Assembly: GCA_964035545.1 (NCBI GenBank)
Contig: OZ037772.1
Location: 12,956,818 to 13,020,817, forward strand
DNA: 64,000 nucleotides
Reading direction: 5' to 3'
Origin: Bugula neritina
Lineage: Eukaryota; Animalia; Bryozoa
Part shown: positions 1 to 64,000 of the stretch, piece by piece
Numbering within the stretch: position 1 is the stretch's first letter
Layout of the letters: each line of letters starts with the position of its first letter
Translations under genes and position numbers: made by a program
Notes under the pieces: model-generated
What the model saw: only the letters and a program-made list of their open reading frames with translations
Told to the model about the DNA's origin: nothing
Databases searched by the model: none

Positions 1-268
1 AATTTGGTGAGTAGATTTATAGGCAATGTCTAAAGTCTTCTCCCTGATAGCATACTTGCTTGAAAGCTGCACATGAAGCAGCAATTTTATAGATGGAATC
101 GAACACATGTTGAATAAAACTGTGATTTCTCGAGTTTTTAAAGATGTCTGCCTGATGATGAAATAGCTTAAAATGAGCTGTGACTAATGTTTAACCATGC
201 GTCACGTTTGAGTTGAAAGTCTTGTGCCATAAACACTGAGCACAATTCTCTTTATACCGAATCTCTAG

Positions 269-3200
269 ATATTGACGAGTGTGCTGACCGAACCCTCAAT
301 GAGTGTCACCCAGACGGGTACTGTGATAATGAGATCCCTGGCTATTTCTGTGGCTGTAACCCAGGCTACACAGGAAACGGCTTCAACTGTACAGGTAAGT
401 CAAACTCAGTTAAACTCAGGTAGTGTTAGTTAGACTCATTTAGTCTCAGTTAGAATCAGTCAGTCTCAGTTAGACTTAGTCAGTCTCAGTTAGTTTCAGT
501 TATACTCAATTAGATGTGATAGTTAGACTCACTGCTACTAGTTACTGTGCTGGTCCCACTACAAAACGAATCTGCAATGACGAATGAATAGATAACATGT
601 GAGTAAAGTAGATACACAGTAATCACGTGATCATATTTAGTTAGAGTACTGTGAGTGTTTAGTTAGAGTACTGTGAGTGTTTAGTTAGAGTACTGTTTTG
701 CTTCTCTGTTTTCAGTCATTCTTGTTATCAGAAATGATGAACATTGTCATATTCCATCTTGCCTTTGGATTCACATATTTGTGTCTGTCTGTCCATCTCT
801 CATTCTGTTTGTTAGTCTATGTATTGTTTTAGACATCAATGTGTATTATTTTAGACATCAATGTGTATTGTTTTAGACATCAATGAATGTGAGGGTAACT
901 TCACATGTCCACTCAACTCTCTCTGCAAAAACTCACCAGGAACCTATGACTGCCCGGATTGTATGAAGGGGTACAGATGGGACCTCAATAAGACTTCCTG
1001 TTATGGTAGGAACTCAAGTTATACATATGATATGATACACTGCAAGCATAGCGCTAAACCAGGGTCTCTTACGGAATAGAAGTATAGTGTCTAGTAGAAC
1101 AGACCTGTACAACTAGTCCTGTGTCTTTCTAGATCACATCACTTTGTGTCACATCACCCGGTGTGTCACGTGACAGGGTACCATGTCACATTATATTCAC
1201 ACAGTACTGTATAAAGTGTAGTAGTTATACCGTTTTACCTCACCCTGTTTATAGATATAAATGAGTGTGATGAAGGCATTGATACTTGTCCACCAAACAG
1301 CGTGTGTAACAATACTATTGGCTCATTCAAATGTCCCAGATGTAACGATGGATATGATTGGACAGATAGCAACCAGACAGCCTGTGAAGGTACTTGTAAC
1401 TAAAGTGTAGCAGTTTTGTCCAGGTTATAAACTTAGAAATATTAACTTTAAATTTTCATTTATTTCACAGGAATTTGAAGGGTGAAACTCTCCTAATTTA
1501 CAACTATTGCTAAACCCACAGCTCATTGTCAGCACACTGCAAGCTGTAGTAATGTTGTCTTCTTCTATTTACAGATGTGGATGAATGTGCTAATGATACT
1601 CACACCTGTCCAGAGAACAGCGTGTGTAACAATACTATTGGTTCCTTTGAGTGTCCAGTGTGTGAGGATGGATATGAGTGGACAGATAGCAACCAGACAG
1701 CCTGTCAAGGTAAACGCTGATGATGGAAAACATGAAACTGTTTGCAATCAGTATTAGTAGTACTCTTGTCTAACTAACACTACTCTGTAACTAACACTAC
1801 TCTGTAACTAACACTACTTTGTAACTAGCACTACTTTGTAACTAGCACTACTCTGTAACTAAATATACTATATTACTAGTCTACAGTTACTACTCTACAG
1901 TTACTACTCTACAGTTACTACTCTACAGTTACTACTCTACAGTTACTACTCTACAGTTACTAGTCTACAGTTACTAGTCTACAGTTACTACTCTACAGTT
2001 ACTAGTCTACAGTTACTAGTCTACAGTTACTAGTCTACAGTTACTACTCTACAGTTACTAGTCTACAGTTACTAGTCTACAGTTACTAGTCTACAGTTAC
2101 TACTCCACAGTTACTACTCCACAGTTACTAGTCTACAGTTACTAGTCTACAGTTACTAGTCTACAGTTACTACTCCACAGTTACTACTCCACAGTTACTA
2201 CTCTACAGTTAGAGTTTACTCTATTGTGTGCTGAAGCTAGCAGGGCAGTGCAGAGTAATTTATATTGGTTTATTGGTAACACAACTCCCTCTACATTTAG
2301 TATTTCACATACTATCATGTGGAGTAGGATTTTACATGTGTTTGTACCATCGTCTTGATATACTTCCAGATGTGGATGAATGTAAACTGAAGACTCACAC
2401 CTGTCCAGAGAATAGTGTGTGTAACAATACTATTGGTTCCTTTGAGTGTCCCAGATGTAAGGATGGATATGATTGGACAGATAGCAACCAGACAGCCTGT
2501 GCAGGTGATTATAACAAAAATACACTCTTAATATAATATTCTGATTCTGTTTTGCTTTCTCCTATTTATTTCTAGTTTCGTATTATTAATTCACTCTCAC
2601 TACACACTTGAGTATTACTAATTCACTCTCACTACACACTTGAGTATTACTAATTCACTCTCACTATACACTTGAGTATTACTAATTCACTCCGACTACA
2701 TCAAAAGAGGAATAGTAGGGTTGCACATTAAGTACTGCTGTTTATTTTCTAGTCTCGCTTGTCTAAGATGTTAACTTCTACCTTCCAAGGTCTGCATGTA
2801 TCTAACTCTTAGACCTTCAATGTCTACTGTTTACAAGGCTTCCTTTACTATTTATAGATATAGATGAATGTGTTAATGGTACTCATACTTGTCCCCTAAA
2901 CAGCGTGTGTAACAATACTATTGGTTCCTTTGAGTGCCCAGCCTGTGAGGATGGATATGAGTGGACAGATAGCAACCAGACAGCCTGCAGAGGTGAGGGT
3001 TGTGTGAGGAATGAAAGGAAATTATTTTTTTATTATGCTGTTTCAAGTTATTTCTTCAGCCTCTGCTTTATCGGATTATCAGTTTGATGTGACATCTAAA
3101 GGATGGAGTGAGGGACAGCTGAAAGCTGTAGTTTAGTATTCTATATGCATGTGTCAACTTTAAACATGTTACATCTGGTGGGTAACTCCAATGCCGTGGG

Positions 3201-5671
3201 ATAGACTGCAAATTGCTAGTTCACAGCTGCTTAATTTTCTCTTGCATATGTCCTTTAAAAATCTATGGTGCTGGGAGCTGTAAAATATCTCTGGGCATAT
3301 TTTCCCTGAGCTCCTGAAGTCAGAAAGGCTGTCTGCTAATCTGCCCGTACTGGAAGGAAATATCAACTCGCTCAGTTTCAATAAATAAGTTACACTTTCT
3401 CACTCTATACTCAGTGGCATACTCAGTATACTCTTTCACTACTACCTTCTCTGACCAGTGAATATACAGCTCTCTCTCTCTGACCTGTTTTCAATTTTTC
3501 TATTGAGTTTATTGAATCTCCGTATTTCATTTTTGAATAACAATTTTCAGATGTGAATGAATGTGCTAATGGCACGCATACCTGTCCAGAGAATAGCGTG
3601 TGTAGCAATACTATTGGTTCCTTTGAGTGTCCCAGATGTAAGGATGGATATGATTGGACAGATAGTAACCAGACAGCCTGTGAAGGTGATTGTTACATAA
3701 GTTTACTGAATGTAATATATTGTGAGCTATTGCAATGAGATCTCAAATAATCTATGAAATAAAACTCATGGAGATATTAGAGTGGATCTATTGGTTTCAA
3801 TAAATCAGAATTGCTGAATATTTGTGAACAAACTATAGAGTTTCGGTCAGTCCAGGAGTTGTTAGAGTAATTTACTTCCTTTATATTGTTCCAGATGTGG
3901 ATGAATGTGCTTATGGCACTCACACCTGCCCAGAGAATAGTGTGTGTAACAATACTATTGGTTCCTTTGAGTGTCCCAGATGTAAAGATGGATATGTTTG
4001 GATGGATAGCAACCAGACAGTCTGTGAAGGTGATTGTTATAACCAACTTCTATTTGAGTTCTTACAAGGTTTATCATGAAAGAACATTTGTTACTAATTA
4101 TTTTATATAGCTTGGTTTTTTATTTTCTTACAATTATTGCCATTTACATAACCTGAACTTTTACATTCAACTCCATAATGACGTCAGGGTTACACATTGA
4201 ACATAGCAACTGTCTGAACTCAGTTCTAGTTCATATGTTGTCATACTCACAAGTATTTGTGTCATGATACTAACAAGTATTTGTGTAATGCCTCCTACGT
4301 TCTATTTTGTCTTCACGCATCTTCTAACAGTTCTTTCCTTTTGAACAGATATTGATGAGTGTAGAAATGACACAAACAATGATTGCCACTATAACGCCAC
4401 GTGTACCAATACAAATGGCAGCTATGTGTGTGAATGTAACTCCGGGTACACAGGAAGTGGTACTTACTGCACTGGTGAGTCAACTTTATTTTTTTAATAC
4501 GTTTATTATTTATAGTCATGCTTTTTAAAAGTTGACATAATTAAATGGTAGATGAGAGCTTTTAGAATATTTTTGTTTAATTACTTAAAGTTACTTTTAA
4601 CTTTTGCTTCTCTTTAGCAGAAAATGTTTGGTCTGTTGAGATCAATGTGATTAAGTTAATTTCATGTATTCTGTGTTGTAGATATCAATGAATGTGATAA
4701 GCTGTTAGACAACTGCGACCCGAAACACGGCATCTGCACCAACACAGATGGCGGCCATGTTTGTTCTTGTATCTACGGGTTCACCGGAGAGTTCAACTGC
4801 ACAGGTCAGCGAGAACTTTCCTTAGACATTTATTTCCTGTCTGTTTGATGATGTCATCAGTTGCTATGGCAACGTCTGCATCTGTTGGGAATCTCTATAG
4901 TCTGAGCTCCAACTCAGTGTTTTTAACCTGAGCTCTATTAAGTGTTGCTGTTGTGTGTGTAGAGATCAAGCCGGGACAAACCGGGCTGGAGGAGCAGGAG
5001 AAATATCTGGTGGACTCGGCTGCCGTATTCAGAATGTACGCATTAGAGGCTGAGAGACAGTCCCTAGAGAAACAGCTTGAGAGCGTGCTGAGACAGTGTG
5101 CTCTGGTTGCTAGGAAACCAACTAGAGGGAAGAGAGCGGTACGTGTCACTTCCTGTTACCTGTAACTACGTGTCACTTCCTGTTACCTGTAACCATAGTA
5201 GCTGTGTGTCCACTTAGTCTCTAAAAGGGAAGGCAACTCTCCAATACCTGAGAGCTTCAGCTCAATGAAAAATTGGTTCTATTAGGCAGCAACATTCAAA
5301 CTCAACTTATGTCAGCTCAGTTCTCCGGCAACTTGGAGTTATCTTTCCACATTATCTCATTGCACCAACTAATTACCATTTAAAGAGTTGTCTTCACATT
5401 AACAGCTAATGAATATTTCCACAAGCAAACAAATATTCCACTTTCACTGCCATTTGTTTATCTGTGTGTTTAAAGATAGTCAGTGTATGTTTGAGATTAT
5501 TATGTTTGTTGTGTGGAGTTGTCTTCACTGCCGGTGTTGCAGGTGCTGTCGGGGTCACCCGCTGCTATCAACAGGGTTCAGGTGGACAGTCTGATTAATA
5601 ATCTCGGCGTGGCCATCAGGAAACTCAAGGCTAACATCCAGTCTGCAAAGAAAGCTTGCGGCTTGGCCTAG
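269..5671 (+). CDS. 3' part (5' end outside window) of a secreted calcium-binding EGF-repeat protein with a helical, furin-site-containing C-terminal module; paralog of the gene at 6897-18398
   Basis: Phase-1 GT-AG exons each encode one cbEGF (D[IV][DN]EC...): 269-394, 877-1005, 1255-1389, 1575-1709, 2370-2504, 2858-2992, 3551-3685, 3895-4029, 4349-4474, 4682-4804. Then 4963-5138 (EIKPGQTGLEEQEKYLVDSAA...RKPTRGKRA) and 5543-5671 (VLSGSPAAINR...KKACGLA-stop). Phases are consistent throughout. Confidence 0.9.
1770..2212. repeat. Intronic minisatellites: 17-bp CTACTCTGTAACTAACA-like units followed by a 14-bp CTACAGTTACTA(C/G)T array
   Basis: Directly visible tandem units in the intron between EGF exons 1575-1709 and 2370-2504. 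Confidence 0.9.
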
Positions 5672-6896
5672 TTACTCTGAACAATCTAAGGGCTGATATT
5701 CAGACTAGGATATAGTCTGACTCTGTTTATTAGCAGGATGGTAACAACAGAAATGAACTGCCTTATCTTATTGGCTCATTATTATATTTCTATCCAATCA
5801 GTAGGCTTTTACAGCAAACAATTGTGTATTTCAAATATATTTCTAGTTTGCCATGTGTTGCCACATATTTTGATATTAATATTTTGTCTTGTGTGTAAAA
5901 TATAGAATTAAGTATATATTAACAAAGCCTTTAATATCTCTCCACCCCTCCCTCTGTCTCTCCCCCTCCCTCTCTCCTCCCCTCTCCCTCCCCTCCCTCC
6001 CCCTTTCTCTCTCTCCTCCCCTCTCCCTCTGTTGAGTAGTTGTCAAATGTATGGTGCTGAAACTAACACATATGACAGTTACCATCTGAACAACGACATC
6101 TGTGCCGTATAATATCATACAGTAAAGTATACTGTATATTATCATACAGTGAAATATACTGCATAGTATACAGTATGATACTATACCATCTATTATACTG
6201 TATCTCAGTATCTCTATTCAAGCTCTCCCCGCCTTCCTAGTATCGGTCTGAAGTGATAACATTGTGACAGTTGGTGTTCTCTAAATGCCTATAGCTCAAA
6301 AGGCGGGGCACGTTCTCTCCCCCCTCCAATATTATAGTACTGTTACATAGAATCAGCTAGATTTCTCAGAGATAAGATGACAAGGATTTGTTTACTCATG
6401 CTGATAGTTAAAAGTGTGTTGGCATCTTCCAGCAGCTTATAGTTGAGTTATCATTAAAGGTAAGCAAACCTTTGCTCAGGCGGTGGTGTGGTGGTGATAG
6501 TATTAGTATACTATTACAATGTCACTTGTTAATAGTACAGTATAAATTATTTATATTGTCACTATTGTCATCATTCAATACTAGTTAATATTTATGAGTG
6601 TTGTAATGTATGATTGTATGGAGTAGACTGTATTTTATGTAGTACTGCGCAATAGACGGTACCACATTAAGCATTTTACTAAGTGGAAGCCTATTTTTAA
6701 CAATTGTATTGTCAAAAAACCTATGTTTTATTCCTTTGCTTAGCAAACATTATTTTTCAGGTTATTTGACTTTTCAGAGTTATATAACATCATTTATTAA
6801 CGTTTTTAGGTAATTTAAACTCATTATCTAATAACATATGTATTCTGGTAGAGATACACCATCTGATAGTGTAGAGCTAGTTGGTAGAGAATCATC

Positions 6897-9800
6897 ATGG
6901 GACCGGAAATCCGCACCCGGCAGGTGTACAAGGTGGTTGCTATGACGCTTATGATGCTTATCACGCCAAAACAGGAAGTAGATGCAAAGGGCGTGTCCTT
7001 AGTCTTTGTGTTTGACACAACCGGCTCCATGTCTGGCGAACTCCGGCAGGTGAGAGCTGCAAGTCTCTGTAGTTCGGCTGCTGAATGCTGGTCATGTGAT
7101 GCTGGTCATGTGATGCTGGTCACGTGATGCTGGTCACGTGATGCTGGTCACGTGATGCTGGTCACGTGATGCTGGTCACGTAATGCTGGTCACGTAATGC
7201 TGGTCATGTGATACTGGTCATGTGATGCTGGTCATGTGATGCTAGTCATGTGATGCTGGTCATGTGATGCTAGTCATGTGATGCTGGTCATGTGATGCTG
7301 GTCATGTGATGCTGGTCATGTGATGCTGGTCATGTGATGCTGGTCATGTGATGCTGGTCATGTGATACTGGTCATACACACTGTGTGCTAATATGTAATG
7401 AAATGTTTGTGTTAAAAGTATAAAATATTGTTTATTTGCTGTCCCTTCGATGTTGACTGTTCAATAATCAATATTTTTTCCAGGAGCAAAAAATAGCACT
7501 TCACTCAGTAATAAAAATCTCCAAATCCATAATTAAGTAGCTCTACCACACTTTCTGCTGTTTCATGTTTTTCAAGTCTTTTCAATAAATTTAAAATGTT
7601 GTTAGGCCCAAGCGGGAGCAAAGAAGATTTTAAACTCTGCTTTAAGCAACCCTCAGGAATTTCTACACGACTTCATTCTGGTGCCTTTTAATGATCCAGG
7701 TGAGACGATTTGTACACCTGCTGTCAGTATTACAGTACAGTCAGTATTACAGTACAGTCAGTATTACAGTATAATACTGTGTTTTATAATGCTTTCTTGA
7801 GCTCTTGGTGTAGCACATGCCATCAAAGTATACAAATCAATATTATATCTGCTGTATTAGTCTGCTTATGTTCATTTGTTGATGTTTACAGGCGTGGGCC
7901 CTGCGACGGTGACCACTAACAGAGTTACTTTTGAGAATGCGCTGAGTAATATACGAGTGATTGTGAGTAGATATTATTCTGTCTACTGTGATATATTATA
8001 GACTATAGAGTATTACTGCAGTATTACTATATTATAGAGTATTACTACAGTATTACTATATTATAGAGTATTACTACAGTATTACTCTATATAACTATAT
8101 ATTGAAGGGGGGCGGAGACTGCCCAGAGATGGCGATTGGTGGAATCAAGCAAGCCTTGGAGGCAGCTCACCCAAACTCTCTCATCTACGTGTTCACTGAC
8201 GCTGCCGCTAAGGATTACTTCCTGACAGACAAAGTTATTGAGCTGATTCAGCAAACACAGTCTAAGGTAAGAGCTGAGTCTAAGGTGAGAGAACACAGTC
8301 TAAGGTTAGAGAACACAGTCTAAGGTGAGAGAACACAGTCTAAGGTAAGAGCTGAGTCTAAAGTGAGAGAACACAGTCTAAGAAGAGAGACACAGATATA
8401 TGTGGGAGACGTGGTGAATTATGAAGTGCATATTACTATTTAATACTTTATTCAACTTTAGAAACGGAGCCTTATTTTGAGTCGCAAATGAGAGGATTTT
8501 GGATATATGCTTACAATTATATTAGTTACCAATTTCTAAGTACTGAAAATATTGTGAATTTATAGGATGTATTTTTAGACTGTATTTATAGAATGTGTTT
8601 ATAAACTACATTTATAGAATGTGTTTCTAGAATATATTTATAGAATGTATTTCTAGACTGTATTTATAGAATATGTTTCTAGGTTACATTTGTCATGACC
8701 GGGGACTGTGGAAGCAGATCGGATCCGGGCTACACCTGCTACAGACGAATAGCTCAGGCTAGCTCTGGGGAGGTGTTCACTGTGGAGAAGGGACAGGTTG
8801 AGACAGTGGGTATAGTCTGCTACCAGTCTTCTACTATTATTATACTAATATTATGCTGAAGGTAAAGTAATAGTGTGTAGAAAGTTGATCAATAGTCTAC
8901 AAAAGTTACTGTAGACACTACTACTTGGTAGAAGGTATCAGATAATTCACAACTCAATTCAACCATCAATTACTGGAAATAATTATTTTTGTTTTCACTG
9001 GATGTGAAAAAAAGCTTTTAATTTGCTTGCATTTATTTACATGAATCATCTTGAGATAAAGTAAACTGGAGCTCATATGTTCATCAATTCCAATTATGCA
9101 AGTGTGTGATGACATGTAAGATACAAAGAATAAAGAAGTTGTATACAGCTTGTAGTCATTTCTAACTTACTTTCTAGATTTTGGATACCCTAATAGAGAC
9201 GACAATTCCTAAAGCTCCCAAGACAGGAGGTAATACCGGTAAGCCAGCACCTAAGAACACAACAGTCATTGCGCCAACTGTCAACTACGGCGAAGTAAGT
9301 GTGGTCTACCTGAGCTTTAACAGTGGAGGAAGGAAAGTGAAGTACCCGCTAAAGATAGACAGCCAGTTGAGTGATTTCACCATCTCACTGACAGGGGACA
9401 GACCAGGCCTACAAGTCTACGACGAGACAGGTCAGGCACTGAGTTCCAACTCGACTTTCACCAGTCGTGGTAGAGGCCGACTAACTAGTAAAACATAATT
9501 AGATTTTGTTGCTAGTAGCTGTTTTTCGACATAAAACTCTCTTGACTGGAAAGCTAAAAACCTGTGTATTTTACAGGAGCTCTAGTGGCGCCCAGTGAGT
9601 ACAGAGTGGTTGCTGACTTATCCAGTGTCTACATCATCAAGTTTGATAACCCCCGACCTGGGAGTTGGGCGATGACCTTCAGCTCCAGTTCCTTCCACAC
9701 TCTCAAGGTGACAGGTGAGACGGCTATCTGGTCATGTGACTGCTGCGAATATACTCCATACATAATAATATACACAATAATTATATAATAAATAATATAA

Positions 9801-10418
9801 TAATTGTGATAGGCTCCAGTATCATTGACTTCAACCAGAGGTTTGGATTGAGTGACGTTATCAGTGACTTTGCTGACCTCTTCCCGAGACCTGTTTCTGG
9901 TAAGTCTCTCTCTCTAGACTCAGTTCTAGTAGGTCTCTCTCTAGACTCAGTTCTGGTAAGTCTCTCTAGACTCAGTTCTGGTAAGTCTCTCTAGACTCAG
10001 TTCTGGTAAGTCTCTCTCTCTAGACTCAGTTCTGGTAAGTCTCTCTAGACTCAGTTCTGGTAAGTCTCTCTCTCTAGACTCAGTTCTGGTAAGTCTCTCT
10101 AGACTCAGTTCTGGTAAGTCTCTCTAGACTCAGTTCTGGTAAGTCTCTCTCTCTAGACTCAGTTCTGGTAAGTCTTTCTAGACTCAGTTCTGGTAAGTCT
10201 CTCTAGACTCAGTTCTGGTAAGTCTCTCTAGACTCAGTTCTGGTAAGTCTCTCTCTCTAGACTCAGTTCTGGTAAGTCTCTCTAGACTCAGTTCTGGTAA
10301 GTCTCTCTAGACTCAGTTCTGGTAAGTCTCTCTAGACTCAGTTCTGGTAAGTCTCTCTTTCTAGACTCAGTTCTGGTAAATCTCTCTCTAGACTCAGTTC
10401 TATAACCCTTTTATTATA

Positions 10419-10512
<94 letters not shown>

Positions 10513-13500
10513 AGGCATCCCTTCCTACACCTTCATCGAGGAATTTGCCACGGCCGGAGTTCAGTTCACTCAGCTGGATTTCCTCACTCCTGACGGGCAG
10601 ATTTTATCAAAGTTTATTCTCAACAAAACTTCCCTTCCAAACATATCTGTTGGAGGACCAAAGAGACCACCCAATGACCTCTTTTATATTCGTGTAAGGA
10701 TCTGAAGCTAATGAAAAAAAAGACAAATAAGTCATAAGTGTTGTCAATATGGTTGTTAGTCCATCAGTAATTCTTTGTAAAACAGTTTAACTACCTTTTG
10801 GCTTGTTGGTAACATTTCGGACTATGAAAAATAGTGTTTAATAAAATAATTGAAAATTATTGTCTAAATTATTAAAAGATTCTTTTATTTTATATATAGT
10901 ACAGAATAATAATAAGAACATAATATGATATAATATATAATATAGCATTGTACTCAATATTTCAGGCGACTGGGTTTGATGAGAAAGGTTTCCAGTTTAC
11001 TAGAGTTAGTAAATCCGGCCTCTTTTCCGTGAACACTACAGGTAGGCGTGTCTTATTATGTACAGGTAGGCGTGTCTTATCACGTACAGGTAGGCGTGTC
11101 TTATCACGTACAGGTAGGCGTGTCTTATCACGTACAGGTAGGCGTGTCTTATCACGTACAGGTAGGCGTGTCTTATCACGTACAGGTAGGCGTGGTGTTT
11201 ATGTAAACATGGGTTGGAAATTGCTAGAAATAAGATAACATTTCAAAGTGTTAGTATGAAAGATAATATAATCAAAACACTTCCACGTCTAACTGATAAA
11301 CAACAAAACAGCTTGTTTACTTTAAGAAAGTAGGGGGGTATTCAAGGCCCCCTACCTTGTAGTTGACTTGTGTATACTCGCTATACAGCAGTGGGTTGAT
11401 GAGAAGCAGGCGTTGTGCAGCAGATAGTAAACTCTGTAGTCACGTAAAAGTAGTTTAGAAAACCATGCATTAATATTCAGCTGCTTTGTCCCCAGCTGCT
11501 TCTCTACTACTTTGAAAAATAAAAACTGAAAATGGTGACGCTGTTATTCATTATATTTTATTAAATTATTTCCTAAAGATATAAATAGCTACTTTACTTA
11601 ATGAGAGATTGCATTAAGTCCCAGCAGTAAGTCTAACCACAGTTCCCTGAATGTAGTACACCAACACCTATCCTACCTCTCTCAACTGAGAGCTTCAATA
11701 TCATTGGTTGTGAGTTTGTGTAGAGTTCTATGTTATGTTAGACCCATGAAGGTTTCAGTGATGACTTATCTTGTACTCAATATGTCATCAACCATGCATA
11801 ATTTAATAGTGAATGTTTACTAAAATATAAAAGTATATGGTTTGTTTGAAGGAATTGAGCCAATCAAATGGTCTGTTTAAAGGAATCTAGCCAATCAAAT
11901 GGTCTGTTTAAAGCAATTGAACCAATCAAATGGTCTGTTTGAAGGAATTGAGCCAATCAAATGGTCTATTTGAAGGAATTGAGCAATGCCAGAAGTGTGC
12001 CCCAGGAGGCACCAGCAGATGTGTAGTGGTGGGAAAAGTTGACCTGAAGAATCTGTCCAGCACTAAGTTTAGATGCGAGTGTAGAACCCCGTACTTTGAG
12101 GGGAATGGGATCACCTGCATAAGTATGAACAGCTTTGTATATTTATCATTTAATATTTATTTATTATTTAATATTCAGTATTTACTAAGTAGTTTAGTTT
12201 GAATTTAGTTCTGCTTCTAATATATTTTGGTTTGTTACTTGAATAATTTTTTGAAATTAGTATAAATTTCAATGTTTACTTTTATTTTGATTCAATATAA
12301 GTTTTATTGATACTTTATTGGCTGAAAGTAGTATTACAAAAGCATTATATAATTGCCACAAACTATTTACCTCTAGCTTTTTTATAATATATTTATATAT
12401 AAGAATACAGATCTTCTTTCTACTAGTCAGGGTAAAATATCAGAAATATCCTTCTACTGATCTCCCATAATAAACTAGTACTAGAAAGGCCAGCTTTTAG
12501 TGGTTACAACTCATCACACTTCATTTCAGATTATTTGCTATATTAGAATTAACATAATTTTCTATTTTAACGTGTTTTGTTAACATTTACAGATGTGGAT
12601 GAGTGCAGCAAGCTGACTGACAACTGTAACAACAATGCTGTCTGTACCGACACTTTCGGCAGCTTCTATTGTGACTGTAAGCCTGGGTTTGCCGGAAATG
12701 GTGTGGTTTGTGCAAGTGAGTCCACTTTTTAGCTTTTCAACTACATCTTCGCTAATTTCTTGTTGAAGTTAATATGCTAGTATACTATATTATTATATCA
12801 TATGCTAGTATACTATATTATTATATTATATGTTAGTATACTATATTATTATATCATATGTTAGTATAATATATTATTATATTATATGCTAGTATACTAT
12901 ATTATTATATCATATGGTAGTATACTATATTATTATATCATATGCTAGTATACTATATTATTATATTGCCAGATATTAACGAATGCCTCCATCCAAAGTA
13001 CAATGGCTGCCAGGGGACTGGTGTGTGTACAGATACTATTGGCAGCTTTCAGTGTTCATGCTTCAATGGCTTTGAACCGAATAATAAGACAACTCCTTTA
13101 TGTGCAGGTAAGTACGATACTGCATCAGTACACTACTATATACTATGTATGTGCAGGTAAGTACGATACTGCATCAGTACACTACTATATACTATGTATG
13201 TGCAGGTAAGTACGGTACTGCATCAGTACACTACGTCTGTGCACCGGTCACATTGCTATGTGCATGCATACAGCCTGGTGTTATGGGTTAATGAATGTGA
13301 TACACGGGTGTTCCCTGATAACACTGAGTCTTAGTGAAGGACTTCTTGACTTATTTTGAATAAGACCTGTGAGCTTGTGCTGTAGATATCAATGAGTGTG
13401 AAAGGGGATTGGACAGCTGCTCAGCCAATCATGAGTGTGTAAACACTATCGGCTCTTACTCTTGTGTGTGTAAGGCAGGATTCACTGGCAACTCCACTCA

Positions 13501-16500
13501 CTGTGAGAGTAAGTATTCAACTAATTCAGTTTCAGTCATATAATATGGTAAAATGTAATACAATATAATATAATGTAAAATTATACATAATTTACTTTAA
13601 TGAATGTTACTTTATGACATAATATATTATAACAAGATATAAAATGATATATTATAAAATGATACAATATATTACGTATAGTAATACACAGTATAGTAAT
13701 ATACAGTATAGTAATACACAGTATAGTAATATACAGTATAGTAATACGCAGTATAGTATACACAGTATAGTAATACACAGTACAGTAATACACAGTACAG
13801 TAATACACAGTATAGTAATACACAGTATAGTAATACACAGTATAGTAATATACAGTATAGTAATACGCAGTATAGTAATACGCAGTATAGTAATACACAG
13901 TATAGTAATACGCAGTATAGTATACACAGTATAGTAATATACAGTATAGTAATACGCAGTATAGTAATACACAGTATAGTAATACACAGTACAGTAATAC
14001 ACAGTACAGTAATACACAGTACAGTAATACACAGTACAGTAATACACAGTATAGTAATACACAGTATAGTAATACACAGTATAGTAATACACGGTACAGT
14101 AATACACAGTATAGTATACACAGTATAGTATATAATACACAGTATAGTAATACACAGTATAGTAATACGCAGTATAGTAACACGCAGTATAGTAATACAC
14201 AGTATAGTAATACACAGTATAGTAGTACACAGTATAGTAATACACAGTATAGTATACACAGTATAGTAATACACAGTATAGTAATACACAGTATAGTATA
14301 TAATACACAGTATAGTAATACACAGTATAGTAATACGCAGTATAGTAACACGCAGTATAGTAACACACAGTATAGTAATACACAGTATAGTGATACACAG
14401 TATATAGTAATACACAGTATAGTAGTACACAGTATAGTATACGCAGTATAGTAACACACAGTATAGTAACACACAGTATATAGTAATACACAGTATAGTA
14501 ATACACAGTATAGTAGTACACAGTATAGTAATACACAGTATAGTAATACACAGTATAGTAACACACAGTATAGTAACACACAGTATAGTAATACACAGTA
14601 TAGTGATACACAGTATATAGTAATACACAGTATAGTAGTACACAGTATAGTATACGCAGTATAGTAACACACAGTATAGTAACACACAGTATATAGTAAT
14701 ACACAGTATAGTAATACACAGTATAGTTTATACAGTATAGTAATACACAGTATAGTAATACACAGTATAGTAATACACAGTATAGTAATACACAGTATAG
14801 TATACACAGTATAGTAATACACAGTATAGTAATACACAGTATAGTAATACACAGTATATAGTAATACACAGTATAGTATACACAGTATAGTAATACACAG
14901 TATAGTAATACACAGTATATAGTATACACAGTATAGTAACACACAGTATAGTAACACACAGTATAGTAATACACAGTATATAGTAATACACAGTATATAG
15001 TAATACACAGTATAGTAATACACAGTATAGTAATACACAGTATAGTAATACACAGTATAGTAATACACAGTATAGTATACACAGTATAGTAATACACAGT
15101 ATAGTATACACAGTATAGCATATACAGTATAGTAGTACACAGTATAGTAATACACAGTATAGTAATACACAGTATAGTAATACACAGTATAGTATACACA
15201 GTATAGTAATACACAGTATAGTAATACACAGTACAGTAATACACAGTATAGTAATACACAGTATAGTAATACACAGTATAGTAATATACAGTATAGTAAT
15301 ACACAGTATAGTAATACACAGTATAGTAATACACAGTGTAGTATACACAGTATAGTAATACACAGTATAGTAATACACAGTATAGTATACACAGTATAGT
15401 AACACACAGTATAGTAATACACAGTATAGTAATACACAGTATATAGTAATACACAGTATATAGTAATACACAGTATAGTAATACACAGTATAGTAATACA
15501 CAGTATAGTAATACACAGTATAGTAATACACAGTATAGTATACACAGTATAGTAATACACAGTATAGTATACACAGTATAGTATATACAGTATAGTAGTA
15601 CACAGTATAGTAATACACAGTATAGTAATACACAGTATAGTAATACACAGTATAGTATACACAGTATAGTAATACACAGTATAGTAATACACAGTACAGT
15701 AATACACAGTATAGTAATACACAGTATAGTAATACACAGTATAGTAATATACAGTATAGTAATACACAGTATAGTAATACACAGTATAGTAATACACAGT
15801 GTAGTATACACAGTATAGTAATACACAGTATAGTAATACACAGTATAGTATATACAGTATAGTAACACACAGTATAGTAATACACAGTATAGTAATACAC
15901 AGTATAGTATATACAGTATAGTAATACACAGTATAGTAATACACAGTATAGTAATACACAGTATAGTAATACACAGTATAGTATATACAGTATAGTAACA
16001 CACAGTATAGTAATACACAGTATAGTAATACACAGTATAGTATACACAGTATAGTAATACACAGTATAGTAATACACAGTATAGTAATACACAGTATAGT
16101 AATACACAGTATAGTAATACACAGTATAGTAATACACAGTATAGTAATACACAGTATAGTAATACACAGTATAGTAATACACAGTATAGTATACACAGTA
16201 TAGTAATACACAGTATAGTAATACACAGTACAGTAATACACAGTATAGTAATACACAGTATAGTAATACACAGTATAGTAATATACAGTATAGTAATACA
16301 CAGTATAGTAATACACAGTGTAGTAATACAGTATATAGTAATACACAGTATAGTAATACACAGTATAGTAATATACAGTATAGTAATATACAGTATAGTA
16401 ACACACAGTATAGTAATACACAGTATAGTAATACACAGTATAGTATATACAGTATAGTAACACACAGTATAGTAATACACAGTATAGTAATACACAGTAT

Positions 16501-18398
16501 AGTATACACAGTATAGTAACACACAGTATAGTAATACACAGTATAGTATATACAGTATAGTAATACACAGTATAGTAATACACAGTATAGTAATACACAG
16601 TATAGTAATACACAGTATAGTAATACACAGTATAGTAATACACAGTATAGTATATACAGTATAGTAATACACAGTATAGTAATACACAGTATAGTAATAC
16701 ACAGTATAGTAATACACAGTATAGTAATACACAGTATAGTAATACACAGTATAGTAATACACAGTATAGTAATACACAGTATAGTATACACAGTATAGTA
16801 ACACACAGTATAGTTATACACAGTATATAGTAATACACAGTATAGTAATACACAGTATAGTAATACACAGTATAGTATACACAGTATAGTAATACACAGT
16901 ATAGTAATACACAGTACAGTAATACACAGTACTTCCTGTCAACTGCAGATATAGATGAGTGTGCAGATTCCTCTCTCAACTTCTGTCACAACGACTCTGT
17001 GTGTATCGACAACACCGGGAGCTACTCATGCAGGTGTAAGCCTGGGTTCCAGGGCAATGGATTCAACTGCTCAGGTAAACCAGAACTCATACTAACTTCT
17101 TGTAGCAGTGCCAAGTCACCGTGTGAGTGTGACTGCTGCCGGTATATGCTGCCGGTATATGCTGCCGGTATATGCTGCCGGTATATGCTATAGTATTACG
17201 TGATGAGCTGCCAGGGATTACTCATATATTACTTAGTAATTGTCTGCTCTGCTTCAGATATTGATGAGTGTGCAGACGACTCCGAGAGTCCGTGTGACGT
17301 CAGAGCTAGCTGCGTAAACACACCCGGTAGCTTCCATTGTGACTGTAACCACGGCTACACAGGAAATGGGACGTGGTGCACAGACATTGACGAGTGCCGG
17401 GAGCTGCTAGACGACTGTGACCCTAATTATGGTGTCTGCACCAACACCGATGGCGGCCATTTGTGTACCTGTATCCGTGGTTACACTGGAGAATTCAACT
17501 GCACAGGCTCGTATTCTATCTGCTGCTCGTCAAATTATAATTTTAAAAATATTTCAATTTATGAACAATTGTCTTATTTTATGACAACTCCCTTTGACTC
17601 TGCAGAGGTTGGGCCAAGTAAGGGTGTACTGAAGGAGCAGGAGAAATATCTGGTGGACTCGGCAGCGCTGTTTGAGATGTACGCCTTAGAGGCTGAGAGA
17701 CAGTCCCTAGATACACAGCATGAGAATCTGTTGAGGAAGTGTGCTCTGGTTGCTAGGAAACCAACTAGAGGGAAGAGAGCGGTACGTGTCACTTCCTGTT
17801 ACCTGTAACTACGTGTCACTTCCTGTTACTACTAAGTAGGAGTTTGTGTACTTGTAGACTGTGTTCTATACATACCATATATTATACTGTAGACTGTGTT
17901 CTATACATACCATATATCATACTGTAGACTGTGTTCTATACATACCATATATCATACTGTAGACTGTGTTCTATACATACCATATGTTATACTGTAGACT
18001 GTGTTCTATACATACCATATATTATACTGTAGACTGTGTTCTATACATACCATATATCATACAGTAGACTGTGTTCTATACATACCATATATCATACAGT
18101 AGACTGAGTTCTATACATACCATATATCATACTGTGGACTGTGTTCTATACATACCATATATTATAGCCTACTGTAGATTGTGTTCTATACATACCATAT
18201 ATTATACTGTAGACTGTGTTCTACCAATGAGCATCAACTGAAAGTTGATCACCTACTATAACCTACTTTTAGATTATATCTGGGTCAAAGGTCACCATAG
18301 ACAGGAAACACGTGGCTATCCTATCTCAAGCGATCAAAGTTGCTATCAGAAAGCTTAAGGCTGATGTGGCAGCAACCAAAATAGCTTGTGGACTCTAG
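6897..18398 (+). CDS. Hemicentin/VWA7-type VWA domain + beta-sandwich region + 7 EGF-like (6 cbEGF) + furin-site C-terminal module; about 845 aa, probably secreted
   Basis: Exons 6897-7049, 7606-7699, 7892-7962, 8108-8266, 8683-8805, 9178-9430, 9577-9714, 9813-9899, 10515-10693, 10966-11041, 11976-12122, 12593-12715, 12973-13107, 13386-13508, 16949-17074, 17258-17506, 17606-17781, 18273-18398 sum to 2538 nt in frame. Motifs SLVFVFDTTGSM (MIDAS DxTxS), LVPFNDP, GGGDCPEMAIGGI, IYVFTDA and VTFVMTGDCG are typical of the hemicentin-1 N-terminal VWA domain. Likely 5' UTR exon donor at 6459/6460. Confidence 0.88.
7087..7375. repeat. 14-bp minisatellite TGCTGGTCA(T/C)GTGA, about 20 copies
   Basis: Visible tandem array in the first coding intron of the VWA gene. 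Confidence 0.95.
9893..10402 (+). repeat. 23-27-bp tandem repeat TTCTG|GTAAGTCTCT(CT)nAGACTCAG built from the exon 8 donor junction, about 20 copies
   Basis: The unit starts with the last exon bases (TTCTG) plus the real donor GTAAGT at 9900. Confidence 0.95.
10422..10510. repeat. (TA)n microsatellite abutting a splice acceptor
   Basis: About 45 TA units, then CCAG|GC at 10511-10516. Confidence 0.98.
11037..11193 (+). repeat. 24-bp donor-junction tandem repeat TACAG|GTAGGCGTGTCTTATCACG
   Basis: About 6.5 copies, starting at the real donor 11041/11042. Confidence 0.95.
13678..16931. repeat. 3.25-kb intronic satellite, 15-bp unit CAGTATAGTAATACA with 13- and 17-bp variants
   Basis: Visible array filling the intron between EGF exons 13386-13508 and 16949-17074. 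Confidence 0.98.
17852..18223. repeat. 35-bp minisatellite ACTGTAGACTGTGTTCTATACATACCATATATTAT, about 10 copies
   Basis: Visible array in the last intron of the VWA gene. Confidence 0.95.
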
Positions 18399-20109
18399 TA
18401 AAACTTGCAGAAAAGTTGGAGAACCCAACATGCTATATTTAGATTCCATGGTTATGAATATTGCGATATGATGTACTATTTCTTGCTTTATTATATAAAC
18501 ATGAGCGCTTTAGTTTTCAAATTGTCATTCTGAATTTGTTCCTTTTCTGTGCCTCTGATGATGGTCTGTGTTACTAGTCGGTAGACCTGAAGGGTTGGTT
18601 TAGTAAAATATTCAACTTTTTTACTGCTTCTGGTATTTAGAGGGAATCAAATAAGACTTCATATAAAATGTCAATCCGTTATTTCATCACTAAGAAATCT
18701 TGTCCTGTGCTCTAATATATGGACAAGTTGTATCTTGATGTCATCCACTAATTATGCAGGTATCTAAGTCTAAGCCAACAACCGCAAGTGAATAAAAATA
18801 CATAAGTCAAAAGTTACATAGCTGTATAAGAATTATTCATGAGACTTACTGCCCCACTACTAACTGCTGCCTGTAGATGCGCGCTGCTAATGATCTTACA
18901 TCATTACCTCCATCCCTAAAGCATTAGCTCCGCCCCTGAGGTGGACTGCATACTACTCTATTCAAAGTGTGAGGTTAGCCGGTTATTATCTTTCGTATGT
19001 CTAAATTTTTAGTAGTGTGTTGGAAATTTTTGCATCTGTATCAGCCCTGATTAAAAGTAGACTTAATTTCTGTCAACATAAAACATATAGCCAGAAGAAT
19101 ATAAGCTCAGTAGAAGTGAAAATATATGCATCTTCTCCACAATTGAACATCAATTTGTTTGACTTTGGAGTTGTTTAACCATTTCTTGAACATTATACAA
19201 ACTTCCTTCCATCTAAAATCTGAACTAACAGCTTTTAATAGCTTTTGTTATTTTGTCAATCTATTGCTAAATGTGTGAAAACCTCTTATTAAATAATATA
19301 AATTTACATAGACATACATGTATGCTTGCTTGCAGTAAAAAAACGAAGTCTGGCTTTTAATTTAGACTTTAGACTAGGCATTGTGTTTTGTAATATAATA
19401 TGTATGATTTATTGTCATTCCTGGCACCAGCTACAGTATGAATAGGTTACCACCACTATTATATATGATCTGCATGCATAATCTACATAGTATGTCTAGT
19501 AGAGTGAGTACCAGCTAGATTTCTATCTCCTGATTTTATCAACACGCAAGGCCATCACTCCCATATCTATTAGGAGGTGCATGTTCAAGTCACTAATATT
19601 GTCTGTTAACAGCTGTCTCCCCATGCATTCAACTGGCTGCCTTCTGCAGCAGCTTTGTGCATAGCAAGGCTAGTGAATGTGTGGAAGCAGAATCTCTCAG
19701 TTATAACATATGCACATTATTCAGAGTAAACAGTAAAGAGCTGTATATGCTACATCAGCAAGATAGCTTTCAGCAGTTGAAAAAGCTAAGAGTAAAGCTG
19801 TGCATACAACCAGTAGTGCTGTTTCACTGCTAGACTAAAAGATGGTAAACTGACTGGAGCAGTAGAGTGTTAGCTTAGCTGGAGAGTAACCTACTTGTAT
19901 CTTGTAACCCTTGGAATATAAATCGATTGACTGCAGTAACATTAAGATTTATATGAACTGCAAGTGCAGCCTTCTTAATGTTTATTATACTAGTTACTAT
20001 TCATCTGTCTGAACTACAACAGCGTCCTACTGCTTTTAGTTGTTGTGACCTTCACCTTGTTCTGAACTCAGCATACGCAAAATCCGGACAACTTCACCTT
20101 GAGATTTGG

Positions 20110-22460
20110 ATATTTACTATACTAAGGTGTGTATATTTACTATACTAAGGTGTGTATATTTACTATACTAAGGTGTGAATATTTATTATACTAAGGTGTG
20201 TATATTTACTATACTAAGGTGTGTATATTTACTATACTAAGGTGTGTATATTTACTATACTAAGGTGTGTATATTTACTATACTAAGGTGTGTATATTTA
20301 CTATACTAAGATGTATATATTTACTTTACTAAGATGTGTATATTTACTATACTAAGGTGTGTATATTTACTATACTAAGGTGTGTATATTTACTATACTA
20401 AGATGTATATATTTACTTTACTAAGATGTGTATATTTACTATACTAAGGTGTGTATATTTAATATACTAAGGTGTGTATATTTACTATACTAAGGTGTGT
20501 ATATTTACTATACTAAGATGTGCATATTTACTATACTAAGATGTGTATATTAACTATACTAAGGTGTATATATTTACTATACTAAGGTGTGTATATTTAC
20601 TATACTAAGGTGTGTATATTTACTATACTAAGGTGTGTATATTTACTATACTAAGGTGTGTATATTTACTATACTAAGGTGTGTATATTTACTATACTAA
20701 GGTGTGTATATTTACTATACTAAGGTGTGTATATTTACTATACTTAGGTGTGTATATTTACTATACTAAGGTGTGTATATTTACTATACTAAGGTGTGTA
20801 TATTTACTATACTAAGATGTATATATTTACTTTACTAAGATGTGTATATTTACTATACTAAGGTGTGTATATTTACTATACTAAGGTGTGTATATTTACT
20901 ATACTAAGGTGTGTATATTTACTATACTAAGGTGTGTATATTTACTATACTAAGACGTGTATATTTACTGTACTAAGGTGTGTATATTTACTATACTAAG
21001 GTGTGTGTATTTACTGTACTAAGGGGTGTATATTTACTATACTAAGGTGTGTATATTTACTATACTAAGGTGTGTATATTTACTGTACTAAGGTGTATAT
21101 ATTTACTATACTAAGATGTGTATATTTACTATACTAAGGTGTATATATTTACTATACTAAGATGTGTATATTTACTATACTAAGGTGTGTATATTTACTA
21201 TACTAAGATGTGCATATTTACTATACTAAGATGTGTATATTTACTATACTAAGATGTATATATTTACTATACTAAGGTGTGTATATTTACTATACTAAGG
21301 TGTGTATATTTACTATACTAAGATGTGTATATTTACTATACTAAGGTGTGTATATTTACTATACTAAGATGTGTATATTTACTATACTAAGGTGTGTATA
21401 TTTACTATACTAAGGTGTGTATATCTACTATACTAAGGTGTGTATATTTACTATACTAAGGTGTGTATATTTACTGTACTAAGGTGTGTATATTTACTAT
21501 ACTAAGGTGTGTATATTTACTATACTAAGGTGTGTGTATTTACTATACTAAGGTGTGTATATTTACTCTACTAAGATGTGTATGTTTACTATACTAAGAT
21601 GTGTATATTTACTATACTAAGGTGTGTATATTTACTATACTAAGGTGTGTATATTTACTATACTAAGGTGTGTATATTTACTGTACTAAGGTGTATATAT
21701 TTACTATACTAAGATGTGTATATTTACTATACTAAGGTGTATATATTTACTATACTAAGGTGTGTATATTTACTGTACTAAGGTGTGTATATTTACTATA
21801 CTAAGATGTATATATTTACTATACTAAGGTGTGTATATTTACTATACTAAGGTGTGTATATTTACTATACTAAGATGTGTATATTTACTATACTAAGGTG
21901 TGTATATTTACTATACTAAGATGTGTATATTTACTATACTAAGGTGTGTATATTTACTATACTAAGGTGTGTATATCTACTATACTAAGGTGTGTATATT
22001 TACTATACTAAGGTGTGTATATTTACTGTACTAAGGTGTGTATATTTACTATACTAAGGTGTGTATATTTACTATACTAAGGTGTGTGTATTTACTATAC
22101 TAAGGTGTGTATATTTACTCTACTAAGATGTGTATGTTTACTATACTAAGATGTGTATATTTACTATACTAAGGTGTGTATATTTACTATACTAAGGTGT
22201 GTATATTTACTATACTAAGGTGTGTATATTTACTATACTAAGGTGTGTATATTTACTATACTAAGGTGTGTATATTTACTATACTAAGATGGATATATTT
22301 ACTATACTAAGGTGTGTATATTTACTATACTAAGATGTGTATATTTACTATACTAAGGTGTGTATATTTACTATACTAAGATGTGTATATTTACTATACT
22401 AAGATGTGTATATTTACTATACTAAGGTGTGTATATTTACTATACTAAGGTGTGTATATC
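20110..22460. repeat. 23-bp satellite TATATTTACTATACTAAGGTGTG, about 100 copies
   Basis: Visible array; contains a higher-order 552-bp duplication. Confidence 0.98.
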
Positions 22461-23124
22461 TATTATATTATAAGCTTATTTTATATTGATGTCAGTTGAG
22501 TTTTTAATGTTTATAATAATTATTATATAGTGGAGGAACCGATTTCTTGGATGCAATAACTAGAGGGTTTAGTCAGTAACAACTTAACCTTCAAAGGAAG
22601 CATATCTGGAGCTCAACTAAAAGATGCATATTGATCCTAATCAGCATCTTTGAGGCGCTTTATTAATTTGGTCTAAAAGCAGAAATATTTCTATATAAAC
22701 TACATTCATGTTAAATGTCATCTAGCTGTCTTGTAAATAACTATGCAATGTTAGTGCTGGTCTTTTCTCATCACCTCCATTCAGTAATAGTAGAGTACCA
22801 CTGTTATTAGCTAGTGACGCTCTTGCATGTTGGAGATGCTGTAGATATTCTGGTCAGTTTCTGCTTGAATCAGTGTTTCATTATATAATTAATAAACTTA
22901 CTTTCAGAGAACTAAAACATATTGCATTAGAATGTGAATGCAAAGTTTTCATTCTAGTGTATAGTTGTTAGTGTTATTGGGTAGCTTGTTCACCAGTTTG
23001 TGTTGAGTGGATAACTCCATAGCAGGGAGCAGCCATTAGCAATATTTGCAGCAACAAATTATAATAGCAAAAATTAAATTTGTATATTTGTATTTGTATT
23101 TATATTTGTAATTTGTTATTTGTA

Positions 23125-23600
23125 TACTCAAAGCTTTTGTTAATTACCCAAAGCTTTATTTAATTACAAAAAGCTTTTTTAATTACTGCAAGCTTTATTT
23201 AATAACTCAAAGCTTTATTTAGTTACCCAAAGCTTTATTTAATTACTTGAAGCTTTATTTAATTATTCAAAGCTTTATTTAATTACCCAAAGCTTTTTTT
23301 AATTACTCAAAGCTTTTTTTAATTACCCAAAGCTTTATTTAATTACTCAAAGCTTTATTTAATTACTTTAAGCTTTATTTAATTACTCAAAGCTTTATTT
23401 AATTACTCAAAGCTTTATTTAATTACCCAAAGCTTTTTTAATTACTCAAAGCTTTTTTTAATTACCCAAAGCTTTATTTAATTACTCAGCTTTATTTAAT
23501 TACCCAAAGCTTTTAATTACTCAAAGCTTTATTTAATTAACCAGAGCTTTTTTCATTTTTTCACAGCTTTATTTAATTATCCTGAGCTTTATTTAATTAC
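23125..23600. repeat. 20-bp minisatellite AATTACTCAAAGCTTTATTT
   Basis: Visible degenerate array of about 24 copies. Confidence 0.95.
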
Positions 23601-24374
23601 CTCAAAAGTGGAAGAGATTTTATAATAATAAGTGTAAACTTGGGAGGAACTACCTGCCAGTCCAATTTTGGAGGCTAATTTAAGCCAAATATATTTTTTC
23701 ATAGCCTGCATTATTCCTAACCTCTTAATAATTTAAATAACTTTGTTGTGATCTATGTTCACCATATGTAACAGATTTCAACATAAACCATTAATTATAC
23801 AAAAAATTCATCAACATAATTAATATCAAATAGCTATAATGCATATAATGTAAAAAACATTATAGTATCAACAAGGTGATGAGATAATCAAATATATTTA
23901 GCACAGTGTCTTCTGTAGTTAAAAAACTTTCCCACAAATTTCTACAATCTTCAGGATAAGATTTCTCATCAGGTTCATTGAATTTGCTCTTCAAATCTAT
24001 AATCCCATGTGCTTGGTTTACATCCGTGTGCCACAAAAATGAGGTCTTGGATTGTTGGTAATGTACATTCAAATGTATGATGGAAATGGAGCAGCCTAAG
24101 AGAGAGACATCTTTGAGACATATTAGACATCATTGTTTTCATAGGAAGTCACGGGTCATTTGAAGTTCCAATCTGTTATATTTAGACAGTCTAAAAAATA
24201 ATATACACTATACTTTTACAGCATACTCACTATTATACTATCAAGGATTACAACTCACTATTTACTATTACTACTAATTATTATACTATTTACTATGACT
24301 ACTCGCTAATATACTATTACTATTACTACTAACTATTGTACTATTACTACTTGCTGTTAAACTATATACTATTA

Positions 24375-24670
24375 CTACTCACTAGTATACTCTACTATTA
24401 CTACGCACTAATATATTCTACTATTACTACTAACTAGTATACTCTACTCTTACTACTCACTAGTATACTCTACTCTTACTACTCACTAGTATACTCTACT
24501 CTTACTACTCACTAGTATACTCTACTCTTACTACTCACTAGTATACTCTACTCTTACTACTCACTAGTATACTCTACTCTTACTACTCACTAAAATACTA
24601 TTACTACTCACTAATATACTCTACTATTACTACTCACTAATATACTATTTACTATTACTACTCACTATTA
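24375..24670. repeat. 26-bp minisatellite ACTAGTATACTCTACTCTTACTACTC with degenerate flanks
   Basis: Visible tandem units. Confidence 0.9.
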
Positions 24671-25496
24671 CAGTCAAAAGGTGGGATACCTGTGGTAGGT
24701 GAAATGTCTTCCCCAGAGGTAATGGTAAGAAAAGATCTGCTATTATACTGACTTCAAACAGACACAGAAGGATCTGCTGAGCCATTATACTTCCATCTAC
24801 ACTACAATAACAATAGCTGAGAATTTAGCTTTGCTTACAAAAGAGGAAAGCTTTCAAATTCAGTGCAGAGCTAAACTGCAAAAAGTTGCAGCAGCATATA
24901 TATCATAATTGATGAGTTCACACTGCTGAGAATATATTGAATTATGTAACTTGTTTTCTATTGACAGGGTAAAATTGAAAGAGTAACCAACAGGTACAAT
25001 TGTGCAGATAAATCCCAACATAGAAAATACAATAACCAGTTAAATCAATGGATACAGCAATGAGAATATTTCTTACTAAATTCTCCTTAGTTGAGATCTG
25101 GAGGTCTGCAACTCATGGTATTTGTACACTGACTGTGTCTTCAATCTGAATAATGTAGTTAGTGTTGTTCATCACTCACTCTACAACAGAAAAGCTTGTG
25201 TACACCTCACCCTATAACTTCTTAACAAAATACGAACACATCTATCATATATTACCTGCCAAAAAGTGACATATTACTGCTGAATTACTATTTCATTAAA
25301 TACTTCAAACATTTCCAATATATATTATGATTGAGGAAAACATTTGCAGCTTTTAATATGGAATGCAAATAGAATTGAAAATTAACTCAAAAAAATAATG
25401 CAAAAATAAAAAAATTTTCTGTCAAAATCTAGATTTGGGAAAATATAAGATAAGGCTTATGAACCCTGGGTCTGAAAACTAAAAGTTGTCAATATG

Positions 25497-26170
25497 GTCA
25501 GTTATATATGTAGTAAGAGTCAGTTATATATGTAGTAAGAGTCAGCTATATATGTAGTAAGAGTCAGCTATATATATAGTAAGAGTCAGCTATATATATA
25601 GTAAGAGTCAGCTATATATGTAGTAAGAGTCAGCTATATATGTAGTAAGAGTCAGCTATATATGTAGTAAGAGTCAGCCATATATGTAGTAAGAGTCAGC
25701 TATATATGTAGTAAGAGCCAGCTATATATGTAGTAAGAGTCAGCTATATATGTAGTAAGAGTCAGCTATATATGTAGTAAGAGTCAGCCATATATGTAGT
25801 AAGAGTCAGCTATATATGTAGTAAGAGTCAGCCATATATGTAGTAAGAGTCAGCTATATATGTAGTAAGAGTCAGCTATATATGTGGTAAGAGTCAGCTA
25901 TATATGTAGTAAGAGTCAGCTATATATGTAGTAAGAGTCAGCTATATATGTAATAAGAGTCAGCTATATATATAGTAAGAGTCAGCTATATATATAGTAA
26001 GAGTCAGCTATATATGTAGTAAGAGTCAGCCATATATGTAGTAAGAGTCAGCTATATATGTAGTAAGAGCCAGCTATATATGTAGTAAGAGTCAGGTATA
26101 TATGTAGTAAGAGTCAGGTATATATGTAGTAAGAGTCAGCTATATATATAGTAAGAGTCAGCTATATATG
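25497..26170. repeat. 22-bp minisatellite AGAGTCAGCTATATATGTAGTA, about 30 copies
   Basis: Visible tandem units. Confidence 0.97.
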
Positions 26171-28396
26171 CTCATGATAACCCATCTTACAGGATACATG
26201 CCAATACTTAGAATTGCACTTGACAGTTAATAATATTATTATCGTTATAATAGTAGTAATAATAGGTACTAATGGATAATAATTCAGTAAAATAATATTA
26301 ATATAAATATAACAAATACAATATAATAACAATTCAACAAAGTGCAACAAAATGAAAATTAAACTAAAATTGTTTCAATAATTACTAATTAGTAATAAAA
26401 GCAATATTACAATACTAATACTAATAGTAATACTTATAGTTATACTAATTGCAAAGCCAAATGCAATAATCATAATATTAAAAATATAAATATAAAATAG
26501 TAAGCAGTAAACTATTACTAATACGAATACTAATAGTTATTCATATTGAATTTCAATTTGATCTAAAAAGATGAATGAGCTGCATGATGGAAAATTTATT
26601 CAACTATCACTGCAACTATCACTATTACTATTAGTGTATTACTATTAGTATTACCATTAGTATTACATTTACTGTTACTCACTTACTGTTACTGTTAGCA
26701 CCACTGATAAAATATGATAATCAATCTTATAGTGATAGTCATACTCATAGGTCTATGTTAGTTTACTCATAGCAATACTGATATGAGCGTCATGGAGTGA
26801 GAGTCCGAAAGTTACCCAGTCATAGTGACTGTGGGCCCATACACTTACAGTTACAGTCATACTCATACTGATACTAATGACATGATAACACTAAGTTTAA
26901 CTTCAAGTTTAGGTTGATTACAAAACAGCAAATGCTGTAACTAGTGCTAACCCTGGTCTAATGTAAGTTTTCACTAGAGGCTTCCCTATAGACTTTCCAG
27001 TTGCTGCGGAAGTCCTACCTCAACTGAGGTAATAAACTGAGGTAATACTAATACTAATACTAATAGTAATAAACTTAACTCTTAGTCTTACGACGTCGAC
27101 AGTGACACGATCACTTTCAATTAAAACTTTACCTGGCATGTATGAGTTTGAAAGTTAAATTTAGCACAAGTTGACACCTCTCTTGTTGAAAATTGGAACA
27201 GTTGCCAAATATAAATATGCATGTCCGATACGTGAATACTTAAACTTTAAGAATGTGAAAATGCTCAGCGTGGTCAGTCCATCCGTGACTCCGCAGCTAC
27301 TGCGTCAAGTCGTCCATAGCAGGTCACGTGATTGGTGCGTTATACAGAGAACTTGCCGCAAGTGAGCTTCAGACTGCAGTGGATGTCGTAACGCCGTTAA
27401 AATGTTATGTGTGCACTTTATATTTTTAAATCTACGACGTTACTTTTATCAATTATTTACAATTGAAACAAAATATATCATTGCTATAATAAACTAAAGC
27501 TGTAACACAGAAACTTATTAGAATTAGTAATTATTGATGACGGATGAAGCAATAACAGTACTGAGACGTAAATTCTATAGAAAGAGCTTTTAGTAATGTA
27601 GATCCTAATTTAAGGTAATTACAACCGTTAGCCTTGAATACACTATCGTAAATGTAGTAGTCTTGTAATATCCTGTAATAATGCAAATTCATTTGGCTAC
27701 TTTTAGATCTGTGAGCTGCATGAGAAGAATCAAATGTCTTTTCAGCTAAAAATAGGCATAGTCATATTCAAGACAAGCCAACAACTCCTATGCTAGTTTT
27801 TTAAAAAAAATACATTCGCCTAATGCTCATCTTTTTTTTCAAAGTGAATAAATTGCATCTTAGCATTAGTATAGGGAAAATCTTGTGTATTTAAGAATTA
27901 GAAGCAGAGAGGAACATCTACGCATGATTTATATATTCTCAGAATACCTGATGATTTAAGAAACGTTCTTAAAGGCATTTACTCAAACCTCTGTCTTCAT
28001 TAGTGTAAAATACAAAAATCTTAAATTATGAAACAAAGCTTTAACATTATCATGGCAATATTATAGCCTGTGCATACATATCTAATAGAAACAGAAGACT
28101 AACCTATTTGTGCGTATAGTTACATTATATTTAAATTCACATGTGAAGGAGCACGGAATGCTTTCTTAGTTCCTGTACTAGCAGAAATATTTGTGCTGTA
28201 ATTGGCTAGAGTTTAGGAAAACTTAGATTTATTAGTAATTTTGTGATTTGAATAATACCACAAAATTAGTTTCTATGTAGCTTCATACTTCAGATTGCAA
28301 GCAATGACTGCATTGAAGCGTTATTTCTATGTTTATACAAAATTAGTGGGTAAAGCATGCATGCTCTATATGGGCCAAGTGAGATCGTGTTTTTAA

Positions 28397-31300
28397 GGCA
28401 GGACTCTGATTTTCCACTTGATTGGCCATATCTTGAAAAATAATAGCCCTACTGACCTCAAATTTTGATATGTTCCTAACCATGGGCCTACCCACACCCC
28501 CCCACAATTTCAGAGGTCAAGGTTAAATTATAGCGATTTTGGCCGGAGTGCACTAAAGAGTTATCTCCTCCTAGAATAATATTTCAATTCTGCTCCAACT
28601 CCACAATTTGAAGCAAAACATATTTATCTAGAACCCCTACCACATTTAGCCTTCTAGGTTTACTAGATAACAAGATCTATGCACTTTTCGCCGGAGTTCT
28701 AGATTTTTAGCAGGTACCATGTATTGAGATGACCATATCTTGAAACCTATTACATGCACATGCCCAATTCTGGTAGGGTTGCTAGATATACATTTAAGCA
28801 TATTATGTTCCAAATTTCATATGGGTAGGTCAAAAATTGTAGGAGGAGATAGAATTTTACTATCGTAGCAACCGAAAAAACATACAAATGAGAAAATTGA
28901 GGACGAAAATTCAATAAATTGAAATGACTATATCTTGAAACCTACAAGTTAAATATATATTATTTTGGCATGGTTGTTAGAAGCACATCTCATCATACTA
29001 TACTCCAAATTTCATAAAAATAGCATAAAACCTATAGGAGAAGCAATAATTTTACTACTGTAACAACCGAAAATACACAAATAAAAAATTCAATGACGAA
29101 AAATTTATCAATCGATATGATCTCATTTCAAAATCTTAGTTGTATTTGCATGATTTCAAAAGAAATTACAGAATAAATTATAAATTCAGTGAAGTTCTAT
29201 CTCCAGAAAACTCCAGTCTTGTAATACTTTGGCCAGACTGCTGGGCTTTGTGGCGGGAACTCACTATTATTAGAAGATCTTTTTGTGGGTATAAATGGCA
29301 AACTGCTTCACAATCAGTGTTCCTAAAACAAAGTAAACAGGTACAAAATCAGTACTATTATCATTGAATTATACGACAGAACAGCTGACAACAAAAATAA
29401 ACTTAGGTTTTTGCAAAATTTTCACTTTGGGGGCGAAGTAACAAAGTTAACTTATCTTCAAAGTTGAGGGTTTATTGAAATTTCATCTCTAAAAAGCTCC
29501 AGCTTGGTAGTCACTCCGGTCAGGTCGTCTGGCTATTGTTGCTCTTTGATAGGTGGCCCGTCTCTTGGAAGCCTTTATTCTCTGCAGATCTTTTTTGTGG
29601 GTGTGCATTACCAGCTGTTTTCCAATCGTTATTCCTAAAATATCATAAACAGCAGCAAGAGCAGTACTACCATCATTGAATTGTAAGACAGCACAGTTGA
29701 CAGCAAGTTCTAACCTAGGTTTCTGCACAAACTGCACTTTAGGGCAAAGTAACCAAATTATCCTATGAAAAGACTCGTTATTATTTTGTGTACCCCCATG
29801 CAAGCATTTTGAAAGCAGAGAATCGGCTGTAAGAGCTTCAAAAACCGGTTTTATCTCTTCTAGTACAAAAGGTGGGAGACTATTCGAATTACCATCACCA
29901 CTACCATTTACTGCCGGGCAAGAATTATCACATGAGCTATGATTCCTATTCCTATGATGCCATATTCTCCAAATGCTTGCTTTCATACCCTCTAAGTTTC
30001 CTACATTATTCCTAATAGCTGCTCCATAATGACCCTGAATTCTCTTTATAGCAGCTTTATGCAACTTACCACTACCTCCTATACCTTTATACTTACGGCC
30101 TTCCCAATAAAACTCTTTTCCCTTACATTGCTGCACTTTATCTAATAAAAGCTTGCCCATTCGCTTTTGCACATGACCTACGCATTCAAGTTTCTCAACA
30201 ACAACATCTGGGCCATAGGGTTGGGCCTTACTTACAGCACTATAAGACTTGGAGTCTCCATCCCCTAAATATTTTACAAACCGTACTCCTCTCTTTTCGA
30301 CTGACCTCCTGAAAATTCTAACCATACCTACCGGCTCCATACCACCAGCTGAACCCTCATGATTTTTGACACAACTATGCTCTGGTGGTATACTATCTTT
30401 ATGACTGGCACATGTAAAACAATAACTAGAGAGAACTTCAGTATCAACTACTTTACCTGGTTTTCCTACTGAATGGGTAATAACAGTAGCTACCCCATTC
30501 TTACTACTAAAGCCCCTACGCTGCCAGGTACCATCACAAGATACTGTTATATCACTACTGTTACTCATACTAGCAGCTTCCCTGGCAGCCTGGTCCATTG
30601 ACTTACTAGCTAGCTCCTTAGTAATGTTACCAAGTCGCTCTACATCCTTGGCCCACTCACTAAAAGCGACAGGTGGGGGCAAACCTAGATGAGCAGAAAT
30701 AGTTGCAGCAGTACTTCTATGCCCACCTGCCAAGGTTGTACCAAAAGCCAACCGAGTATTCAAAGAAAACCTATGATCTACATCACGATCACTCATTACA
30801 CTACTTTCAATAAGAACACCACAAACAGAACAGGTAAAATCAAAAGCTGGTACAATTCCACTATGGCATTTTACACTAATTCGCAAGGACATAGCAGGGT
30901 GATCTTTACAAGCAATACTACCAGATGACAACCTACCCATAAGTTCTAAAACTAACTTAGTCTGCACTATAATACTGTCAGGCTGAGAATTTGCAGAACT
31001 AAATAAGAAATTTGAAGTACTTAGCTGATCATTTAGTTTAGCAGAGCTGGCAGTTGCAGCAGGAGTAGTGCCGGTAACTGTAGGTGTAGCATCACTAGTC
31101 AGACTCAAAGAGCTGGAGGCAGTCGGTGGTATAAGTTGATGGTCAGATGCAGCAGACTGGGGCTCCAATTGAAAGTCCATAGTACTAACTGAAAAGCTTG
31201 TAGATGCACTTAGATGTGCAGTAGAGTTAGTTACATTAGTGTTACTAATAGTAGTAGCGATAACTGGCGTAGCGGTGCCGGCAATAGTAGTAGTAGTAGT

Positions 31301-32196
31301 AGTAATCGTCATGGGTGGTCTAGTAGTAGGCGTAGTTGTGGGCGTCGTTGCACTTGCAGTTGCAGGCGTCGTAGCACTTGCAGGCGTCGTAGTAGTAGTA
31401 CTAGTAGTAATATCTAGTACTGGGTCAGCTTTTCTGTACTGATTTCCTCGAAACTGCCTTTTTTTAACCTTAGGCATGTTTACTGTGTCTGTAGTATACG
31501 TGCTGCTATGTTAGAGACTTATATAACGAGTCGGTACGAATATAAATATTATGTAATATTACTAATGTCAAAATAAGTAAATCACGGCACTTCGTAAAAC
31601 AAAATGTTGATAAATATAAAGTCAAATATGTCTTCTCTTTATTTTCACCGGTTGTAGAAGATCTAGATGAAGGATTGATGGTAAATTATCAGATTGTTTT
31701 GGCAGTTTGGAATATTGCGTGTAGCTTCTTTGTTCGTTTTGGCAAACAGGATGTGCGTCACAGATCACGCGATAAGCACAGCCAATAAATGAAGTGAATC
31801 GCGGGTCACGGGGTCAGGGTAATAAAATCCGACAAAACTATGCTAAATCAATTATCTTTGTTTTGCCTCAATGCGCTTACTGAGAGGTGTTATACACTGC
31901 CCATTAGTAAAGTAGGCTTTTCTGAAACTAATGCTGTACAGTACAACTGAGAATGCCGAGTTGAAAACAGTTAACAATGGTGCTAAAGTTAGTGATTATG
32001 GCTGCATTTTTTTTGTTTTTCACACCAGTTGCAACAAAGGGGTAACTTTAAATACACAATTTTAATAGAAAGAAAAGTAGAATATCAAAAAGAATCACAT
32101 CACTCGAATCTGGAAATTTTAGAGTTTTTATGCATAGTAAAATCCAAATATGGCCAAATTGACCACAATTTCTTAATTTTTAATCATAGTCCTGCC
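28397..32196 (-). mobile_element. Full-length DNA transposon of Kolobok type (TTAA target duplication, GG...CC termini), 3.8 kb
   Basis: TTAA (28393-28396) + GGCAGGACTCTGATT ... AATCATAGTCCTGCC + TTAA (32197-32200), i.e. a 15-bp TIR with one mismatch. A subterminal TTGGCCATAT motif is present at both ends in inverted orientation. Encloses an intact DDE transposase ORF. Confidence 0.85.
29489..31477 (-). CDS. DDE transposase, 662 aa, of the family with DGTW/GDGD/TQNxNE motifs (often annotated Mutator-like; Kolobok-type by termini)
   Basis: Uninterrupted ORF with SCDGTWQRRGFSSKNG, YLGDGDSK, KLECVGHVQKR and HGGTQNNNES motifs, Cys/His clusters, an N-terminal basic NLS-like stretch and a Thr-rich spacer. 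Confidence 0.92.
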   Translation of the reverse strand: MPKVKKRQFRGNQYRKADPVLDITTSTTTTTPASATTPATASATTPTTTPTTRPPMTITTTTTTIAGTATPVIATTISNTNVTNSTAHLSASTSFSVSTMDFQLEPQSAASDHQLIPPTASSSLSLTSDATPTVTGTTPAATASSAKLNDQLSTSNFLFSSANSQPDSIIVQTKLVLELMGRLSSGSIACKDHPAMSLRISVKCHSGIVPAFDFTCSVCGVLIESSVMSDRDVDHRFSLNTRLAFGTTLAGGHRSTAATISAHLGLPPPVAFSEWAKDVERLGNITKELASKSMDQAAREAASMSNSSDITVSCDGTWQRRGFSSKNGVATVITHSVGKPGKVVDTEVLSSYCFTCASHKDSIPPEHSCVKNHEGSAGGMEPVGMVRIFRRSVEKRGVRFVKYLGDGDSKSYSAVSKAQPYGPDVVVEKLECVGHVQKRMGKLLLDKVQQCKGKEFYWEGRKYKGIGGSGKLHKAAIKRIQGHYGAAIRNNVGNLEGMKASIWRIWHHRNRNHSSCDNSCPAVNGSGDGNSNSLPPFVLEEIKPVFEALTADSLLSKCLHGGTQNNNESFHRIIWLLCPKVQFVQKPRLELAVNCAVLQFNDGSTALAAVYDILGITIGKQLVMHTHKKDLQRIKASKRRATYQRATIARRPDRSDYQAGAF

Positions 32197-33249
32197 TTAA
32201 TGCAGATCTATACCACGTTGTGAGTAAAGCTGCCACAGATTCTTTTAAAAATATATATTAGTTTACAGGAATTTTATGGTTTTCATAATCAGTGTTTGGT
32301 GTCTATGTAATCAAGAACGAAAGTAAAGAGCAAATAGCTGGACTCAGTGTCACAAAAGTATCACCTTTGGTCTTTCTATTTACACATTAAACACAACTAT
32401 GAGTTACAGAGCATTTACATGTCCTTTATTTTCACCTGAGCAAACGAAATATTTTGTTTATCGAGTGTAGTATGCAACTGATTTTACTGGCGTGTTACAT
32501 TGCAATAATTGGATTATTTTTGTATTATGACAGTACCAGCAGTGATGTACACTGTCTGGACCGTAGGCCAAGGGTGCGTCTTGCGACACTAAGTACGATT
32601 CTACTACATAACCTCAGCTGCATTAGAAAGTTGCCTGAACAACTTAGTCTGATATTTACCTTTTACGCAACTATATAAAGTTCGCTAGATGAATCGTGTG
32701 ATTAGTAACCGTGCGCTGTAAACACACTCTATCGTTGATGAGCGTCCCATCGCGACTAATTGATTCGTTTTTGCTTTGTAAACGGTGTGCAATTCACATT
32801 ACAGTTTTATAACATTGCAGAATTTATTTATATTGTAGCAAAAATTCATTAAATAATTCTTTTTATTTACATAAAATATAAAAATAAAATAATTTTGTTG
32901 TTTTTCTAATGAAAAAATAAAATTCAATACAACCATACGCATTAAATACCAAGGGAGATAAACCCTAAATGTTATTTATCATTTATATCACAAGTTTCAT
33001 TATTAAAAGAGTTGAGAATTTGATTTAAGTCAAGAAATAGCACGAAGATAAATCATTGCAGATGTATATAGTCACAATATCTTTGAGAGGCACTTTGTCA
33101 AACGGATTTTTCTTAATTAAGAAGAGTTGAACTTTTAAAAAGCCTTGAATGAACAGTCATTCTCTTTCACATGTACAAACATGGCTTTTTTTCAGCTTAT
33201 TGAAACTACCAGCTTATCTATAAGAGTATTGGAGATAAGTCACTTGTAC

Positions 33250-33475
33250 TGATTAGGTCACCTGTGCTAATTAGGTCACATGCACTAATTAGGTCACCTG
33301 TGCTAATTAGGTCACATGCACTAATCAGGTCACCTGTGCTAATTAAGTCACTTGTGCTAATTAGCACAAGTGACCTAATTGGGTCATATATACTACTCAG
33401 GTCACTTGTGCTAATTAGTTCATATATAGGCTACTAGTTAGGTTACATATACAAATTAAGTCACATGTATTAACT
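33250..33475. repeat. 18-bp tandem array containing TAATTAGGTCA, with an internal inversion/palindrome
   Basis: Units at 33250, 33268, 33286, 33304, 33322, 33340; palindrome GTCACTTGTGCTAATTAGCACAAGTGAC at about 33347-33374. Confidence 0.85.
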
Positions 33476-34295
33476 AGATACTGGTAACTGGTTACCTAAG
33501 AAATGAACGTGCAGGCAGATATTGACAAAACAACCCGTCAGGTTATGTATGAATACATCCTCTCATCACACACATAAATCTTAGGACGAGTTAACACCCA
33601 TAATCCTCTCTAATCCAACTGTAAGAGAAGCTGAGTAATGGTGTGAAGGATGAGCCCAACTGGTTGATATATTATATATTATATATACATGTAAGTATTA
33701 TACGTTATATACATTATATACTTGTCCTCAGGAGGCGCAGGTGTGTCTGCTGCATATATTTACCTGAAGGTTAGACTGCAGCTCCATACCAACAGGTAAG
33801 ATGTTATGTAACTTTATATACCAACAGGTAAGGTGTTGTATAACTTTATATACTATTTATATTAGAAATTGTTATTAATGTCTTACAATATTTGATGTAA
33901 TATAAAAACACATATATTAAAGTGTTACACCCCACTGCTTGAACAGTACTGCTAAACTATAATAATGTGTTACATGTATAAGTACTGCTAAACTTTATAA
34001 GTTGCTGTAATAGTAAGTCTTACTTTTGGTTCAATTGTTGCTGCTAAAGATTAGATGTTCACTTACAATGTATCACACTATGTGTCACAATGTATCACAC
34101 TATGTGTCACACTATAATGAGTCACACAATGTATCACACTATGTGTCACACAATGTATCACACTATGAGTCACACAATGTATCACACTATGTGTCACACT
34201 ATGAGTCACACAATGTATCACACTATGTGTCACACACTCAGTCACCATGTATATTAAGTGTGATATTGAAGAAGTTGCCTCCCCTGTAGCCCACC

Positions 34296-37200
34296 ATGAA
34301 CCTCTGTGTGATCACTCTGGTAATGCTGAGCTGGAGCTGTGGCCGTCTCACCGCCAAACCCATCGAAACAGGAAACCAAAGTGACTTGGCCGTAGCAGAG
34401 GAGATCAAGAGGGCTAGAGACGCACTCTTGTGGCTTCAGTTCTTCGAGTATGCAGAAAAGGTGGGTACGAGCTATCAATGCCCCTTCTTCACTAACAGTA
34501 ACAGTAGAAAGTGGCTGAGAAAACTCTTCTAGTGTTTTTTTACAAACTAATATTAATATTCCACTTTTAAACCGCAGAAGTTAAAGTTACAGTTGAGGCA
34601 GTTTATTTCAGTATGTATCACACAGTCCACAGGGTGGACCACAGAGCAGTTTATCTCAAAGGAGGAGGGGGTAGCGGACTGGTAGAATATGTAACAGTTT
34701 GACCTGATGCAGACTAAATCAATGAGATTATGTGTCATTAAAGGCCTCAACTATTCATTGGATTAAGTTATTAATCCACATATTATGCTAAGATCTCTTT
34801 AACGCACTTTGTATTTGAGGTTGGCACTGGATAGTGATTTATCTCAGGGGTAACCAGTTGGAGTAATTTCTAATATAATACAAGATTAATAACTCAAATC
34901 GCACCTTATCTTAGTATGACAAGTTTCGTGAATGGCACAAGCCTTAGAACAAAGGAACATTTTGCAGGGTGGTGTGTAACCCTACCCTGCTATTTTGCAT
35001 TAAAAGTTGCTATAGCCTACATATAAAAGTAATACATGGCTTTATTTTCTTGATAGTGATTTGCCTTCTCTATATAATTGTTTTATAGCAATCTTATTTG
35101 CCTAAAGGCATTCTTGCAGTGCCTTGAAAGTTCAGGCAATAAAGTCTATAATTAATCCATCTAATATTATATTTTAAAATCGGCACCTTGAAAGAATCTT
35201 CAGTGAAAAGAAATGTAAGAAAATTTACTTGTACTTTACAGCTACCTATGGATGGGCCAATTATCTATTACTTCTAGTTGACTATATCCTGTTGTTTCAA
35301 TACAACTTTACCTAATAATGACAAGATTAACACTTCTACATTGTTTGTATTATTTTGCTCCCTGCTAATCGATATTTATGACTGTATATTTTAATAATAT
35401 AAGCAAGATCTGTCATAACTTATGATATGATAGTGAAATAAGCAGAATGTACTTATAATACACAGGATGTGTTATATAGTTACTTATCAGCTTACAGAAT
35501 ATATAACAATAACATAGAAGCTGTACCAGTGCAGCTTGGCAGGTAAAAGTTTAGTAGAATAATTATACAATACTTTAGGCAGCTAATCATCTAGGTAATA
35601 ATGGCATCACATCCTCGATTACTTTACATAGCAACAGTATTGTCAAGTCACACCATAGATTAGCTCTGGTATTGCCTAGTCACACTGTAGATTAGCCCTG
35701 GTATTGTCTAGTCACACTGTTACAGCACTGAAGCTACACATCCTATGCGTCATGGCATTTCCTCTAAGGGTGCAGGTATTAAGGGATTAGAGACTTAGAG
35801 GGGATTACGGAGAGGATGTATGGATAGCTAAGTGTTTCATTCATTCAGTGCTAGTTAATCCAGAGTCTAGCTTTTAGCTGTGGAGTTACTGTGTTATACA
35901 CTACGATCCAGAGAGGGGGGCTACACACAGGGCCGCTACTCAAAAGCTAGCTTACATTGCTATGGAGTAACACGGAACTAATTGTCAATACTAAATACTC
36001 CTGTGTCAACTAAGCAGAAAATAAAACTATTACTTTAATAAAGTGCACTATTCCAACACATCTCAGCTAGTTGTTCATTATTAGTCTAGGTCTCTAAGAC
36101 TATTGAGCTCTAACTCAGCATCTACTGGTCTATGAACTAACCTGGCTGTTAGAGGTCTTTGTAACAAGACATTATGAACTTTCTGGTGTAACCTTGGAAT
36201 GACCTTGTAGAACGACACAGTGGAAGACTGTCTGAGCTGTGAGATAGAAGAGTGTGAGGAAGACTGTCTGGTCAAACTGAACAATATTCTCTCTCAGCCT
36301 CTCCGAGCCATGAAGGAGTTCTACAGGATCCACCCCTTGGATGGTGAATATTAATAAAATATTATATAGTATAGTATAGCATAGTATAGTATATAGTATA
36401 GTATAGTATAGTATAGTATAGTATAGTATAGTATATAGTATAGTATAGTATAGTATAGTATAGTATAGTATAGTATAGTATAGTATATAGTATATAGTAT
36501 AGTATAGTATATAGTATAGTATAGTATAATATAGTATATAGTATAGTATAGTATAGTATATAGTATAATATAGTATAGTGTATACTATATTATATAGTAT
36601 ATATTCATCAGGTAATTTGACCGAAGAGGTACTTGAGAAGATGTCAGAGTACAGATGCAAGGAAAAGGACATACCAGAAGCTGATGACATCACCAATGTC
36701 AAGGTCGCTGACGACAAAGCAGAAGATCACGTGAGAAGGAAGAGATACACACGGCTGGCAAATCAACGCTGGGATCTGCAGAGAACGCCTGTACTCACCA
36801 TCAGCTTCCTGGATTATCTGCAGAAGTTCACTCCAGCTCAGCAGGAGCAGATCGCTGCAGAGTGTGCCACGGTAAGTTCCGTCAACTAATAGCACTTCCC
36901 GCAGCTTCTGGTTAAACAGGTAGACGTTTAGAGAGTTGTCTCTGCTTATGGCATTGCATATTGGTTTGTGAGTTAGCTTCAAGTAACTAATATTAATGAG
37001 CAGTTAACTATTCGATTTTACAGCTGTGGGCAAAGCCGTCTGGCCTGGCCTTCCAAATCAAGCCCTACAGTGGCACCACCAACATTGGAATCAGTCACAC
37101 ATACATTGACGGTCCCTACAACTCTCTGGGAAGTGGCATGTCCCCCATGCCCTACTCTAATGGCTACTCCTTCCTCAAGTTAGACCGAGCTGAACCCTGG

Positions 37201-38586
37201 AAACTACGGAATTCCTCTCCAGGGCAAGGTAAGCACAACTCCTAACTGACCGAAGTTTTCAGATTATACAAAAGCTAGTAAAAGACACAGGTGCTCACCT
37301 ATCTCCGCTTTGTACTCTTAGGGTATGGGTAGTAATTGGCACACATGGGAAACCTTATTAAATATCTTGTGTCTGTAATCTATGTCACTTAAATTAAAAA
37401 GAATTACCCAAATTTCAAAATAATTTAGATTATTCTACATGATATAAAGAACTGTAATCACTAATAGAACTAGAAGACATAGTACCTTTACAATTCCTTA
37501 TGGTATCTGTTGTCAGGGGTCTCATTGAAGTGGGCCATGTGCCATGAAATGGGACACAACCTTGACTTTGGTCACAGTCAGGATAGGAACTCTATCATGT
37601 ACCCCTCGGCTGGCTACGGTCTGGAGCAGTTATCTCCTCGTGATGTCCAGGGGGTCGTAAATCTCTATGGTAGAGCTAATGGAAAGGTTTGTTCATATGT
37701 TATGATCTGAAGGTAATGTTTCATGATGCTTAATACGTCATTTGTAAGCACAATTCAAATATCAATTATTTTATAATCTGTTTTAAATCAAAATAATGTC
37801 CATTAAGCAAATATTTTTATTATTATTATTTAAAAGTTCACATAATATTGATATCTTAAGATTATAATTCTAATAATAATGTAAGTGGTGATAGGCTGCA
37901 TCAGTTAGTAGAGTTTTTCTATTGGGTAGGAGAAAGACTTCCCAAATCACACATAAACACCTGATCTATCCCTAACAATGATGTCTATTTGATACAGTCG
38001 CTTTCTGAGTATTTAACCCAGTTATAGCTGCTCTTGAATGTTGTGCAGAAGAACATCATGTTCCAGTTGGTTTTAGTATAGTTTCTATTTATAGATGGTG
38101 CTCCTATTTATAGATGGTGCTTCTATTTATAGATGGTGCTCCTATTTATAGATGGTGCTTCTATTTATAGATGGTTTCTATTTTTAGACAGTTGTTGGAG
38201 CAGCAGTACAGCCAGAGCCAGTAATGAGAGCCAATCTGGGGCCAGCGTTCAGGTCTGCTCCTAGACAAGTCCAAAGGCCTGCTCCTAGACAAGTCCAAAG
38301 GCCTGCTCCAAGGCCGACTTTCCAGAGCCGTCAGCCGGTTCCTCGTCCAGTACCTCAGCCGGCTCCTAGAGTGGCGCCCACCAGAGTTTCAGATAAGAGG
38401 AGAGAAATGGAAGCTGCCATGAGACAGAGACAGAAGTTGAAGCAGAGGAGACAAGACAAGAGACAGAGTAGCAGACGGTCCAGAGCCAAGTCTAGACGGG
38501 GGACAGTTGACGAGCCCCAGTTCTCATCACGTGGTACAGCACCGCCTGGACACGAGCCCAACTTTCGACCTAGACGGAGCCTATAG
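34296..38586 (+). CDS. Atypical matrix metalloproteinase (M10A/matrixin-like) without hemopexin domain, about 414 aa
   Basis: Exons 34296-34460, 36298-36343, 36612-36871, 37024-37228, 37517-37686, 38188-38586 are in frame (a small extra exon near 34626-34670 is possible). Features: Kozak CCACCATG, signal peptide, propeptide ending ...MSEYRCKEKD, furin site RRKR, HEMGHNLDFGHS zinc motif, SIMYP Met-turn and DVQGVVNLYG helix. 5' UTR exon donor at about 33795. Confidence 0.88.
36365..36600. repeat. (TATAG)n pentanucleotide repeat in an MMP intron
   Basis: Visible array. Confidence 0.95.
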
Positions 38587-39678
38587 ATCTCAGACTACAT
38601 AGCAAAATGAATACAATATAATACAATACGATGTTCTCCATTTACTGTGCAACTCAAAAGGTGGAGTTCTGTTCCAAGACATAGAACTTGAGTCAACTTT
38701 GAATAAGAAATGATAAAACTAGTGCATTCTCTTTGTATAAGGCTATTGATAATCTCGGACATCAGCTAAATGTATTTCCACACTCAGGTCAAGGGCGGAT
38801 TACATGTGATTAATTACGTAGTACATGATAGCCGATGAGGTTATATTATTAGAATGACAACTCCTGGTAAAATATTTTATTCTTACAAACCGTATGAATC
38901 TAAGAACCAAATAGTTTTTATTTATATCAATCTTATGATTTTTAAAAGCTATACATTATTTGTATTATTTAGCCAGACCTTTGTTGTCATGAGTTGAAGT
39001 AATATATAGTAATATATATGAGTATATTGACGTGATGTAACATGGTTATTCCCTTACAGTCTGCATGTACTCAAAATGCACTAAGAGTAAATACTAGTTT
39101 CCTATTTAATTGTCTTTGTAGAGAAATCATAGAAATAAAAAATTAAAACTATATTTCTATACCTATGTATTAATATTATAACATTCCTACTACCTTAACC
39201 AAGGTGACAAGTTCTAAAAGCAATATATTTCAGTATAATGTCATAACAATGTATATAATAATAATATAATATACACATATTATGTATACTGGTATGATAT
39301 CTGCAGTTTGCATGTATATATTGATATAATGTTATAAAAATATAATATTATATAGTATGCAACTATAATATAATATATAGAATGTAACTATACTAATATA
39401 ATATAGTACATAGAATGTAACTATAATATAATACAATATATACAATGTACCTATAATATAATATAATATATAGAATGTACCGGTAACTATAATATAATAT
39501 AATACAATATATACAATTTTATAGCTGCACTTTGTTCATGAAAGTCTCAAGTAATCAAATCAGAAGTTGCATCAAACAGTCAGCCCTCGCATTCTTCACT
39601 AATATTTGAAATTCTTTCCTCAATGAAGTTAATAATATTAAGTTAGACTAAGTTTCTAGTACATAAAATTATAGCAAT

Positions 39679-40860
39679 ATGGCTGGTTCCATTAGAGCTC
39701 TGCATGAAACACTCTGTGAATTAGTGAGCTCCAAGAAGATAGCTATTAGGGGAATTGGAGCAAACCAAAAAGGAAAAATAGTATTCTATTTATTTGACAA
39801 TGACAGCTGCGCTGTGAAAGGTATGATTGAGCACAACTACCATGAGAACCAGATGGAACTATATGACAACTTCTCCAGGTGCCTGCTCGTTGGCCGGGGA
39901 CATCCCAACCCCACAGCTGAAGTCTCCTTCTCCGTGTATTTACCAACCAGAGTAGGCGTGATGCAGATTGCAAATGGGGACCAAAGCAAGTTCTGTCTCT
40001 ACATGGCAAACAACACAGGTGCGGAAATTAATTTCCGTGACTGCTCATCTGAGGAGAAATCCTACAACTTGGCGGTACTAAACTCGGAGGACAACTCCCT
40101 TCTGATATTTGTGAACCGCTACTTCTCTCTTGTCAACGTTCAATACCAGTTTTGCCGCTGCCCTCTGATTAGAGTCCTCAGTATCTTCCTTGCCGTGCAG
40201 TTGTTGCAGAAGAAGAGTTACACCTGCATAGAGGGCCTGCCGTATCAGATCCTGAGTGAGGTGGGGCCTCAGAATCCCTTCCCACTAGCCTTTGACATTC
40301 TGGCTACAATCAACAGGTATATACTCATGGTGGCTGTCCAAACGGCCGACCACGGCGGCAGCAAGTATCTTTACTTGATCACTAAACAAAACAACATCCA
40401 GAATGTTGTTTTGGTCTGTCGGATTGTAAATCTGGAAGCTGGCCCCAGCATGTACATCGAAGATCAATACGGTAGAGAGGGATTCCGCTGTGACTCGGTG
40501 CGAGGGGAGCACGTCTCCCAGCTAGTCATCAGAGCATCTCAAACTGAGCAACACATAGGAACAGTGGAGACAAATAAGTTGGATGGACTCATCACAGGGA
40601 CCTCCATTACTGATGGCCACTGCTTTCAGCTGTTGCCTTTTCAGACTGGCTATAGAATACAAAGCAACAGTGGTGAAATTGTGGGCAGCCACTGCAAAAT
40701 AGGCTCATTCTTCCAAATCAGGTACTCTATGGATAAATATGTCCCACTATATCACCGCCTGGTCACACTCATCATGAGCTGGCTCAACTTCTCTGCATCA
40801 TATAAAATGATGGAAGAAAAAGTTCCTTTGGTAAAGATGCATAAATACTCCTCATTATGA
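39679..40860 (+). CDS. Intronless 393-aa protein, probably two tandem divergent scramblase/Tubby-C/LURP-one-like domains (paralog A)
   Basis: Long non-repetitive ORF, more GC-rich than its flanks, colinear with 41463-42641. The second half follows the phospholipid scramblase pattern (MYIEDQYGRE, QLVIRAS...HIGTV, YRIQSNSGEIVG, FQIRYSMD..., terminal hydrophobic helix). Family call is by eye only. Confidence 0.8.
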   Translation: MAGSIRALHETLCELVSSKKIAIRGIGANQKGKIVFYLFDNDSCAVKGMIEHNYHENQMELYDNFSRCLLVGRGHPNPTAEVSFSVYLPTRVGVMQIANGDQSKFCLYMANNTGAEINFRDCSSEEKSYNLAVLNSEDNSLLIFVNRYFSLVNVQYQFCRCPLIRVLSIFLAVQLLQKKSYTCIEGLPYQILSEVGPQNPFPLAFDILATINRYILMVAVQTADHGGSKYLYLITKQNNIQNVVLVCRIVNLEAGPSMYIEDQYGREGFRCDSVRGEHVSQLVIRASQTEQHIGTVETNKLDGLITGTSITDGHCFQLLPFQTGYRIQSNSGEIVGSHCKIGSFFQIRYSMDKYVPLYHRLVTLIMSWLNFSASYKMMEEKVPLVKMHKYSSL

Positions 40861-41462
40861 GTTATTTTTGTTAATCCACCAGTCAAGTCTTGATCAAACT
40901 GATTTATCTATGAAGTGCTGCAATAAATGTACTAACAGCATAAACAGCATATTACTTTCCTCTGATGAAAACAACAATCTACAAGTTTCATTGAGAAATA
41001 AGAGACATTTCTATCAGTTTACTAATTCCCTGTTGATCGGTGAGGTTTGTTTTGAGTTGCTAACCGGGCAGGCGTCTCTCTATTACTACATCTTTATTAG
41101 AGTTATATTCCAAACCTTTAACATGACAACTTTGTGTTTACTCTCTCTATATAAACATGTTGTATATCTGTTAGTTATAATATGCACTGGTTATAGTACA
41201 AGTGTGGTAATGGTAATGTCATGTATAAGGATATCATTTATTCTCCAGGAATGAGAGGTTGACAATTAGCTTTTGCTGTTTCAGATAATAAAATGACCCC
41301 ATGTGCTGTAAGACATGTTTATAATTAAAAAGCATAATTTTGCTATAAATATACTTTTATTCAATTCATTTACCTAAAATAGTTATAAGAAATGAAAAGG
41401 TTATAATTATAGATTTGCTTGTGATAAAACTAATGAAGATGCTTTGAATTGCAAATTGAAGA

Positions 41463-42641
41463 TTAGACTTTGGTTGAGTAAAGATGTTTCTTGATAAGAG
41501 GAAGGGGCTCATCCAGAATGTTGTGGAAGTCTCTAAGCAGTGTGTAACACATTAGCAGTATCACTGTTCTCTCACTGTGCGATGCGTCCACATTATCTGA
41601 CAGGAAACGTATCTTCCACCGGTTAAATGACTGAGCCAAGACGGCTACTTCTTTGTTTTGGCTTGAGACGATCCGATAAGTCTTTCCTGCCGGAGCAACA
41701 GCTGTAAATCTACTGCCGTCATCAGTGGTACCAGTTAATGTTTTAAATGGCTCAGCTGTATGCACAGAGCCAAGGCATTTGTGCGTCCCGGACAGCTTAA
41801 TGATGAGCTGAGATACCTCGTCATTTTTCTCGCTGTCACAATAAAACATTTCCTCTCCCACAGTGTTGCTGAAGAGCAGAAGAGTGTTGCACCTACTATC
41901 ATTCATAAGCCTGCAAACTAGAAGCAAATCCTGTGACCGGTCCGCGTAAAAGTAAACATATTTGTCGCCATAGTTCTCGTGTGTCGTCACAGTTAACATG
42001 ATGTTGAGCAGCCGTGTCGTTGTCAGCGTATCCAGAGCCGACGGCATAACTCCAACTTTTTTCTCGCTTAGAATATGTGGCATATGCCATCTTGACGCCA
42101 ACTTTGTATTTTTATCCCATAACTGCATCGCATAAAACAGCATCAATACTTGCAGAAAAGGTTCCACTGAGCCTTTAGCCTCACAAGTCATATTTACATT
42201 CAAGTGACTTTGTCTGATAAATATTTTTATGGTAGATTTAGAGAAAGTTAACTCAGTTAGTCCACGTCTAGGATAGGCGGTTTTAAATACTATTTTCTCT
42301 GATGACGGACTCGACGAACCAACAAATATACAGTCATCTTGTATGGAAGCGATGGCCCGAGACCCACAGTTTGTATTGATAGATACTGTGAACACAGTCT
42401 TTTTCTCGGGCCCAAATAACTGAGTGGCAGAGAGCAAGAGCCTGGCATTGTTATCGTATAACTTCATATCCCTACCCTTCACATCACACTCCATCATGCC
42501 TTTCACCTGTCCCGTGCCATAGTCGTATACATAGAAGACCACTGAACCCTTGCAGTTGACCCCAAAGCTGCGTATAGATATTCCCTGGGAGCCACAGCTC
42601 ACCAGATCGGTGAGAATTTGGTGTGCTGTCTGAGCAGCCAT
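41463..42641 (-). CDS. Intronless 392-aa protein, paralog B of 39679-40860 (tandem scramblase/Tubby-C-like)
   Basis: Shared blocks with paralog A: GxNxKGxxVFYxxD, VKGM, MxLYDNxxRxLL, ILSE, HxxxxKY.Y, LVCR, GxExFxCDS, VSQLxI, YRIxS, PLxKxHxYS. Confidence 0.8.
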   Translation of the reverse strand: MAAQTAHQILTDLVSCGSQGISIRSFGVNCKGSVVFYVYDYGTGQVKGMMECDVKGRDMKLYDNNARLLLSATQLFGPEKKTVFTVSINTNCGSRAIASIQDDCIFVGSSSPSSEKIVFKTAYPRRGLTELTFSKSTIKIFIRQSHLNVNMTCEAKGSVEPFLQVLMLFYAMQLWDKNTKLASRWHMPHILSEKKVGVMPSALDTLTTTRLLNIMLTVTTHENYGDKYVYFYADRSQDLLLVCRLMNDSRCNTLLLFSNTVGEEMFYCDSEKNDEVSQLIIKLSGTHKCLGSVHTAEPFKTLTGTTDDGSRFTAVAPAGKTYRIVSSQNKEVAVLAQSFNRWKIRFLSDNVDASHSERTVILLMCYTLLRDFHNILDEPLPLIKKHLYSTKV

Positions 42642-42969
42642 TCTAATGTACCAGACACGAGTAGCTCTTTACTCCACAACAGTCAGCATAACATGCATTC
42701 CTTTAGCATTCCTTCAACATGCCACATTCTTACAGTTAGAATTTCAGTTCCACAGTCTATTTCCTCCTATATTATAATTTATGTTATTTAAAACCCTGGG
42801 ATTATTTAAACTTGTAAACAGACTATTTGAAAGACTGTGCTTTATATTTCTTTCACAAGTAAAAAGAAATTTTAGTCATATTTGTTATTACAAAATAGTT
42901 AGTTTAATCCTTCACCGAGAACAGCTTCTACCAGCCTACGGGTCATTGGCTTGTACGTTCTACTAGAAA

Positions 42970-43220
42970 GATAACTTCAGTTACTAAAGCTACTATGGTT
43001 ACTAAGGTTACTTTTTTTACCAAAGTTATTAAGGTTACTACAGTTACCATGGTTACCGTGGTAACTATGGTTACTAAGGCTACTGTGGTTACCAAGGTTA
43101 CTTTGTTTACCAAAGTTACTAGGATTACTAAGGCTACTGTGGTTATCGTGGTTACCATTGTTACTATGGTTACTAAGGTTAACGTTGTTACTGTTGTTAC
43201 TGTGGTTACTAAGGCAACAT
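42970..43220. repeat. Degenerate 9-bp GTTAC(C/T)NNN low-complexity array
   Basis: Visible GTTACT/GTTACC periodicity; produces spurious V/T-rich ORFs on both strands. Confidence 0.85.
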
Positions 43221-43435
43221 GACCTTTTTATAAATTTAAGACTTTATTTGGAATTCTCAGAGTCAAAGCATCAGTTTGATAAGCTGCAGTAAATAGATTG
43301 GAGGTGAGGATTGTGTAGCTGGAGGACTGAATGCTGCTTGCAAGAGAGACATCTGTTGAGAGTATTCCAATTTGCTTGAGTGTTATTCTGACTATTGTGG
43401 TCCAACTCAATCTCCCTGATCCAGCTCTGGTCCAG

Positions 43436-46400
43436 TTAGGTAACTTTGGGCCTTTTGCTTTTAGAGCCTTTCTTCTCCGGAGATACCGGAGAGTCTTGTG
43501 TCGGTTTTGTCTTGCTTCTGTTGGTGTCAGTTGACTGGGCAGACTTCCTCTTGTGAATTGACTGCGAGACTACAGCGATACTTCCTGTTTTCTGGCGGGT
43601 AGTGTTGGCAGTCTGCAAAATAGTAAGACGATTAAATGACACATTCTAAGTTGATTGTATGTGTACTCAGTAGTTAGTATAACACAGCAGCATAACATAA
43701 GATATCAATATAAGTTCTAATATAATACATAACAGTATATCATATATTATAATATAAAACAATAACATAATAAAACAATAAAATATAACATAAGCCCACC
43801 ACTTGTCCGATGAGACTGGCTTGACCTCTAGGAGTAGACTCTGCTTCACCAACACTAACTCGAGCTGACTTCCACGTCTCCTGGTATTCCGGAATAATCT
43901 GTGGGACATCTGGACGATAGTCGTCTGCTCTCGTAATAACACCAAACTTGTGTTTATAGTAAGACTAAGTAGTGTCTGTATACTCTCTTCATATACTAGT
44001 GTGAGTACTAGTAGTTTATGTTACTAGTAGTTTATATTACTAGTAGTTTATATTACTAGTAGTATATATTACTAGTAGTATATTACTAATAGTTTATATT
44101 ACTAATATTATATGACTAGTTGTATATTACTAGGGAGGTTTTACCGGCTTTGAACTTTTTCCAGATGACGTAGAGACGATAGGCCTGCAGCAGAATCACG
44201 AGTCCATTCTTAGAGGCGAAGAACATGTTAGTGTAGGTAATGATCCTGTAACCTACGAGAGAAGAACATATTAGTGTAGGTAATGATCCTGTAACCTACG
44301 AGAGAAGAACATATTATATGTAGAGTATATTACAGAGTATATGACAGAGTATATGACAGAGTATATTACAGAGTATATTACTGAGTATATTACAGAGTAT
44401 ATTACAGAGTATATTCTCACCGACAATGGAGATGAGGCGCACCGTAATAAACGGGATGTCCTGAAGCACCAACTCGATCACAGCAGCCGTGACATCCTGA
44501 AATAGACCGGAAACTTCTGACTAACACAATTACTTGAGATGTTGACATACTAACAGACTATATACCTGCAGGTGTTATCTGATAGACTATAGCATATTAT
44601 ATTCTCTTCCCTATAGACTGAACTATTGCTATGGTGTACAACAGCTTCAAGTCTTCAACACAATATTGTTTATAGTATTCTACAAGTAACTACAGAGTCC
44701 TACTGACACAAATAGGTGATGCTACATTACAGTTGGTAGGTAAAGATAACGAAGGAATTGTCCCCTCACCCTGTGAGTGACAAAAGCGACAATGTTGTGA
44801 ACATTGCGGGCTCTCTTGGTAACCCCGACAGAAGTGAAGATGAGAACAAACTGGAGCAGACTGATGGTGTAAGCTAACAGCGTGCCGTACACCAATTCTG
44901 TCTGCTCGAGGATTGCCTTCTCCTTGAATATCTCCAGCACTTCGAGGATATCTGAGGCGTAGGCCAGATAGACAAACAGGATCTGCGGGGAAGATGGAAA
45001 ACACTTGGTACTCTGACAAACGTTAGACTAGGTATATGATTATATTACAACTATCAAATAGAAACATTGGTGTAGTCGGGATTTAATTGGTAATATCAAA
45101 AGCTGTATTATTCACAGAATCTAAAACAAAACTTCCAAAACTAATCTGGGAGAAAATACCGACAGCGATGTAAGAGTTGTATGACTAAAACCGGTGCTTT
45201 CGACTAAACAATTCAACAGGAAACATAGAAAACGTGGAAACATTTTTAAAAAATACCCGAATATTTACATTTAGTTGTTAAAATCTCATCAGTTTACGGC
45301 AACAACGTGTATATTATACACTAGAATATAATATTTATTATATGATAGAATATATTATAAATTATATGATAGAATATTTTTTACGCTGGAATTTCATAAA
45401 AGAAGCAGAAGGAATGCAGTGTGTATCAATTAAAGTAATGTGATACATATAATATTATATGATTTAAAAAAGTTAATGTAATATTAGTTTACACAAAGTT
45501 GAATACCTGAGAGACCTGCTCATGACTGAGGTCACCCTTAGGCAGCAGCCATCTGCCAAATATCAGCAGCACCATCAGGGACTGCTCCACGCCGTTCACC
45601 CACTCGTTAGACGAATACGTGATCTTCTGCGGCCTCAACTGCAGCAGACAGTGTAATACCGTATAAGTAATACTGTATAAGTAATACTGTATAAGTAATG
45701 CTGTATAAGTAATACTGTGTAAGTAATACCGTATAAGTAATACCGTATAAGTAATACCGTATAAGTAATACCATATAAGTAATACCGTATAAGTAATACT
45801 GTATAAGTAATGCTGTATAAGTAATACTGTGTAAGTAATACCGTATAAGTAATACCGTATAAGTAATATCGTATAAGTAATACCGTATAAGTAATACCGT
45901 ATAAGTAATACCGTATAAGTAATACCATACAAGTAATACCGTATAAGTAATATTGTATAAGAAATACTGTATAAAGAAACAGGAAACACACACCCCGGGA
46001 ATGTCAATATTCGTGATCTGTGTATCCGTCACATCCTGTGACTGCTCTTTAGCTAGAATGTCGAGTTTGTTGAGCTCCAAGTACCAGATGCAGGGCACCA
46101 CACTCAGCAGGTAAAACAGGAAAGACGGGCAGTACCTACAACCCCCGTAATCAGTCTACAGTCTCAGTCTACAATCTCAGACTATGCTACTAGTCGCTAC
46201 TAATTGATGTCTTACCACAACTTCCACTCCGCCCCGTGTCTCTTTATCATCACGTACACGACCTCAATAATCAGAGGGATGAGGGTACAGCCCAGGGCCC
46301 AGTAGATGTCATTCTCATATATCACAGTCACTCTCCACACGGCTATCCCAGCGTGAACTGAAAATAATATGTTCAGAGTAGTGAGTGTAATTTCTACTCC

Positions 46401-46613
46401 ACTAATACTTGCCTATAGAGAGGGGACAACTCACACATAAAGAGTAGACAACTCACACATAAAGAGCAGACAACTCACACATAGAAGGCAGACAACTAAC
46501 TAACAGAGGGCAGACAACTCACCCATAAAGAGCAGACGTGTGAGAAGAGCCTTGAATATGGAGAAGTACGCCCAGATTGGTGACTCATAATCATCCAGCC
46601 CGAGTCCATCCAT
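43436..46613 (-). CDS. TMEM26: Transmembrane protein 26-like multipass membrane protein, about 401 aa
   Basis: Exons 46613-46523, 46357-46216, 46135-45994, 45638-45507, 44982-44770, 44496-44421, 44252-44145, 43924-43800 (boundaries least certain) and 43612-43436 are in frame. TMEM26-family motifs: KALLTRLLF, WYCPSFLFYLLSVVPCIWYLEL, EQSLMVLLIFGRWLLPKGD, ASDILE, LQDIPFITVRL, FFASKN. Confidence 0.88.
45652..45972. repeat. 14-bp minisatellite GTATAAGTAATAC(C/T) in a TMEM26 intron
   Basis: Visible array of about 22 copies. Confidence 0.95.
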
Positions 46614-47845
46614 GGTCACAGTGAATCTCTTCTACTAAGTAACCATGGTAACAACAATAACAACACGATATAGTAACCATGGTAACAACAATAACAACAC
46701 GATATAGTAACTATGGTAACAACATGGCTTTTATCTCATTATGCTGATGCATGCTTGAAATAAAAGTAGAAGAAGTGCCCTAACCTGCAGTTTATACTAA
46801 TTTAAATCATCATGCAGTAAACTTAACTTAGTTAACAGCTTCAACCCCAGCAATACTCTCTACTAATTCCCTATAACATTCCTAATTTATAAATTACACT
46901 TTATTTTTTAAAAATAAACCAAGTGGATTAAAATAGAAACACAAGAAACAACTTACAATCTCACCTGAATATTCTCCACTCCGCAAATTGGCTTGGAGAA
47001 GCTAGACACATCACGTGCAACAATTTGAGTTAGCAGCCGGTTAGTTTGTTGATTGTTGCATATTGAATAGCACCCTATCAGTATGTGTGCTGCATGCATA
47101 CCTTTGTGTTAGGAGGTAGAAACGATTCTACTTGCTAGAGATAATTAAAACTAAAGCAGATATCTATGGTCATTGCATTCAGTAGAAATTGAAAGTACAT
47201 ACTAACACTATGTATTGGCTTAACGAATTTAAATTATTTTATAGTTGATGGGAACTTTTGTCTAAACAAAACTGTAAACAATTTTAATACAACTTAATAC
47301 AAATATGATATCGTACTATAAAATATTATATATATATATATATTATACAACTATGTATAAGTTGTTATATGCTGAGCTATTGGTAACTATGGTTATGAGA
47401 TAATTCTGCTTCCATGCGTCGAGTGAGTCATGAAGAGACAATCACTTCCGAATTGGATGACTCAACTCTTTAGTTAGTGGAGGGTAGAAAACTTCACACT
47501 CTCTCAAAAAGCTTGTTACGGATGTGGCAACGCTGAGTCTGCAGTCACCAAAGACATGTTGTGAATCTCCAACTCATCGTCAGAGTGAAGAACGGGAATG
47601 AACTCGCAATATCTGAAAACAACCACAACAGGGTGATTAACATTCAGTCTATCCTCTGCATCACAGTTGGATTACATGACTTGTATTATCTACAGCCATT
47701 ATCAGGTAAACTCCTTGATATAATTCACCTGCAATACGATTCAGAGCTCCATGTTGGATGTTCTGAAGGCCAACTCTCTAGTAATCAACTCTATAGACAG
47801 TCTTCTACTGAGATGAATCTGTAGACACATGACTAGACACACATC

Positions 47846-50800
47846 TAATAGACTCTATACTATTCTACTTGTAATATACTCTATACTATTCTACTTGTAA
47901 TATACTCTATACTATTCTACTTGTAATATACTCTCTACTATTCTACTTGTAATATACTCTATACTATTCTACTTGTAATATACTCTATACTATTCTACTT
48001 GTAATATACTCTATACTATTCTACTTCTAATATACTCTATACTATTCTACTTGTAATATACTCTATACTATTCTACTTGTAATATACTCTATACTATTCT
48101 ACTTGTAATATACTCTATACTATTCTACTTGTAATATACTCTCTACTATTCTACTTGTAATATACTCTATACTATTCTACTTGTAATATACTCTCTACTA
48201 TTCTACTTGTAATATACTCTATACTATTCTACTTGTAATATACTCTATACTATTCTACTTGTAATATACTCTATACTATTCTACTTGTAATATACTCTAT
48301 ACTATTCTACTTGTAATATACTCTATACTATTCTACTTGTAATATACTCTATACTATTCTACTTGTAATATACTCTATACTATTCTACTTGTAATATACT
48401 CTATACTATTCTACTTGTAATATACTCTATACTATTCTACTTGTAATATACTCTATACTATTCTACTTGTAATATACTCTATACTATTCTACTTGTAATA
48501 TACTCTATACTATTCTACTTGTAATATACTCTATACTATTCTACTTGTAATATACTCTATACTATTCTACTTGTAATATACTCTATACTATTCTACTTGT
48601 AATATACTCTATACTATTCTACTTGTAATATACTCTATACTATTCTACTTGTAATATACTCTATACTATTCTACTTGTAATATACTCTATACTATTCTAC
48701 TTGTAATATACTCTATACTATTCTACTTGTAATATACTCTATACTATTCTACTTGTAATATACTCTATACTATTCTACTTATAATATACTCTATACTATT
48801 CTACTTGTAATATACTCTATACTATTCTACTTGTAATATACTCTATACTATTCTACTTGTAATATACTCTATACTATTCTACTTGTAATATACTCTATAC
48901 TATTCTACTTGTAATATACTCTATACTATTCTACTTGTAATATACTCTATACTATTCTACTTGTAATATACTCTATACTATTCTACTTGTAATATACTCT
49001 ATACTATTCTACTTGTAATATACTCTATACTATTCTACTTGTAATATACTCTATACTATTCTACTTGTAATATACTCTATACTATTCTACTTGTAATATA
49101 CTCTATACTATTCTACTTGTAATATACTCTATACTATTCTACTTGTAATATACTCTATACTATTCTACTTGTAATATACTCTATACTATTCTACTTGTAA
49201 TATACTCTATACTATTCTACTTGTAATATACTCTATACTATTCTACTTGTAATATACTCTATACTATTCTACTTGTAATATACTCTATACTATTCTACTT
49301 GTAATATACTCTATACTATTCTACTTGTAATATACTCTATACTATTCTACTTGTAATATACTCTATACTATTCTACTTGTAATATACTCTATACTATTCT
49401 ACTTGTAATATACTCTATACTATTCTACTTGTAATATACTCTATACTATTCTACTTGTAATATACTCTATACTATTCTACTTGTAATATACTCTATACTA
49501 TTCTACTTGTAATATACTCTATACTATTCTACTTGTAATATACTCTATACTATTCTACTTGTAATATACTCTATACTATTCTACTTGTAATATACTCTAT
49601 ACTATTCTACTTGTAATATACTCTATACTATTCTACTTATAATATACTCTATACTATTCTACTTGTAATATACTCTATACTATTCTACTTGTAATATACT
49701 CTATACTATTCTACTTGTAATATACTCTATACTATTCTACTTGTAATATACTCTATACTATTCTACTTGTAATATACTCTATACTATTCTACTTGTAATA
49801 TACTCTATACTATTCTACTTGTAATATACTCTATACTATTCTACTTGTAATATACTCTATACTATTCTACTTGTAATATACTCTATACTATTCTACTTAT
49901 AATATACTCTATACTATTCTACTTGTAATATACTCTATACTATTCTACTTGTAATATACTCTATACTATTCTACTTGTAATATACTCTATACTATTCTAC
50001 TTGTAATATACTCTATACTATTCTACTTGTAATATACTCTATACTATTCTACTTGTAATATACTCTATACTATTCTACTTGTAATATACTCTATACTATT
50101 CTACTTGTAATATACTCTATACTATTCTACTTGTAATAGACTCTATACTATTCTACTTGTAATATACTCTATACTATTCTACTTGTAATAGACTCTATAC
50201 TATTCTACTTGTAATATACTCTATACTATTCTACTTGTAATATACTCTATACTATTCTACTTGTAATATACTCTATACTATTCTACTTGTAATATACTCT
50301 ATACTATTCTACTTGTAATATACTCTATACTATTCTACTTGTAATATACTCTATACTATTCTACTTGTAATATACTCTATACTATTCTACTTGTAATATA
50401 CTCTATACTATTCTACTTGTAATATACTCTATACTATTCTACTTGTAATATACTCTATACTATTCTACTTGTAATATACTCTATACTATTCTACTTGTAA
50501 TATACTCTATACTATTCTACTTGTAATATACTCTATACTATTCTACTTGTAATATACTCTATACTATTCTACTTCTAATATACTCTATACTATTCTACTT
50601 GTAATATACTCTATACTATTCTACTTGTAATATACTCTATACTATTCTACTTGTAATAGACTCTATACTATTCTACTTGTAATATACTCTATACTATTCT
50701 ACTTGTAATATACTCTATACTATTCTACTTGTAATATACTCTATACTATTCTACTTGTAATATACTCTATACTATTCTACTTGTAATATACTCTATACTA

Positions 50801-52528
50801 TTCTACTTGTAATATACTCTATACTATTCTACTTGTAATATACTCTATACTATTCTACTTGTAATATACTCTATACTATTCTACTTGTAATATACTCTAT
50901 ACTATTCTACTTGTAATATACTCTATACTATTCTACTTGTAATATACTCTATACTATTCTACTTGTAATATACTCTATACTATTCTACTTGTAATATACT
51001 CTATACTATTCTACTTGTAATATACTCTATACTATTCTACTTGTAATATACTCTATACTATTCTACTTGTAATATACTCTATACTATTCTACTTGTAATA
51101 TACTCTATACTATTCTACTTGTAATATACTCTATACTATTCTACTTGTAATATACTCTATACTATTCTACTTGTAATATACTCTATACTATTCTACTTGT
51201 AATATACTCTATACTATTCTACTTGTAATATACTCTATACTATTCTACTTCTAATATACTCTATACTATTCTACTTGTAATATACTCTATACTATTCTAC
51301 TTGTAATATACTCTATACTATTCTACTTGTAATATACTCTATACTATTCTACTTGTAATATACTCTATACTATTCTACTTGTAATATACTCTATACTATT
51401 CTACTTGTAATATACTCTATACTATTCTACTTGTAATATACTCTATACTATTCTACTTGTAATATACTCTATACTATTCTACTTGTAATATACTCTATAC
51501 TATTCTACTTGTAATATACTCTATACTATTCTACTTGTAATATACTCTATACTATTCTACTTGTAATATACTCTCTACTATTCTACTTGTAATATACTCT
51601 ATACTATTCTACTTGTAATATACTCTATACTATTCTACTTGTAATATACTCTATACTATTCTACTTGTAATATACTCTATACTATTCTACTTGTAATATA
51701 CTCTATACTATTCTACTTGTAATATACTCTATACTATTCTACTTGTAATATACTCTATACTATTCTACTTGTAATATACTCTATACTATTCTACTTGTAA
51801 TATACTCTATACTATTCTACTTGTAATATACTCTATACTATTCTACTTGTAATAGACTCTATACTATTCTACTTGTAATATACTCTATACTATTCTACTT
51901 GTAATATACTCTATACTATTCTACTTGTAATATACTCTATACTATTCTACTTGTAATATACTCTATACTATTCTACTTGTAATATACTCTATACTATTCT
52001 ACTTGTAATATACTCTATACTATTCTACTTGTAATATACTCTATACTATTCTACTTGTAATATACTCTATACTATTCTACTTGTAATATACTCTATACTA
52101 TTCTACTTGTAATAGACTCTATACTATTCTACTTGTAATATACTCTATACTATTCTACTTGTAATATACTCTATACTATTCTACTTGTAATATACTCTCT
52201 ACTATTCTACTGGTAATATACTCTATACTATTCTACTTGTAATATACTCTATACTATTCTACTTGTAATATACTCTATACTATTCTACTTGTAATATACT
52301 CTCTACTATTCTACTGGTAATATACTCTATACTATTCTACTTGTAATATACTCTATACTATTCTACTTGTAATATACTCTATACTATTCTACTTGTAATA
52401 TACTCTATACTATTCTACTTGTAATATACTCTATACTATTCTACTTGTAATATACTCTATACTATTCTACTTGTAATATACTCTATACTATTCTACTTGT
52501 AATATACTCTATACTATTCTACTTGTAA
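47846..52528. repeat. 4.7-kb highly homogeneous 26-bp satellite ATACTATTCTACTTGTAATATACTCT, about 180 copies
   Basis: Visible array with only sporadic single-base variants. Confidence 0.99.
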
Positions 52529-52875
52529 ATACTCTGCTATTGGCAGTAAAACTGGTAACAGTAATTGATCACCTTAACTAAATGAACAACATCTTTGGTT
52601 ATATTATTGTATAAAAAGTTAGTATTCAAATCTTAATTTCATCTAAAAAACAACTAATAAATTAATTTGTTTTAAATTAATTAATCAAAACTGTAAATAT
52701 AAAAATAAAATTTAAGATTTAATTAGAGTCCATATAATTGTTATTCATACAGCACTACTGTGACATATCACTAGGCTGCAATCAGTTCACATCTATGATA
52801 AAAAATGTTTACAATATGTTTTTATGTGGCCGTCTAGAATGTTTTAATGTTTGTGTTAACTTGTTGATGATTGAC

Positions 52876-55800
52876 TCACATCTCATCGTGCTGCATGTGC
52901 TCACTTGTTAACTTGCTGATGATTGGCTTAATGAGTCGCTCTAGTTGTGCCTTGTAATCAATCACTTCCTGTCGCTCAGCTTCCGGGTTGTACTTTATCC
53001 ACACTTCACACTGCAAACATTGACTGAGAAGTGACTCACACTGTAAACATTGACTGAGAAGTGACTCACACTGTAAACATTGACTGAGAAGTGACTCACA
53101 CTGTAAACATTGACTGAGAAGTGACTCACACTGTAAACATTGACTGAGAAGTGACTCACACTGTAAACATTGACTGAGAAGTGACTCACACTGTAAACAT
53201 TGACTGAGAAGTGACTCACACTGCAAACATTGACTGAGAAGTGACTCACACTGTAAACATTAACTGAGAAGTGACTCACACTGCAAACATTGACTGAGAA
53301 GTGACTCACACTGTAAACATTAACTGAGAAGTGACTCACACTGTAAACATTGACTGAGAAGTGACTCACACTGTAAACATTGACTGAGAAGTGAGAGTAA
53401 ATACTGAAAAAGCAAGTAGTGAGAGGGTAAATGGTGTACAATAAGTAGAGAGCCAACAACTCCCAACTGAGAGAATAGCATAGGATACTATAGGAAGACT
53501 AAGAATAACTAACTTTGTTCAATGCTTTGTCAATGGTTTCGCGGTCTTCATCTGATATTTCGTTTCCCAATTTAGTCGTATCGTGAATGGTGTGTCTCAC
53601 TGTGTATATGAATTGCTCCAACTCATTGAAGGCTTCTATCTTCCGCGCCATCTGACCGAACAATAGAATTACTGTACGACATCAAACACTTCATGCAAAA
53701 ATTTCTAGAAGTTGGAGAATCTAATTAAAACTGCCCTGCATAATTTTTTAAAGAAATTATTTATAATTAAATTTTTTTTAATGATTTTGTTTTACTTGAA
53801 TAGCTTTTTGTTAAATAAGATAACTATTTGTAAGCACACCACATCTAAATACTATATAACATTACTCAGTATACTATTAGAAACATATTTTAACGTATAT
53901 ACGAGGGCAATTCGAAAAGTAAACAAAATAATATGATTGCAATGTATGCCTAATTTTCAATATTACGTTGTTTCATGGGCTGTCTTTACACAGTGATCAT
54001 TTCAATAATTATGAGGGAATACCTTTTATTTGAGAGTGTCTTAAACAGAGAGCTGTATTAAAGTTTTTTGTCAAATGAGGGAGTCAGACCAAGTAAAATT
54101 TAGATGGGAATAAAAGCTCAATATTGTGACAGTTGTTTAAACCAACATAGAGTTTTTAAATGGGCTAACGGTTTTAAGAAAAGAACGACCTCTTTAGAGA
54201 ATGCACCTGGACCAGATGGGCCAATAGCAAAAGAGGCAGCTAGACCAGTCAACTTGGAGACTTTAGAAACTTTTGTCAGGGCAGTCAGGAGAGTAACAAT
54301 ATAGAAAATAATTAGTAAGTTAATAAACATCTCCATTGGAACACTGCATTTCATCTAAGTTTAGAAAGAGATTAAGCAGAACAGAATAGGCATGTAATCA
54401 CATAGTGTTGATATACACAAAGACACAGCAAGGCCATAATCTGCCACTCAAACAATTGAGACCATCAACAAACTAGGTTGGGAACTATTAGAGCACCCTG
54501 GTCTTGCACCTTGTAATTACCATTTTTTGGTGCTCTAAGTTTCACACCAAAGCTATTCAGTCACATTAGAGACTCATGACAAGGTCAAAACTATTGCGAG
54601 CGAATTTTCACTGAGTCAATCTACTGTACTTTATGCTGAGGGGGTAAAAAAGATAGTGCAAAGATGAAGAAAATGTGTTTACTTGCCAAGAAATTATGTT
54701 GAAAATAAAAAGAAATTAACTCTCCAACCCGATTACAACTTGACTTATAACAAAATTATCTTTACTTTTCGAACCACCCTCCTATATTGACACTTACCAT
54801 TTTATCTTTTATCCGATATTTCTTGGCATCCTTGATCATGCGCTCAATCTCCTCGTTGGAGTACCTCCTCTCGTTGTTTATAGTGACGCGCTCTTTATTC
54901 CCCGTGCGTTTATCTCTGGCCGTCACCTTCGCAATGAGAAAGGTAAGTCTGAACACTAGACATGCTAATTACCTGCTAGAATATGCTAATAACCTGTTAC
55001 TAAATGCATACACTATACTGTAAGTAGAGTAGATATACTGTAAGTACAGTATATCTACTGTAGGTAGAGTAGATCTACTGCGAGTGGAGTAGATTTACTG
55101 TAAGTAGCATATATGTGCTACAAATAAAGTAGATCTACTGTAAGTACGCACATGGAGTATTCCATTGACGTCAATCTTGAAAGTCACTTCAATCTGTGGA
55201 ACACCTCGAGCTGCAGGAGGGATTCCCGCCAAAACAAATTTCCCAAGAAGGTGATTTTCTTGGGCCACTGGCCGCTCTCCTTCGTACACTTGAATATGGA
55301 CATTATCCTGGTTGTCTTTTGCCGTGCTGTAAACTTTGGTTGTCTCGATTGGAATAATAGAGTAACCTGCAGAGAGAATCAGTAAGTGGAATAGCAGGAC
55401 CAGAAATGTACACAAGTTTCTTAGCTGCTCACCACTGATAGATGAATATGCAATATAAGAAAGAGGAACTTACGAGGTATAATTACATTCATTAAACCCC
55501 CTCCAGTTTCAATACCAAGACTTAGAGAATTCACATCCAGAAGAAGAACTTCGGAAGATTCATCAGCGCCCATAAGTATGCCAGCCTGTACTGCGGCCCC
55601 ATAGGCCACGGCTTCGTCTGGGTTGATGCCTTTGTTGGGAGCTTTATCAGCAAAGAACTCCTAGATTCAAGTATTGATATACACCATAACATAATATTAT
55701 CTTATCTGTGCCTTAATTCCACCTTATTATAGCATGGATGTGAATCATACAGTCTTTATCAGCTGACGTTTACCAGCTGACGTAAAGCAATTAGCACCAG

Positions 55801-58800
55801 ACTAGTGAGTACTTTAACTAAGTGTGTGAACAAGGATCTACAGATACTGCAGTAGCAGAGGATAAGTTTGAAACTTTCTTATGCGTTCTTCCATGAATTG
55901 TTTGCAGGGTCCAGGTGAAAATGCGAAAGTAAAATCAGTGAGAATCAACAGTATGGTATTCAAGATAATTTTACTAATACAATTCTGCTTATTTAAGTGC
56001 AAACATTTTATATTTCAATTATTTGAAGAGGAACAAGCTGGATATACTAATTATATTCAACAGCAAATTGCACAACTCAGAACCAGCTTTAACTTTCATT
56101 AGCAGCATACTTTATCTTGTATGATAAGAAACTATGCATAGCTCAGCTGGAAGGTGCTGGAATACCTTAACTAACTGCTGAACCTTTGGTATTCTAGTGG
56201 ACCCTCCCACTAACACAATCTCATCAACATCTTCCTTTGCTAAACCAGAGTCTTTCAGCACATGTTCCACAGGCTGCATAGTGCTCTTGAAAAGATCCAT
56301 GTTTAGCTCTTCAAATTTGGCTCTTGTTAATGTCTGATAAAAGTCCTAAAATATCAGGAGGCGCAAGTTAAGTAACTTAAAGGACGATATTGTTGGCAAG
56401 GCTGTAACAACCTCACATGATACAAACCGTTGCATTGTAAAAGCTGTCGATATCTAGCTTCGTCTCATGAGCAACTGACAAAACTCTCTTAGCTTTTTCA
56501 ACTTCCCGTCTCAACTTCTGCATGGCTCTGGTGTCTGCACGAATGTCAATGCCAGTTTTACTGCGATGAAGACTGGCAAAGTGATCCATCACTCTCTGGT
56601 TGAAATCTTGTCCTCCCAGATGTGTGTCTCCTGTTGTGGCTATCACTTGAAACACGCCATTGTCAATAATCAGAGTGGAAACGTCAAAGGTTCCCCCTCC
56701 GAGATCAAACACAAAAATAGTTTGTGCTCCCACTTTTTTGTCAAGTCCATATGCAATGGCTGCCGCCGTTGGTTCGTTAATAATTCTCAACACATTGAGC
56801 CCGGCGATGGTTCCAGCATCCTTAGTGGCCTGTCTTTGGGCATCATTGAAGTAGGCAGGTACAGTTATGACAGCATGGGTGATCTGCAAGCAGGTATGGT
56901 AGAACGTGTTTGTTTAATAACACGTAAATTCATTGACAGAGAAAAACAACATGGCAAACAGCAAACATGTGGCTAAAGTAGATCATTTAGAAACCTATTG
57001 CAGTATAACATCTATAAAGAGTATTGCAGCATAACATCTATGAGAAATATTGGTCAGAAGTGGTACAACCTGATTCTAACAACCGGAAGTAGTATTCTTA
57101 CTAGAAAGAAACAAGAGTAGAAGAAAAACAGGAGTAAGACGGAAAAGTGAGTGCAAGTATATAGAGAATACTAGACATATAGAGAGAGTATAAGACATAT
57201 AGAGAGAGTATAAGACATATGAGAGGGTATAAGACATATAGAGAGAGTATAAAACATATAGAGAGAGTATAAGACATATAGAGAGAGTATAAGACATATG
57301 AGAGGGTATAAGACATATAGAGAGAGTATAAGACATATAGAGAGAGTATAAGACATATGAGAGAGTATAAGACATATAGAGAGAGTATAAGACATATAGA
57401 GAGAGTACAAGTATAACTCACTCGGGTATCAAGGTAATCTTCAGCTATTGTTCGCATCCGTGACAAAACCATTGCTGAAATCTCTTCCGGTGCAAACAGT
57501 GTTTCAACACCTTTGACCTTGACCTGAATATATGGTTTATTTTTCTTTTCTTTTACCTACAAAACTCTATTCACTGAAATGTTTATTTTAACTTTAGACA
57601 AACAAAGGAATGCAGCTGAACCTGCACAGTCGTAGGTAGACAGGTAGGTAGACATGTAGACATGTAGACAGGTAGGTAGGTAGGTAGACATGTAGACAGG
57701 TAGGTAGGTAGACATGTAGACAGGTAGGTAGGTAGACATGTAGACAGGTAGGTAGACAGGTAGGGAGATACAGGTAGACAGGTAGGTAGACAGGTAGGGA
57801 GATACAGGTAGACAGGTAGGTAGGTAGGTAGACATGTAGACAGGTAGGTAGGTAGACATGTAGACAGGTAGGTAGGTAGACATGTAGACAGGTAGGTAGA
57901 TACAGGTAGACAGGTAGCTGACGAGCTACTCACTGTGAATGGCCAGTTCTTGATATCCTTCTGCAGAGTCTTGTCATCCCACGACTTCCCTAACATCCTC
58001 TTGACATCAAAAATCGTGTTCTCGGGGTTCGAAGTCAGCTGGTTCATAGCTGCATCACCAATCAATCGGTTTCCATCAGGGGTGAAGGCCACATAGGATG
58101 GGGTTATTCGGTTACCTTGGTCATTGGGAATTATTTCCACCTGTCCATTTTTGTATACGCCAACACTAAAGTTCAAAGTACTCATTATCAGCTGTAGGAA
58201 TGTAACGTGATGCGACCAGACATCAGGTTCCCTAGTTCCAGTTACTGTCATGCATTACGTGGTAATGTATTATTAGCAGAGTGCGTGTCAGGTGGCAGTG
58301 TGTGTTCTTGTGTGTGCTTGCGTGTGTGTGTGCTTGTGTGTGTGTGTGCGTGTGTGTGTGCTTGTGTGTGTGTGCTTGTGTGTGTGTGTTCTTGTGTGTG
58401 CTTGCGTGTGTGCGTGTGTGTGTGCGTGTGTGTGTGCTTGTGTGTGTGTGTGTGTGTGTGTGCTTGTGTGTGTGTGCTTGTGTGTGTGTGCATGTGTGTG
58501 TGCTTGTGTCTGTGTGCTTGTGTGCGTGTGTGCTTGTGTGTGTGTGTGCTTGTGTGCTTGTGTGTGTGCTCGCACACCAGTTTAAAAAGATGTCTACATT
58601 AGGTCTGCTCAAAGGGTGAAAGGGCAAAGTGAAGACAATATGTCAATATGATGTACAGAACATGCACAACTTTACACTGCTATAGAATTTAATTTATTTA
58701 TATTAGATTGGTATGAGAAAGAAATGTATTTGTAACGTTTATCATAATTTATGTGCAAACATGTAACAGAGGTGCAACAATTGTCAATACAGGATGAGTA

Positions 58801-58941
58801 TATATCACTGTAGGCTAGCTATAACACTTACCATGAGTAAGTGGTTCCCAAGTCTATACCAATGACTGTACCAACATTCTCTTCTGCTATCCCCAAGGGA
58901 ACAAGACAGAGAACACCAAAGAAAACCTTCATAGCCATCAT
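52876..58941 (-). CDS. HSPA5: ER-lumenal Hsp70 (BiP/GRP78-like), divergent paralog ending in HDEM, about 638 aa
   Basis: Exons 58941-58832, 58165-57934, 57556-57422, 56883-56428, 56345-56166, 55660-55474, 55366-55152, 54926-54798, 53651-53514, 53010-52876 total 1917 nt in frame. Signal peptide, then [39 protein letters not shown] (BiP-typical), [42 protein letters not shown] and GVPQIEVTF. Confidence 0.92.
53006..53395 (-). repeat. 30-bp acceptor-junction tandem repeat (AGTCACTTCTCAGTCAATGTTTACAG|TGTG), about 13 copies
   Basis: The unit reproduces the acceptor and first bases of the last BiP exon (TTTGCAG|TGTGAAG at 53010). Confidence 0.95.
53902..54782 (+). mobile_element. Degenerate, internally deleted mariner (Tc1/mariner) element in BiP intron 8
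   Basis: TA + CGAGGGCAATTCGAAAAGTAAA ... TTTACTTTTCGAACCACCCTCC + TA. Broken transposase remnants: HTH region ([29 protein letters not shown]), [18 protein letters not shown] (eroded HPPYSPDLAPxDF) and [16 protein letters not shown]...NYVEK. Confidence 0.9.
57170..57408. repeat. 21-bp minisatellite GAGAGTATAAGACATATAGA(G) in a BiP intron
   Basis: Visible array. Confidence 0.93.
57632..57917. repeat. GTAG/GACA compound repeat in a BiP intron
   Basis: Visible array. Confidence 0.93.
58297..58570. repeat. Imperfect (GT)n/GCTT microsatellite in BiP coding intron 1
   Basis: Visible array. Confidence 0.95.
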
Positions 58942-59619
58942 AATGGAGCTGATAGCAGAGCAGCAGCAAATAAAGTTCTACAAGTTATGAGCAATCAACC
59001 TCACAAGTCTGCAATCAATCTGACTACCCATGCACCTTACTGCTTAGTCTAGACTCTATTCCATGAGCAAACATTACTCACCTGTACTAATACATACGTA
59101 TATATCATGTATAAACATTTCTCACCTGTACTAATACTTTGAAGCTGGTAGCAAACCGACCCCAGAAGACTGTCACCTCATAAGCTTGTGACTGCTGTGA
59201 AGCTAAGCCCACATATATAGCAACAGCATAAAACTGGAGTTATTCCAGTCAACAGCTTACCTTATCAGCAGGATTTGTGCAAACGGAGATAACTTGACAT
59301 TTATGAATACTCCCAATACTACATGTATCTAAGTATGGATGTACGTAAGTATGTATGTAAGTATGTATACAGGATGTACGTAAGTAAGTATGTAAGTAAG
59401 TAAGTATGTATACAGGATGTATCTAGGTATGGATGTACATAAGTAAGTATGTAAGTATGTATACAGTATGTATCAAGGTATGGATGTACATAAGTAAGTA
59501 TGTATACAGCATGTATGTAAGTGAAACATAAACAGCATTGATGTTATTATAAACCTTGCAAACAAATTGAATCAAAATATAATTATATTATATATTAGTG
59601 TGGCGAGAAATTAGATTTA

Positions 59620-59858
59620 GCCTAGGGCCACTCGCTTTCAATAGAACGCAATTTGCTGGAATGTAGCACTAAATTAAAGAAATTGGGCTCGCTGAATAGC
59701 TACCAGCCAATTAGGTGACGATGACAGAGACGATTTGCACTTGTCGCTCAGCATTTTCAACGCAAGTGCGAAGGTTTTCTCAACGCGCACAGTGGACACC
59801 TTTGCTACTTGTGATTTCAATTTTCGCATGCGAAAAAACGCACCGTGTGGCCCTAGGC
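59620..59858. mobile_element. PIF/Harbinger-type MITE, 239 bp
   Basis: TTA + GCCTAGGGCCAC ... GTGGCCCTAGGC + TTA: a perfect 12-bp TIR with a 3-bp TTA duplication and a CpG-rich interior. Confidence 0.75.
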
Positions 59859-62800
59859 TTACAGGTAATAGACATTGGGGTTTAAGAGTTACTTCCTCAT
59901 GTACACTTTATACTGTATACTCATCCCACAATTCACTATTACTCTATCCCACAATGCATCGTTACCAAAACATAAGATTACAGTTTGCTGACTACAGGTT
60001 GTGCAGGCAGTGTGTAGTTAGTTCCTAGCATGTGGTTAAGTCTAGATAAACTACACTTACATATGCTGACTATTCATCATACAATCAAATTATCTATTCA
60101 ATAAATGTATTTATACTTTCAAAGATGCATGCTTCACGTGTCTCAGAAGCTGTAAACTCTTAGGAACTTCTCAATGTTTCCTCAGTTTCTCACCGATGTG
60201 CATATTCAATATTTACTACAATGTTACTGAGTTAAGATACAGTGTTAGTGAGTTAACCTAACTGTGGATCATGAAATGTCTATCTAATCAAAGTCATTGT
60301 TTCACACACCAGAGCAAGTACTTTCTATGTGCTCTAAAATTTCAATAAAATACAAGTTATAAACCAACACCAAAAATAATGAGGGTGCTTAAATAATCAA
60401 TACAAATCAGTGAAACCTCAAGCTAACCTGAATACTCCTTTAACTGGACTGATTAGGCAACTCCAACAAGAAATATTGAATGAATGGACTGAAAATGCAG
60501 AAGACAACCTTAATAAATTTTCCTTTACAAAAAATGCTTCTAGGTTGGAATTAGGCGAGTAAAGTTTCATCATCTTAAAAAGATATTTAAAAACTCAGTT
60601 AAAAACCAACTGAATGTAATAACTATTTCTGTAAACCATGACGGAGGGGAGAAGGGGGGACGGAGGTTTTATTGAATGAGGAGCATGTCAAGAGACGATG
60701 TATAACATACTGTGACCACTCTGAGTTTGACATTACTCTGCGAGATTTGAACTCACCCAGCATGTTATATCAGTCACTGACATCTACTCAGTACAAGTCT
60801 TACCAATAATTATTATAAAAATAGATCAGTTTCAGCAAATTTCACTATTAAGTTTTGATATGAGACCACAGAGTCAATCAATGAAATTCACAAATTCAAC
60901 TTTTAATACAACTCTGAGAACTTTAAATAAAAATAAATTCAACAGGGACAAATATATCATTTAAAAATATTTTTAACTTGACCAGGAAAAAACAAAGTGG
61001 AGCAAAAGTTAATAGTTTAAAGCCTAAGATCAATTAAATCATTAAATTTAGTCTCTGATTTTGTGGGTAACCTTCATAAAATTTCTATTACCACTTCAGC
61101 ATAATAAATAATAGTAAAACTAAATACATAAGTATAAATAATGTATTATTATTCCTAGACATAGTTGCTGCCTTGTCAGCCAAATGTAAGTGATTTTTGC
61201 AAATTACTGATTTTTATTTTGTCAACCAGTTCTTGTTTACCATCATAATATGCTTATCATTCAAATAATTACTATGGTTAAAGCAAAACTTCAACTTAAA
61301 GTTAACTACTACATTTGTAAACAACGCAAAAACATCCTTATGTATATTGAGCTACTTAATTATAATGACTGATGATTGAAATAATGAAGATGGAGTTGAT
61401 TTGAAAGAAAATATGCGAATGATAATCAGCTCTTGTCCTATCACTATTGTTGATCTACACTATGACATTGACTATGACTAGACCATCATTAATACGAAAT
61501 ACAGATTTTACTATGAGTTAGAATATTAATATTACCTAGTCATGAAATTGAATCAATGCAATGGCAAAAGCCTACAGTCTATACTAATAGTAATACTCAC
61601 AACGATAATGATAACAATAACCAAATAATACCTAATATAGCTAAGGCCAAGGCTAATAAGTAATAACTAATGAGTAATTAGTAATACTACCTTAATATTA
61701 ACTAGTAAGTGGTAACAATAATTAAAATATCAAATATAAATAGTAAAATACTATATTAATTACTAATATATATTAATACAAAATTACAAGATGAAACTGA
61801 TGACTAATGTCAAACAGCGTTACGCTGCAACCTCAGACCATAGTTTTTGCAACACCGTTTTTATTTAACACACTTGAGGCGCTCCGCTTGAGCTTCTGCA
61901 AAGGATACAGAGGTAATACAGAGGTAATATATAATATATTAATTATTAATAATAATTCTAAATACTAACAGTAAAACTAAATGATAATCTATCTATGCTG
62001 CGAGCAAGGTCTATTTTGTGCGAGAGATCTGAAGCTAAGGTCAGCTATATGCTGCTATACTAACTCATACTGACATTTATCACTAACCAAAGAGGCACTC
62101 CACGTTTGCACCATAACGGTGACATTGAGTGTTCTATCGTCTACAAGGTGAGTTACTGATACGACTAACTACTAAACTAGTACTAGTAGTTATACTAAAA
62201 GTCAAACTTAAAAACTAACATTAACAGCCGGGAAACTAAAATTCACGCGATAGCAAATTAAAATAAACTAAAACTTGAAGTTGAATTCATAATGATGAGA
62301 ATTGTTAATTCTTGTTGATCTTCATCTTGATCTTGTGATGGAGGGTAGTTCAGTTCAGTTTGGGAGAGTTTCCCACTAAGAACCCCTGGAGTTTCCGTGT
62401 ACTAAATAACCATAGGCCTACTCATACTGATACTAAAAGTAAATGCATAAAATATAAGTGTAAGAATAATATTAATTATAAGAATAATAATAATATCAAT
62501 TTCAAATTTACTTATTTTAATTTAGGTCTCAGAGTGAGACTGAGAGTCCGTCTCAGTCTGAAGCAAAATGGAAACTAAAAGTAAAAGTAAATCTACTACG
62601 AGTACGACAACTACTACCTTCAACCGTTGAGTAAAATTCACAGCCTTGTAGTAAATCATTGGTAATCGGCATTGCTGAACTAGCTTTTACCCAAACTTTT
62701 AACATCCTTGAAGTTTCACACGTCCGTTGCCGCGGAAAGCTAAAGCCACAGCAACAGCTGCTTGAGTTTTAGCCACATGAGCCTTAACCTTGAACTTAAT

Positions 62801-62939
62801 AAGCGGAAGTTCTTTAGGCCACGTTTGTTTACAGCGTAGAATTAGCCAATAATAATTAGACAAATAGGCTTGATCAGCCAATCAGTTACTTACAAGTTGT
62901 CGACCGGTATTACTATTGTAAATCTTCTTTCTCGCTACT

Positions 62940-63030
62940 CATTCATTGATTAGAAAGTTGGTTATTGTCACGAATCACCATTTTGTTCTACAGAAACGAT
63001 CGACTATTTTTCTTCGTCGTCGTGATACCT
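62940..63030 (+). other. Possible first (non-coding) exon of a downstream gene
   Basis: CpG-enriched patch with a CCAAT box near 62878 and a consensus donor CTG|GTAAGT at 63030/63031; no CDS seen in the window. Confidence 0.35.
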
Positions 63031-64000
63031 GGTAAGTGTTTTTGATAGTTATTTATCATAATTCAATATGCAGGTTTCAGTTTTTGTAAGATAGAAATCG
63101 TAATCTGCATGCGGATGTTCCCTGTCAATGAGCTGTGAGTGTGACAGTTTGAGAATGAGATTCAGATTCAGATTGGTTGAGATTCAGATACACTCGTTCA
63201 GGTTGACTTTGAGTTTGAAGTTTATGGAATATTAATATTTATTACATTTGAAAGCGTGTATAAATGTTAATATTTTTAGTTGTTTTGAATTTATTTATTG
63301 AGTGTGACTGTTCAAACTGAAACTTTGACTTTGAGTTGAACTCGGAACTGAAGTCTTGTTCAACTTTATGGTGAACTTGATCAGTTGGTTGAAGTTCTTA
63401 CGTTAATTCCATTGAGTTATCCTGAGTTCTTGAGTTACACAATTATCTATGTAATTAATACTATGGATATGAATAGAAGTTTTATTTTAGGTCACTTAAA
63501 TTTGTTACATTCACATTGTCATTGTGATGGATACTAAATTTAATAATTATTATATTAATAAAATCGAATGCTTTTTTGGTTATGTTATTCAAATTACCTG
63601 CAATAAACATGTTAGCAGACTGGTCAAAAGTTTTTTGCCTATTGAGCTTGAAATATCTTAATCCAGTCCCAGCAATTCAAATGTCAAACTCAATTTATTT
63701 TTAGCAATCTTTGACACAGGGAAACCACAGTTAAATTGCAAGTAATTTTGTAATGGCAAAATGAAATGTACACATAAATCTTTTAGGCTTAGAGTGAAAT
63801 AAATAATGGTAATAATTAATTGTCAAAAGTGGAATGGTTTATTATCAAAAACTTATTTACTACTTTATTAAGTTTTTCCAATGAATTTCATCTTTTAAAT
63901 ATACTGGAGTAGCTAGATTTTTCATGTGGTGATATGTTTTGGTATTCTGAAATCTGGGTATTTCCAATTGAAAGAATTTCAACCATTATTAATACAAATT

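Follow-up and report, generated by a model that had tools for sequence, protein, structure and literature searches.

A convergent pair of single-exon orphan genes in the bryozoan Bugula neritina with a predicted barrel of the Tubby/scramblase/LURP-one type

Two protein-coding genes, here termed A and B, lie tail to tail on opposite strands within a stretch of 64,000 nucleotides of the Bugula neritina genome (GCA_964035545.1, contig OZ037772.1, positions 12,956,818 to 13,020,817; hereafter the window). Gene A (39679..40860, + strand) encodes 393 amino acids plus stop and gene B (41463..42641, - strand) 392 amino acids plus stop, each in a single exon that reads from ATG to stop. An earlier note on this DNA had described two strongly diverged reading frames of these lengths that converge and align end to end, and its coordinates proved exact: the spacer measures 602 bp, and the two proteins align over their full length with 31% identity (E 3e-41). 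Both coding sequences are uninterrupted, and an upstream stop is found a few codons before the Met-Ala start that A and B have in common, the open frames around them comprising 397 and 401 aa. As the note had also pointed out, this absence of coding introns contrasts with intron-rich surroundings, in which the neighbouring TMEM26 gene is split into at least seven pieces (window ~44176-46370) and the BiP/HSP70 gene is likewise divided. Every TMEM26 piece is located upstream of B, which rules out that A and B are nested in a TMEM26 intron. The canonical Tubby domain of the same genome also resides within one open frame; single-exon coding is therefore not special in this genome. A Mutator-like transposase ORF is present 8 kb from the pair. 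The spacer between the two stop codons (40861..41462) presumably represents two 3' UTRs and contains AATAAA on the + strand at 40922 and 41287 and its complement, serving the - strand, at 41093, 41237 and 41356. A search of the locus for non-coding RNAs gave no match to an Rfam family. Tandem-repeat tracts are located at 39339-39511 and 42980-43211.

The arrangement is conserved in a sister species, in which JGI DNA contigs L155 and L156 carry the same order, TMEM26 followed by B and then by A in convergent orientation, and L003 carries the same convergent pair. The orthologs of A (P0001) and B (P0002) have intact frames and are 88% and 86% identical, respectively, to their counterparts. Not a single indel separates the two species in 2.36 kb of coding sequence, compared with nine events in the spacer, which has diverged at about the synonymous rate (K = 0.163). 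The earlier note had named a lack of purifying selection as grounds for its own refutation; such selection is present, with two-species dN/dS values of 0.25 for A (Fisher p = 3e-11) and 0.44 for B (Fisher p = 2e-4). A and B are real genes. The 216-Mb genome contains no copies besides these two, as searches with profiles of the full length and of the half-domains (E <= 10) returned no credible further paralog. Neither an intron-bearing parent gene nor any other copy exists in the genome, and the suggested origin by retroposition is thus left unsupported. A mobile element was likewise considered and rejected, because terminal inverted repeats bounding the pair are absent, there are two copies only and these are syntenic in the sister species.

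Judged by sequence, the A/B family is an orphan, diverged beyond recognition from all else sampled. Pfam hmmscan at E <= 10 gave no match for either protein, and this includes the Tub, Scramblase, LOR and Tubby_C_like models. Among 1.84 billion representative proteins, a profile search recovered the two sister-species orthologs, whose cluster members differ by 1-3 residues only, and nothing else; word searches likewise retrieved orthologs alone. No relatives were found when JGI metagenome contigs were scanned for a deeper alignment, and profile searches of the PDB with the family came back empty. A likeness of residues 184-277 to the FERM-F3 domain of MYLIP/IDOL (phmmer E 0.017) weakened to E 0.26-0.88 with the family profile, disappeared with the full-length profile and was treated as chance. 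With Pfam blank and an exhaustive profile search yielding orthologs only, the proposal of a lineage-specific family lacking a described sequence match holds.

The C-terminal half of A (residues 199-382; 40273..40824, + strand) is predicted to form a domain of the Tubby/LURP-one/scramblase type. In the AF2 model a short helix precedes 12 beta-strands (215-349), which are followed by a C-terminal core helix (356-375); the domain thereby shows the closed 12-stranded barrel around a central hydrophobic C-terminal helix that characterizes the superfamily fold (PMC2639001). The counterpart in B (residues ~198-381; 41499..42050, - strand) was assigned through its end-to-end alignment to A and through Atlas features, the fold model itself being one of A only. 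Over 145 of the 162 residues of Arabidopsis At5g01750 the A model can be superposed at 3.1 Å, and Foldseek E-values range from 3e-3 to 3e-2. Language-model features of A and B lead to LOR, Tubby-C-like and Scramblase clusters; in the Atlas feature search with B, 26 of the 30 named matches were LOR/Tubby-C-like (top score 0.90), the scores lying at or below the 0.9 reliability line. Four basic residues of the C-terminal half, K229, R248, R326 and R360, are invariant between A and B. Alignment by hhalign to 17 bacterial LOR domains yielded a probability of 1.1% for the C-terminal and 0.3% for the N-terminal half with a shallow profile of low power (Neff about 1.6), and neither Pfam nor hhalign nor PDB profiles, all run with a shallow query, detected homology to any member of the Tubby/Scramblase/LOR clan. 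The scramblase/Tubby-C-like reading of the earlier note thus stands as far as a helix-filled barrel is predicted for the C-terminal half, but it did not gain a match to any family HMM or profile. The fold assignment is based on one shallow-alignment AF2 model together with language-model scores, sequence-based methods being silent. It suggests that this half represents a very divergent new branch of an already known fold rather than a system of a new kind.

The N-terminal half (A residues 1-190; 39679..40248, + strand) appears as a conserved beta-rich domain, as indicated by AF2 secondary structure and dN/dS. The model places a helix at 3-17, at least seven strands within 21-97 and a hydrophobic helix at 162-178, with residues 98-161 left unmodelled, a pLDDT below 50 for 76-204 and weak structural matches. 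That each protein is built of two similar halves, as had been claimed, was not borne out by sequence: the hhalign probability for the two halves is 0.06%, profile Smith-Waterman scores fall below those of shuffled controls (z = -0.9), with none of the diagonal offsets prominent, so that an internal repeat at this level was rejected. The motif pairs quoted in support resemble each other within chance, yet they do coincide with equivalent predicted strands (4 and 5) and terminal helices of the AF2 model.

It is the order of predicted elements that bears the possibility of a tandem, in which the N-terminal half would be a second, degenerate 12-stranded Tubby-like barrel closed by helix 162-178 and derived from an ancient internal duplication. 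Each half starts with a helix, the strand starts of the N-terminal half (21/34/46/58/68/84/93) recur in the C-terminal half (215/229/240/257/269/279/292) and the terminal helices correspond as well (162-178 and 356-375), all shifted by an almost uniform 194-201 residues and in units of about 176 and 174 aa. The stretch 98-161 is beta-prone and contains four to five strand-like segments, which would raise the strand number of the N-terminal half to about 12, although a Chou-Fasman scan recovered six of the 12 modelled C-terminal strands and is too crude for strand counts. The strong constraint on this stretch in A (dN/dS 0.06-0.12) indicates that it is folded. Furthermore, the helix at 158-176 is very hydrophobic in A (Kyte-Doolittle 1.78) but not in B (about 1.0), which is easier to reconcile with a buried core helix than with a membrane span. 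On the other hand, the halves share no sequence similarity, the very alignment that gave AF2 a barrel for the C-terminal half gave none for the N-terminal half, and the latter scored no better than the above-mentioned 0.3% against LOR. A literature search turned up no tandem two-barrel architecture in the Tubby/scramblase/LOR superfamily. We regard a second barrel as a serious possibility that falls somewhat short of being probable.

Behind the core helix, A ends in a tail (residues 376-393; 40804..40857, + strand) that contains paralog-invariant columns and, with pLDDT values of 21-41, is modelled as flexible. The pattern E..PL.K.H.YS is kept between the paralogs (invariant E380, P383, L384, K386, H388, Y390 and S391), and between the two species the B tail has accumulated four silent changes and no replacement. 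The endings YSSL in A and STKV in B are as previously reported, and the class I PDZ-binding-like pattern [S/T]-x-[L/V]-COOH is found as SSL in A, SPL in its ortholog and TKV in B and its ortholog. An [S/T]-x-hydrophobic end is retained despite a one-residue indel between the paralogs, albeit such a short motif is frequent by chance. A more far-reaching version of the tandem idea, in which a true pair of helix-filled barrels is confined to bryozoans and the ancient paralogs would act together and engage scaffolds via these tails, appears doubtful to us. A Cys-rich palmitoylation motif is indeed missing, the only C-x-C being situated at residue 159 of A and absent in B, and in B none of the helices is hydrophobic enough to span a membrane. 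Because a signal peptide and a transmembrane segment conserved between the paralogs are both lacking, the A/B proteins are probably cytosolic.

Comparison with established families places A and B next to the LURP-one-related or DUF567 proteins (PF04525; 1zxu and 2q4m of Arabidopsis At5g01750), which share a compact domain of ~170 aa, modelled as a 12-stranded barrel around a C-terminal helix, and constitute the nearest clusters by language-model features and Atlas shape. An HMM match or a profile-profile signal to LOR is nevertheless lacking, and a scan of the bryozoan's own genome with PF04525 found nothing. LOR proteins consist of a single domain and have been recorded in plants, fungi, bacteria and archaea (PMC2639001), whereas in A and B the predicted barrel is preceded by a conserved N-terminal domain of ~190 aa and followed by a conserved C-terminal tail. 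Tubby/TULP proteins (PF01167; 1i7e, 1s31, 2fim, 3c5n) resemble A and B in carrying the domain C-terminally after another region; a basic pocket on the Tubby barrel binds phosphoinositides. Their domain is larger, however (about 250 aa with longer loops), and the Tub HMM does not match A or B but finds the canonical Tubby gene of the genome on another contig (C1, 324 bits). The N-terminal region of Tubby proteins and scramblases is natively unfolded (PMC2639001), in contrast to the constrained, beta-rich counterpart in A and B. PLSCR1-5 (PF03803) adopt the same superfamily fold (PMC2639001), Scramblase clusters are among the Atlas shape and feature neighbours of A and B, and both groups have a C-terminal helix, predicted in the case of A and B, that is hydrophobic enough to be misread as a transmembrane segment. 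The PLSCR HMM does not match A or B, which differ also by the missing palmitoylation motif and by an N-terminus that consists of a helix followed by strands instead of being Pro-rich; a whole-genome scan with PF03803 gave matches on C3, C7 and C9 but none at the A/B locus, and at least three scramblase loci of ordinary, multi-exon build exist elsewhere in the genome. Bacterial Tubby_C_like (PF23728) and beta-flower families (PF21784-PF21786) belong to the same Pfam clan, one of helix-filled or flower-like barrels, and the first strand of beta-flowers is circularly permuted (10.1101/2023.03.14.532539). A Tubby_C_like cluster occurs among the feature neighbours of B, but HMM matches to these families, which are bacterial and comprise many lipoproteins, are absent in A and B.

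Our preferred reading, which we hold to be likely, is that A and B arose by an old duplication and are functional genes with a single coding exon, whose proteins combine a Tubby-like barrel in the C-terminal half with a conserved N-terminal domain and a tail. The C-terminal ~175 residues would form the closed 12-stranded beta-barrel around the hydrophobic C-terminal helix, the N-terminal ~190 residues would provide a second beta-rich domain that is more strongly conserved than the barrel, and the short conserved tail would protrude after the core helix. Judging from other superfamily members, the barrel would most likely attach the protein reversibly to the cytoplasmic side of a membrane or bind a lipid head group, and the N-terminal domain and the tail may recruit partner proteins. 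Cytosolic location, membrane or lipid binding and the adaptor role are inferences; the proteins would then be peripheral-membrane adaptors and neither enzymes nor true lipid translocases.

Should the barrel be a modelling artefact, A and B would be beta-rich orphans with another or a new fold, on which the deep-learning tools would have imposed the closest barrel known to them. The alignment behind the model is indeed very shallow (two paralogs in two species) and its confidence moderate (overall mean pLDDT 47.7, pTM 0.45), the single-sequence AF2 model failed and is uninformative (pLDDT 35), every sequence-based test was negative, and the Atlas recognition values (1847-1894) fall short of what 91% of known-family proteins attain. 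Against this, the model displays the full and unusual topology, 12 strands with a helix threaded through the barrel, and follows At5g01750 over most of its length; the two top structural matches score more than 4 Z units higher than generic membrane barrels of 12 strands, in which the helix is missing, and two networks (AF2 and ESM features) as well as the two paralogs concur in the fold class. An artefact is therefore unlikely.

Similarly small is the chance that A and B are fast-evolving defence or recognition factors in place of housekeeping membrane adaptors, with the barrel surface as the variable target-binding part. In A the barrel evolves faster than the N-terminal half (dN/dS 0.41 vs 0.12), in B it is near neutrality (0.87), the family is lineage-restricted and duplicated, and roles in defence have been reported both for plant LOR genes and for vertebrate PLSCR1 (PMC10264818, PMC12003403). 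The value for the B barrel is more readily explained by relaxed or diversifying selection than by conservation of a lipid pocket; derived from a few dozen substitutions between two species, however, it is indistinguishable from relaxed constraint, and the copy number stays at two with no expansion. Finally, the view that A and B are retroposed or transposon-derived pseudogenes open by chance, which could invoke single-exon coding amid intron-rich neighbours and the transposase ORF close by, is close to refuted by two 1.18-kb frames that are intact in both species, free of indels and significantly depleted in replacement changes, by a syntenic pair of only two copies, and by the absence of both terminal inverted repeats and a parent gene.

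The Tubby/scramblase/LURP-one superfamily is a small one whose biochemistry is still under debate, with lipid scrambling, phosphoinositide tethering and action as transcription factor all being put forward. If the preferred reading of A and B as members with a predicted Tubby-like barrel is correct, they would add a third animal branch and with it an independent data point on the uses of the helix-filled barrel. This branch would be invisible to every sequence model, would have a structured partner domain where a disordered N-terminus is usual, and would end in a conserved C-terminal tail. Should the N-terminal half turn out to be a second barrel, the architecture would be one that we have not found described for the superfamily; if it is not a barrel, A and B would constitute an ordinary divergent lineage-specific family. 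More generally, the case indicates that orphan genes of poorly sampled phyla may be assignable to old folds by structure prediction alone.

Genes A (39679-40860, plus strand) and B (41463-42641, minus strand) are ATG-initiated open reading frames encoding proteins of 393 and 392 amino acids, and they converge with 602 bp between their stop codons, exactly where the earlier note had placed two tail-to-tail frames about 600 bp apart. BLASTP aligns the two proteins over their full length (31% identity, 51% positives, E 3e-41), which agrees with the strong divergence described there and identifies A and B as old paralogs. The open frames measure 397 and 401 amino acids, a stop lying a few codons 5' of the Met-Ala start common to both, so that an upstream coding exon has no room and each gene consists of a single coding exon. 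The proposed lack of coding introns beside intron-rich neighbours is thereby borne out, as TMEM26 is split into at least seven pieces (about 44176-46370, minus strand; Pfam TMEM26 model) and BiP/HSP70 is also divided into pieces, at 56-58 kb of the window. In the TMEM26 region the 14-mer GTAATACCGTATAA is repeated 23 times (45653-45974), adjoining an exon that matches Pfam positions 121-160.

Word-based protein searches retrieved one ortholog per gene, P0001 for A (88%) and P0002 for B (86%), from a related species whose sequences occur in five Logan runs and in two JGI metagenomes. Contig L003 of this sister species bears both genes, likewise convergent, and matches window 39533-43047 collinearly with 88% nucleotide identity; JGI contigs L155 and L156 carry the collinearity to position 44513, within the 3' end of TMEM26. 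Nei-Gojobori estimates between the two species amount to dN 0.058, dS 0.235 and dN/dS 0.25 for A (Fisher p 3e-11) and to dN 0.068, dS 0.155 and dN/dS 0.44 for B (Fisher p 2e-4), that is, the purifying selection that the earlier note had proposed to look for is present. The 2.36 kb of coding sequence contain no indels relative to the sister species as against nine indel events in the 602-bp spacer, whose divergence (K = 0.163) is close to that of synonymous sites. Because of this difference and of the deficit of replacement changes, A and B are, as judged from sequence comparison, functional protein-coding genes. In A, dN/dS is 0.12 in the N-terminal half (residues 1-190), falling to 0.06 in residues 98-161, the most constrained part of the protein, and 0.41 in the C-terminal barrel (residues 199-382). 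The counterparts in B reach 0.40 and 0.87, and the B tail shows four silent and no replacement changes.

Several features flank the reading frames. The 146 nt 5' of the A start codon (39533-39678) differ between the species by K = 0.058, compared with a synonymous value of 0.235, and a GTACAT motif occurs 10-20 nt 5' of the ATG of A and of B (39533-39678 and 42642-42700) in both species; this motif or the conserved stretch could mark the acceptor site of an intron in the 5' UTR or act as a core promoter element. Tandem-repeat tracts lie directly 5' of both genes (39339-39511 and 42980-43211); they consist of an array of AATAT-rich 30-mers and of some 25 copies of the 9-mer GTTACTATG. At these tracts the contigs of the sister species break or repeat, and the tracts may correspond to repeat-filled first introns. 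In the spacer (40861-41462), the poly(A)-signal hexamers of A and B are placed such that their 3' UTRs could overlap by some 50-200 nt, and these signals are retained on both strands in the sister species.

No relevant Pfam match to A or B was obtained at E <= 10. When a profile of four sequences was run with HMMER exhaustively against 1.84 billion cluster representatives, no relatives besides P0001 and P0002 were returned; as this search had no length window, it covers single-domain relatives as well. A scan of JGI contigs also yielded none, and protein, full-length profile and half-profile searches of the 216-Mb genome revealed no copies beyond A and B. The suggestion of a lineage-restricted family unmatched by any described one is thus upheld, with two copies in the genome and sequence relatives in one sister species. 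Public libraries sample bryozoans poorly, and orphan here denotes the lack of a sequence-detectable relative beyond that species; absence of the family from other bryozoans is not implied. A and B differ at about 70% of their amino acids compared with about 12-14% between the two species, which implies at the sequence level that the family arose long before the species pair.

The C-terminal half probably belongs to the Tubby/scramblase/LOR assemblage, an assignment drawn from structural modelling. AlphaFold2 gave a pLDDT of 35 with a single sequence and a mean of 47.7, poor overall, with ten sequences (alignment A4); within the latter, the C-terminal half reaches pLDDT 55-83 and comprises a short helix at 202-210, twelve strands over 215-349 and a long helix at 356-375; this arrangement matches the superfamily definition of a closed twelve-stranded barrel around a hydrophobic C-terminal helix (PMC2639001). 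With the A model, Foldseek retrieved 1zxu, 1s31, 2fim and 3c5n at probability 0.99-1.00, though at E values of only 3e-3 to 3e-2, and a shape search of the ESM Atlas retrieved LOR and Scramblase clusters (TM 0.55-0.71, target-normalised). LOR, Tubby-C-like and Scramblase clusters are, independently of the structural model, nearest to both proteins in language-model features, accounting for 26 of the 30 named matches of B (top score 0.90), at scores that for A and B lie at or under the reliability line of the tool. On the other hand, every sequence-based test run left the link unsupported: the clan Pfam models did not match, PDB profile searches were empty and hhalign against a profile of 17 collected bacterial LOR domains gave 1.1%. 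The placement therefore applies at the level of fold or superfamily only.

The earlier note had envisaged two such barrels per protein. The helix-filled C-terminal barrel is modelled as it predicted, whereas an N-terminal barrel is absent from the model. A second Tubby-like barrel in the N-terminal half is a reading that we regard as tenable but somewhat short of probable. The predicted elements of that half (helix 3-17, strands starting at 21, 34, 46, 58, 68, 84 and 93, helix 162-178) are offset from those of the C-terminal half by a near-constant 194-201 residues, and the motif pairs noticed earlier map to equivalent strands and to both terminal helices. Residues 98-161, for which there is no model, are beta-prone as well as strongly constrained. 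The helix at 158-176 has a Kyte-Doolittle value of 1.78 in A, enough to require burial, and of about 1.0 in B, a difference that argues against a membrane span. Similarity of the two halves as sequence, however, did not hold up (hhalign 0.06%; Smith-Waterman z = -0.9 against shuffles). A literature search found no description of a tandem Tubby or scramblase domain architecture.

Retroposition, also put forward earlier, is unsupported: the genome contains no parent copy, and its canonical Tubby domain is likewise encoded in a single open frame. A mobile element is ruled out by the copy number of two, the synteny with the sister species and the lack of terminal repeats, and nesting of the pair inside TMEM26 by the gene order TMEM26 (-), B (-), then A (+) facing B.

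Elsewhere in the window, about 8 kb from the pair, an intact 662-aa frame (29489-31477, minus strand) encodes a Mutator-like transposase domain in full length (PF20700, E 2e-59); it may represent a MULE element that is still active or was so until recently. A 4-kb tract at 48001-52000 (GC 0.23, GC skew -0.66 to -0.68) is probably a strand-biased simple repeat. Minus-strand frames of 337-1132 amino acids at 13581-16979, where more than one frame is open (GC 0.28, AT skew +0.26), look like a low-complexity repeat rather than a gene.

The same genome contains a canonical Tubby gene (contig C1), distinct from the pair, as well as three or more scramblase loci with several exons (contigs C3, C7 and C9). 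The pair is therefore not this species' version of a known gene but an additional, highly divergent branch of the superfamily. On small contigs, four Tubby-like copies with abundant in-frame TAG/TAA (C44, C110, C168 and C314) and a scramblase-domain match of the same kind (C228) are consistent with ciliate sequences of reassigned code within the animal assembly. Unlike all described member families, A and B lack any HMM match to them; their N-terminal domain is structured and conserved instead of disordered, palmitoylation and Pro-rich regions are missing, in line with the reported absence of Cys-rich palmitoylation motifs, and a conserved tail is present. The C-terminus of all four sequences reads [S/T]-x-[L/V] (SSL, SPL, TKV and TKV) despite a one-residue indel between A and B, and the paralogs share the tail pattern E..PL.K.H.YS without change. 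This invariance, the shared ending and the B tail free of replacements show a conserved C-terminal linear motif to be real, and the tail is modelled as flexible in A. The YSSL/STKV-type endings noticed earlier thus stand, and their reading as PDZ ligands is hypothetical.

By analogy with the superfamily (PMC2639001), the barrel would most likely let the protein dock reversibly on membranes or lipids, as Tubby and scramblases do, with partner binding falling to the N-terminal domain and the tail. Since the barrel evolves fast, above all in B, a role of the pair in recognition or defence is also conceivable.
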